Below, piece by piece: positions 1 through 64,000 of a stretch of 64,000 nucleotides of DNA; the stretch's first letter is position 1, and each line of letters starts with the position of its first letter. The notes beneath the pieces are model-generated. The model searched no databases. It was not told where the DNA came from and saw only the letters and a program-made list of their open reading frames with translations. A program made the translations under genes and the position numbers. Source of the DNA: Leucoraja erinacea (taxonomy: Eukaryota); assembly GCF_028641065.1 (NCBI RefSeq), contig NC_073403.1, positions 13,020,001 through 13,084,000 on the forward strand, in the 5' to 3' direction.

Positions 1-420
1 TTGCCAACCTTCTTTGATGACTTTGTGTCTTGCTCACAAACTTGAGGGAGGACAATGATGATTTATTTTTATTGGGTGGCAACTCACTTCCCTCACTCCT
101 GTACCTCATGCACAGTGAAAATAAAAATGACAAGAGATGCAAAGACCAGCTCATTGTATGCTGTCCCCTAATCCATGGGACAGATCCATTCATGGCATGA
201 ACCTTACGGTCAGTACCTCACTTTAGCAGAGAGCATGCTGTCATTTCCATGTCCATTTAGATAAACAGGAGCTGATCAGCCCAGGGTAACGGTCACTTCT
301 TTATTGATGCGACTATTGAAAGGGGTGAAGCGTTCAGAACAAATCCCACCCTGCTGTATGGAAAAGCCCCAAGGGACCCACAGTTACAAGTCCTTTCTGT
401 TGCTTTGATATTTCACTCAC

Positions 421-523
421 CGGACTCCTCCTCCAGAAGGAAGGTTGAAACATCGGAAAGACACGACTCCTCTGCCAGCTGGATCTCCAATAAAAGCTCA
501 CAGTCAGGATGGATCATCACTGC
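421..523 (-). CDS. Coding exon 2 of the same class B1 GPCR (AVMIHPDCELLLEIQLAEESCLSDVSTFLLEEES+G), start of the hormone-binding ectodomain
   Basis: Acceptor ttgttcttcag|GCA and donor CCG|GTGAGT bound 103 open nt, phase 0 in and phase 1 out. IHPDC..LEIQ..EE.C resembles human VIPR2 (IHPECRFHLEIQEEETKC) and GHRHR (MHPECDFITQLREDESAC). The paralogue cannot be fixed from two exons. Confidence 0.85.
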
Positions 524-790
524 CTGAAGAACAAATTCAGGAGGTTTGCTGAAGTATGTGATTTATGCAAGGCTGAACCACTAACTTTATTGATGCTATT
601 ATTAAACAAAGTTGATCTCTCAATAACGAACACAATTGAATATGTTTCTAAGGTAGCACCTTTGGAATGTTTCAGAGATTGCCTCGCTGGCTCGATCAGT
701 GGAACAAACTAACAGAGTATCCATCCTCTAATAAGCTCTTACAGTCACAACATGTATGCAGCAAATCCAGTTCAACATCTCCTCAGTATT

Positions 791-1105
791 GTCAAAGTCA
801 AAGTCAAAGTATCCTTTACTGTCATTCAGACCTTTCAGTCTGAACGAAATTGTGAATCTTGCAGTCATAACATAGGACAAAACAACACACACGATGAACA
901 CAGTTTAACATCAGTCCACAGGCACCTCCTCACTGTGATGGAAGTCAAAAGTCTTAAAGTCCTTGTCTCTTCCCTCCTAGTTCTCCCTCTGCGTTGAGGC
1001 GATCCAGCTTTCGATGTAGGGACCCCGCCGGGTGTTGGTAAGTCCCGCGGCTGAATCAGAGCTCCGTGAACGGGCCGGTTCAAACTCCACGGCTCAGGGG
1101 TCGCC
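791..1105 (-). mobile_element. Short retroposon / LINE 3' fragment with CpG-rich body and (TTTGAC)n tail
   Basis: (gtcaaa)3 microsatellite next to an AATAAA-like signal on the minus strand, with a CpG-rich body. Architecture resembles 12680-12948 and 42772-43390. Confidence 0.5.
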
Positions 1106-1385
1106 ATGGTATACATTGTGTGGATTAGTGATGGTGCTAGTTTGCTGCAGCGAAGTTTGAAAGGCACCAGCCTGAGAGGACAATGCATTTGGAGGGAGAG
1201 GAGGGAGACTGGAGCAATTGTATTAAAGTGATACACATTGTCCAGGTCATCTGGGATGCAGGGTTCATCTAGGCTCCTGCAACCCATCTTTCACACCAAC
1301 ACCCAGGGTGCTAACCTGCCCATCTGCCAATAATGGTGTCAATCCATGCCTCACTGGGCTGCACAACTGAAATATCATTTTGAGG

Positions 1386-1479
1386 TTAGACACAAAATGC
1401 TGGAGTAACTCAGCGGGAAAGGCAGCATCTCTGGAGAGAAGGAATGGGTGACATTTCGAGTCGAGACCCTTCTTCAGAC
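1386..1479 (-). mobile_element. Penelope-like element (PLE) terminal-repeat fragment
   Basis: Matches the dispersed repeat agacacaaaatgctggagtaactcagc...gagacccttcttcagac that occurs many times in this window. Confidence 0.7.
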
Positions 1480-1483
1480 CTAT

Positions 1484-2050
1484 GCCAAGTTCCTGGATGT
1501 AAATATCACTAACAATTCATCCTGGTCCAACCACATTGATGCCGTGGCCAAGAATGCACATCATCAACACCTCTACTTCCTCAGAAAGCTATGGCAACTC
1601 GGCCTGACTCCATTTGCATTCCTATCTGAATACATCAGATTGGCAACAGCTCTGCCCAAGACTGCAAGAAATTGAATAGAGTAGCTGAGTCCATCACACA
1701 AACCAAACTCCCCCCTAATCTATATTTTTTATGTTGCCACGAGAAACCAGCCATAATCGAGGACCAGTCACACCACAATCATTCGTTCATCTTCCCTCTC
1801 CCGTTGAGAAGATATGAAAGCAGCACTAGCTTCAAGAACAGCTTATTTTCTGCTGTTATCAGACTCTCTCTCTCTCGCATGCTAAGGATGTATTCCTGAT
1901 CTACCCCATTTACCTCGTAGCAATTCTTTCTTGCACTTTTTAAAATCAGCTTTTTATCTGTAGTATTAACATTACGTTCTGCACTGTGTATTTTCCAATT
2001 TGCACTACCTGATATACTTATGTATGGTATGTTTTGCCTGGATAGTGTGC
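1484..2050 (+). mobile_element. Decayed Rex1/Babar-like LINE 3' part
   Basis: KFLDVNITNNSSWSNHIDAVAKNAH..LYFLRKL and SFKNSLFSAVIRL are C-terminal RT-region motifs, broken by frameshifts. Confidence 0.7.
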
Positions 2051-2059
2051 AGGTGAGGT

Positions 2060-3010
2060 TAGATTAGAAAAAAAAGTATCAAATATTTAAGGAAGGAAGG
2101 GGAAGATAACTGACAAACTAGCTGAAGTTAGAGAACGTAAACTTGTAGCAGACAGAACATTTGCATGTTTTTTTTTTAAAAAACAAGGAGGGACAGGTTA
2201 GCAGAAGGACTATTAGGTATTTGTAACACATGGCATAGCTTTTATACTAACTGATGTGAGTTTTACATTTTTAAAGAAGTGAGAACGTCTAGGGAACAAT
2301 AGACTCATTAGTTCCACACGAGTGGGAGGAAAGATAATGGAAGCCATAATCAAAGATAGAACAGAAAAATTCTCCAGAAACTGTGGGGGATAAAGAATCA
2401 TTAGCAAAGGACGAAGAAACATCAAAACTTCCATAAACGTATTGAATTCTTTGAAGGAATGACAATAAAGGATAGAAAAGGCCAACATGCAAAATGTAAC
2501 GAATCGGGATTTTCTAAAGGCCTTTGTTAAAGTATTGTACAGGCAGGGGATGGAAAGAGGAACTCCATGGAACTGGACACAAGTACAAGGATGGAATTTA
2601 TCAATTATAAAACAGGAAGAGGTGTTTAAAATTATTTATTTGGGCTGGTAAAAGGTGAAATGTATTCAATAAGTGATTTGGAATCACACAAACAATTCAA
2701 CCACAAAACAGAAAAAAAATTGTAATATGTACAGATGTTAATAAACCTGCAGAACGGAAATGGCAGAGGCAGTGGGGCCTAACACGCTTTCTAAATCATC
2801 TAAATGGAGCAAAGGGTTGATGGATAAGTACATCAGGTAGTGCAAATTGGAAAATACACAGTGCAGAACGTAATGTTAATACTACAGATAAAAAGCAGAT
2901 TTTAAAAAGTGCAAGAAAGAATTACAAATAAAAAGGCTATAAAAATGCAAATGGAGTTCATCTCTATGGAATTAGAAACAAGTAGAGTTCTCTTAAACTT
3001 GTGGTACTTG
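2060..3010 (+). mobile_element. Very old CR1 ORF2 remnant, continuing at ~4304-4700 beyond the hAT insertion
   Basis: Degenerate DF.KAFxKV-type and LVRPHLEY-type coding traces; the latter is split by the hAT element. Confidence 0.45.
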
Positions 3011-3121
3011 GGTTAGACCAGGGTTGGGGAACCTTTTCATGTTGGAATGCCGCATTAAGTTAGCTGTAACCTAATATGGCCGCATCCAAGAAACTTCAAT
3101 TGGATATACTTCAAAATGTAT

Positions 3122-3644
3122 CCTTTTGGAGTATTGCGTGAAGTTGTTCTGTTACGTTGAGGGCTAATTCATGCTGCCAATCAGTTATAGTTCTCATTGA
3201 AAGAGGCAGTTGTTTGTACTTTGAAACCTTATCGGGGTCTACGCATCCTACAACTTCGACAATGCATTATTTTATGATTACTACATCGCTAAATGGCCTC
3301 CCTCCTCCCCCCCCCAGCATATAAGCTACTTCGGTAGCATTATATACGGGTTTTACCGCTGCTTGAAATAACTGCCTTTGCCTTTGCTTTTCATCTTTTC
3401 ATTTCTGCAATGCAACCTTTCGCGCCTCTCTCAAATTTGAAATATTTGTGGTCCTTATGAGTGGCATAATGCTGATGAGCGGCATAATGCTGATGAGCAT
3501 TGAATTTCTTCAATGTTGATATTGCAGTATCACAAAGCGAGCAAATCATCTTATCTTTAGCAGAAACAAGATAATATTGCAGTTCCCAATCCTAATTAAA
3601 AACTATTTTTCTTCCATCAGCATTCTCTTCGTTTTCTTTGACAT
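3122..3644 (-). pseudogene. Decayed N-terminus of a hAT transposase (BED-type zinc finger, GTF2IRD2/SPIN-like)
   Basis: Hand translation across stops and frameshifts gives MSKKTKR..DWELQYYLVSAKDKMICSLCDTAISTLKKFNAHQHYATH..RPFSD..CIVEVV..KYKQLPLSMRTITDWQHELALNVTEQL. An 18-nt tandem duplication lies at 3463-3498. Confidence 0.75.
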
Positions 3645-3904
3645 GGGCTGTTAAGCAGACAGAATTTAAAAAAATCAAACAAATACGCTGTTTAACTATT
3701 CTCAAATTCAACTTCAAACTGAAAACCATGTGCACTTCTATCAAAAGTTCATAAGGCTGAAGACTGGACGGCCAGCGGACTATTCCCGACATTTTCCCTC
3801 TCATCAACCAGCCTCAGGTGATGGTGGCGCCAGTCAGGCAGGGAGGTTAACGTACCTTCTGGAGTCGCATTAGAACTAAATCATGAGCATAACAGGTGTT
3901 AATG

Positions 3905-4056
3905 CTGGCCCTCGTGGCTAAAGGTATCAGGGGGTATGGAGAGAAGGCAGGTACAGGATACTGAGTTGGATGATCAGCCATGATCATCTCGAATGGCGGT
4001 GCAGGCTCGAAGGGCCGAATGGCCTACTCCTGCACCTATTTTCTACGTTTCTATGT
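3905..4056 (+). mobile_element. CR1 LINE 3' tail nested in the hAT element
   Basis: ggtatcagggggtatggagagaaggcagg...cctgcacctattttctacgtttctatg, the same tail as the copies at 58.4 kb, 26.3 kb and 46.3 kb. Confidence 0.9.
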
Positions 4057-6599
4057 TAAAATAGCCCTCATGACTTACTAATGTTTTAATTGTGGCTGTC
4101 AGTCAGGGAGGATTATTTTGTTGAATCTTCTTTTACTCTCTGGTATTTTAAACGTTCATTTTAAGATTAAAATAAAAATAATAAAAGATGAACAAAAACA
4201 TATTAATAAAAATAAAAGTATTTGTTCTACAAAATTTGGATTCATTCAAGAGGCCGCAGTTAATGGCCTAGAAGGCCGCAGGTTCCCGACCCCTGGGTTA
4301 GACACTATTTAGAACACCATACACGGTTCTAATCTTCTACATCTGTAATAAAGGTAGAAGCACTGGAGACTGTGCAGAATTGAAACCTGCTAAAGATGAT
4401 GAAAGGTTATAATCACCAGGCAGGACTGGTGACAATTTCCTCCGGAAAAGAGGCGGCTAAGTGAAGATTAAACAAAATTAATTAAATTATGGGTTGTATT
4501 GGATTTGTAGGACAACAAAGGAAAAATATTTTCTTACGCGAGAATCTAAAACTAGCGGCAAAAGTATAAGATAGCAATACATTCGACAAGGAATTCTTCA
4601 TGCAAAAAGAGGTATGGTTATTAAAAGGGAGGGAAGCACAGATGCACAGAGGGGTAGATGGAGACGGCAATGATGTACGTGGGAGGAAGCTCACTTTAAA
4701 TGACCACCACTAAAACAATCCACCTTCCAGAGCCACAGGTGCATCTCACTCCAAATTTCCCCCTTTGAAGCCAATGTTGAACTCTATCTACCTTCCTTTC
4801 CATGACCTGATCCCTCTAGCACACCGAGGTATTTTGTGAAAGCAGGTGCGTTTATGTCTACTTAATGGAAAAACACGATTGCCTCTTGCCTTGCAATTCA
4901 CAACTCGCTCCTGGATCATTGAGCAGGCTTTGTTCCTGTGTTAAATTTATTTTACATATTAAATTTAATGCACATTATTTTATTGAATGCAAATTCCATG
5001 TGTGGATTTGTAATTTCAGTAACAGGTACCTGCTTGCAGAATATGTGGAGGTAAGGTTGGCACTCTCTGTTTACAAGTACAGGGGCACCGTGTTTCCATG
5101 GTGTCTGCAATAATGCAGATTTTGTTATTCAAGTTGGATAAGACTCAGCAGAATAGGTAATCAGCAGGGAATGTGCTACGTATTTTTCTGAACTATGAAG
5201 TTGGAGTTTGCACTGAAGCCGTTTGTCCATCCTGGCTCTGGTGCCCTGACTGAGTAGATTACCTGATCTGCAATTTACAAGCACAGGGTCCAAAGTCCTG
5301 ACACAGGGTCTTGACCTGAAAAGTCTACCATTTCTTTTCATCCCCTCAGATGTTGTTGGACCCATTAAGTTCCTCTAGTAAATGTTTTTGCTTGGTGCAG
5401 AGCCAAAATATATTGAGATATCAAAGGAGAAGCCATGGCAAGTAACATTCAAATCCCACTATTACCACTGGAATGGAGTGTCCTCATTGTTCTCATCAGT
5501 ATTCTCGTTATCTACAGCCTGGTTGCACCAGCTTTAACTATCAAATACCACAATATCATGAGAATATCCTAGTTAATAATAAATTATAATGCAAGATAAT
5601 GTAAGAGGAATTTGACTTTCTTTGGATTATGAAGCTTTGTAATTCTGTGCTGTAGAAGAGCTGGGTAATCAGGAAGTTAGAGGCCTGCATTCAAGCTGCT
5701 TCTTGTTATATGCCCAAGTAAAATACCATTGACAACAGTAGGAGCAGATGTATTTCCTTTGTAGTTGCTAATCTGTAAACAGGAACGTCTGTGGGTAGCT
5801 GACATTAATGTGAGCAGCAGTTTGTGATTGATAGAACCACAAGATGACAAGTGCATCAGTGATATACTCTGTGATTGATGTGTTAGACGTCATTACTGCA
5901 ACTCTGTATAAACATACAATTACGTTTCCAAAATAATATAAAAATATGTCGTATGACTTTGCTCATTAGAGTGGTATCTTGGGAGAACCAGAAGTATCAC
6001 TGGATACTTCTGGATTGTAACATTTCCAGCCACTCCCGTCTGACGCAAAAGTAAAGTTTGTTGGCTTACCTAACCTATTGTGAGTTGTCAGGTTTAAGAA
6101 ATGAACCTTAACAATCAGAGAGAAAAAGGTAGGAGCAAGCTTTGGGGATGGGAGAATAGAACCTTGTTATGATGCGAGAGATTTTCACTACTCTGGAAAA
6201 CCAGGGTTTGGCACATTCGTTCACTAGTCTTGCACTGCATGTTGTTCGCAGAATGCTCACCTTCCACCAGGAAACGAACATTGGATGAGTTAGGTAATGG
6301 AGTCAAAGTACTCATTCAATGGAGTCAGTTAAATATATAAACACCAGAAAGTTGATGGCTCTCTCCTGGTTTGGAAGTCTGATGCCACTTCCAAGGCAGG
6401 AAAATGGGGTTGAGAGGGAAAGATAGATCAGCCATTAATGAATGGTGGAGTGGATTTGACGAGCCAAATGGCCTAATTTTGTTCTCACCAGTTATGAACA
6501 AATAAACACAAGGCTGGCAAGACATGGCTGGAATAAGGGAAGTCTCATGGCCTTGCATTTTGTTTCATGGGAGCTTCTCCTGTTGGATACTCCCCAACA

Positions 6600-6772
6600 T
6601 CCAGGTTCTTCGATCAACTTGATCCCCCCCCTCCCCCCACATAAGTCTGAAGAAGTGTCTCGACCCAAAATGTCACCTATTCCTTCACTCCATAGATGCT
6701 GCCTCACCCGCTGAGTTTCCCCAGCAATTTGTCGACCTTTGATTTTTCTGGCATCTGCAGTTCTTTCTTAAA
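6600..6772 (+). mobile_element. PLE terminal-repeat fragment
   Basis: gtctgaagaagtgtctcgacccaaaatgtcacc...catctgcagttctttcttaaac. Confidence 0.7.
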
Positions 6773-8179
6773 CCTTTCACTATAGAGCCATCTCAAAAGG
6801 CAAATTGGCTGCTGCAGACAGAAAAAATCAATTATTTTTTATTGGATGCCTCATTTACTGATCCCATTCACTTTAACAATTTAGATAAGAAACGTTTTTA
6901 TATGCCTAAAATTGTGCATAATTTGAAGCTATTAGACTCTGGCAAAATAGAAACTGTGCAGTCAACTGTAACAATATGTTCTTCTAAGATGCCAGACTAC
7001 TGAGAGTTATATTTTTCTGGCTTATTTTTGAAAAATGCTCTGTAAATATCTTCCTTTGTCTGTTTGTGTGATTCTGGAGGCAACAAGGCAAGTGCAATTT
7101 CCTTCACACAAAAACTGCAAACTTTTGCTGGAAATGGAAGTGAGTAATGTGAAGCTCAGTTTCTGTTCGTGTTTAATTTATTTCTCGTCATTTTCAATTT
7201 GTACAAATATAATCCATTTAATAATTCCCAGCATCAACATAGCCAACTGGTTTGTTCTTGTCTTTTGTGACGTTTCTTAGCACTTTTTGTCATTTTTAGA
7301 ATCAATGTGCAGTTAACTAGATTTTATTTGCAGAGAGGTGTTTAGTTTAAAAATTTATTTCATTTTCACCTGTAGTTTTTCAGCAAATTTGCAAAAGTCA
7401 AACACATTATATGTGTTTTGAAGTGACTGCTTTTTCCAATTCACCCTACCATGCAAATCATTACCTCATCTTATTTTGTGGATGCAATAATGACTTCAAC
7501 ATCAATTACCTACGGACAGAAATTGGCATCAAAAGATTGCAACCGACAACTTCCACGATTAACTTTTAATAAAGCAAATACGTCACACTGGAAGTGGCTA
7601 ATCCTGAATGATTTATAGTGTTCGCCTGGGGACCTTCGTTGTATACTTTATCAATCCCACCAGTCATTCTCATGTATTAAAAATCTTCCTACGCCACACT
7701 ATTATTAGTTCACATATGCCCCAGTCTGAGGTCCTGATGTTCCTGCTGCATGTAACGGTTTGGGACACAAGGTGCTAAAAGTGGGACGAGAAAGAGGTCC
7801 ATCTCAGGCCTGCCAGAGCAGAACATGGTGGGAAAAGCTCTTACTGATCAATGAACATCGGTGACTCAAATGGCAAGATCGATGATGCTACCCCACCCCT
7901 ACCTGTAGCTGTTGTGCTGATTATATGTAAAACAACAGCAAGTGCCATTAAGTTTAGGGTTCCTTTTTGATACCAAAACCTGGACCAAATTTCATGACCA
8001 ACTAATGATTTAAGGAGGTAGAAAAGGAGGCCAACTTCAGGAATGAGATACCTCCAAGGCAGCACATTTGACAGTGGAGGACTGGGTTGCAAAGCCACAT
8101 CTGTGAAGCAAGGGTGCATTTAACCGTAATTACTTGGAAATGAAGAGTCTTTTGGCAGCTGTAGCGGAGCAGCCTTGCG

Positions 8180-8495
8180 GAGGTGTGGACATGAGATTCT
8201 GCGGCGGCAGGCGAGACTCGAGGATGGTCTGTTGCCTCCCTGGTGTCAGGGTTCAAGATGTCTTGAACTGACTTCAGAACATTCTCGAGAGGGCAGGTGA
8301 GCAACCGGAAGTGGTTGTGCATGTGGGCACAAACGACGTTGGGTAGAAGAGGAAGGTTGTTCTGCAATGTGACTTTAAAGAGTTAGGAAGAAGATTGAAA
8401 AGCAGGACTTCTAGGGTGGTTATCTCTGGATTGCTTCCTGTGCCTCATGCTGGTGAGGGCAGGGACAGGGAGATAGGGGATCTGAATGTGTGGCT

Positions 8496-8526
<31 letters not shown>

Positions 8527-9655
8527 GCGGGGAGTTAGATTGATAGACCACTGGGATCTCTTCTGGTGTAGGGGTGACATGGACAAAAGAGACGGGTTAC
8601 ACCTTAACAGAGGGGGACCAACATTCTGGCATGCAGGTTTGCTAGTGATACACGTGTGGGTTTAAACTAAATAGCGGGGGGAGGGGTTGACAAATTGGGA
8701 GTATATAGGTGGAGTTAAAGGGGAAGCGAGTACAGGATAAGGTGCAAAAGACTCCCAAATTAATGGGAAGGAAAGTTCGAGAAGGAATAAGGGAGTAAGG
8801 TCAGGGGCAATGACCAGTGTGAGAGGGGAGGTGAATATCAAAGTGATGGATGTTTATGTTAAATCTATCGTGTATTGTGTTCTTTTTACTTGTATGGCTG
8901 TATAGTAACTCAAATATTATTGTACCTTAATTGGTGCATGTGACAATAAATGTGAACTTGAACTTGAACAGACCATAATGGGAGTTGTCTACAGGCCCCC
9001 CAAATAGTAATCTGGATATAGGGTGCAAGTTGAATCAACAGTTAAAATTGGCATGTAGCAAAGGGAATGCTACAGTGGTTATGGGAGATTTTAATATGCA
9101 GGTAGACTGGGAAAATCAGGTTGGTATTGGACCCCAAGAAAGGGAGTTTGTGGAGTGCCTCTGAGATGGATTCTTAGAGCAGCTTGTAATGGAGCCGACC
9201 AGGGAGAAGGCAATTCTGGATTTAGTGATGTGTAATGAACTGGATTTGACAAGGGAACTCAAGGTAAAGGAGCCATGAGGAGATAGTGACCATAATATGA
9301 TGTTTTAATCTACAATTTGAAAAGGTGAAGGGAAAATCGTAAGTGTCAGTATTACAGTTGAGCAAAGGGGACTATGGAGGCATGAGGGAAGAGCTGGCCA
9401 AAGTTGACTGGAAAGAGACCCTAGCAGGGATGACAGTGAAACAACAATGGCAGGTATTTCTGGGAACAAAAACATAAGGTGCAGGATCAGGTCATTCCAA
9501 AGAGGAAAATAAATTCTAAGGGGAGTAAGAGGTGGCCGTGGCTGACAAGGGAAGTCAAGGACAGTATAAAAATAGAGAAGATGTATTACATAACAAAGAA
9601 CGGAAAGCCAAAGGATTGGGAAACTTTTAAAGAGCACAGAAGATAACTAAAACGG
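8180..9655 (+). mobile_element. CR1 LINE 5' part: ORF1 SGNH/GDSL esterase-like domain plus start of ORF2 (APE endonuclease), decayed
   Basis: Translates to RMVCCLPG.RVQDV..EQPEVVVHVGTNDVG..SRVVISGLLPVP..DGLHLN.EGTNIL, then GVVYRPP, VVMGDFN, AILDLV and DSDHNM. It is interrupted by a 30-nt G run (8496-8525) and a foreign LINE tail ending (acttga)n at ~8845-8969. Confidence 0.85.
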
Positions 9656-10076
9656 TTGCTGTGGCTGCTGCCGCGATCTTGTTGAAGATGGCAGAAACTG
9701 CAGAGAATGTAGTCATTGAATGTACAGGCCAGGGAGTGGAAGGTGTGGACAAGGAGAACCTTAACCTGGGAAAAATGTGCAAAAATAGAGCAGGAATAGC
9801 TACCATCTCCCAACACTCAAGAACGTTTTCAATGTGAGAAAAAAGTAAATTGGGATTTCTAAAAGTGAGAATATCGCCACTTTGAGGTTTCTCAGCAGAT
9901 CCTTGACTTGGTGTTATAGCAGAATGTGGTACCTACTTAGTGCACCGAAAATGGGCAAAATCCAATTTCCACACTGCAGGGCACTGCCGAAGACACAAGT
10001 ATACAACAGAGAGGGATATTTAATGTACCTCACAATATTCTTGGGCTAGTCCAAAACCAATCTCCCAAAGATGCTA

Positions 10077-10644
10077 GGTGGACTTGGCACTTTCCCTTGC
10101 AACCGCATGAGATGCAACACTTTCCCTTTTCCCCCCTCGATGAAAGCCAAGCAATCGTGCCAGGTGCGACAGGTTTACCTGCAGTCTTCCAAATCATCTA
10201 TTGCGTCCGCTGGTAGTGTCCAGATCTATATCTGGCAAATGTTGGGCGATTTGTGGAAACACCTCATCGTCCGACATTCAAAGCTGACCTCCCGGAAACT
10301 GAAAAAAAATCCCATCCGCCTCCACTTCTCTGCAATGGGTATGCAGAATGGCAACAGCGAGCAGTGCGGAAATTGGAGGAACATACCTCATATTCCGTAA
10401 TAAAGTCTGCAGAGGAACATCGAATGACCCAATTCTGTTAGTCAATGCTGTCTACTCCCCTTAATCAGTCCCCTGCACAAAACCCCCTCCAGCCTTCTGG
10501 CTACTCCTCCTTTTCCCTTTCTTGTCCCCACCCACCCCCACCCCCGATCAGTCTGAAGAAGGGTTTCGGCCCGATAGTTGCCTATTTCCTTCGCTCCATA
10601 GATGCTGCTGCACCCGCTGAGTTTCTCCAGCTTTTCTGTGTAAC
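10077..10644 (+). mobile_element. Penelope-like element 3' fragment (GIY-YIG endonuclease remnant plus terminal repeat)
   Basis: GTFPCNR.RCNT, KQS.QVRQ, IYCVR, RFVEH-like and RKLEE..LIFR traces, followed by the ctgaagaagggtttcggccc terminal repeat. A 15-bp direct repeat ctcccaaagatgcta lies at 10062-10076 and 10645-10659. Confidence 0.7.
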
Positions 10645-11194
10645 CTCCCAAAGATGCTACTTGGACTTGGCCATCTGTGTATGCCCAGCACTTTCCGTTT
10701 TATATGAAAGCCAATTCTGCATCCACAGATGGCAGTAAATTATTCTGGGTGTCCGAACACTGGCAAATGTTGCTGATTTGTGGAAACATTCATGTCAGAC
10801 ATTCAACTGTGCAGGAAACTGAAAAAAATGGATTACTTCTGGCAATTATGCAGAATTGCAAATGAAGTGCAAAATTTGAACGATATAAAAAGTAATAAAA
10901 TGCAGAGGAAATAAATGACCGTGGGAACAATGTTCCTACCAATAATAGTAGCACAAAATATATTTAACTACATCTAATATATACTAATCAATTTAAATTG
11001 AGTTCATAGCGATATTAAAATGGTTCATACATTAATAGTATTTGATTATGTTAACAATTCCATTGGAAATACTATTCAGAATAATTTTTACTCACAAAAA
11101 TGTGTCAATAAAATCAAATGGATTTATCACTTTCATTGTCTAGGTAATGCAGAATATGGAGAATCCATTAGCAAGGCAAAACATTGTATATGTA

Positions 11195-11419
11195 GTGTTT
11201 AAGAAGGAACTGCAGATGCCGGAAAATCGAAGGAACACAAAAAAGCTGGAGAAACTCAGTGGGTGCAGCAGCATCTATGGAGCGAAGGAAATAGGCAACG
11301 TTTCGGGCCGAAACCCTTCTTCAGGCGGTCTGAAGAAGGGTTTCGGCCCGAAACGTTGCCTATTTCCTTTGCTCCATAGATGCTGCTGCACACGCTGAGT
11401 TTCTCCAGCTTTTTTGTGT
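11195..11419. mobile_element. Palindromic (inverted dimer) PLE terminal-repeat insertion
   Basis: About 90-bp inverted arms (11235-11324 / 11330-11419) with a 5-nt spacer, and a 14-bp TSD acattgtatatgta (11181-11194, 11420-11433). Confidence 0.85.
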
Positions 11420-11844
11420 ACATTGTATATGTACATGTGTATATAAAGTCCAGTCTGTGACAGCGGTTATATTTATTCAGTTTTTGTCTGAGGGTCTCCA
11501 ATAGCTCAACTCATGCAGTATTTTGTCATCTGAATTTTTAATGTTCAGCTGAAAAATACACAGCTATGAGTTCAGCACTTGTCTGAAGGGTCTCGACCCA
11601 AAAACGTCACCTATTCCTTTTTTCCAGAGATGCTGCCTGACCCACTGAGTTACTCCAGCTTTTTGTGCCTACTTGCAAATAATCAGCAGTTTCGGCCTTT
11701 CTATTCTACATTTCCTGTTTATTCCTTCTTTTCTATTTTTATATTCCCCTCTTTACAACTCCTCCAGACTTGACCACTTCCTATTCACCAATAACCCCAC
11801 CACCTTATTTCACCTCTTCACCTGCTGTGACCCTCCGTCCCATC

Positions 11845-12332
11845 ATACGAGATTGATCCCTGGGAAGGCGGGACAGTCATACGAGGAAAGATTGAAAAGA
11901 CTAGGCTTGTATTCACTGGAGTTTAGAAGAATGAGGGGGATCTTATAGAAACATATAAAATTATAAAAGGACTGGACAAGCTAGATGCAGGAAAAATGTT
12001 CCCAATGTTGGGCAAGTCCAGAACCAGGGGCCACAGTCTTAGAATAAAGGGGAGGTCATTTAAGACTGAGGTGAGAAAAAACGTTTTCACCCAGAGAGTT
12101 GTGAATTTATGGAATTCCCTGCCACAGAGGGCAGTGGAGGCCAAGTCACCTGATGGATTTAAGAGAGAGTTAGATAAACCTCTAGGGGCTAGTGGAGTCA
12201 AGGGATATAGGGAGAAGGCAGGCACGGGTTATTGATAGGGGACGATCAGCCATGATCACAACGAATGGCTGTGCTGGCTCGAAGAGCCGAATGGCCTCCC
12301 CCTGCACCTAGTTTCTATGTTTCAATGTTTCT
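11845..12332 (+). mobile_element. CR1 LINE 3' fragment
   Basis: SYEERLKRLGLYSLEFRRMRG..MFPMLGKSRTRGHSLRIKG..FTQRVVNLWNSLPQ and a (tttctatg)n tail. Confidence 0.92.
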
Positions 12333-12679
12333 ATCACAAACCTTCTCTTACATCCTCTCCACCCTTTCATTGCTTTTAAAGCTTGTTGATCTTTTTAAAC
12401 AAAAATCTGACAATGATCAATGGCATCTTTGCTTGGGCTTGCACCCACACAGACCAGCTGGCACTGCATCAAACACCGGAACCAGTTTGTTGCATACATT
12501 TCTTTAAGGGAGCACATACCCAAACCATATTTTTTACATCCTTCCTTTAATGATAAAAATGGACAAAACAAAATCCATTCTCCATGTGCTTTGTATTGGC
12601 AACAAATCTTTCAGATGCTTTTGTCTACCTTTGATTTTCCAGCATCTGCAGTTCCTTCTTAAACACTTTGTCTACTCCA

Positions 12680-12948
12680 CTGGTGGGCGGCGCGGCCTTG
12701 CGTCAGCCGGCGTGGCTTTAATGGCCGCGGGACAATCACCATCGCCAGCCGGGGGCTTTGACTTTGACATCGGGGGGGGGAGTGCAGTGGAGAGATAAGT
12801 TTTTTTGTCTTCCATCACAGCGATGTGATGGATGGTTGTGTAAATTGTGTTGTGTCTCAGGTCTTTTTCGTTTTGTAATGTATGGCTGCAGAAATGACAT
12901 TTCGTTTGGACCTCAACGGGGTCCAAATGACAAATAAATTGTATTGTG
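12680..12948 (+). mobile_element. CpG-rich short retroposon with LINE-like 3' stem-loop and (ttgta)n tail
   Basis: Ends with the hairpin tttggacc..ggtccaaa, then tgacaaataaattgtattgt. Confidence 0.55.
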
Positions 12949-12949
12949 T

Positions 12950-13243
12950 ACTGCGAAATCTCCTCAAGGTATGCCTACTTTGAAGAAGTTCTTCTCCTCC
13001 CTCTGAAGACAGTTTTACAACCTCCTCTCTAACTGCTCCCCCTCTGAGATCCCCCCCTTCCCTCCAACTCTGTCTCCTCCCCTTCTCAGTTCTCCCTCAG
13101 CCCCCTCCTCTTCCTTTTTCCTTTCTTCTCCCTGCCCACCCTACATCAGTCTGAAGAAGGGTTTCGGCCCAAAACGTTGCCTATTTCCTTCGCTCCTTAG
13201 ATGCTGCTGCACCCGCTGAGTTTCTCCAGCACTTTTGTCTACC
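12950..13243 (+). mobile_element. PLE 3' region with CT-rich body and terminal repeat
   Basis: catcagtctgaagaagggtttcggcccaaaacgttgcc...ctccagcacttttgtctacc. Confidence 0.7.
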
Positions 13244-14064
13244 AAGTCTGTCAGATGATTGGTTTAATTGACTGCCCTTCCAGATCTGGTCTTCCACAAC
13301 TGACAGGTGGATTTCACTGCCTTCTGGCACTCTGGTGTTGGTTTGGTGAAATTCATTCCCCTTGTGACTTTAATCCGTGCCAGCAGCAGGTCTCTGGCAC
13401 CTCCATGGAAGCAGTGTTTTCCACCTTATTTTGGCCCCCTCTATTTGCTTTGCTGCACCTTTCTGGTTTCCCTGCACTGCGAAAAACACCTGTACACTCG
13501 GCTTGAGCTGTGCTGTGATTACTTGGGTTGAAGCGTACATTGTGTTCCCTGCTGATGTAGCCTCACCAGTCCCACCTACTGGACTGCATGACTTCCAAAT
13601 ATAGGTGAGAGTTTCCTGATCTACCACATCACAGCTCTCCATTCTTTCCATACACCATTTCAGTACAGCATCACCCAGCCAGTGTCAGTGGAGCCTTGCT
13701 GTACATTAACAACATGGGACATGTTGCTTTAAACCCCCAGGTTGATGGCTTGCTCCATGTGGCCATTACATGTTGCTCCTGGGTCGACTTGAAATGTCAC
13801 TTGCTGTTTTTGCTACAACATCTTGGCAAAAATGCATTCAAAGTGCTTTCCTTTCACAGAACAAACTTCATGTGGCATTCAGTACATTGTGTTCAATTGA
13901 TATGCTGAATCTGACAATGTCTCTATCCCTACTCTGCTTATCACAGCATAGAAAAATATAGCACATAGGAACTTGTACTCAAAGCCTCTTGCAAAAATGG
14001 TCCACTTAGCATTCAGCTCTTCAAGCCTGCTCCTCCATTCAATACAACTATGGCTGATTACTTT

Positions 14065-14350
14065 AGACTTTAGAGATACAGCGCAGAAACAGGCTGGCCC
14101 ACTGAGTCCAAGCCGACTAGCATTCGCCCCATACACAAGCACTATCCATATCACACCAGGGACAATTTACAAAAGCCATTTAATCTAAAAACATGTACAT
14201 CTTTGGAGTGCGGGAGGAAACCGGAGCACCCAGAGGAAACCCACGTGGTTACAGGGAGAACATACAAACTCCATAAAGATAGCACCCGTAACCAGGATCG
14301 AACCCGGGTATCTGGCGCTGAAAGGTAGCAATTCAACCACTGCGCCACCC
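14065..14350 (-). mobile_element. tRNA-derived SINE (V-SINE/HE1-like)
   Basis: Minus strand carries an A box (TGGCGCAGTGG), a B box (GGTTCGATCC), the central ggtttcctc.gggtgctccggtttcctccc domain and a (ctaaag)n tail. Confidence 0.85.
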
Positions 14351-15910
14351 TTTGTCATATATTTCTATTCTCACCTTCTCTGTATATATGCGTTGATTCA
14401 TTTTGTGATGAGCAATCTACCTCCATCTCAAAACATATTCAATAACTTGGTCTCCCCAGCATTCTATGAAAGCAAATTCCCCAGGTTTACCTCTCTCAGA
14501 GCGAAGAAATTTCTCCAAGATCTCAGCCCAACATGTTATATCCCATATTCCAAGTCCATGAACTATCATCATCAGTTGCCCCCTCACCCGCAGCCTGTCT
14601 ATAAATCTATCCGAAAACCATCCAATGAGTTCCTCCATCTTTCTTCTGCACTGTTGAATACAGATCCAGCCAACCTGATCTCTACTTGTATGTCAGAACT
14701 GTCCACCCAGCAATCAACCTGTGAACCTTCACTGCACTTCTCTGTGGTAAGTATATCCTTATTTAGATAAGGACACTAAAGCTACACATAATAATCCAGG
14801 TATGTTCTCACTAAAGCCCTGTATAATTGCAGCTAGATGTCTTTGCTCCTGTGCACAAACCCACCTGCAGTAAATGCCTAGGTACTGGTTGTCTTTTTAG
14901 TTTTTGCTGCATCAGTGAATTAAATTCTATTGTTCCCTTCATTGCATATAGTTTGTTTTTTGTAAATTCACATTTTGTGCTCTTTTCCCCACGCGAGACA
15001 TTTCATTTGCAGCCTCTGAGATTGCCACCCACAATAGGTGCAGCATTTAAACCATTTTGACTGAACTTTCTCTGCTCTGCCTCTTGCCTTGTGTCCACAT
15101 GTACTACCCACTGCTGACCACCCGAAATTTCTGGCCTGACTTTAGATAGCTCTGCAGTATTGTGTACCTAAAATGCACTTTCATCAAGTTAAACTTGACC
15201 CACCTTTTCAATGTTCCCTCAGGCTCGATTCCTGCACTCCACAAATAATCCTGTGGTGTATAACTACTAACTGTCATCAAATGGTGAGCTACTGTTACCT
15301 CAAGAAGCCAACTTCAATAACAATCATCATCCCTTGTATGCAGTTCAGTGGAAGGCCGACCACCTCAATAAAAATGTGTGTCCTTGTGTAGTTCCATATC
15401 AAAGTCCACTTTGGACAGTGTGCTACATGTCCACCCGCCAACTAACACAACCTTCAAAACTGGTTCTCTGCTAATTGTCCTGATTCTGTTCAAAATTATC
15501 AAAGGATTTTTCTTGCTCCTGGTGTGTAAACTCTTTCATTTTAAAATGCGTGTAACAACTTTAATGCCGCTTCAGACGCTCAAATGAGGGGTTTCTGTCA
15601 TGGGACAACTCTCTGCTCTTGTCAAATGCATCAACACCCTAACTTCCATCCAACATGGTTTATCTGCTGTTACAGCTCAATATCTCTAACATCAACCTTT
15701 CTCTTTGTTACCTACTGTAAATACCTACTGTAAATTCTTCAGACAGGTTGCTGCAATTCAAGTGTTATTTATTCCACTGTGCTCCCAAGTGTGTCTCAGT
15801 GCACTGCCAAATATTACCCAAGTTTGGATGATTCGCACAATCTCTTTGGCATTCAGATTTAGATAGAGACTGAGTTGTAGAGTTTATCAACAAGCCCACC
15901 TAACATCTAA

Positions 15911-16230
15911 GGGCGGCACAGTGGCACAGCTGGTAGTGCTGCTGCCTCACAGTGCCAGACACCCGGGGTCAATCCTGACCTCAGATAGTCTGTGTGTGTG
16001 GAGTTTGCACATTCTCACTATGACTGTGTAGGTTTCTTCTGGGTTCTCCAAGTTCCTGCCACATCCCAAAGACAGGTTGTAGGTTAATTGGCTCTCTGTT
16101 AAATCACCCCCAGTGTGCAGGGATCAGTTGAGAATGTGGGATAACACAGTACTAGTGTGAAGGGGAGATTAATGATTGGCGTGGACTCGGTGGGCCAAAG
16201 GGCCTGCTCCCATTCTGTGTCTTTCAATCA
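15911..16230 (+). mobile_element. tRNA-derived SINE (V-SINE/HE1-like)
   Basis: gggcggcacagtggcacagctggtag (A box), ggtcaatcc (B box), central domain, and 3' gggccaaagggcctg. Confidence 0.85.
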
Positions 16231-16666
16231 ATTACTAAGTTGAGCTGCCTGAGAAACAAGGAAGTAGCCAGTGACTAACTAAAATCAAGGGTATTACACA
16301 AAACAAGTTTCAAGTGAGGGCCAACATTCCTCCTGTACAGGGCAACAGGTTCTTTATTTCTAATTCATTTTGTGATCCGAAGAGTTGATGGCAAGGTCAG
16401 CATTTATTATCCTTCCCCAATTTGCTCTTGTAAAGTCAGATGACAATTAACTTCAAGGGGAATCTACAGTTGACCACCCCCAACACTATTACTACTAATA
16501 TAGTTTGCCCATTTCATATGAAGATGCAAGTGCCCAATGGGTAGTAAAAGCTCTATTTGGTGGCATGGCTTGCACCTGAAGCCCTCTTCCTTGCCCTTCT
16601 TGTGGTTAGCTGTGCAGTTGGGAGGTGCTTTTGCACATCGCTCCCATCCGCAGCAGGAATCCTCTT

Positions 16667-16792
16667 GTGTAGGAAGGAACTGCAGATGCTGGTTTAAACC
16701 GAAGATAGACAAAAAGCTGGAGTAACTCAGTGGAACAGTCAGTATCTCTGGAGAGAAGTAATGGGTGACATTTCGGGTCGAGACCCTTCTTT
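16667..16792 (-). mobile_element. PLE terminal-repeat insertion
   Basis: tgtaggaaggaactgcagatgctgg...gagacccttctt flanked by the direct repeat ggaatcctctt. Confidence 0.75.
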
Positions 16793-19700
16793 TCTGGAAT
16801 CCTCTTTTCTAACAGAATAGCACATTACTTCAATTGGTTTCTGTGGGTGTTGGGGTCTGTGGGATGATGAGATGGAAGTATGTAAAATTATGAAAGACAG
16901 ATAGGCAGAATCTTTGCAAGTTTATTTTACACAGAGGGTGGTAGATTCCTGAAACACACTGCCAAGAAACAGATAAAAATGGTGATGTTTGAGGGATTTA
17001 TGTAGACACAGAATTAAAGAACTTTGACCATACGCAGGCAGAGTGCAGTTTAAGTTGGCATTAGGGTCATCACAGATATCATGGGCTGAAGGGCCTGTTT
17101 CTATACTGTACCGTTGTATGTTCAAGATCATAATTGACAAACATATTAAATAGTAGCAGAGCATATTTTAAAAAAAATCAGTAGTTGTTCACCTCAATGT
17201 CTTTAGTTCTTGACTGTGCATTTGAGTAAAATCAGTGATTTTGAAAGATTGAAGTTTGTTAAAGTTTAGCACTGTGTGATGATGAATGACTATACAAATC
17301 TATTGACTGATTGAATCATAACATTTTGCGCAGGCATGTTCCAGAGAGAACCATCGCTCTCGTTTGTACTTCCATCCAGTCACAACAAAGAACCGTGTCA
17401 CCGTGATTAAGCAATTGCCAGAGTCATCTCTGTGATGATATTTCTAACATGAAAATAATCAGATTTCTTCTGGGATATTTTTATTACATACATATTTCTT
17501 AAAATAAAGTTATAATATACAATGTACATAATGAAGATATCTCCATGGGAATTTAGTCAGTAATGGAATAGCTAAAAAAAAAAGCATGGGACCTTGTGCA
17601 AAAGACAACTCCTGTGGAACTATCCCAAATAAAATACAATTTACCCATTTGTCCTTCACGGTTCATTCTCACAAGGACAATGGACTCGTATACTCCAACA
17701 CTTTACAAAATGGCAACCATTCAATTGAGATGTTGTAACAACAACCTTGGTTTCTCTCTCCAGCCTCATTGAACTTTTTTGGTTGCATGAAAAGAACACG
17801 GCAACTGTGCACACATGCTAAATTCACCTCAAATGCTAACTAATTGAGTCTGCCCCTCATAGCTGCCCCATTAAATCAAATCTATTCCACCCTCCCTTGG
17901 CAGTCTCAGGCAATAACCATTCTCCATTAAAATGCTCCCACCTTTGCTCTTTAACAATAACATTTTCTCTAAGCCTCACTATCAGGTCTCCCAACCATCC
18001 TCAACTTAACAACTGATACAGGGACATACATCTATCGGTCTTTAAGACCACCTCTGGTCTGACATCTATCTAGAAAAGCAACGGCAACTCAAAGCTGCAG
18101 TTGCCATTGTTGTTGACCTTCGGCAAAATCAGTAATAAAAGAGCATTTAAAGTGCTGTGAAAGCTAGACCTCCAATAGCTCACCTTCTACTCCCCTGTCT
18201 GAGCCATATCTGCACTCATGTAACCTGCCACCTATAACAAATACTCAAATGCAGCTTTATCTTAGCAGAATGATATACAAACTACTAATCTTGTCCTATG
18301 CACAAGGATGCCATCCAAGAGAATTGCCAGAAGACAGATTGATATGATGTACATACCCGAGAGAGTAAGGACATTATGAATGAATTTTATTATTCCAAAC
18401 AGCAGCCCAGTCAATGTTATAAAGAAAGACAAAGTGCTGGAGTAACTCAGCAGATTAGGCTGCATTTCTGGAGAAAATTGACGTTTTGTACCAGAACCCT
18501 TCTTTAGACATAAAGAACCTGATCTGATCCTATCCATGATATTCAGTCTGGCTCCTATGTGACTCCAACCAAACATTGTGGTTGCCTCTTGCTTGTTCTC
18601 TAAACTGGCCGAGAGAGCAGACATGGGAACTTTAGGAATGGACAGCAAATGCTGGCTATTCCAGTGACGTTTTCACTCTGCGATGGATTGAACGAGTGTA
18701 AGAATTAAAAAAGAAAACTGATCCTATACTTAGAAAGTTATGGGGAAACATTTTTGTATCTTGAAGTAAGAGGTTTCCATGGTTTAACAGATGGCACTGA
18801 TGAGCTATGAGAAGACCACACAGCTCATCCTTTAAGGCAAAAAATGCTTAGGTAAGAAAAAGAGTTACAATTACAACACGAGTCATGCTGAACAAAATCC
18901 AACTTTAGCTGCGAACAAAATATTGCTGCAATAGGATCCATTACACATTGTTTAGGAAGATAATGGTTGATAAAGTCTGTTCTTCTGAGGTCGGTAACAG
19001 ATCAGGAAGTCTTGTTTGAGGGACACAGTTTTCAATGAACAAACACCAGCTATATACATGAATAAGACATCTTCAAAGAATTAGAAGATTCTTTAGAAGT
19101 GATTTCCACCACATGTACCTTTGATGTTGGCAAAATATGATGCATCACTAGGAAGAAAATTTAATGGACTTGAAACATAGAACTAAAAACTGCTCCGAGC
19201 TGTAACGATCCCTTGAAATTGATCAATAAAGTCCATTCCGTATCCTACATTACAAGATGCAGCTTCTTATTCAGTGTGGTTGTGGTCATAATAGGACAAA
19301 GATTATTAACACTGTCTAGCCATTCCGAAACTGTACTCTGTGCAGTCTTAGTCTGCAGTCTTCAAACAGTGCTTTTGTAATCTCACACAGTGCACTGGCT
19401 AATCCAATGCAGCACACTGCATAATTCTATTCAGCAAAAAGGAATGGAGGAACAAAGGAATTCAGTGGGTCAGACAGCATCTGTGGAGGGAAATATTTTT
19501 TTTTTATGATACTGCCTGTAAGGGAAATTCATTTCGTTGTCTCACATTTTTGAATACAATACAATACAAATAGACAGTCGACATTTTGGATGGGAACCAA
19601 TATTTTGGATGGGAACCATATGCAGTATCCCGGTGGGAAGGGATAACATTAGTACTTGTAGTGCTGTATGGGACATTAAATAAACTGAATAATTCAGGCA

Positions 19701-20376
19701 ATAACACCTGAAGAACATTTTAAATATCCCATACACAGACCAATCCCATTGTATTTAAATTACTCATAATCCAGGTCTACCGACATACAATGCTCATATG
19801 GTTTTAATCCCGAAGTGTACTCCAGCTACCAATCCAACTAATCCAAACAATGCACTAGCTAATCCAGAGTCCCTCCACTAAATCCAGAAGGATCAGTGGC
19901 TAAATTTCTATTGTACTTCAAATAACCCTAAATAGTTTACAGTCTATTCCAAGCAGCACTCCTGCTGACCCCGAGAACCCGCATTGATTTTATACAAAAG
20001 TCCATCAGTGAATGTCATAGAGTAACAGTGGGTCATGACCAACACGTCCACGTATCAGAATGCAAGTACTGGAGCATCTAGTGCATTTTTTTTGGCATCA
20101 TTCCATTCTCAGCGATCAGTAATTTTGTCTAAATTCCTCACGTCTCAGATATTATAAGAGTGCAATTACAATGATCATTATTAGCTTGATGACCCCAGCA
20201 TGGATTATCCTGTAGCCAGCGATAGACTCACCTACTCACCTCGTTGTTGTAATAACACAACAGCTGCTGAAGGATTGTACTGGAGCATGTTATAGATTTT
20301 TTAAACTAAATTTAGCAATTTATTAAATTACCTTTTCATTGAGCACAATAAAATATTCCAATTAATTAATATTTAG

Positions 20377-20498
20377 ACACAAATTGCTGGAGTAATTCAG
20401 CGGGACAGACAGCATCTTGATTGTTGCCTGTCCCGCGGAGTTAATTCAGCATTTGGTGTATCTTTGGTTTAAACCAGCATCTGCAGTTCCTTCCTACA
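20377..20498. mobile_element. Palindromic PLE terminal-repeat insertion with deleted centre
   Basis: Inverted arms and a 14-bp TSD taattaatatttag (20363-20376, 20499-20512). Confidence 0.75.
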
Positions 20499-21599
20499 TA
20501 ATTAATATTTAGTTTGTCAATCTACCTATCTGTACGTTTCCCTGCTAATTATTGCATGCATCCCATCGACTGTCCATACCATCAACTGTCTGCCCACCAG
20601 TCCCACTGTCTGCCCAGGTTTGTAGAGATAAAGACAAGACATAGATATGTGGGACTAGCTCAGCGAGTTAACTTGGGCAGCATAGATGAGTTGGGCCATC
20701 TTTCTGTTTCTGTACCAAGACTAAGAATTTCTAAGATTCTCCAAGACTCTCTGACCATTACCTGCTCTGTCCTCTCCTACCCTTCATAGGCAAAGCCCAA
20801 GCAAACACGATGGGAGTAGTTGGTGTGGAGATGCTATCGCTTGTGTGCGATGGTGCACTTTTCAGGAGAAAACAGGAACGGGTAACTGGTTTTGGATGCC
20901 ATTGATCATATTGAAAGACGGTGCTGGCTCTAAGGGCCGAATGGCCTACTCATGCACCTATTTTCCATGTCAAACTGAAATCGTGGTTGTAAAAACGATT
21001 TAGATGAAGAGATGAGGATTTTCGCAGTGTCACAGCTCACATTTCTCAGACAGTGGTTCGTGGGACCTTTGGGCTGAGGACTAATTTTCGTTTGCATTCC
21101 CCGAATCGGTGGCTGCCAATTCAAAGTCCATCGCTGGCCCCGAAGCAACCCGAGGCGGTCGCGAAAGGTTTTGCAAACACGTAACCTTCTCGGCAACCCC
21201 CCTGCACCCTGCTTCTTTTCAGACCTTCAGTAAAATCAACGCCAGCAACCAAACAGTGACCGGAACACAATGAGAGGAGAATCATCAAGTTCACAGTGTA
21301 CTCTGTACATTGTTTACCGTGCACTGTGTTTAAATAATCTGTTGTGCTGCTGCAGGTACGAATTCCATTGTTCGATCTGGGACATATGACAATAAAACAC
21401 TCTGTTCTCTTCAAGTTCGCAGAGATCGCTGTGATCCCACACAGGCAGAACCGCCCCCACCCACCTGCCCTGGTTTCAGAAGATTGATAAAAGGATCGAA
21501 TGAGTTTAAAATACTAATTTTAAATAAATGGTTGTCACTGCTCTGAACGAAATTGCCAGTGACTTCTGCCAGCGAATGTAAACTGAATGAAGTGCAGAA

Positions 21600-22300
21600 A
21601 GTTAAAAGTACACCACAGGACATCAGACAGACTGCGAGACGCATGGAGTGTAAAAGTGTACTCACCGAGACGGTCCAGAGGCAGCTGAGCAGCAGCGCGC
21701 CGGCTGCAGGGCACATTCCCGGGGAGTGGAAGCGGCTCGTCCGGCACAGCGCGGTGCAGGGGAGCTGGGAGCGGCGAGCGGCGGACCCACGCCCGGGGGT
21801 GCGGGCAGACTCGGCGAGGGGCAGCACCTCAGCTCCAACAGTTCAAACCCAGCCTCGCTCATCGGGTTCAGGCTCACGGGCTCTTCCGATGTACAGTGCA
21901 AACAGCAATCTACAACAACTGGGAGAAATACATTTAACCTCACTGGTGTATAGTTGCACTGTGGATGGAAGTGGAGCTCCGGCGCTCGCCAGCCCGTGGG
22001 AGAGAAGGATGGTCTGATCTCTCGCCACCTGCTAATTGCAGTTTCAACACTTCTTGCCCTCACGTTCCGGTTCCCTCCGGAGGCCGCGTCTAATTCCTGC
22101 CCGCATGAACCGAATCTTTAAATAAAAAGGAGGGGAGAAATCAGCATCTTGGGTTTGGTGGGGCACTAGCTCGCCTCAATCCCAGTGACTTGTGGAAGAG
22201 ACGGCGCCAAACACGCCCTCGCCAGTGACGCTATTACAGGACCAGCAATCCCTTTCAGGACGGCTGTCGAAGCTGTTAGAAACATCTCGCGTTAATCGTC
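21600..22300 (-). promoter_or_regulatory. CpG island / probable promoter and 5' UTR of the GPCR gene
   Basis: Strong local GC and CpG enrichment around the start-codon exon, in otherwise CpG-depleted sequence. It is not a recognisable repeat. The TSS was not determined. Confidence 0.65.
21666..21716 (-). CDS. Coding exon 1 (signal peptide, MCPAAGALLLSCLWTVS) of a class B1 secretin-family GPCR, VIPR2/GHRHR-like
   Basis: ATG at 21716 in a G(-3) context, then 51 nt encoding a hydrophobic signal-peptide-like stretch, ending in phase 0 at a consensus donor TCG|GTGAGT. The exon sits in a CpG-rich island and joins in frame to the exon at 421-523. Confidence 0.8.
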
Positions 22301-22325
22301 CTTTTAATCATACTAACATTGAATC

Positions 22326-22740
22326 ATCTCCCTCCTACCTCAATGTCCTCCTCCTATCACCTTTTCCACCCCTCCCCTTTCTCTCTTCCTTCCTCCCCCT
22401 CTCCTCCCCTCTTCAAACCCATTTTCTCCTCCTCCACTCATCACCTTGCCCATTGTATCAATTCCCTTCTTTCTTCCCCCCTTCTCACCCTAACTTCTTC
22501 ATTCCCCTTTCTCCCTCCCGCCACCCCTTCCCTCCAACTTCGTATTGCACTTTCTTCATATCACCCTCTCAGTCCCTTTGTTCTCTCCTCCACCTGTCTT
22601 TCCCCCTGTCTTCCCTTTCTTGCACACCCTCATCTTTCTCTCCCTTCCTCTCCTCATTCCCTCTCCCCTCCTCTCTCATCCCTTTCCCCTCTCCCTCCTC
22701 TCCCCATTCTCCCTCAGGCCTCTTCCTTCACCTCACTCTG
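22326..22740. repeat. Polypyrimidine (CT-rich) low-complexity tract
   Basis: About 400 nt of mostly C and T on the + strand. It explains the S/P/L/F-rich ORFs 22192-22776, 22319-22741 and 22545-22793. Confidence 0.9.
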
Positions 22741-22847
22741 AGAAGCTCCTGCTCACAGACGACAAAGCACAGTTGAGCAGCACTGCCTGTTGACCACTCA
22801 GTCCATCAAGCCTGCCCGTAATTCAACATAAACATGGCCAATCTGCT

Positions 22848-23125
22848 CAAGTCAAGTCAAGTTTATTCGTCACATACACACACGAGATGTGCAGTGAAAT
22901 GAAAAGTGACAATGCTCGCGGACTTTGTGCAAAAAGACAAACAAACAACCAAACAAACTACAAACAGAATGGAACAGAATTACATATTATTTTACATATT
23001 AAATATTGTGGGCGGAAGGAAAAAGGGAAAAAAACAGCACTTTAAAAAATAAGCAGTAGAGAGCTACATTAAAAGTTAGTCCCTGGTGAGATAGCTTACA
23101 GTCCTAATGGCCTCTGGGAAGAAAA
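22848..23125 (-). mobile_element. LINE (Rex1/Babar-like) 3' end with (CTTGA)n tail; second copy at 37956-38295
   Basis: caagtcaagtcaagtttatt.gtcacatacac...gttagtccctggtgaga is nearly identical between the two loci. Confidence 0.75.
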
Positions 23126-23616
23126 AACGTACAAACTCCAGGTTTTCACTCCTGTACTGAGCCAGTAAGTACCTCCAGTGATGTGGCCTCTTTCATTCTT
23201 CTCCCTTCTCTCATCGAGCAGAAGATATAGAAATTTTAAAGTGTGCAGCACCAAACTTGGGAGCAGCTTCTTCCTTTCTGTCATCAGGTTTCTTAATGGT
23301 CCTTCCACAACATAGAGTGCTGTCCAATTCATCTCTACCCCATTGCGGACATTGGACTGTGTCTCTAGAACTGTTGGATTACAATGCTGAGAACTATATT
23401 CTGCATGCTGTATATTTTCCCTTTGCTCCATCATACTTGTGTGTGGCTTGATTGTGCTTCTATATAGTGTGTGATTTAATTGAATAGCCTAAAAACAAAG
23501 GTTTTCATGGTAGCATTGTACACATGACAATAAGACATCTCCACCCAGACAATCTTCCAGGGTAGAAAATTACAGATAATTAACACCTTCTGCAAGAAGA
23601 AATTCCAACGCACCTC

Positions 23617-24440
23617 ATAGAACATAGAACAGTAGAGCACCTTCAGCTCATGATCTCTGTGCTGCACAAGATGGCAAATTGATCTGGTCCCTTCTGCCTA
23701 CACTTGACCCATATCCTTCCATTCCTTGCATATCCATGTGCCTTTCCAAAAGCCTCTTATTACCACTGTTGCATCTGCCCCCACCACCACCCCTGGCAGC
23801 CTGTTGCAGGCTCTTACCACTCTCTGTGAAAAATGTGCCCCACGCACTTTACTTGATGGCACAGTGGTGCAGCGGCAGAGTTGCTCCACTACAGCACCAG
23901 AGACCCGGGTTTCATCCTGACTATGGGTGCTGGTTGTAAGCAGTTTGTTTCTTCTCCCTGCGACTGTGAGTTTTTTTAGGTTCCTCCCACATTCCAAAGA
24001 TTTGCAAGTTTGTAGATTTACCGGCTCCTGTAAATTGTCCCTTGTGTGTTGGGTAGAACTAGTGTATGGGGGAACGCTGGTCGGCATGGACTCAGGTGGG
24101 CCTCTAAATTGCTGTACCTCTAAATGTAAACAAAAATACCTCCTGTACACTTTTCCTCTAATCTTAAAACTTAAGCCCTCCTGTCTATCATTTCATGAGA
24201 AATAGGTTCTGTCTGTCTAGCTTATCTATGCCTCTCATCGTTTTATATATTTATATCAGGACTCCTCATCCTCTGATGTCCCAGAAGAAACAATCCAAGT
24301 TGGCCAACCTTTGCTTATAGCCAATAGCTTCTAAAGCAGGCTGAATCCTAGTAACTTTATTCTGCACCCTGTCTAAACCCTCTCTAAAGCTCTACAAAGC
24401 TGTAATATGACTTCCTGTCTCTTATACTCATTGCCCCATC
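23617..24440 (-). mobile_element. Older CR1 3' fragment with a + strand tRNA-SINE nested at ~23856-24125
   Basis: HFSQRVV.ACNRLPGVVV motif and (atagaac)n tail, interrupted by gatggcacagtggtgcagcggcagag...ggtttcatcctgact. Confidence 0.7.
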
Positions 24441-25055
24441 TGATGAAGCTGAGCATAACATACTGGGAAGCAAGGAACTGCAGATGCTGGAATCTTTAGC
24501 AAAAAATAAAAGTCCACTGAAACTCAGCAGGTCAGGCAGCATCTGTGGAGAGAATATACAGATGACTGATGTCTGAAGTCTAGAGCCCAAGCCGAAACCT
24601 CATTTGTCCATTCCCTTCACAGATGCTGCCTGACCCATTGAGCTCCTGCAGTCTTTTGTTTTTTTTTTACCATGCACCTTCTTTAGCTCTCTATGTGTTT
24701 GTGTTGCTACTTTCAGGCCACAATAGACTTGGACCCCATCAATGGTAACAACATCAATGTTGTTAAAAGTTCTGCCATTGACTGTATACTTGCCCCTTAC
24801 ATTTGACCTCCCAATGTGCAATACTTATACTTCCCTCATTTTTAAATGACTGTCCCCTTGAAACCTTTTCCACTTGTTTGATGAGTGGAAGTACCTCAAT
24901 ATTCTCCATATCAAGCTCCCTTACATTACCTGTTTCAATAAGACCAACCCTTGTGTATTCTTCTAAACCTCATACAGATCTAATGTTTAGGGGATAACAT
25001 TCTTCTTAGTAGTTAGCTTTGTGAGTTTATTTTGATGTTAACAACACATTGTATT

Positions 25056-25240
25056 TAAGAAGGAACTGCAGATGCTGGAAAATCGAAGGCACACAAAAAT
25101 GCTGGAGAAACTCAGCGGGTGCAGCAGCATCTATGGAGCAAAGGAGATAGGCAACGTTTCGGCCCGAAACATTGCCTATCTCCTTCGCATCCATAGATGC
25201 TGCTGCACCCGCTGAGTTTCTCCAGCATTTTTGTGTACCT
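25056..25240. mobile_element. Palindromic PLE terminal-repeat insertion
   Basis: Arms meet at ggcaacgtttcggcccgaaacattgcc, and the flanks repeat caacacatt. Confidence 0.8.
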
Positions 25241-25304
25241 TTAGCAACACATTACACTGATAGGGAGTTCACCTGCACCTCAATGGCAACACTATTTCAT
25301 CCGT

Positions 25305-25618
25305 GGGGTGGGACAGTGGTAGAGTTGCTGCCTTACAGCGCAAGGGCCCCAGGTCCCAGGTTCGATCCTGACTACGGGTGCTTGTCGGTACGTAGTTTGT
25401 ACATTTTCCCCGTGACCCGAGTGGGTTTTTGCTGAGATCTTCGGTTTCCTCCCACACTCCAAAGACATACAGATTTGTAGGTTAAATGGCTTGGTATAAA
25501 TGTAAAATTGTCCTTAGTGTGTCGATTGTGTTAATGTGCAGGGATTGTTGGTCGATGCGGACTCAGTAGACCGAAGGCACTGTTTCCCTGCTGTGACTCT
25601 AAACTAAGAAACTAAACT
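25305..25618 (+). mobile_element. tRNA-derived SINE (V-SINE/HE1-like); further partial copies at ~25875-26190
   Basis: B box ggttcgatcc, central domain and (ctaaa)n tail. Confidence 0.85.
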
Positions 25619-26191
25619 ATCTCATACATTCCTTTGTTCAACCCAATTATCCTCCCCTACTTTCACTGCTACCTAGACCAATGTGCTGTTCTGCCTTTCT
25701 CAGCACCGATTAAGTGTCTACGACCTGAAATGTTCATTGTTTTTCTTTTCATCGATACCACACCTGCTGAGATTCGCTAGCATTTTCTGCAGAAGTGATT
25801 ACAAGATGATACGTGGGATCAATAATGGCAGGGTCAAGAATAATACTGAGCAGGCGTAAAAAAAACCCTGACTGCGTATGTTTTCCCCAGGTGCTCCGGT
25901 TTCCTCCCACACTCCATGTATAGGTTTGGAGGTTAATTGGCTTCAGTAAAGATTGTAAATTGTCCTAGTGTGTAGGACAGTGCTGCTCAGTGTGAACTCA
26001 TTGAGCGGAAGGGCCTGTTTCCGCATTGTACCTCCAAACTCGACTAAACTAAGATGCTGTAAATTGCCTCAAGTGTGTAGGTGGCGGTTGAATCTGCAGG
26101 GTATGTGGGGGAGAATAACATGGGTTAAGTTTGGAATCATGTAAAAATGGTGGCTTGATAGTCAGTGTGGACTTGGTGGGTTAAAGGGTTT

Positions 26192-26431
26192 GTTTACGCA
26201 GAGAGTGGTGAATCTGTGGAATTATCTGCCACAGAAGGTAGTTGAGGCCACAGTTCATTGGCTATATTTAAGAGGGAGTTAGATGTGGCCCTTGTGGCTA
26301 AAGGGATCAGGGGGTATGGAGAGAAGGCAGGTACAGGATACTGAGTTGGATGCTCAGCCATGATCATTTCGTATGGCGGTGCAGGCTCGAATGGCCTACT
26401 CTGCACCTATTTTCTATGTTTCTATGTTTCC
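26192..26431 (+). mobile_element. CR1 3' tail
   Basis: cagagagtggtgaatctgtggaatt...ctattttctatgtttctatgtttc. Confidence 0.9.
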
Positions 26432-26449
26432 GCTATTCCACCAAGGGGC

Positions 26450-27600
26450 TAGCAGTCCCTTTATGACTCCATGACCAGAAGAGTAACGCAGATAAGTGCA
26501 TGATGGGAGAGATGGTGCAGGAGAGAGGGTGCAGGAGAGAGGGCTTCAGATTCCTGGGGCAATGGGACTGACTCTGGGCAGTGGGACCTAAGGGGTGGGC
26601 CTCACCAGGCAAACTGCACTTTTTTGACCAATTTTTATGGCTTTGGGAGTGTAGTTGGGATTGGGCCAGCAAGAGTTGGGAAACACAGTACAGATTTAGA
26701 ATGGGGGAAGAACGGGACAGGAAATAGATGCAGACCAAACTAAGACAAGGAAACAGACAAAACGGGGAAGTCCAGAGGTGTTTGATGTTTTATATACCTG
26801 GAGTATGTAAGGAGTTTATTGAACAGGACAAGATGCTGAAGGCACTGGCAGACTTGTTGAAAAATGATACTGCAGCCATTACTGGCTACTACTAGGGTCA
26901 AAGAGGAACAGAACAGGCAGGTTATTGTTTCTGATTACAGGAGTTAGCAGACGTAGTATTGTGGGGTAGAAAGGGGTTTCACGGAGGAATCAGGAGGGAA
27001 GGATAGGAAGGACAATATTAGTTAATTAAACAAGCACAGTGTGAAAGGGTTACAACATTTTCCATTTGGGGCCAGATTGATTCAAGTAAATAAGATAATA
27101 AAGATAAAAAGAAAAAATGACATTGTTAAGAATTTGCTAAAGGCTTCGAAGAGAGGAAGGGATTTGTTTCCAGAGTTCTGATAAGTACAGAAGCACTCAC
27201 CGACAGTGGGGAATTGAGGTTATTTTGATAGTAGTTGGGAAAGTGTCCTGGTAAAAATGTTTGTAAATTAGATTCAGAAGTTTCCTAGGCATGATAAAGC
27301 AAGCCAGAAAAGAGGTTGGGAATAATTCTGGATTTAGATTTATACTGTGAAATGGAGTTGGCTAGATGGAAGTTGCATCAGGAGAGTTTTAAAGTTATCA
27401 TAATTCTTTTAGATTTAGCATAAATATGTTAGTTATGGAAAGAGAGGAAGATGTAATAGGCAAGTCAATGACAGAAAGTTATTTAACATGTGGAAACAGC
27501 TACTTGAAGAAGAATCAGTCTTGGAGCAACGGGAGGGACATTTTCACGAAGGAAGAGTGTTCCAACCAAATCTATAGCCCCTTGATTTTCAGGATGAGGA
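26450..27600 (+). mobile_element. Ancient CR1 remnant (ORF1 end / ORF2 start)
   Basis: CRREGFRFLGQWD-type ORF1 trace at ~26510-26570 and ILDL-type endonuclease traces, highly decayed. Confidence 0.45.
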
Positions 27601-29394
27601 AAGGATAAGAGAAGGCAGCTGTTTCAATTTTCCACCCCGCACCCACTCTATCTCTGTTCTTCTGCACTAGTCCACTGGCTGTCTTTGTGATGTTGGAGAT
27701 GGCCAATATTAATTCCTTGCAACAAATATGCTCCTATTCACCAGTGTGGGTTCCATTAGTAAGTTTAAATACTACTTGCTGACAGAACCAACACAAACTA
27801 CTCTCCTCCCAGTAGTCCTTTGTTCATTCAGCCCCATCCACCCGCTGTGGGCATGAGTGACTGCCTGGGTCTTTGTTTTGCACTCTGCATATTTTTCACT
27901 CTTCAATAAATATTTCAGAGCAGTGCTGGGCCACTTCATTCATTTGGAAAGTGTGGTTATAGTGACAGAGATGTTTGTAGTGGAAATGCACTTAGTTAAA
28001 TTGATTCTTGTTTTGTTTTTGTGTGGGAAAGAACTGCAGATGCTTGTTTAAATCGAAGATAGACACAAAAATGCTGAAGTAACTCAGTAGGACAGGCAGC
28101 TTCTCTGGAGAGAATAAATGGGTGATGTTTCACGTCAAGACCCTTCTTCAGATACTATTTTATTTTTGGTATGGAAAGCAACTGATGGTAAGGAGTTACA
28201 AACTTGAGCAAGATAGATTTTTTTCTTTAGGAAGGCTCTAAAAGTCTCCTTCCTCTCAGATGTCATAGAATCATAGCTGCAGAGCATGTCATATTTACAT
28301 TAAGTACAGCTCTCCAACTTTAATTGCTGCCCCCTCCGCACACACACACACACACACAAACCAGAAGCACTCATGCTGCCCACTTACACACCTTGTGCAC
28401 CAGGGACAACTTTAATAAGCAGAACAAGCAACAAACAAATATTAAAACTGCTGAAGCAAACTCGATTTATTTCTGGAAAAGCCTAACAGGTTATGACCAA
28501 TGATGTTTATTTATTTAGTCATGCGTTGTGGGCAAGGCAGCAGCACCAACTCAAACTATCCTGACCCTCAATCCACTTTACCCTTTACACATTCAGTGTT
28601 ACAACAAAAAACATGTTTCTTTCTCTCCAGCATGAAAGATTACAACCTTCAATACCTTTTGAATTCCATGTATTCATCTGGGTTCTCTCTTGCTTGATTT
28701 TTCTCCCATTCTATCTGTGACAACAGTTACAACCTTTGCCATGTTTGGAGTATCTTTTCCTATCATTGGGTCTATGACCTCCCAGTGGGGCATCCACAGC
28801 AGAGACCTTTGTGGTAGAGGGCATGTACTGTAGGTGTGAGCAGTAGGGTCTCCTGAAAAAATGATTAATAGTTGTAGATTAGATTGATTAATCTTTTGTG
28901 GCTCCTTTTTACTACTTCATTACAAAGTATCTGCAAGACTTGCCAACTTGGAAAACATTTTCCTCTTCTCTTCAATGTGAGTTCTGTAGACCCTCTCTCA
29001 CTTCTCCTCTTCCGTGGTCACAACTGTTCTTCTGCTTTTTGACCAGGTTCTTTTGTATTACTACGTCTATGTATCTTTCCTCAGTAGTCGTCTTATACTG
29101 CCATATACATTCCAGTTTGGCCCCCAACCAGTATCTCAAGTCAGTCAGTTCAACACTTCTCCTTACAGCTTTCCCTCCATGTCCTATGATCCACCATCTC
29201 TGCCATCATTGGTACATTTTTTTTTTCTTCCCACTGCTCCAGTCCTTGCTGAACATTTTACAGAACATGTGCGTTCTGTCCCAAAAGTCATCCCAATCTT
29301 CCTGTTTCATGCCATTTCAACTCCCCTTCCCATTCTGACTATCTATCCTCAGCCACCTCCATTGCCAGGGAGAGGTCCAATGCAAATTTGAGAA

Positions 29395-29846
29395 ACAACA
29401 CCTGCAAAAAGTTGTAAACACTGCCCAGGCCATCACCGGCTCTGACCTCCCCACCATCGAGGGGATCTATCACAGTCGCTGCCTCAAAAAGGCTGCCAAC
29501 ATCATCAAGGACTCACACCCTCCTGGCCACACACTCATCTCTCCGCTGCCATCAGGTAGAAGGTACAGGAGCCTGAAATCTGCAACATCCAGGTTCATTA
29601 ACAGCTTCTTCCCCACAGCCACCAGACTATTAAACACAACTTCAATCAAACTCTGAACTATAACAGCCTATTGCACTTTATCTGTTTATTTATGTGTATA
29701 TATATGGTCTATGGTATATAAACACACTGATCTGTTCTGTATTTATGCCTACAATATTCTGTTGTGCTGCAGCAAGCAAAGCAAGAATTTCATTATCCTA
29801 TCAGGGACACATGACAATAAACATTCTTGACTTGACTTGACTTGAG
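29395..29846 (+). mobile_element. Rex1/Babar-like LINE 3' fragment
   Basis: LQKVVNTAQAITGSDLPTIEGIY.SRCLKKAANIIKDSHPPGH.LISPLPSGRRYRSL..SRFINSFFPTA, then tgacaataaa and a (cttga)n tail. Confidence 0.85.
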
Positions 29847-30037
29847 ATAGTCCACAATCTAATGGTATGAATACTGAATTTGCAAAATTTCAGATAATCC
29901 TTTCCACTGCATTTCCCTCTCTCCATTTCCAGTTCACCTCTGGTCCTTCCATTTTATTCCTTTTCCCATACCCTGCTCCAGCTACACCATGGTCTATTTT
30001 CAGCCGTTCCTTCCTCCTCCTGATTCTATTACCTACC

Positions 30038-30533
30038 AATAGACAATAGATAATAGGTGCAGGAGTAGGCCATTCGGCCCTTAGAGCCAGCATCGCCATT
30101 CAATGTGATCATGGCTGATCATCCCCAATCAATACCCCGTTCCTGCCTTCTCCCCATATCCCCTGACTCCGCTATTTTTAAGAGCCCTATGTAGCTCTCT
30201 CTTGAAAGCATCCAGAGAACCTGCCTCCACCAAACCTCTGAGGCAGAGAATTCCACAGACTCACCACTCCCTGTGAGCAAAAGTGTTTCCTCGTCTCCGT
30301 TCTAAATGGCTTACTACTTATTCTTAAACTGTGACCCCTGGTTCTGGACTCCCCCAACATCGGGAACATGTTTCCTGCCTCTAGCGTGTCCAAACCCTTA
30401 ACAACCTTATTTGTTTCAATGAGATACCCTCTCATCCTTCTAAACTCCAGAGTGTACAAGCCCAGCTGTTTAATTCTCTCAGCATATGACAGTCCCGCCA
30501 TCCGGGGAGTTAACCTTGTAAACCTATGCTGCA
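30038..30533 (-). mobile_element. CR1 LINE 3' fragment
   Basis: ORF 30187-30543 (RFTRL..GLSYAER..LGLYTLEFRRMRG) and (ctattgt)n tail; same subfamily as 59200-61440. Confidence 0.92.
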
Positions 30534-31612
30534 CCACCCACATATTTCAACCACTGGATTCTCCCCTCCCCAACCACCAATCACTCACTAGACCCTGTCC
30601 TACACATTCCCTCTTCTCTTTATACTGGCTATCTTTCGTCTCCACATTCAATCCTGATGCAAGGTTTTAACCTGAAATGCCGACAATTCAAATCACCCCT
30701 CATAGATGCTGCTCGACCCATTGAGCTCCTCTAGTACATTGTTGCTCCAGATTCCATCATCTGCAGCTTCTTGTGTCCCTGGGTTTATAGTAATTGACGA
30801 CAGTCAAGAAAAATTAGAATGAGGAATATGTGACAAAATTGGTTCCTTCAACATGTTGTTGTATTCTGTGATCATTGTCAACAAATCATATAGTCCCTCA
30901 ACAGGTCACGCTACACCTGTGCAACGAAAAACAGTTAAAGTTCGATGAAGGATCTTTGACCTGAAGGAGTAACTCTGTTTCCCATTCACCTAATGCTGTC
31001 CGAACTCCTGAGCATGTCCAACATTTTCCCTTTTGTGTTCAGTTTTCCAGCATCTGCAGTTGTTTATTTTCATATCACCTTAGTGCATTGAAATAAGGGA
31101 AGTCAGTCCATCACACTTTGGCCATTTCAGCATCAGCTGATTCACAGCTGGACCAGATGATGTATGGAACCTTGAGGAATGAGAAGGAAGAATGAGAATG
31201 AAATGGTCTTTGTAGATGTGCAGAGGGACATAAAATATTCTACAGTAACCATAATGAAAATAAAGTAAGATGGTTCCCTCCAATATTCTGGGCAATATTA
31301 GGGAGAAATCCATTTTGTGAGATTTCCTGCTACATTCAATAAGATTGACCAGAGGACAGGCAGGAAATCTGATGGAATGAATGCATTCCACTTCTTTCTA
31401 CTGCTACTTGTATGTTGCTCGTTGACAGGGAGGGGGCAATGTTGTCCCCAGTGGAATCACTGCTGGGGCATACTGGCGAGGCAGTGAAGTGGTGATGGCC
31501 TGTGTTTGCTAACAGTGTAATATACCCAAGATGTTGGTTTACTGCATCAGTAATACAATAAACTTGCATTTTTGTACCAGCTTTAATGAGCTCAGAATGT
31601 CATAAAGCACTT

Positions 31613-31846
31613 CCCATCAGAACTGCCCCCTCCATCGACTCTTTTAAGTCGAGACTTAAAACTCATCTTTACTATCAAGCCTTTCTTGACGTCCTCTGAG
31701 GGAGGACTATATGTATGTATTTATGTATGTACTTAATCTATGAACCACTGTTGTATAACGTTAGTACCTCCACCAATGTAAAGCACTTTGGTCAACGAGA
31801 GTTGTTTTTTAAATGTGCTATATAAATAAAAGTGACTTGACTTGAC
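31613..31846 (+). mobile_element. L2-type LINE 3' end
   Basis: FKSRLKTHL-type C-terminus, tgtaaagcactttg...aatgtgctatataaataaa stem-loop, and (gactt)n tail. Confidence 0.7.
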
Positions 31847-32311
31847 GACTTTAAACTCTGTTTAAATGTGGTGGTTGGTGTAGGCAAGAAAATGTACAAT
31901 AAACTTGCACACCACATACTACAAGCATGACCAGATGATGCATCTCAGCGATGGTACTTGAAGGATAACTATTTTGCAGAATATTGGGAAGAACTCCCTT
32001 AATCTCCTTCAGCATCTCCTTCTATCTGAGGAAACAGACTCAGTTCAACATCTCTATCCAAAGATGGTTATCCCAGTAGTATTTCACTGCAGCATCATCC
32101 TGGGTTTTTGTACACGATTCCTCTTGAGCTCACACCCTTTTGACTAGGAGGGAACAATGAAAGATGGATGACTCCTGGTAGCAGATTCCAGAAGTCCAAA
32201 GAATTTGAGTTCAAATCGTCCAACCATAGGTGAGAATGTGAATTTAGATTAAATAAGTAGATTGGAAGCAGAAAGCTGGCCTTAATAAAGGTTGATGAAT
32301 TGTTGTGAATT

Positions 32312-32440
32312 GGCTGAAGAAGGGTTTCGGCCCGAAACGTTGCCTATCTCCTTCGCTCCATAGATGCTGCTGCACCTGCTGAGTTTCTCCAGCATTTTTG
32401 TGTACCTTCGATTTTCCAGCATCTGCAGTTCTCTCTTTAA
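32312..32440 (+). mobile_element. PLE terminal-repeat insertion with intact CTGAAGA...GAAA motif
   Basis: ctgaagaagggtttcggcccgaaacgttgcc; the flanks repeat atgaattgttgt. Confidence 0.75.
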
Positions 32441-34951
32441 TATGAATTGTTGTTAGTTTACTCATTGTAGGTTACAAATCCTGCTGCCGTTTAGCTGATC
32501 TGACCTTTGTGTAGCTCCCGTCCCACACAAACTTGAAAAGCCCTGGGAAACATTCTCATTAGCCACCCACCTCTATTACATTACTTGCACTGGTTGAGAA
32601 ATGTCATCCACCACCATTGAGTCATCAGAGCAATAGGGAATAGCTGGTCATGTCTGTGTCCTGAGAGGAAATAGGAAAAAAAACATTTTTTCGAAGGACA
32701 ACATCATTACCATCAAAATGGACAACGTGAAGAAAGGAGTTTGTACGTTATCCCTGTTACACGTGGGATTACTCTGGGTGTTCCGGTTTCCATCCACACT
32801 TCAAAGACATGCAGGATTGTAGGTTAATTGGCTTCTGTAAATTGCCCCTAATGTGCAGGATAGAATTGTTGGGTGATTTATGGTCAGTGTAGGATAGAAG
32901 TGTATGGGTGATTGACGGTCAGTATGGACTTGGTGGGCCGAAGGGCCTGTTTCCATGCTGTATCTCTAACAACTATTTTTTTAAATGATAAAGCAACAAC
33001 AGTAAGTTTGATATCTGTTTGTATTGATGTCTTCATCATAAAGTCACATATTGTCTTGAGTTTGATTTTATCACTTCTAGAATGCCAGAATCCTTTTTGC
33101 AACACCATTGGGGCATTCCATGTTTCTCGTATTCATTTCCTACAACACCATAGGAGACCATTTAATTCACCAACTCACCAAGTTTTTAGAATAATCCCAC
33201 CGATCATATTCAGTTTGGTTTAGTTAGAGATGCAGCACAAAAACAACCCTTTTGGCCCACCAAGTCTACACTGATCACCCATTCACACTAGTTCTATGTT
33301 ATCCCATTTTCCCATCCACTGCCTACCATTAATTTACAGAGGCTGATTAACCTACAAACCTGTAAAAGGAGGGCAAACTGAGAGATCAGTTGTAAATGAC
33401 ATGCTGAAACAAAGAAAAGTGATCTATTGTGTAGTGTAATTGCTGTATCAATGTAGTGGATGATTGCAGCCAATTTGTGCATGGCAAGGTTCCACGTATA
33501 ATGAAATAGTGACCAGATAGTTTGTTTAATAGAGTTGTTTGGGAGATAACTGATTGTAAGGATAATGGGGAGATCGCCACTGCAGTCCAGTGAAAGATTT
33601 AATGTGCAGCTGAGAGAGTTCGGTCTTTGATTTGTCTACAGTATAGCAGTGAAGTATAGATTATGTGTTTATATCCAGAATGGGATTGGAATCTCCAGAG
33701 GAGGCTCAGCAATGAAGGTGCAAAATGAATCACAGCAGGGACACTAAGGAGCGATTGAATATTTTATTATTTATTGTTGTCCTGGGACTCCAACAGTATG
33801 ACAATATTGTAATTCCTGACAAGTTCTGATGTTGAATAATTGTGGTTTTGGTTGATTTGTTCGGAGACTGAACAAGAGTACCCTGGTTTTGAAATATTAC
33901 GTTCCTTCAGATTCACAACTAATTTTGGTAAGTTATTTACTTCAGCAAAAGCAGAGCATTATAAATTGATGTTTTATAATACATCACTGGATGTGCAGAA
34001 TGAAAATGTCTTTTGCATCTGGATTTTATCATTTGCTCCATAAGGCGATGTTGTTACTTGCTGAGATGAAAATTTGATCCGTTCTTACATGAAATAAAAA
34101 CATTGCACCAGTTCCTTGTACCTGCCTAGTTATCTCATTATACCAACATATTGAGCTGTGAAAACAATACCTTGATTGAAAGAACTGCATCAAACTGACA
34201 CCACCACCTGAAGAGAACTCACATTGATTCTTTCAGCATATTGTGGGATATCTTTTCCTCTCTGCTTCAACACTTTGTCAAGTCCACTTGTGTTTGAAGA
34301 TGTTACTGAACACACTGAGGGTGTGTTTGCTGAATACTAATATCATTGTTTTCAATCTTGCTAAATTTTTAATGAAATGCATCAGTTTCATTTGCAGAAG
34401 GTTAACACTCAGGGATTTCCAATTTGGGGAATCGGCAGCCAATTATCATGGAGAATGAATGCCCAACTGCAATCCAGACTCAGCAGGGAGAAGAGGGATA
34501 TAGGTTAGTGCAGGAACAAGATTATGTTAGTAATTGAAGGTGCTGCAGTGGGGATCAGAATGACAGAGTTGAGTGAAAGCAATTTCCCACTAGTGAATTC
34601 TATGTTCTGATTTTACAAGACAGTTCCATTTTCTGTCTATCTCCAGTTGAAAATGTCATTGCCTCAATTAAAAAAAAAGATATTTTGTAGAATTAAGAAG
34701 CTCAGCGGAAGCAGGCAATTAAAACCTCCCTTATTACCAAGTCCTGGCAACAAACTCATTGCACTCTATGAGTTAAACCTTGCGAGGAATAAAAACAAAA
34801 GACAACCATACAGAAGGGAGCATTATTAGCCAATGGCACAGCCAAGCTGATCAACAAATAGCCATTTTAGGAGAAGAAATAAAAGAAAAAGGATAATTCA
34901 AACATGAAAGCCAATAAGGTGGGAAATTACTATGCGGATAACCATAAACCG

Positions 34952-35085
34952 TTCTTGCGTATGGCGTGCACAGCCTAAAGTTGTAGGACAACTTGTTCTA
35001 TTTGACCTTATTTGATAGTGCACACCAGGTTGATTGCATTTGTCAAAACAGTGCTGACCATGTGAAGGTTGGATTCTCCCACCCC
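34952..35085 (-). mobile_element. Short retroposon headed by an HDV-like ribozyme, older copy
   Basis: Near-identical to 50076-50214. The 5' end reads GGGGTGGGAGAATCCAACCTTCACATGGTCAGCACTG, with several pairing-breaking substitutions. Confidence 0.7.
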
Positions 35086-35771
35086 AAATGGGGGTGATAT
35101 GTTGAGCTGAACCCTAACTGATGGAGCCTCTAACAAGAAAATAAAACACACAGACTGTGAGAATCCAGTGCACTAGGCACGGGTCCAACCAGCTGTGGCT
35201 CATTGGGTACTGCCCTTGCCCCAGTCAGAGTAGTCCTGGGTCTGATCACAACTCCGGGGACTTCAGCACAATACCAGAACCTGCACCAACAATGACTACC
35301 CTTCAAAAGAACTTCTTACCATTAAAAGGTTTTTGCAGTGACTCCAGGTTGTGAAAAGTTCAACTAAGCAACCAAGTAATAACAGAAATGAGAAAGGAAA
35401 AGAAGAAAGAAAAAGTCTGGATTTTATTTGGTTCTTTGGTGGTCTGCTGGTGGTTGGATGAAGGGGAAAGTGAGGAACTCCTATCTCACCTGTTCAAATG
35501 CTGGGCTTGCATCATGATGCATTTTTATTCGGCGGCATTGATGTTGCTGGAATGGGAGAATGAATCGACTTCTACATTCATTGGACATTGTTTGGCAACA
35601 AACACATAAGCCACTTATCAAACAGTGATCCGAGAATGCAAGTCATAAATTAGTTTGCAAAAGAACACACATGCAAGTGTATTCAGGCCACTTTTTAAGT
35701 GTGTAATTTTTCTCAGTGCTTAATTCTACCATTTAGTTGCATTGAAACAGCTTTTTGTACATTTATTCTAA

Positions 35772-36174
35772 ATGGCCTGTCCCTTCAGATTTTTTTGACG
35801 ACTGTCATTGTCGTAGAGGTCGCCGATGAAAACTGGCGACTGGACTAATGGGCCTGTCCCACTTAGGCGACTTTTTAGGCGACAGCTGGTGACTACGACA
35901 ATGGAATTCACCGAAGTCAGCACCGACAACAACCTACGCCATCCTGGCGACAACCTACGACAGCACATACATCAGGAGAAGACAAGCTACAACAAGCCCA
36001 TGGTCGGCGACTGTCGCCGAAAGGTTTTGAACATTTCAAAATCCAACAGCGACCAGAAAAACACTATGACTCTTTAGGCAACCGAGGAGACTACTGACGA
36101 TCATACAGGCGACCGTGTGGCGACAGCCTATTTGTTGGCAGTCACCTAAAACATTGCCTAAGTGGGGCAAGCCC
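35772..36174. mobile_element. PIF/Harbinger-like MITE with duplicated left terminus
   Basis: Inverted termini gggcctgtcccacttaggc (35850) and gcctaagtggggcaagccc (36174), a second TIR-like start at ~35772, taa-like flanks and internal ggcgac/gtcgcc repeats. Confidence 0.65.
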
Positions 36175-37734
36175 TAAGGATCAGAACTGACCCCAAAGGG
36201 ACTTCCAATAAAAAAAACCATACTCACTAATATACCTGGAGGAAGAGGGCATAGGTGGTTCATTTGCAATTTTCCCCCCAGCTAATCTGATTTACTGAAT
36301 TTGCACAAAATCTGGGAGGGGGTGGGGGGTTGCTGTGTTCTGGAAAAGTCATTAGCATTAGAATCGTCACACTGGGGGAAATAGGGTAACTGCTCCTGTG
36401 AAAGATCTAAATACCCTGTTGGACATAATGGTGGAAGTTTCTCCACAAAGAGCTCCAATTACTATTGCACATTAAGGTGAGCAGCTACCAGCATTCCCTT
36501 TTGACTCTGCACACATCTTGTTGTATTCGTTGTACCAATCTGTTTCTGCAATATCAGACCATCTACAAGTCAATTAATCATCAAGAAACCAGCCAACCAA
36601 TTAACCAATATACCAATTAGCTAATTATCTGTAGCGTTACCGAAACAATCAACCAAACATCTAATTAGCTGTGCTATGTAAAATCATTGTTAAGTTGTGT
36701 AAAATTACATGCATTCAATTCTAAGTGTGTGTCTATATAAAACATAATTACAAAAAAAAATGTATGGTTTATATTTGTTCTAGTTTGGTGTAGTCTACAT
36801 ATAGAGTTAATATTTTGCACAAACTTTGGAGCTAATGGCTATGACATAAATGTCGATTAAAGGCTAGAATTTATAATATGATTTTCTTAAATGCACAAAG
36901 ACTGTATTCATTTTTGAAGGGGGAATGTAGGAGGATAATCTCATTTCACAGACTAGTGATAGAATCATGAATTTGATCCATTTCAATAATAAGGTTTTCC
37001 CCGTGAACATTGAGACCAGCTCTTCTGAATTAATTATTGTTTGGTGAAAACGGTAATAAACTTTCAAATTTACTGTGACCACAATCTTCAAGCACATCTT
37101 TACTTCAATAAATATGTCTTCACACTCTGAAATTTGGATTTGTAATGGCATGACGTCGCAGAAAGAGACTCCATTTAATATTTTGGAATTAAAACCTGTC
37201 CAACTGTTAAATTGTTATAAAATTATCCAGACTCTATCATGTTATGTTTCCGCCGAGGACGGAAATGTAATCACATTACATTGTAATTACTTTAAGAATA
37301 TAATTCATGCTCATTTAATTTATTCTCACTTCCATTCCATCCCCACTAACCCACTGCAGATTTTGGTTTCTTCCTAAACCATCCTTTTCAGAGGCAGAAG
37401 TTCTCTATGCAACAAAATTAATTTCCATTTTCACATACTCCCACTTGTGTTCCCTTTTGAAAACATCAGTAGTTTTTTTTATCTGTAGTACCTCTAGCAG
37501 TTCGTTTTTACATCCCGTGGCACCTTGGGTTTCTCCCAATCACCCATTGAAAAATTATTCCATTGTCTTAATTTGCAATACACTGATTCCGTTTAGGGGG
37601 ATATGCTTTTGGTTTTGTTGATGTACATTTAACAAGGTAGCCAGCCTTTGTGAGTTAAAGTCTCAGAGTCATTCGGGCAGAAACATGTCTGGCTCATTGT
37701 GTCTATGCTTGGCTATCAATCGCCACTTACAAAA

Positions 37735-38530
37735 GAAGGTGCTGGAGTAACTGAGTGTGTCGGGCAGCATCTCTGGAAGACAAGGACAGGCATCGTTTTG
37801 GATCGGTACTCTTCCTCAGACTGATTGTAGTCGGGGAAAGAAAGCTGGAAAAGAGATGGGGTCAGGGCAGAGCCTGGCAAATGTAAACGGATACAGGTGA
37901 GGGGTTGGGGGTGATTGGTAGAAAGGCTTGAGATGAAAAGGAGACATAAGGATGTCAAGTCAAGTCAAGTCAAGTTTATTTGTCACATACACATACGAGA
38001 TGTGCAGTGAAATGAAAGTGGCAATGCTCGCGGACTTTTGTGCAAAAGACAAACAACAAAACAACCAAACAAATTATAAACACAATCATAACACATATTC
38101 TTTTACATAATAAATAGTAGAAGGAAAAACGTTCTGTAGAGTTAGTCCCTGGTGAGAAAGGCGTTTACAGTCCGAATTGCCTCTGGGAAGAAACTCCTTC
38201 TCAACCTCTCCGTTCTCACTGCATGGCAACGGAGGCGTTTGCCTGACCATAGCGGCTGGAACAGTCCGTTGCAGGGGTGGAAGAGGTCTCTCATGATGGT
38301 CATGAGAGACCTCTTCTCTCATGGAAGAGGTCAGACAAGGAGTAAAATGTAAAGCCAGATTGAGGAAGATAGGTTGAAAGGGAGGGGGAAGTAGGTAGAG
38401 TGGGAGAAATGGGTGTGCACTCGGGTGGGTCATAGGAAAGAGAGGAGGGAAAGGGGGTAGGTGGGGGGTGGGGGGTGGGGGGAAGGTTTCACCTTAAATT
38501 GGAGAATTGACATCTTAGTTGTAAGCTACC
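37735..38530 (-). mobile_element. PLE 3' region (terminal repeat plus GA-rich body) with nested LINE tail at 37956-38295
   Basis: gctggagtaactgagtg...cttcctcagactga head, purine-rich body and ttaaattggagaatt end, interrupted by a (caagt)n-tailed insert. Confidence 0.6.
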
Positions 38531-39251
38531 CAAGCAAAGTATGAGCATCCACGTGCTGTATGTTGATCTTATAGACGTGCCATTTTAGTCTTTCCACATT
38601 TGCATCAACTGTCTTCCACATGCATACGCACAAGACAATTTACAATGGCCAATTAACCTGCCGACTTTCATATGTTTCAAATGTAGGAGGAAAATCATGA
38701 GGTGACCTACAGCACCGGATGTCAGGATTGAACCTATGTCACTGGAGCTGTGAAACAGCTGCTGTACGAGACGCACCGTTGTTCTGCCCAGAAGTAGACT
38801 TGATTTATGTCTTTATTCTCTGTGTCCTGTATCAAGGTGAAATCAAATTATTTCCCTTTTTACTACTTTTTATTACTAATTATTTCCTTTTTACTACTCC
38901 CACCAACCTTCTAAAATGTTTTAGCTAAGCCTTACGTATTTCACCAATCTCAATTAGCATCATTTCCTTTTGAAGTACTTCAGATCTTAATTTCAGTTCT
39001 TTCATTCACAGATGTAGGAATGAAGGAGGTCATTCAATTTTTAAATTTGTTCCGCATTTAAATCAGTTTTGTGGCTGATTTTTTAATTTTTGATTTGATC
39101 TACCCAGACTGGTCTCTTAAACCTTAATTGGCTTGCTGAACAAAAGCATTATTTTTGTTTCAGGTCTGAGATATGATTTTCAAAGGCTTCAATCGATCAA
39201 AGTCTGTGCTCAGCAGGCAGATTGAAGTAGGCTCAAAATGCTGGAGTAACT

Positions 39252-39548
39252 GGGTGGCACATAGGCACAGTTACAGCCTGACAACGCCAGAGACCCAGGT
39301 TCGACCCCGACTACGGGTAGTCTGTACGAAGTTTGTACGTTCTCTCCGTGACCTGCATGGATTTTCTCCAGGAGCTTCAATTTCCTTGCATACTCCAAAG
39401 GTTTGTAGACTAATTTTCTTGGTAAAATTGTAAATTGCCCCAAGTGTGTGTAGGATAGTGTTAGTGTGGGGGATTGCAGGTCAGCACAGACTCATTGGGC
39501 CGAAGGGCCTTTTTCCACGCTATATCACTAAACTAAACTAAACTAAAC
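39252..39548 (+). mobile_element. tRNA-derived SINE inserted into a PLE terminal repeat (39233-39600)
   Basis: caaaatgctggagtaact | SINE with ggttcgacc B box and (ctaaa)4 tail | cagcagggcaggcagcatctctgg. Confidence 0.8.
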
Positions 39549-41555
39549 TCAGCAGGGCAGGCAGCATCTCTGGGGAAAAAGTATGGGTGACGTTTTGGGC
39601 TTTGAAGTAGACGGTGAATTTCATCCTCAGAGTCTAACTGTAACAATAGGTGGCTCAGACACTGGGAAATATTGCATACTTTGTAGTGACTTGCCAACAC
39701 CCTGCTGTTAACATCTAGCTATCCCTAAGTAATTTACCATTCACTGGGCAGGCTGAGCCATTTCCCCCACTGTTGCCATCATGAAGTTGAGCTGGTTTTT
39801 GATGAAGTTGAACTGTGAGACTGTGGCCATTGAGCTGAAGAATCTGTGTGGGGCTATGACTGGAGTGGCTGTTAGTACAAAGACTCACCTGCAGAGAAGA
39901 TGAACATATCTTATTTTGTTTTCTCAGACATCGTACCATTGAACACAATGTTGAGCTTCAAGTCACAGCAAACAAACATGAAGTACAGTAGTTGTCCTCT
40001 TGAGAACAGTTTAGAACCATGGCAGATGAACGACACACCAAGCCAATGATGTTCTTTTCAACTTTATGGAGTCAGGTGCAGATGATGTTTGCAAAAAGGA
40101 TTTTTTATTCAAATATTTCTGCGCTACTTTTCGTCTTTAATAAAGTCAGTTTACATCATGCTAATAATCTGCCTATCTCTGGGTTTAAAATTTAAACTGA
40201 CCCCTACCTGAGGAATCACTGTTCTTGATTCTCAACGCTCTTTTGGTGACAATTTGTTTCCTGGTTTCTCAACCAGCCCAAGTCTCATTTAAAATGTATC
40301 TCTCCCTGTTCTGGATTCCCTCACCAAAGGAAATACAGTAGGTTCCCCATATATCACCTCAAACTCCAGAGTGACCAAGCCAAATGTATACAATCTTTAT
40401 TTAACCATTGTCCCCATTGGGTAGGAATCAATATACATAATGAAGAGAGCGCGGGCTGAACCTGCCAGTGTGATTGATAAGGCAAAACAAGCCATTGCTT
40501 TTGCTAGAAATAACTTTATTTCAACAATCCAGGAGCATTACATAATACCACCTACGATCTTATGTGGTGCATATAACAGCTGCTGCAGGTCTTGAATTTT
40601 AACAGGGCTCCCCTAGGTAGCTTAATCCTAGTGAGGAACCTGATATTAAATCTGATCCCAGAAGATCTCTGTAGGCCAAGGTCTAAGTGCTGGTAAATGA
40701 GATTGGCATAGGTAGATAGCATAGACATGGTGGGCCAAAGGGCATGGTTCTGGTTTATATGACACTATAACTCGTAGAACTGGAGTGCTTAACCCAATTA
40801 CACTTTTGTGGGGATAAACTGCGTCCCACGTGGTTTTTCCACTCGTGTTGCAGAAATTGGGAGTTCCTATCCAATATTTGTGTTCAGCTGGAGCACCCTA
40901 TTCTTGAGAAGAACCAGCAGCTGATGTGCTCTCTTATTCCGACTTAATGACCAGCAGGTTGCAGCACCTCGTAAAGGGGCAGCTCCAACGAGTTAGCACT
41001 CCTGACTGGAGCCTCCGCCAGTGGAATACGGAGAGAAGAAACACAAACACCAAGGAGCTGATTCTCGGACAAATGTGCTCACTACTGCGAAAATGAATTT
41101 AAAAATAATCTCTTGCACAGAAAGCCATTGTGGTGAAAGCCACACATCGCCCCCTATACCGTCAATAAATACCCAGCAATTAATTAGTGCCTTTCCATAT
41201 GGCTTAGCATGTAAACAAGGTGCAGGTGAGCCCTTCGATTCTCATTTCACTATTTTCAGTAGCCTTTTCTAGCCATTCCTGATGGCTTCTGTCAGTTTCT
41301 GGTGAAGTGAACTGCAGTTAATTAAGGTCGGGTATTCTTTTGAAATTTTAAAAGCCTGCGGGATTTCTGAGATATTGAGTGTTGAATACTCAGCATAGTT
41401 CTGTAAAGGCCCTCTACCTCATCCAACTACTCTATTAAGGACTTTAAATTGCTATCGTCTAATGGGTGGTAAAATCATATAACTTCAGCCTACAGAAGAA
41501 ATTGAGGAGGAAACAAGTCCAGAGAAATGAATGCAATCAGCCATGAAAGAATCTT

Positions 41556-41806
41556 GAAGATAGACACAAAATGCCGGAGTAACTCAACGGATCATGCAGC
41601 ATCTCTGGAGAGAAGGAATAGGTGACATTTCAGGTCGAGACCCTTCATCAGACTCAGACTTCATCAGACCTTGAGTCTGATGAAGGGTCTCGGCCCAAAA
41701 TGTCACCTATTCCTTCTCCCCAGAGATGCTGCCTGACCCGCTGAGTTACTCCAGCATTTTGTGTCTATCTTCGGTGCAAACCAGCATCTGCAGTTCCTTC
41801 TTGCAC
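41556..41806. mobile_element. Palindromic PLE terminal-repeat insertion
   Basis: About 100-bp inverted arms around ...cttcatcagactcagacttcatcagaccttgagtctgatgaag..., with a CTGATGA core on both strands. Confidence 0.8.
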
Positions 41807-42152
41807 ATCAAAGTAGCTTGTTTTATTTCTGCTTCACCACTGCACAATCGCCACCTGTCTGTAATAAATTCTTCCTGGTCAGCACAATACCAAGTCTGCC
41901 ATCCAGGGACTGTACTTCTGAGATCTGACAAAGCCACTGTCCCTTTCCACAGGCGTGGCCTGACCTACTGAGTATTTCATGAGTTTCCTATTTTTGTTTC
42001 AGGTTTGTGCCATTTGCAGTATATGGTGATTTCAATCTAATTACTCCCATGATAGTTGGATATACATCTGGGACCTTTGGTGGGTGGCCGAATGGAATCT
42101 GTTTCTTTTTCTCTCCCAGTGATGCTCATGGGAAGGAATGGGTAGAAAGTAA

Positions 42153-42675
42153 TACAGGCACATTACCGATTTTCTGGAAACTGATGGTCCAGTACCTCCT
42201 TTAATCCAGACAAAATTATGAGAACATACTTGAAATCTACCCCAGAAGTCTCCCCAAAATGTCGCACCTTGGCCCGGATGAGACAGCCAATCTCTACCTC
42301 ATCGGGGCTTCGGTGGCTGAACTTAGTGTAAGTGGCCAATGGTGTTGCCAACTCGGTAGTGTAGGTGTTTGGAAGACGCTGTTAAAACGTGCCTAGGCCC
42401 GGCGAGGCCGCCTATCTCTACCTGGAATCGTGCGTCTGTCCTCTAGAATTGTGAGCCGGCCGGGAAAGCGGCGACTGCAACCCGCGGGCGGCCGCTGATC
42501 TGACCCACATCAAGGTTTCCGAGGTCAACTCAATAACCAGAGCCCAGGCTACCTGTGCAAGAAATGCAAGTTTAGCTGTAAATTTAATTTACAGTGTACA
42601 TTTAATATTTGTTTTCTTGACGTTTCTAGTAGTCCATGGTGTTGTAGAGACATGGGAGGACCAAAGTCAGGACCA
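42153..42675. mobile_element. Possible Tc1/mariner-Tigger-like MITE remnant with CpG-rich interior
   Basis: Starts ta-caggcacattaccgatttctggaaa and has a CpG-rich interior. No clear right TIR was found. Confidence 0.3.
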
Positions 42676-42771
42676 AATAAAAATAATGGCTCACTGACCT
42701 CTGAAGATTCACCTTATCTGATACAGTCATAACCAAGAGGAATTAACTTCATCACAAGCGGCTTGGCCATT

Positions 42772-43390
42772 TAATAATAATAATAATAAATAATAAATAC
42801 TTTATTAATCCCCTTATTCAGGGGAAATTCAGATGTCCTTGCAGCACACTAATAAAAATACAACATAGCATTCAAGAAGTTTAACATTAAAACATAAAAA
42901 CATCCCCCCACAGTGGGAACCACTGTGGGGGAAGGCACAAAGTCCAGTCCCCATCCTCTTGTCCACTCAGAGTCGGGCCTATTGAGGCCTCCACAGTCGC
43001 CGTTACGGGGCCCGATGTTCCCGGCCGTTCTCGCCGGGTGATGGTACTCCGGCGTCGGGAGAACCCTCAGCAGCTTGGGGTGCCAGGAACGGCCGCCTTC
43101 TTACCGGAGACCGTGGCTTCCAAGTCAACAGACCGCGCTGGACGGAGCTTCACACACTGGCGATCTCGGCGAGAGATCCCAGGCTCCGGGATGTAAAGTT
43201 CAGTGCCGCAGCTGGCCGCTCCACAGAACCGCCGCTCCACGATGTTTTTATCGGTGGTCCCAGCATACTGGAGTTCCAGCACGGCGACTCAGGCAAGGCA
43301 TCGCCCGCTCCGCGATAGCGCTCCAGCGCTGCCGCAGCCAAAGCCGAGGTTCTGGCCAGGTCCCCTCAGGAAACGTCGCTCCAGGACTTA
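42772..43390 (-). mobile_element. CpG-rich non-autonomous retroposon with (TAT)n tail
   Basis: (aat)n microsatellite and AATAAA on the minus strand, an internal 12-bp hairpin at ~42905-42931, and a CpG-rich body that explains the ORFs at 43067-43469. Confidence 0.6.
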
Positions 43391-44037
43391 AAACGTAGAA
43401 ATGATATGTCAAAGAGGGTGATGAATCTCTGGAATTCTCTCCCCCAGAGAATTGTAAAGGCTCGATCATTGGAAGTATTTAAAGTGGATGTACTTAAAGA
43501 TTTGAAAATGAGGTGATTGAGGGCTATGGGGAACTGGTGCAGAGAATAAGGGGGATCATATTCAATGGTCTGTATCAGAATGAATCAGAATGGTTCTGAT
43601 ACTCTAGCCACGGGTTATCACTCATTCACTCACTAGATTGCCATTAATTGCTTCAATTATATGGGCAATTATTGGAAACATTAGCTGTTTTCAGGACTGT
43701 AGTGGTTGGTGATATTTAGAGTGAAAACCTGCAGATATTGTGGGTTGATTGAAAAAATAAAGTTGAAAAAAAACATTTCAGACTGAGAAACCTCTGCTTC
43801 GAGAGCAGATGTGGAGATGGTACTGGACTTGAATCCCAAACACTCCCCTTACCGCACCCACTCCCTCCACCCCACACGCACTTCCCCCATCAGACACACT
43901 CCCGTCCTTTCCACATGTGTATCGACTTCCTCCGCAGCCACGTAAATCCTTCTACATTCCCCCACCCCTGAGCCCTTCCTCCTTCCCAGAAGAATTGGAG
44001 AGGAGGAGAGAACAGAACTCTCCTCTATCCCCCAGTC

Positions 44038-44409
44038 CAGGTGTGGGGAACCTGCGGCGTTAAGGCCACATGCAGCTTTCTAGGCCATTAAATGCGGCCT
44101 TTTGAATGAATCCAAGTTTTGTAGAACAAATCCTTTTATTTTTATTAATATGTTTTTGTTCGTCTTTTATTATTTTAATTTTCATTTTAAAATGAACTTA
44201 TTTAAAATACCAAAGAGTAAAAGAAGATTCAACGAAACAATCCTCCCCGACTAATGGGCACAACTAAAACATTAGTAAGTCATGAGGGCTATTTTAACAA
44301 AATATTGTACATTTTGAAGTATATCTAATTGAAGTTTCTTGGATGCGGCCTTATTAGATTACAGTTAACTTAATGCGGCATTTCAACATGAAAAGGTTCC
44401 CCATCCCTG
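44038..44409 (+). mobile_element. 372-bp hAT MITE, same family as 3019-4295, opposite orientation
   Basis: Termini caggtgtggggaacct ... aggttccccatccctg and an 8-bp TSD ccccagtc/ccccagtt (44030-44037, 44410-44417). Confidence 0.88.
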
Positions 44410-44769
44410 CCCCAGTTCTCCACCTCTCTTTGAATACCTTCCCTCTCTCCACCATCTCCATGCCTCACCCAGATCTCCCACTGTCCATCTCATGCTAATC
44501 AGTGCTTCACAAGTGAGTGCTGGATAGGGAGCAGATCCTATATTAAAAACACAATTACCCATAACATCACCAAAACTGCTTTCCATGCGTGAAGTTAAGT
44601 TTACAGCACTGGAGGTAGAAATGAAATGTGGGCAGACCTGCTTGATAAGCCTGGGCCGATTTTGGAAGTGGTGTGGGGAAAAAGGAGAATACTTCCACAG
44701 GCTGTGAGATTCATGATGACCGAGAAGATTGCTTTCCTTCTGAGGCAATTCCCCATGATGGTCGGAGAT

Positions 44770-45460
44770 TAGATTCCAGCTTTATAGGACTTTGTTTAGG
44801 CCACATTTGGAGTATTGCTGATAGACACAAAATGCAGGAGCAACTCAGCGGTACAGGCAGCATCTCAGGAAAGAAGGAATGGGTGACGTTTCGGGTCAAG
44901 ATCCTTCTTCAGACTAGTCTCCAGCATCTTGTGTCTATCATCCGTTTAAACCAGCACCTGCAGTTCCTTCCTACACATTGGTAGTATTGCATGCAGTTCT
45001 GGGCCACAGGGTTACAGGGTTACAGGAAGGCTATGGAAAGAGTGCAGATGTTTACCAGAATGATACCTGGATTAGGAGTTATTAGTTTTAGGGAGAGACT
45101 GGACAAACTTGGATTGTTTACTCTGGAACACCAAAATGGGGATGGGGATGGGGAAGGGGGCGGAGGGGAGGGGAGAGAAATCAAATACTAGAGGGCATAG
45201 CTTTAAGGTGAGAGGGACAAAGTTTAAAAGAGATATGCAGGGCAATTGTCTTTTAAACACAAAGAGGATAGCTAGTGTTTGGAACACTGCCAGGATTGGT
45301 GGTTGAGGCAGATACAATAGTGTCATTTAAGAGACTTTTAGATATGCATATGGATATGCAGGGAATTCAGTTATATGGATTATATGCATAGTGATAAGAG
45401 ATGATGTTTGACACGGACATTGTGGGCCAAATGACTTGTTCTTGTGCTGTCCTGTTCCAT
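44770..45460 (+). mobile_element. Older CR1 3' fragment with palindromic PLE insert at ~44820-44975
   Basis: RPHLEYC | insert | MQFW..ERVQ..FTRMIPGL..ERLDKLGLF..NTRGHSFKVRG. The flanks repeat acatt.g.agtattgc. Confidence 0.75.
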
Positions 45461-45499
45461 ATTCTCTACAACACACATCTATTCTCTTAAAGGAGAAGA

Positions 45500-45662
45500 A
45501 GGTTAGAGCGGTTCAGAAGGCTTCAGGGGTGTTCAGAATGGTTTTGATGGGATTGGCAGGATTCAGAGGTGTTTAGAGGGGGTTCAGACCGGTTCAGATG
45601 GATTTGGAGCGGTTCAGAGGGATTTACAGGGGTTTAAACGGGTTCAGAGGGGTTTAGAGGGA
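45500..45662. repeat. Degenerate ~10-bp tandem array (ggttcagagg-like)
   Basis: Recurrent ggttcaga/gtttagag at about 10-nt spacing. Confidence 0.7.
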
Positions 45663-45664
45663 GT

Positions 45665-45942
45665 CTGGTGCGAAAACTGTGATCCTGGTGCGAAAACTGC
45701 GAGCGTTCCGCAAAAAAAGTGTGAACCTGGTGCGAAAAGTCGAGCCGTCTGCGAAAAATGCCAGCCTGATACGAAAAGTGCGAGCTTTTGCGAAAATTGC
45801 GAGCCTCGTGTTACATTTGCGAGACTGGTGCAAAAAGTGCGAGCCTGGTGCAAAAAGTGCGAGCCTGCCTCGAAAGCTGCGAACCTCGTCTACAAACTAC
45901 GAGCCGGGCGCACAAGCTGCGAGCCCAGTGCAAAACGAGCAA
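45665..45942. repeat. ~20-bp CpG-rich tandem array (gcgagcctggtgcaaaaagt), about 14 diverged units
   Basis: Visible periodicity; explains ORFs 45644-45853 and 45679-46005. Confidence 0.85.
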
Positions 45943-45950
45943 GTCTCAGT

Positions 45951-46176
45951 AAATGGGGAATTAGGGGAGGGCACTAATAAATGGGGAATTAGGGGAGGGC
46001 ACTAATAAATGGGGAATTAGGGGAGGGCACTAATAAATGGGGAATTAGGGGAGGGCACTAATAAATGGGGAATTAGGGAGCGCAGCATTAAATGGTGAAT
46101 CAGGGGAGGATACCATTAAATTGGGATTTAGGGGATGGCACCAGTAAATCAGGAATTAGGGGAGGGCGCCAGTAAA
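45951..46176. repeat. 28-bp G-rich minisatellite (aaatggggaattaggggagggcactaat)
   Basis: Unit starts at 45951, 45979, 46007, 46035 and 46063; four identical units are followed by diverged ones. Confidence 0.92.
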
Positions 46177-46201
46177 CAGTGGCACAGCTGCCTCACGTTC
46201 A

Positions 46202-46386
46202 GATTTAAGAGAGAGTTAGATATGGCCCTTGTGGCTAAAGAGATCAGTGGGTATGGAGAGAAGGCAGGTACAGGATACTGAGTTGGAAGATCAGCCATGA
46301 TCAAATTGAATGGCGGTGCCGGCTCGAAGGGCCGAATGGCCTACTCCTGCACCTATTTTCTATGTTTCTATGTTTCTATCTTTCTA
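46202..46386 (+). mobile_element. CR1 3' tail
   Basis: atttaagagagagttagat...ctattttctatgtttctatgtttctat. Confidence 0.9.
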
Positions 46387-47827
46387 AGAATGTGGGACTA
46401 CCTCACCACTGCATCCTCATGAAGAAATCCATGACCAACAAATCAACCAACATTTCCAGTTGTTAAAGAATATGCAATATTAATGAAATCACATTACACA
46501 TCCGGGTGCATATTTTCCAGGAAGTTCCCCAACAAGTCGACAGTGAGGAATAATGCATTATCAAGTGGCCAAAACAGTGAAGAGAATTCATGGTTAATCA
46601 GGTACAGATTAAAATCCAAGCCTTCAGAAGGCCAATAAGCAGAGGGGTAGAATCACCGCACGTTCAAGAAATAACATTGCTGATAATCAGACAGCTGTGG
46701 AAACATTTTGCATAAGAAACTGAAGTACATCCTTGGCCTGATCCCAATGCACTGAGGGGATCTGGCATACCTGTTGATGCAAGCAGCAGCTAACCAGGAC
46801 GTAATTATTCTCGAGTAATTGCTAATGAATTCTCCAAATATGTTTTTCACTCTCCCTTCTAGTCTGAATAAATTGGGATGGAGTCTCCTGGATTAACAAG
46901 GAGTCTCCTGAGTGCTTAGCCATATTTTGCAATATTCATATCTGACTAGTGTTGAAACTAATGTGAACGTTGAACGTTTCCACTAGCTAACAAAATGTTC
47001 ATATCCATTGTCTGCAAGACAATCATTTGACTTTGCAATGTAAAACTACAATGGCAGCTCCAACAACTCCACAGTGGCTTGGGTCTTTCTGCTCAGCTAT
47101 TGTGCAATCTACTCAATCAGTACTGTCAGTCAGATCTATCAAACCCAAACGCCTCACAATCAGACGAGTGAATTGTTTATAGCCTACTGTGAATTCTTAA
47201 TCGACCAGAGCTCAGGCACACCTTTGGAATGTGATTAAATGGAAGACGAAAAGACAACTAAAATAAATGACCAGAATTCCAAGTTGAAACGGTTCAGCGG
47301 AAAACCTGCATTAATTGAATCAGATACTAAACGCTTCATTGCAGATACACCAAAGTGATATCCAAGTAAAGAGATTATGTTATGATGTCAGATTGTATAA
47401 CGAAATATTGAATTTCCTTGATTTTAGGAGATTAAAGGTGACCCATTTTAAAAATACTTATTTATTTAATTTGCAGATGTGAGTGTCACCTACAGGTCCA
47501 GCCAGTATTCATTGTTTATCTCCAATTAATCTCAAGGTTATGGAGAGCTGCCTTCGTGCATTAAACATTTTCGAGGATTAAGTGTTTATGAATGATTGAA
47601 GCATGTGACAGGATAGAAAATGACCAAGTGGGTTTTCCACAGGTGCTCCGGTTTCCTTCCACACTCCAAGGACATACAGGTTTGTAAATTAATTGACTTC
47701 GGTCTGGGTTGCGAATTGTCCCGCGCGTGTAGGATAATGTTAGTGTACGGGGATCGATGTTCGGCGCGAATGCAGTGGGCCGACGGGCTGTATCTCTACA
47801 CTAAACTCAACTGTAAACATATGATGT

Positions 47828-47922
47828 TTGGGTTTAAGAAGGAACTGCAGATTCTGGAAAATCGAAGGTACACAAAAATGCTGGAGAAACTCAGCGCTTC
47901 GCTCCATAGATGCTGCTGCACC
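47828..47922. mobile_element. Collapsed palindromic PLE insertion, preceded by a 5'-truncated tRNA-SINE (~47628-47808)
   Basis: 17-bp TSD ctgtaaacatatgatgt at 47811-47827 and 47923-47939. Confidence 0.8.
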
Positions 47923-50075
47923 CTGTAAACATATGATGTCTTGTTTTCGATTCCCCACCCCAATCAATTCAGCAAGTTTCTGTCTTACGATCAAAGTTGA
48001 CCTTGCCCCAATGCAGGAATTTAACTTGTGGGCTCATCCTGCCCTTATCCATAACTATTTTAAAGCTAATGTAACTGTTGCTGATGGTCCCAGAAGGCAA
48101 GCCCACTGACATTTCAGACACTGGCCCTTCCCAATTTCCCAAAGAGTAAGTCAAGCTTTGGCCCCTTCCTTGTAGGCCCCTCTACGCCTTGCATTAGGAA
48201 ACTTTCCCCAAGCACATTTGACAAATTCCATCCCATCCAAGCCCTTGACACGATGGCAGTTCCAGTCAATATTGGGAAAGTTAAAACCCCCTAATATGAC
48301 AACTTTATTTCCTTCTAATTCCCGTTGACAATTTGGGGGCCATTAAAAGCTTCACACTTACCCTTAACTTGAACCTCCACACAGCCGCTCCTAACAGGCC
48401 ACTCCACTAGACACTGCCTTCCTTTTTATACACCCACTTGGAGCACCTTTTCTTTACGGTCAGCTGCTTTCAGCTGCAAAACTGGATGAATCTTGTTAAC
48501 TGGCTGACTTTCAAAATTCCCACTCTTCCATTCCTGATGGTAGCTGCTCACAGAATATACAGAGAGGCTGACTTTCTGACAACCATGTCTGAGTTATATG
48601 TAGAGGATGTGTACAAACCTGAATCTTCATGAGTTAGAAGGGTAGATATTGTAGGATGAATGCCTCCAATGACCTTTCCCCTTCTCGGCCACTGACAAAG
48701 GACAGAGGTCAGGACTGAGGGGATTGCAGGGAATGGGTTCAGGGAGAAAGAGCATATGATAGAGATGGCCTGAAGAACTGATTGTGGGGAGGAGAGGCCT
48801 CGGACCTTGAATGCGTACCAGTGAAATTAGTGATGTCGACTGGATATGCGTTGACACCAGCGCACATGTCAAGATGTCTCCACATATTAGACTGAGAAAG
48901 TAGAAGAGCAAGTGAAGGACTTTTGTCGTCTGAAAAATGAGCAACAGTATTCTCTGCAAATTGTATCACATTGAATGTATCCACTTATTGCTACCCATAC
49001 AATTTCATGGACATGGCCTTTGTGAATACCTCAATTAAAAGGCAGCACCTTTGGCAATGCAACACTTCTCGAGTGCCAGGCTGCAACAAATATATACGTC
49101 CCATTTAAAGTTTTGAAACTGCTGCCGATATAAATGTTTGGTTAATTAAATTCTGTCAACGGTGTCTGTGTCTTCCTATTAATGATAAAGGAACAAAAGC
49201 GAAAAGCTGACAAATTGATCATTGTGATGGTCCCCAAGGTTGGTCATCTATCCCCGCACCCCAAGCAAAATGCACACATGAACAATTCAGCACATAAGTC
49301 CTGCCAAGAGCTCGTCCTTGTACTGAAGTAAATTAGTATGAAAGGTGTTTGCTTCTCCCCATGACATTATGGTAATTACTTGATGTCAATATCAGGTTTA
49401 AAATTCAGCTGCAAAATTATTTGTGATGTTTGTTGGTTCTTCACAGAGCCACAACTGTGCAGCCTGGCATCACAATTACCTGCACTGCAATCAGCTTGTG
49501 TAACAACAAAATACTCAGGGGTTGAACAAGATTTATTTGCACATTAATTTCCACTTTAGGCAAGGATCTTTGTGGCTTTGAGAACATTTACTTGTGATAT
49601 TTATCAATCAAGTGGAAATCAGCACTCATTATAAGGGCAGCCCAAGATCAACCCTTGCCCTGAGCTCTTTAGAAGCCGGCCTTGTACATTCCTCTGCAGT
49701 AGTTATTTTGGTGTTTTAAAGCAGATTCACAGCTCATTGAAGGCTTCACTCACGGCCATAGGGTCAAACTGCATAAAAAACAGGCCCTTCAGCCCACCAT
49801 GACCATGTTTATTGTATAGGCCTCAACTATACTAACCCCATTTCAGGCACTTTGCCCACAACTTTCTATGCTGTGTTGACTCAAATGCCTATTTACTCAT
49901 CTTTAAATGGTGTGCGAGTACCTATCTCCACATCCCCACCAATTCCCCCCCCCCCCCCCCCCTCTCCCCTTCCCCCCCCCCCCCCCCCCCCCCCCCTCCC
50001 CACACACAACTCAGGGGAAGTGAGGTCTAGATTTCAACTACTCTCTGTTGCACTCCACCCCAGATGACATTCTGG

Positions 50076-50214
50076 TCTTCTTCTTGCGTATGGCGTGCAC
50101 AGCCTAAAGTTGTAGGACAACTTGTTCTATTTGATCTTATTTGATTGTGCACGCCAGGTTGATTGCATTAGTCGAAACCGGGCGGACCACGTGAAGGTTG
50201 CAATCTCCCATCCC
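50076..50214 (-). mobile_element. 139-nt retroposon: 5' HDV-like ribozyme, 3' stem-loop and (AAG)n tail
   Basis: 10-bp TSD gacattctgg (50066-50075, 50215-50224), a second copy at 34952-35085, and a structure read by hand (see findings). Confidence 0.8.
50161..50214 (-). ncRNA. Putative minimal HDV-like self-cleaving ribozyme (54 nt)
   Basis: P1 GGGAUGG/CCGCCCG, P2 GAUUGCA/UGCAAUC, P3 ACC/GGU, L3 UUCACGU, mini-P4 U-UUCG-A and J4/2 CUAA, all in the canonical HDV order. Confidence 0.65.
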
Positions 50215-50827
50215 GACATTCTGGCGAATTTCCTCTACACCCTCTCCACTGCTATCATGTAGGAATCAAAACTCTATGATATTGGCCTGGCCAATATTTA
50301 AAAAAAGATGCACCATCACCTCCCTGCTCATATATTCTATGTCCTGGTTAATGAAGCAAAGTATCCCATATGACATCATCTTCAGTTTATCTTGCTGTGC
50401 TGCTACCTTCATGGATCTACAGACCTGTATACCAAGGTCGACTAAAAGTGATGGAGAAACTCAGCGAGTGAGGCAGCATCCATGGATGGAAGGAATAGGT
50501 GATGTTTCAGGTCAAGACGCTTCTTCAGACTGAGGTCCCTCTGTTCCTCATTACCCTCTCACTCTCTTCCATTGATTGTGTATTTCATGGCCTATGCCTG
50601 AATATTGTTCAGCTCTTGCTGTCTGCACACAAGGAGTTATAAATTGAGGTAATTATGGTGCAATTATCAGCAAATTATTTTCAAGGCTTGATAATAGGAA
50701 GATCACTGATGAAACAGCTGGTCATGGTTGTGCTTGGGTGGTTGATGGTCAGTATGGATTTGATGGGACAAAGGAGCCCATCGGGATCTCTCTGTGACTT
50801 GGTGATTCTATACTAGAGAGATTAGGT

Positions 50828-51285
50828 AATAATAATAATAATACATTTTATTTACCGGCGCCTTTCAAGAGTCTCAAGGACACCTTACAAAAATTTAGCA
50901 GGTAGAGGAAAAACATGTAAGGGGAATGAAATAAATAGTAGAGACACGACTAGTACACAAAGTAAATACAGAATTCAATACAAAACACAGTATGAGGCAA
51001 TTAATGCACAGATGAAAAGGGACGGCACGTGGGGCTAAGGATAGGCAGATGTGAAGAGATGGGTCTTGAGGCGGGACTGGAAATGGTGAGGGACACGGAA
51101 TTGCAGATCAGTTGGGGGAGGGAGTTCCAGAGCCTGGGAGCTGCCCTGGAGAAGGCTCTGTCCCCAAAACTGCGGAGGTTGGACTTGTGGATGGAGAGGA
51201 GACCAGCTGATGTGGATCTGAGGGACCGTGAGTGTTGGTAGGGGGAGAGGAGGTCAGTGAGATATGGGGGGGCCAGATGGAGTTT
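50828..51285 (-). mobile_element. L2-type LINE 3' fragment
   Basis: The minus strand gives GDRAFSRAAPRLWNSLPQLIC....FQSRLKTHLF, with a (tat)n tail. Confidence 0.75.
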
Positions 51286-52579
51286 AACTTCTTACATAGG
51301 GATGCCATTCACAGGGTATAGGATGGAAAGCCAAAGCAGATCAGGCAATGGTCATTCTGTGCTTTAAAAAAAAAAAGTCAATTTATGAAACGTGTTTCAT
51401 GACCACAGCCAGTTAAATATTTTTAATTTGTTCAGCAACGATTGCCCAAAAGAAAAGGAATGTTGAACATTCGATATGATTTCAGATGAAGGGGAGAGTC
51501 CCCACCCTTCAACCGAATCAGGAGGAGTTTGGCACTTCTTCATCTCAGTGAAATGTATAACATTCACTAGAGACTTGAAGGGCAAGTTCAGGGTTGATAT
51601 TTCCCTTGGCTGGGGTGTCTGGAACTAGGCATCAAAGTCTAAAAGCAGGGACAGAGATGAGAAGAAATTTCTTCACTCTGGGGCAATGAATATTTAGAAT
51701 ATTTAGAATTATCTACACAAGAAAGGGCAGACACTGAGTATATTCAAGAGAGTGATCAATGTTTTTTGAATATTAGTGAATATGGGGTTAGTGTAGGAAA
51801 GCGGCACTGAGGTAAATGATCTTATTGAACGGTGGAGCAGGCACAAGGGACCGAATGACATTCTCCTGCTGCTTCTTCCTTTACTCCAATGTTCTTTGAA
51901 ATAGACCAAGGGGTCATTTGCATTCTCTTGCACACATTAAATAAAAATGTGATCAAAATGCATCATCCATCAATGAAACCAAGCCGCTGGGGATTAAGTG
52001 GCACAGGATTAAACTAGCAGAGTATTGTTCCATGTTCAAGGCTGCAAAACTCAAATTACTTTGCTCTTTATTTACTTCCGCTGGAAAAATACCAGTTAGA
52101 AGCAATTAAATTACCCAACTCGAACTATTGAATAATTTGATGACAAAATAGCATTCATAAACCAAATCTAGTTAATTGATAAATGTAAAGCATTTATATA
52201 GTCAAGAGGTGCATGGATAAGAAAGAACGGGCAAATGGGACTAGTTTAGACAGGACATCTTGGTCAACGTGAACAAGTTGGATTGAAGAACCTGTTTCCG
52301 TGCTGTATCTCTATGAAGTAATAAGAGGATTTCAAGGTATGGGCGCGGAGTTTAGAAAAGGTAATGTTACTCAGCCTTTCAGGGTACAGTTCCACAGTTC
52401 ACGGCTGGTAGTGTTTTGATCAGAGGGAACTTCATGCGGTTTTTAAAGTTAGGGGATGTTTTTTGCATTTACCATTCAGGGAGCGAAGGACAGATAGAAG
52501 ATGAGAGACACAAATTGCTGGAGTAACTCAACGGGTCAGGCAGCATCTCTGGAGAAAATCATGGTGTAATGAGGATATT

Positions 52580-53350
52580 GTGACTCAGCGATGGGTCAGA
52601 TAGAGTCTTTGGGAGGACATGGAGTTCAATGTGGGAAAGTATGAGGTGATGGGAAACCAAAAAGCTACTATCTGAATGGATTTGAACCGCAAATAAATGA
52701 AGTCCTGAGGGACCTAGGTATTTTTGTTCATGAATCACTAAAAGTTGGCAAGGAACAAGAGGTTAGGAGTGTATGTGGTATATTGGTCTATTGCAAAAGG
52801 GTTGGTGTTTAGAAAAGGGGAAGTTATGTCACAATTGTACAGGGTTTTGGTCAGTCACATCTGGAGTACAGCATAGTGTTGGTCATTTTAACAGGAGGCA
52901 TTCTAAAAGAGATTCAACAGGCTAATTCTTAGGATTAGAGGGTTCTAAAGAGAAACTGAACAGGTTGGTTCTGCAAAGGTTGGCGTTGAAGAATGAAGGG
53001 TGAAACATAAAACTCTAAAATGGCTTGACAGGGTAAATATTGGTATATATCCACAAGTGAGAGAATCCTGGCCCAGGGGACTTAGTTTCAAGATATGGGC
53101 TGGTTCTTTAAAACTGAGAAATGTAGGGAATTATTCTTGCAGTGGGTAATGAATCTCTGGAAATCTCTGCCAGAGTTGTGGACACCAGCATACTGGAAGT
53201 ATTTAACCATACATTGCTTTGGAGAAATTAGCAAAATTGAGGGCTCTGGGGATCTGACAGAGGAGAAGTTGAGAACTGCCACAGTTCATGTTGAATAGAA
53301 GGGCAAGATTCAAGGGCTTGGTGGTTGACTCCTGCTCATATTTTCTTATG
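52580..53350 (+). mobile_element. Old CR1 ORF2 3' remnant
   Basis: MEFNVGKYEVM, RDLGIFVHESLK, QLYRVLV.HLEY and FFLQWVMNLWKSLP traces. Confidence 0.7.
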
Positions 53351-53464
53351 TTCTTATGTTCATCCTCCTGCAGAGGGTGCAGGATTCATCTGCATCGTCA
53401 TCTGAAGGAGGATCCTCTGCATATACTCCACACAGGATCTGTGGAGATCCTCTCTCCACAGTGA

Positions 53465-54215
53465 GGGAAGATCTGACGATCCACGATCCTGTCTTCATTG
53501 ATGGGCTGATAGTGCAGAGTGTCAATAACTTCAAGTTCCTGGGCGTGCCTATCTTTGAGGCATTGTCCTGGACCCAGCATATTGATGCAACCATGAAGAA
53601 AGCCCATCCATGCCTCTACTTCCTGTGAGGATTGTGAAGATTCAGTGTGTCAACGGATACTGTCTCGAAATTCTACAGTAGAGAACACACAGTATTAACT
53701 GGTTGCATCATGGCCTTATTCGGCAACCCAGACACAAAGGAGCAAAAGAGATGACAAGGAGTGGTGGACACAGCCCAGGCTCTCGTGGGTACTGACCTCC
53801 CCATGATTAAAAGGATCAATAAGTGGTGCTGGATCAGAAAAGCAGCTAATATCATCAAAGACCCACACCACCCTGGCAATGCTCTCATTTTACTCCCACC
53901 ATTGGGAACAGGGTATAGGAAGCTAAACTTGACAACCAAGTTCAAGATTAGATTCTTCTCAACAACCATCAGGCTCTTCAACACTCACAACACTAACCTT
54001 AACTGTGAATTGCAGACTGTCTTTGCTTGTACTAAGGACTTTGGGGTATTTCACACTAGTATGGGTGTTATTAATGTATAGAATGTTTGTTATATATTAT
54101 CTGTGTAGTGCATTTACATGGCCCGTTGTACTACTGCAAGTAAGAATTTTATCAATTAAAATTCTTACTTGCAGTAGTACAACGGATCATAAGATAATGA
54201 AACACTCTTGACTTT
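53465..54215 (+). mobile_element. Rex1/Babar-like LINE 3' fragment
   Basis: PVFIDG..VQSVNNFKFLGV.I...LSWTQHIDATMKKAH..LYFL and RKAANIIKDPHHPG..L.LLP.G.GYR..FFSTTIRL. Confidence 0.8.
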
Positions 54216-55189
54216 TGATTCTCTTGTGGGGCTGACAGGAGATGAGTCTTGATTAGGTCAGCATTTGTAGAGGAGTGCTGGATGACTGGAGTGACATGTC
54301 CTGGTGGGGGAAATCAGAGCTGGTCCAGGACATTAAATCATTTGTGACGAAAGGACACAAAATGCTGGAGTAAATCAGTGGGTCAGGCAGCATCTCTGCA
54401 GGATGTGGATAGGTGACGTTTCAGGTCAGGATCCTGCTTCAGACTTTTCTGAATGATTTGTGACCATAGGTTAAATTGACTTTTAATTGTATAATGCTCA
54501 AATAAAAGCACTATGCACTCCAATTTCCAGACACTATTCTTCTATCCTCCCAGCTAAATTAAACATTTATTATTCAATTGGTTAGGCAGGTTTGTTTGCT
54601 CAGGCAGTTCTGCCGAGTGCAATCATCTCCACATACAAACAGCCTTGTACAAACAGTTAATTTACAATAGCTAAACTTCCATTCCTATGGCATAATAAGG
54701 CCAAGAGGAACAAATAATTTACAGATTCTTTTTACCTCTTTTATTTGATGTTAAAAAGTAATTTTATGAGCTGATTAATATTGATAAGATTCAATGTATT
54801 ACTAAATCCTCAAATAGCAGTTGAACACCACCAGACTAGGCACTTCAGGTTAAAATCCACTCACTTAACTAAGTTTTTAATGAAGGATCAAGTCTCAGTC
54901 ACAGTTTTGTGCCACAGAATCTATATTGTTGGAGCTTGTATGAGTGAAGATGAGCATGACATTTTTGTGCATGTATAAGATCAGGGGGTAGATGCTGAGA
55001 GTGTCCCAGTAGACTGTCAGTCGGTAGGTTTTCAGCATTGCTTGGAAGGGATTTGTGGTGCAGCATTCACCTGAAGTAAACGTAATGCCTTGAGTTATGC
55101 AATTGTTCACAGACTGTCAAAAACAAGCGACGTGTCTGAAAACACAATGACAACCAATGCCACACAGAAGTATCCCAGGCAACGTTTAT

Positions 55190-55840
55190 GTGTGGGGGTA
55201 TGTTGGTTGCAGTGGGTGGATATGATAGGTGAGGAGGGGCAAGAGGAGGTGGAGTGCGTGGGCTTGGGTGCTGGTGGCAAGTGGCTTTGGTGGGCAGGGG
55301 GACATGGTATGGGGTGGATTGGAGTTTGGTGGAGTGAAAAGATGTGGGAAAAGGCACTGTGGGGAATAGGCGGTGTGGGTTGGAAGAATGCAATGACTTG
55401 GGAAGAAAGGTGGGCTGTTTTGAGGTGAATTGGAATGGAGTCATCTGGATTAAAGTTAGGGAAGAAGGAATGTTATGGATTGGAATGTAGTAGGTGAGGG
55501 TCGGTATGAAGGATGTTATGTGGAGATATGAGCTGGGGTACAATGGGATAGGATGGGGAGTGTTTGGGGGTGTGGTGGGTACTTTGGGACAATGCGGGTA
55601 GGGTTTGAGGTGTGGCGGGGTAGGGTGTTGTGGGATTCAATGGCAGATGTTGAGTGCAGAGAGGGTAGGGCTGATCTTGGGTACATTAGGGTGTGCTTGT
55701 GTGAGGTTGAGAGGAATGGAGTGAAATAGTGTACTTGGCTGGTATGGGATGTAATGAAGTGAGTTTGTAGTGGATTCTAGAAGGATGGATGGGAAGAGAC
55801 AAGGTGGGGATTTTGTTGTTTTGAGTAGGAAGCAAAGTAC
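55190..55840. repeat. G/T/A-rich low-complexity tract (C-poor on + strand)
   Basis: Strong G skew; explains ORFs 55067-55543 and 55090-55428. Confidence 0.75.
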
Positions 55841-56107
55841 TGAGAAACCATGTAACCCATGTAGCCCAGTTAACTGTTGAATAAACAGGTCCCCAGACAT
55901 CAGTTTTAATTTCAAAGTTGTGACTTGGTTAGTAATCATTGGTTGCCTTATAATAGAATTTTAACAATGCTAAAGCTCTATAAATCAGTTATTATTATAT
56001 TCGTCCACAACTCGGGAATAAACCAGTTAGGAAATGCAATGCTGAATTATTCAAATAACTTGACGATGAGGGGTTTAACTAAGTAAGTTGAAAGGTTGGA
56101 CAATTTG

Positions 56108-56308
56108 GGGACACAAAGAACTGCAGGTGCTAGTTTAAAACAAATGACAGAAAGTCATCAAGTATCTCAGTGGGTCAAGCAGCATCTCTGGAGAACATAG
56201 ACTGGTGACATTTCGGGTTGGGAAGGGTTCCGACCCGAAACATCACCTGTTCATGTTCTCCAGAGATGCTGCCTAACCCGCTGGGTTATTCCAGCACTTT
56301 GTGTCTAT
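56108..56308. mobile_element. Palindromic PLE terminal-repeat insertion, diverged
   Basis: Arms around ggtgacatttcgggttgggaagggttccgacccgaaacatcacc. Confidence 0.7.
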
Positions 56309-57857
56309 ATTTGAATAAGGTGCAGATGCCTTTAGACCAGAGCAAGTTAAAAGGAAATTATATATATTTTCAAAATAATGAAGAGTTTTTGAAAGAATAA
56401 ACAGAAACAAACTATTTGCCTTGGCAGGTCTGTCAGTGGCACATGTGCGGTTTTAAGATAATTGCCAATAAAACCAGGAGGGAGATGTGAATTGATAATA
56501 ATCTGGACTGTGATGAAGAGGTGGTGAAAGCAGATTCCATGCTTTCAAAACATTTCCAAAAGGGAGTTTCAAACATGAAAGTATCATTTGTCGGTTGTGA
56601 AGAAAGAATGGCAGACTGGGGCTGATTAGATCGCTCCAACAAACATCTGGTGTAATGGGGCAAATCTGCCTCACAGACTGCAGGAGACCAAGCTGGTTTC
56701 AGTTTCAGCGATCATGAAATAGTTAGAACCACAATCAACTGCAGACAACAAAATTATGGTGCTTAATACAGTTGAGAAGTTACCTTCTTATTTCTCTTAC
56801 TCTAATCCTCAAACTCCAATAGACTTTATCATTCAATTTATTTCTGATCAATTTGGCTGAATTGGATGGAGATGTGATGGACATCTTAATAGTGAACCAT
56901 GTCCAGTAGTTAAGTCATACCATTAGGCTGGGCATAACACTGGCAATTTGAACTCAAAGCAGGCCCATCAAGTAGCGCTTGCTCTAAAGGGTAGAGCACT
57001 TCACTCTGCCTGCTTATTTTGTTCCTGGCTGTTTGAAATAAACAAAGCCAAAACATAATATGCAGAAATGAACATCCAATATTCTAGACATGCTCATCTG
57101 TGAGTTTTTGAAAATAGGCATTGTCTGTGGATGTCTGAGGTCTCTAGACTCGGAATACACACACATATAAATCAAGGAACTAAATAAATCCTATATGATC
57201 TTACCTAACCTCAGTACCACCACATGGAGAATCTCTCTCACTATAGACTGAGCAGCTAATGGTGTCTTAAATAATGTCTGTCTGAAGAAGTGTCCTCACC
57301 CAAAACGTGTCTGTCCATTTCTTCCACAAATGCTACCAGACCCATTGAATTCCTCCAGTATTTCATCTTTTGCTCAAGCTTCCAGCACCAGCACTTCCTT
57401 GTGTCTCAGTGTCTTAAATTAAATTGGTTCATGTCAAATTTAAGCTTTTCTTTTGACATGGATGCCCACAATGTGAATTAATTAACTTGTTCTTGACAAG
57501 TCAATGCAATAGTTAATGCACTAGCAACTATTTATAACTTATTAAATCATAACTTAAAGCTATATCTGACTTGTCAATAGGCGCAAGCAGGCATATTCAA
57601 AGTTGTCTAAAGAATAATAAATCATTAACGTAAACACTGGCTGAAGAAATATTTAAGAGATGCAATTTAATATAGGTATTCATTAGCATGATATGATTTT
57701 AAGCATTCATTTTATCTGCGATTTTGGATGATTAAAAATGATGAGATTTATAAAGGGTTAGATCCCTAAACTGCTGATAAGCTAATTGCATGAAATAACA
57801 TATTTTTTAATCAGCTGCATATGAATGAATAAGATTATTGGCCAAGTATATATGTAT

Positions 57858-58514
57858 GCATGCGAATGGTATGTTGGCATTCATAGCAAAGGAATTTGAG
57901 TATAGGAGCAGGGAGGTTCTACTGCAGTTGTACAGGGTATTGGTGAGACCACACCTGGAGTATTGTGTACAGTTTTGGTCTCAACATCTGAGGAAAGACA
58001 TTCTTTCCATAGAGGAAGTACAGAGAAGGTTCATCAGACGGATTCCTGGGATGTCAGGACTTTCATATGAAGAAAGACTGGATAGACTCGGCTTGTACTC
58101 GCTAGAATTTAGAAGATTGAGGGGGGATCTTATAGAAACCCACAAAATACGCAAGGGGTTGGACAGGCTAGATGCAGGAAGATTGTTCCCGATGTTGGGG
58201 AAGTCCAGGACAAGAGGTCACAGTTTAAGGATAAAGGGGAAATCCTTTAGGACCGAGATGAGAAAAACATTTTTCACACAAAGAGTGGTGATTCTCTGGA
58301 ACTCTCTGCCACAGAAGGTAGTTGAGGCCAGTCCATTGGCTATATTTAAGAGGGAGTTAGATGTGGCCCTTGTGGCTAAAGGGATCAGGGGGTATGGAGA
58401 GAAGGCAGGTACAGGATACAGAGTTGGATGATCAGCCATGATCATATTGAATGGCGGTGCAGGCTCGAAGGGCCGAATGGCCTACTCCTGCACCTATTTT
58501 CTACTTTTCTATGT
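57858..58514 (+). mobile_element. Young 5'-truncated CR1 LINE with an open ORF2 C-terminus
   Basis: ORF 57838-58431: ANGMLAFI..YRSREVLLQLYRVLVRPHLEYCVQFWS..SRTRGHSL..FFTQRVV; typical tail. Confidence 0.95.
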
Positions 58515-59200
58515 ACACAAACAAGGAATTTACCTTGGTGCTCCGCTCGCTAGTAACCACACGATATATAGTAATGATTAAGAATGACACAATTGAATGA
58601 CACAATAAGAATGACAATTAAGTTCATATAGTAACAATTAAGAATGACACATAAAACATTAAACATTAATAATAAAACATTACAATTTAAACATGTGAAT
58701 TAAATATCAGAGCAAAACAAGGATACAGACTTTTGGTTATTGAGTAGAGCTACTTCACGTAGAACAAAGCTGTTTTTATGTCTGGCTGTGGTAGCTTTGA
58801 CAGTCCGGAGTCGCCTTCCAGATGGAAGTGATTCAATGAGTTTGTGGCCAGGATGAGAGAAGTCAGAGATAATATTACCCGCTCACTTCCTGGCCCTTGC
58901 AGTGTACATACAGTTCATCAATGGGGGGAAGGTTGCAGCCAACAACCTTCTCAACTGATCGAACGATTCGCTGCAGCCTCCGGATGTCGTGCTTAGTGGC
59001 TGAGCCAAAGCAGACCATGATGGAGGAGGTGAGGAGAGACTCTACGATGGCCGTATAGAATTGGACCATCATTGCCTGTGGCAGATTGTGTTTCCACAGC
59101 TGCTGCAGGAAGTACATCCTCTGTTATGCCTTTTTGACTGTGGAGTAGATGGTGTTCCCCCCCCATTTCAGGGATATGGAGATGATGGTTCCAAGGAAAT
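58515..59200 (-). mobile_element. Rex1/Babar-like LINE 3' fragment
   Basis: ORF 58875-59117 (MYFLQQL..FYTAIVESLLTSSI.V.FGS..RRLQRIVRS.EK.VG..LP) and upstream FLGTIIS. Confidence 0.85.
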
Positions 59201-61440
59201 TAAATTTGGGGAGGGAGAAGTGTAGATCGAAGGTGTCAGTGTTGCAGTTGAATAAAGGGGACTATGGGACCATGAGGGAGGAGCTGGCCAAAGTTGACTG
59301 GAAAGATACACTAGCAGGGATGGCAGTGGAACAAAAATGGCAGGTATTTCTAGGAATAATACAGAAGGTGCAGGCTCAGTTCATTCCTAGGAGGAAGAAA
59401 GATTCCATGGGGAGAAAGGGACGACCATGGTTGACAAGGGACGTCAGGGACAATATAAAAATTAAAGCGAAGAAGTACAACATAGCAAAGATGAGCGGGA
59501 AGCAAGAGGATTGGGTAATGTTTAAAGAACAACAGAAAATAACCAAAAAGACAATACGTGAAGAAAAGATGAGGTACTAAGGTAAGCTAGCCAAGAATAT
59601 AAAGCAGGATAGTAAAAGCTTATTTAGGTATGTGAAGAGGAAAAAATTAGTTAAGACCAAAGTTGGACCCTTGAAGACCGAAAAAGGTGAATTTATTATG
59701 GGGAACAAGGAAATGGCAGATGAGTTTGCCAGGCACTTTGGATCTGTCTTCACTGGGGAGGACACAAACAATCTTCCTGATATAGTAGTGGACAGAGGAT
59801 CTGGGGTGACGGAGGAACTGAAGGAAATCCACATTAGGCAGGAAATGGTGTTGGATAAACTAATGGGGCTGAAGGCTGATAAATCCCCAGGGCCTGATGG
59901 TCTGCATCCCATGGTACTTAAGGAAGTGGCTCTAGAAATCGTGGATGCATTGGTGATAATTTTTCCAATGTTCTATAGACTCAGGATCAGTTCCTGTGGA
60001 TTGGAGGGTAACTAATGTTATCCTACTTTTTAAGAAAGGGGGAGAGAGAAAACAGGGAATTATAGACCAGTTAGCCTGACATCGGTGGTGGGGAAGATGC
60101 TGGAGTCAATTATAAAAGATAAGATAGCCGGACATTTGGATAGCAGTAACAGGATCGGTCCGAGTCAGCATAGATTTACGATGGGGGAAATCATGCTCGA
60201 CTAATCTTCTGGAATTTTTTGAAGATGTAACTAGGAAAATTGACAAGGGAGAGCCAGTGGATGTAGTGTACCTGGACTTTCAGAAAGCATTTGATAAGGT
60301 CCCACATAGGAGATTAGTGGGCAAAATTAGGGCATATGGTATTGGGGGTGGAGTGCTGACATGGATAGAGAAGTGGTTGGCAGACAGGAAACAAAGAGTA
60401 GGGATTAACGGGTCCCTTTCAGAATGGCAGGCGGTGACTAGTGGGGTACCGCAAGGCTCGGTGCAGGGACCTCAGCTGTTTACAATATACATCAATGATT
60501 TGGATGAAGGGATTCAAAGTAACATTAGTAAATTTGCAGACGACTCAAAGCTGAGTGGCAGTGTGAACTGTGAGGAGGATGCTATGAGAATGCAGGGTGA
60601 CTTGGACAGGTTGGGGGAGTGGGCAGATGCATGGCAGATGAAGTTTAATGCAGATAAATGTGAGGTTATCCAGTTTGGTAGCAAAAACAGGAAGGCAGAT
60701 TACTATCTAAATGGCGTCAAGTTGGGAAAAGGGGAAGTACAATGGTATCTGGGGGTCCTTGTACATCAGTCTATGAAAGTAAGCATGCAGGTACAGCAGG
60801 CAGTGAAGAAAACGAATGGCATGTTGGTCTTTATAACAAGAGGAATCGAATATAGGAGCAAAGAGGTCCTTCTGCAGTTGTACAGAGCCCTAGTGAGACC
60901 ACACCTGGAGTATTGTGTGCAGTTTTGGTCCCCTAATTTGAGGAAGGACATTCTTGCTATTGAGGGAGTGCAGCGTAGGTTTACAAGGTTCATATGCTGA
61001 GAGAATGCAGCAGCTGGGCTTGTACACTCTGGAGTTTAGAACGATGAGAGGGGATCTCATTGAAACATATAAGATTGTTAAGGGCTTGGACACGCTAGAG
61101 GCAAGAACCATGTTCCCGATGTTGGGGGAGTCCAGAACCAAGGGCCACAGTTTAAGAATAATGAGTAAGCCATTTAGAATGGAGATGAGGAAACACTTTT
61201 TCTCACAGAGAGTGGTGAGTCTGTGGAATTCCCTGCCTCAGAGGGCAGTGGAGGCAGGTCCTCTGGATGCTTTCAAGAGAGAGCTAGATAGGGCTCTTAA
61301 AAATAGTGGAGTCGGGGGATATGGGGAGAAGGCAGGAACTGATTGGGGATGATCAGCCATGGATCACATTGAATGGCGGTGCTGGCTCGAAGAGCCAAAT
61401 GGCCTACTCCTGCACCTATTGTCTATTGTCTATTATCTAT
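59200..61440 (+). mobile_element. CR1 LINE, 5'-truncated ~2.2 kb, reverse-transcriptase pseudogene
   Basis: KSPGPDGLHP, NYRPVSLTS, VYLDFQKAFDKVPH, SGVPQGSV.GPQLF.IYINDL, KFADD and LVRPHLEYCVQFWSP, with several frameshifts/stops and a (ctattgt)n tail. Confidence 0.97.
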
Positions 61441-62967
61441 GAACACAAGCTCACCAACCTGATTCCCCCCTGCTCATACTGACCCCTAAGCCCTTCTGAC
61501 CAAAACCCCTTCAGAAGTCAATCTTCCTTGACCTCATCTTCTCAACCTCAAATCCTCCTACCCTCTACCCCACAAACCTGAACCCCAACATGCCCTGAAG
61601 ATGCCTTACCTTTGTCCACAGTCCACCCAAACCTGACCAACTGCAAGGAAAGCAAATGTCAATACTTAATGCACAGAGGGCAGCACTGAATAATCTCCCG
61701 CAGTCAAGCTGTCAGTGGTGGATCAGAGCGGAGCAGGGTTAAGTGTGACGGAGATAGAACCAATGTTTTCCCATGATTGTATCAGTGGGTGCAATTACAT
61801 TTTGGAATCATTTCCTTGGCAACACTTAGTGAATCCAAAGTGCGTGCCAATTTCACAATTATCTTTTGTAAGCAGAATGACAAACATCTCCAACACGACA
61901 ACCAATTGCTGTTTCTCAGTATGTATTAATTCTATCACAGAATATATATGATTTGGCGATCTGTGAAAGTCACCCTGACTCCCAGTTAGTAGATTAGGAC
62001 ATTTAGAGTAACACTTTATCCTGCAAATACAAATATAAAGATAAATGTGTGCTGAATGGCCAGTATCATAATGTATCAGGGATCGGTGCTAAATTTAACA
62101 TGGAAATGTTACAGCACTGAGGGAGGCCATTCGACTCATTAAATGTCCTGACCTGAAACACTGTTACCATCCCTCCCCACAGATGTTGCCTGGCCCGCTG
62201 AGTTCCTACAGCAGTTTGTTTATGTGCAATACTAATGTAGTTGTCCCTCTACCCAACCTTCTCCCAAGAGAGTAGTAATTATTTCCTTTTGAAGTGTTTA
62301 GTCAGTTCTTAGTGAGCATCACAATTGGAGTCAAAGTCATGCAGCACAGAAACAGCCCCTTTGGCCCAATCCACCTATGCTGAACAAGTTGCCTATCTAA
62401 GCTAGCACAATTTTCCTGTGTTTGACTCGTATCCCTCTTTTCTATCACATGGTTAATTTTCTATCCACACTGTTAAAGCAACAATTCCGTGGCCTTCAAT
62501 TGAATTTGCCTCCACTATTCCCCTTGAGAATCCTAAACTTTCTCCGTGTAAAAAATAATCTTTCCTCCATTATTTCTTATATTTTTCCACTCATTTTTAT
62601 TTTTGTCCTCTGGTTTCTGATCCTTCATTGGGAATGGTTTCACACTGTCTACTGTGTCTCACCTTTCATGGCATTACACACCTCCTTCTGATCTTATATT
62701 CCTAAGAGGACAATTCCAGCTTTTCCAGTCCCTCGCTGAAACTAAAGTCCCTCTTCCCCAGAAACATTCTTGCAAATTTCTTCAGCACCCTCTCAAGAGC
62801 CTTGACGTTTATCCTACAATCCAGCACCCAGTATATACACTAGACTAAGTGGGACCCGTTGGGTCCCATGTTCACACGGAATTGCTGGTCCCCCAACGCA
62901 ATATTCCACCTCACTCACTCACAGCTGGTGGGCTGGCAGTTGACTCATGACTATTCCTTGAAATTCC

Positions 62968-63320
62968 TTTTTAAGCAGGGTGCAAGAACACCAAATTCTA
63001 ATCCATGTTACTACCACTTTGAGCAGGGTGCAAGGCAACCAAATTCAAGTGCAGTTTCCAACCACTTCAAGCAGGGTGCAAGGCCACCGAATTCAAATGC
63101 AGTTTCATAACACTTTCAGCAGGGTGCAAGGCCACTAAATTCAGTGCAGTTTCATACCACTTCAAGCAGGATGTAATGCCACCAAATTCAAGTGCAGTTT
63201 CATTCCACTTCAAGCAGGGTGCAAGGCCACCAAATTCAAGTGCAGTTTTATTCCATTTCAAGCAGGGTGCAAGGCCTCCAAATTCAAATGCAGCTTCATA
63301 CCATTTCATGCAGGGTGAAA
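62968..63320. repeat. 48-bp minisatellite, about 8 units (ttcaagcagggtgcaaggccaccaaattcaagtgcagtttcataccac)
   Basis: The gcagg core falls at 62975, 63023, 63071, 63119, 63166, 63214, 63262 and 63310. Confidence 0.92.
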
Positions 63321-63697
63321 CCACCATAAAACCACACAAAACACCAAACTCACACTTCAGTAGACATTCAGTGTGTTCAGTTGATTCACAGCTCAGACAG
63401 AGTCGTGACCTCTCGCTCCCCCATCATGCAGAGACTGAGCCACACCCACACTTCCTGGTTTTATAACCCCTCCCCCCCCCCCCCCCCCACCGGAAAAGGT
63501 GTGGCTTTCATGGAGTGATTGTCAGGAGAGAGATTCTCAACATTTAAAAAAAAACTAATAACACTTTTACTTTTCATTGATGGGAAGAATTCTCTGCACC
63601 AGCTCAGCGGAGGGGGACTGAGTAAGATGGCCAAAAATCACAGCCGTAAGTGTAGCGTTTTATCTAAAATCAATATACAGTGCAAACAGGAAGTAAG

Positions 63698-64000
63698 TGC
63701 ATTTGCAGTAGTGCCTTTTAACCAAGCCAAAGAACCCAAGCCACCATTTACAGTAAGTCGTGCCTTTCAACTTCATGCCACCATTTGCAGTAAGTGGTGC
63801 CTTTCAACTTCAAGCCACACCCAAGCCACCATTTGCAGTAAGTGGTGTGCCTTTCAACTTCAAGCCAAAGCAACCAAGCCACCATTTGCAGTAATAATGC
63901 CTTTCAACTTCAAGCCAAAGCACCCAAGCAACTATTTGCAGTACGTAATGCCTTTCAACTTCAAGCCAAAGCACCCAAGCCACCATTTGCAGTAAGTAGT
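63698..64000. repeat. ~51-bp minisatellite (caagccaccatttgcagtaagtggtgcctttcaacttcaagccaaagcacc-like)
   Basis: About six variable units running to the window end. Confidence 0.88.

Follow-up and report, generated by a model that had tools for sequence, protein, structure and literature searches.

The 139-nt insertion at positions 50076-50214 (minus strand) of a 64,000-nt stretch of Leucoraja erinacea DNA, referred to here as the window, is a bipartite non-autonomous copy of a LINE. Its sequence and the comparison of its copies reveal directly that an internal deletion has brought together the first ~77 and the last ~45 nt of a ~3-kb LINE found in the same genome. We consider it probable that a Vingi/Ingi-like LINE supplied these ends, that the head likely folds into an HDV-type ribozyme lacking P4 that would cut at G1, and that the LINE protein likely copies the short RNA in trans from its (AAG)n tail. 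A first-pass annotation of the window had described a SINE-like family that borrows a LINE reverse transcriptase (RT); the element is indeed non-autonomous and dependent on a LINE RT, but both of its ends, the ribozyme included, come from one identifiable LINE by deletion.

The anatomy of the element can be followed along the minus strand. The insert is 139 nt long and bounded by a 10-bp target site duplication (TSD), as the annotation had it, with one TSD copy adjoining G1 at 50215-50224 and the other beyond the tail at 50066-50075. Nucleotides 1-54 (50161-50214) constitute the predicted HDV-type ribozyme and correspond to the 5′ UTR of the parent LINE, and every ribozyme segment that had been named in 50076-50214 was found in its place. 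The 5′ strand of P1 (50208-50214) opens with G1 (50214), the predicted cut site, and carries a minority letter, A4 (50211), seen in 5 of the 68 full-length copies described below. The 5′ strand of P2 (50199-50205) has its partner at 50161-50167, and P3, L3, and P3′ occupy 50186-50198, where the L3 sequence UUCACGU equals the loop of the Rfam CPEB3 consensus. The 3′ strand of P1 (50179-50185) has a second minority letter, G36 (50179), present in 2/68 copies where 61/68 have U. Positions 50172-50178 hold J1/4 (GU), with P1.1 made up of C22-G37 and U21/U38, together with a 5-nt stub in place of P4. J4/2 (50168-50171) begins with the candidate catalytic C44 at 50171, the base that the annotation had singled out; it is a C on the minus strand here and in 64/68 copies. 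Beyond the ribozyme, nt 55-77 (50138-50160) are the opening codons of the parent ORF, nt 78-94 (50121-50137) are a junction spacer, and nt 95-139 (50076-50120) cover the end of the same ORF with its stop codon, the 3′ UTR, and the (AAG)n tail. The spacer matches neither LINE end and seems to be a short duplicate of the sequence with which the head ends.

Since it carries A4 opposite C33 and G36 opposite G1, the window copy can form only 5/7 P1 pairs, and with these two mismatches it is probably a weakened version of the ribozyme. A second copy of the same family, at 34952-35085 on the minus strand, is 91% identical and more decayed; P2, L3, and P1′ are interrupted in it, and a clear TSD is lacking. 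Nested folding of the element, a model that leaves pseudoknots outside, recovered P2 (pair probability 0.7, against 0.3 for P1 and 0.2 for P3) and a helix predicted to pair nt 59-69 with nt 114-124 over 11 bp (50091-50156), by which the body folds on itself; the pair probabilities of this helix reach 0.82-1.0 in copy L041. Unusual stability was not found for the element under the same nested model, with pseudoknots again outside it (z -1.57; 14/200 shuffles equally good). At the two strands of the body helix (50146-50156 and 50091-50101), the 5′ end of the LINE can pair with its 3′ end across ~8 nt that enclose a palindromic 6-mer, and a G at nt 61 in 50/68 short copies (LINE-type A in 12) extends the helix to 10-11 bp. 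Selection for this lengthening is a guess, with a single change to go by. A 7-bp hairpin also spans the deletion junction (50107-50123, nt 92-108), and its loop position nt 101 is variable (T in 49, G in 8, A in 7, and C in 2 of the 68 copies). Elsewhere in the window, pairs of ~100-nt inverted repeats lie 15 and 5 nt apart at 41556-41772 and 11230-11424, and tandem repeats occupy 45660-46204 (period 20/28 nt) and 62915-63368 (period 48 nt).

The element belongs to a large family. In the 2.19-Gb genome, a 22-mer from its 3′ end has at least 2,579 exact matches and a 35-nt core pattern at least 2,445, with none for either reversed control; both counts are lower bounds, and the 22-mer count includes LINE ends. 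Of 373 candidates from a DNA search with the element, 40 were scored, and each of these is 95-100% identical along almost its whole length. The short element has no ORF, and its copies are dispersed and carry TSDs. To view the 5′ boundary without bias, copies were picked by their 3′ end, as the first 80 of the 100 listed matches to the 22-mer. Sixty-eight of these align from nt 12 or earlier and were taken as full length, and the other 12 start between nt 19 and 114, one of them being a LINE end. TSDs were sought in the interval between 12 nt before and 6 nt after the point where each alignment starts. Fifty-five of the 68 copies have one, with a length of 8-17 bp (median 11) and with A as its first letter in 42. 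The TSD ends directly before G1 in 23 copies, shares the first G in 12, ends 1-4 nt earlier in 16, and reaches 5-11 nt inside in 4; it thus ends within -4 to +1 nt of G1 in 51/55 and at 0 or +1 in 35. The 30 columns upstream hold no shared sequence, the commonest letter never exceeding 0.47 except for T at -1 (0.63). Because the TSDs end at G1 and the upstream columns have nothing in common, the family ends there and does not reach farther 5′. Copies extending 5′ of G1 were sought among the 68 and were not found as a family feature, and the proposal that the element boundary coincides with the predicted cleavage site agrees with the position of 51 of the 55 TSDs. Half or more of the words of the element are also held by 18 public sequencing runs from seven organisms, and the contigs from those runs likewise break off at 50214. 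Contigs of two runs contain a head-to-tail duplication of the first 68 nt (joint 50214 to 50147), and one locus, L019, has two short-element copies ~1.5 kb apart.

The parent LINE was reached with a pattern that excludes full-length short copies and has 905 matches. Among the 100 matches listed, six have the 3′ tail preceded by a different, common coding sequence, and 317 such LINE 3′ ends were counted in the genome. (A DNA search with the 3′ 70 nt alone gave no partner candidate, a limit of that first look.) Of the 46 loci retrieved, the 44 that could be oriented are 5′-truncated and match one another over at most ~1.5 kb, and a same-strand head was seen in 0/44 of these long copies picked by 3′ end. 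The long copies encode an RT (PF00078), whose relatives are mostly ~1000-aa proteins with an apurinic/apyrimidinic endonuclease (APE) and an RT; no RNase H family was listed for them. The closest relative, P0001, shares 72% identity with the RT of the partner, falls into one clade with the partner copies (100/100), and has an APE domain, an RT domain, and, beyond these, only a weak zinc-binding match. Locus L125 covers P0001 residues 29-1011, in pieces. In a set of 20 long loci, the last 37-45 nt of the element (nt 95/100-139) form the end of 15, at 89-98% identity. A same-strand start with nt 1/5-77 is present in two of the 20, L130 (88% identical) and L125 (81%), the latter with an 11-bp TSD that ends at its own G1, and the head is inverted in three, L114, L115 (93% identical), and L128. 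An unbroken parent ORF was not found among the 20 loci. The first in-frame AUG of the LINE overlaps the last A of J4/2 (A47) and the start of P2′, and the ribozyme is therefore the entire 5′ UTR of the LINE.

Sequencing runs and divergence provide additional views of the parent. In contigs from three other runs, L125 positions 788-792 are linked directly to 3443-3453, with 2651-2660 nt skipped, and the summed depth at both LINE ends is hundreds of times that over the 5′ half of the ORF. Non-CpG divergence from the column majority is 4.3% for 22 LINE ends versus 3.6% (median 2.6%) for the 68 short copies; the ages of the LINE and the short family would thus overlap, both samples being biased toward young copies. 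Many long copies have an inverted 5′ piece (L114, L115, L117, L122, L128, L137, L213, L220, L223, and L228), several of them keeping the ribozyme head, and these pieces resemble what we take to be twin-primed insertions. A DNA search with the upstream part of L094 retrieved a different repeat that had inserted there, and not the LINE.

Domain content and motifs place the partner among Vingi/Ingi-like LINEs. The mark of Vingi is a compact single ORF that lacks RNase H, as described in parts of PMC13708176 and PMC3708506, and the partner, viewed through P0001, fits this mark with its single ORF of ~1000 aa encoding an APE and an RT and no RNase H. Compared by eye, its RT motifs match the Ingi-1_Pp and Ingi-1_BF rows of an alignment in the PMC3708506 supplement and not the RTE rows there; a table in PMC3391268 lists Vingi-1_Pp and Vingi-1_BF. 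An RTE partner, suggested by the (AAG)n tail, was rejected on these motifs, and the RTE-type motif occurs in 0/30 rows of our RT tree. Since that tree had no named Vingi or Ingi reference, we keep to the label Vingi/Ingi-like, an assignment drawn from the domain content and the by-eye comparison. Searches of PDB and the ESM Atlas yielded no clade name.

Whether the head could be a ribozyme is best judged on the family. Over the 68 full-length copies the commonest pair is a standard one at every position of P1, P2, and P3 and at C22-G37, in the nested double-pseudoknot order that had been read from the window copy; that order holds for the family, and in the window copy itself P1 is incomplete, as noted above. 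P1 of at least 6/7, P2 of at least 6/7, P3 of 3/3, and the core letters are all kept by 28/68 copies. A fully paired P1 closed by a G1-U36 wobble, which the annotation had assembled as a composite from the two copies in the window, turned out to be the family majority (G4 in 50/68, U36 in 61/68). The HDV-like core letters that we used, taken from the relevant part of PMC6326823, are the G1 pair, U and CG in L3, and a J4/2 with C first and A last; in the 68 copies U20 is kept in 64, C24 in 61, G25 (a CpG site) in 56, C44 in 64, and A47 in 66. The pair U5-A32 of the LINE and 18 short copies is U5-G32 in 42 short copies, so pairing is retained. J4/2 reads CGAA in 41, CAAA in 13, and CUAA in 10 copies; CUAA, found in the parent and in the window copy, falls outside the CRRA of one published descriptor as given in PMC6326823. 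A two-sided compensatory change was not found within the family (68 copies), and extra conservation of the core was sought there and not found, with substitutions at 19/673 core (2.8%), 71/1965 stem (3.6%), and 110/2846 body (3.9%) letters. Near-equal rates are expected under neutral decay and lend no support to ribozyme function. Covariance models were likewise silent on this head: no Rfam family reached its gathering cut-off on the window, none matched the element at E ≤ 10, and RF00622 (gathering cut-off 35 bits) had no match to the heads of L035, L037, L041, L062, L115, and L130. A home-made HDV descriptor was loose (8 matches in 351,080 bases versus 15 in 1,755,400 shuffled bases) and did not report the window copy or L130; its background being high, only the position of two of its matches, just upstream of an ORF, counts. 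Taken together, the 54-nt head fits an HDV-type fold with P4 nearly absent, and cleavage is predicted.

The best independent evidence that the head may be a ribozyme comes from sister LINEs that share the fold in other letters. Three divergent LINE families of the same genome, 46%, 33-39%, and 37-40% identical to P0001 and in separate starred clades of the RT tree, each start with the same topology, directly observed in their sequences. The letters of P1, P2, P3, and P4 differ, J4/2 has C first in all of them, and their P4 is real (25, 25, and 43 nt). In the L141 family, L3 changes from UUC to UCC together with J1/4 from GU to GG, which gives two P1.1 pairs; P2 is imperfect in this family, and the whole P1 is found only in L141. 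Pairing across the four LINE families was parsed by hand and is not a statistical covariation test. The second Vingi-like family (L138:739 and L139:711, plus strand), 46% identical to P0001, has a nearly intact ORF, a TAAA-type tail, and an HDV-type head, and its first in-frame AUG falls within the 5′ strand of P2. The family of L141, L142, L148, and L149 has an (AAG)n tail, and its HDV-type head contains a 43-nt P4 as well as two P1.1 pairs.

In the mechanism that we favor, a host or neighboring transcript would read through a copy, and nt 1-54 of that RNA would fold and cut 5′ of G1 with C44 as the catalyst, while self-pairing of the body (nt 59-69 with 114-124) would leave the ribozyme core undisturbed. 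The LINE protein would then bind the common 3′ end, nick DNA, and prime on the (AAG)n tail. Target-primed reverse transcription in trans would run off at G1, sometimes adding 1-4 nt, and a TSD of ~11 bp, the length that we observe, would result. Contigs from probable RNA runs (two recorded as RNA and four guessed) continue into the upstream flank; contigs are unable to show an RNA start, strand, or cut.

The sharp start at G1 could also reflect initiation of transcription. The derivation from the LINE would be the same, and the head would act mainly as an internal Pol II promoter or, like Pr77 of L1Tc, which is described in PMC4035085 as both promoter and ribozyme, would serve in both roles. 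The head being the parent's entire 5′ UTR suits such a promoter, and an RNA of 139 nt would be easily copied to its end, however that end arose. A promoter, however, needs no pseudoknot, yet the pseudoknot recurs in other letters in four LINE families. Copying of a cap would leave an extra G, and a single extra G precedes G1 in 0/55 TSD-defined junctions, where the extra letters are mostly T or C; this is a weak argument that points the same way. We regard an origin of the G1 starts by initiation as unlikely; the head of this family, called promoter-less in the annotation, may nonetheless double as an internal promoter, as in L1Tc.

A second alternative, less probable again and in our estimate quite improbable, is that the ribozyme is a vestige: active in an ancestral LINE, too reduced in the short family (no P4, CUAA, the P1 wobble), and irrelevant to a spread that would proceed via read-through RNA or another promoter. 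The near-equal decay of core and body among copies, the A4 against C33 in the window copy and similar copies, and the weak pair probabilities in the nested fold are all in keeping with lost activity. Against this, the P4-less form is already present in the parent LINE, and the changes that mark the short family either leave the pair intact, as A32 to G does, or shift J4/2 to CGAA. If the RNA were neither cut nor started at G1, upstream flank would be expected in the copies, where it is absent. In addition, P4-less ribozymes are active elsewhere, as passages in PMC10879173 and PMC6326823 report. A tRNA-headed Pol III SINE that shares only its 3′ tail with the LINE and has a pseudoknot by chance would account for the size, copy number, G-rich start, and LINE-derived tail, all of them SINE-like, but it is ruled out almost entirely by a head that is 81-93% identical to the LINE 5′ end and continues into its ORF, by A and B boxes that, as the annotation had noted, are not apparent (chance-level matches, the best A box with 3 mismatches and the best B box with 1, equalled by 681/2000 shuffles), and by the lack of any tRNA call in the window.

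The partner LINE led to a testable candidate source for the mammalian CPEB3 ribozyme. In another of the sister families, also Vingi-like, the head of L140 (L140:3602-3686, minus strand) scores 56 bits against RF00622, the Rfam model of that ribozyme, with a cut-off of 35. RF00622 is a proven ribozyme family. A pattern search with a control count of 0 retrieved 20 copies of the L140 family (L211-L230), and 18 of 19 further scanned copies pass RF00622 with 46.9-62.2 bits. These copies begin at G1 with unrelated flanks, and 10/20 run straight into the ORF. L139, of the second Vingi-like family, stays under the cut-off at 26 bits (E 0.005). Compared by eye, the 5′ end of the gharial Vingi-2_Gav, as given in the PMC5786205 supplement, equals the Rfam CPEB3 consensus at 38/40 positions (2-41) and at 14/14 after P4, and in the same supplement the alligator SINE2-1_AMi also shares both P4 strands. 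Descent is tentatively favored over convergence because stems that are free to vary are identical. The L140 family and the likeness of Vingi-2_Gav thus suggest that the CPEB3 ribozyme arose from a Vingi element; a 2021 study reported that this ribozyme had not been found outside mammals. The 139-nt element itself is like the CPEB3 ribozyme in its L3 UUCACGU, J1/4 GU, G1-U pair, and, in most copies, J4/2 CGAA, and unlike it in the letters of P1, P2, and P3, in having no P4, and in having no match to RF00622. On balance, we lean slightly toward a broader reading in which Vingi-type LINEs start with CPEB3-type ribozymes, the 139-nt element has the smallest of these (an active P4-less form of 54 nt with a defined job), and the mammalian CPEB3 ribozyme is the domesticated 5′ end of a Vingi LINE or a Vingi-derived SINE.

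Ribozyme-headed derivatives of LINEs that arose by internal deletion (SIDEs) are a known class, which makes the mechanism a familiar one. From Vingi-1_EE of the hedgehog, non-autonomous derivatives with internal deletions were described (Kojima, Kapitonov and Jurka 2011, cited in PMC5786205 and PMC4494074); they too join both ends of a compact LINE that has a single ORF with APE and RT and no RNase H, but in another host and family, and the passages of PMC5786205 and PMC4494074 that deal with them mention no ribozyme. Section 23 of PMC5786205 names six clades with 5′ ribozymes, Ingi included and Vingi not, and some Vingi families were first named Ingi. The trypanosome pairs NARTc/L1Tc and RIME/ingi resemble our element in the short, internally deleted Ingi-clade partner with an HDV-like ribozyme at nt 1 (PMC4035085) and in scattered insertion sites with ~12-bp TSDs (PMC6765202, a review that sets out the same logic of ribozyme-headed short partners). 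In contrast, the NARTc/L1Tc head is 77 nt and both a proven ribozyme and an internal promoter, and L1Tc has RNase H (PMC4035085), whereas the head described here is 54 nt with P4 nearly absent, resides in an animal, and is active by prediction. R2 SIDEs of Drosophila likewise combine a 5′ ribozyme with the parent's 3′ end and spread in trans, but R2 is site-specific in 28S rDNA and its SIDEs are rare, unlike a dispersed family of thousands of copies (PMC3414825). Minimal HDV-like or theta ribozymes share the absence of P4 and the catalytic C first in J4/2; nearly 99% of those in PMC10879173 come from phages, with an origin and role that the paper calls undetermined, whereas here the form sits in an animal LINE and its short derivative. 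Neither this family nor a ribozyme of any named Vingi element was the subject of a paper in the literature covered (including parts of PMC4494074, PMC5753468, PMC6326823, PMC8256844, and PMC10919898), and an earlier mention, for example in Kojima 2011, Ruminski 2011, or Repbase/Dfam, is possible. What appears to be new is the combination of a Vingi-like parent, an animal host, a predicted P4-less ribozyme head of 54 nt, and thousands of copies. If the favored mechanism is true, a P4-less minimal HDV-like ribozyme, a form reported almost only from phages and metagenomes according to PMC10879173, would gain a function in an animal genome. The element would then stand as a naturally selected 139-nt minimal template for a Vingi-type protein, of a clade described as now in use for RNA-based gene insertion.
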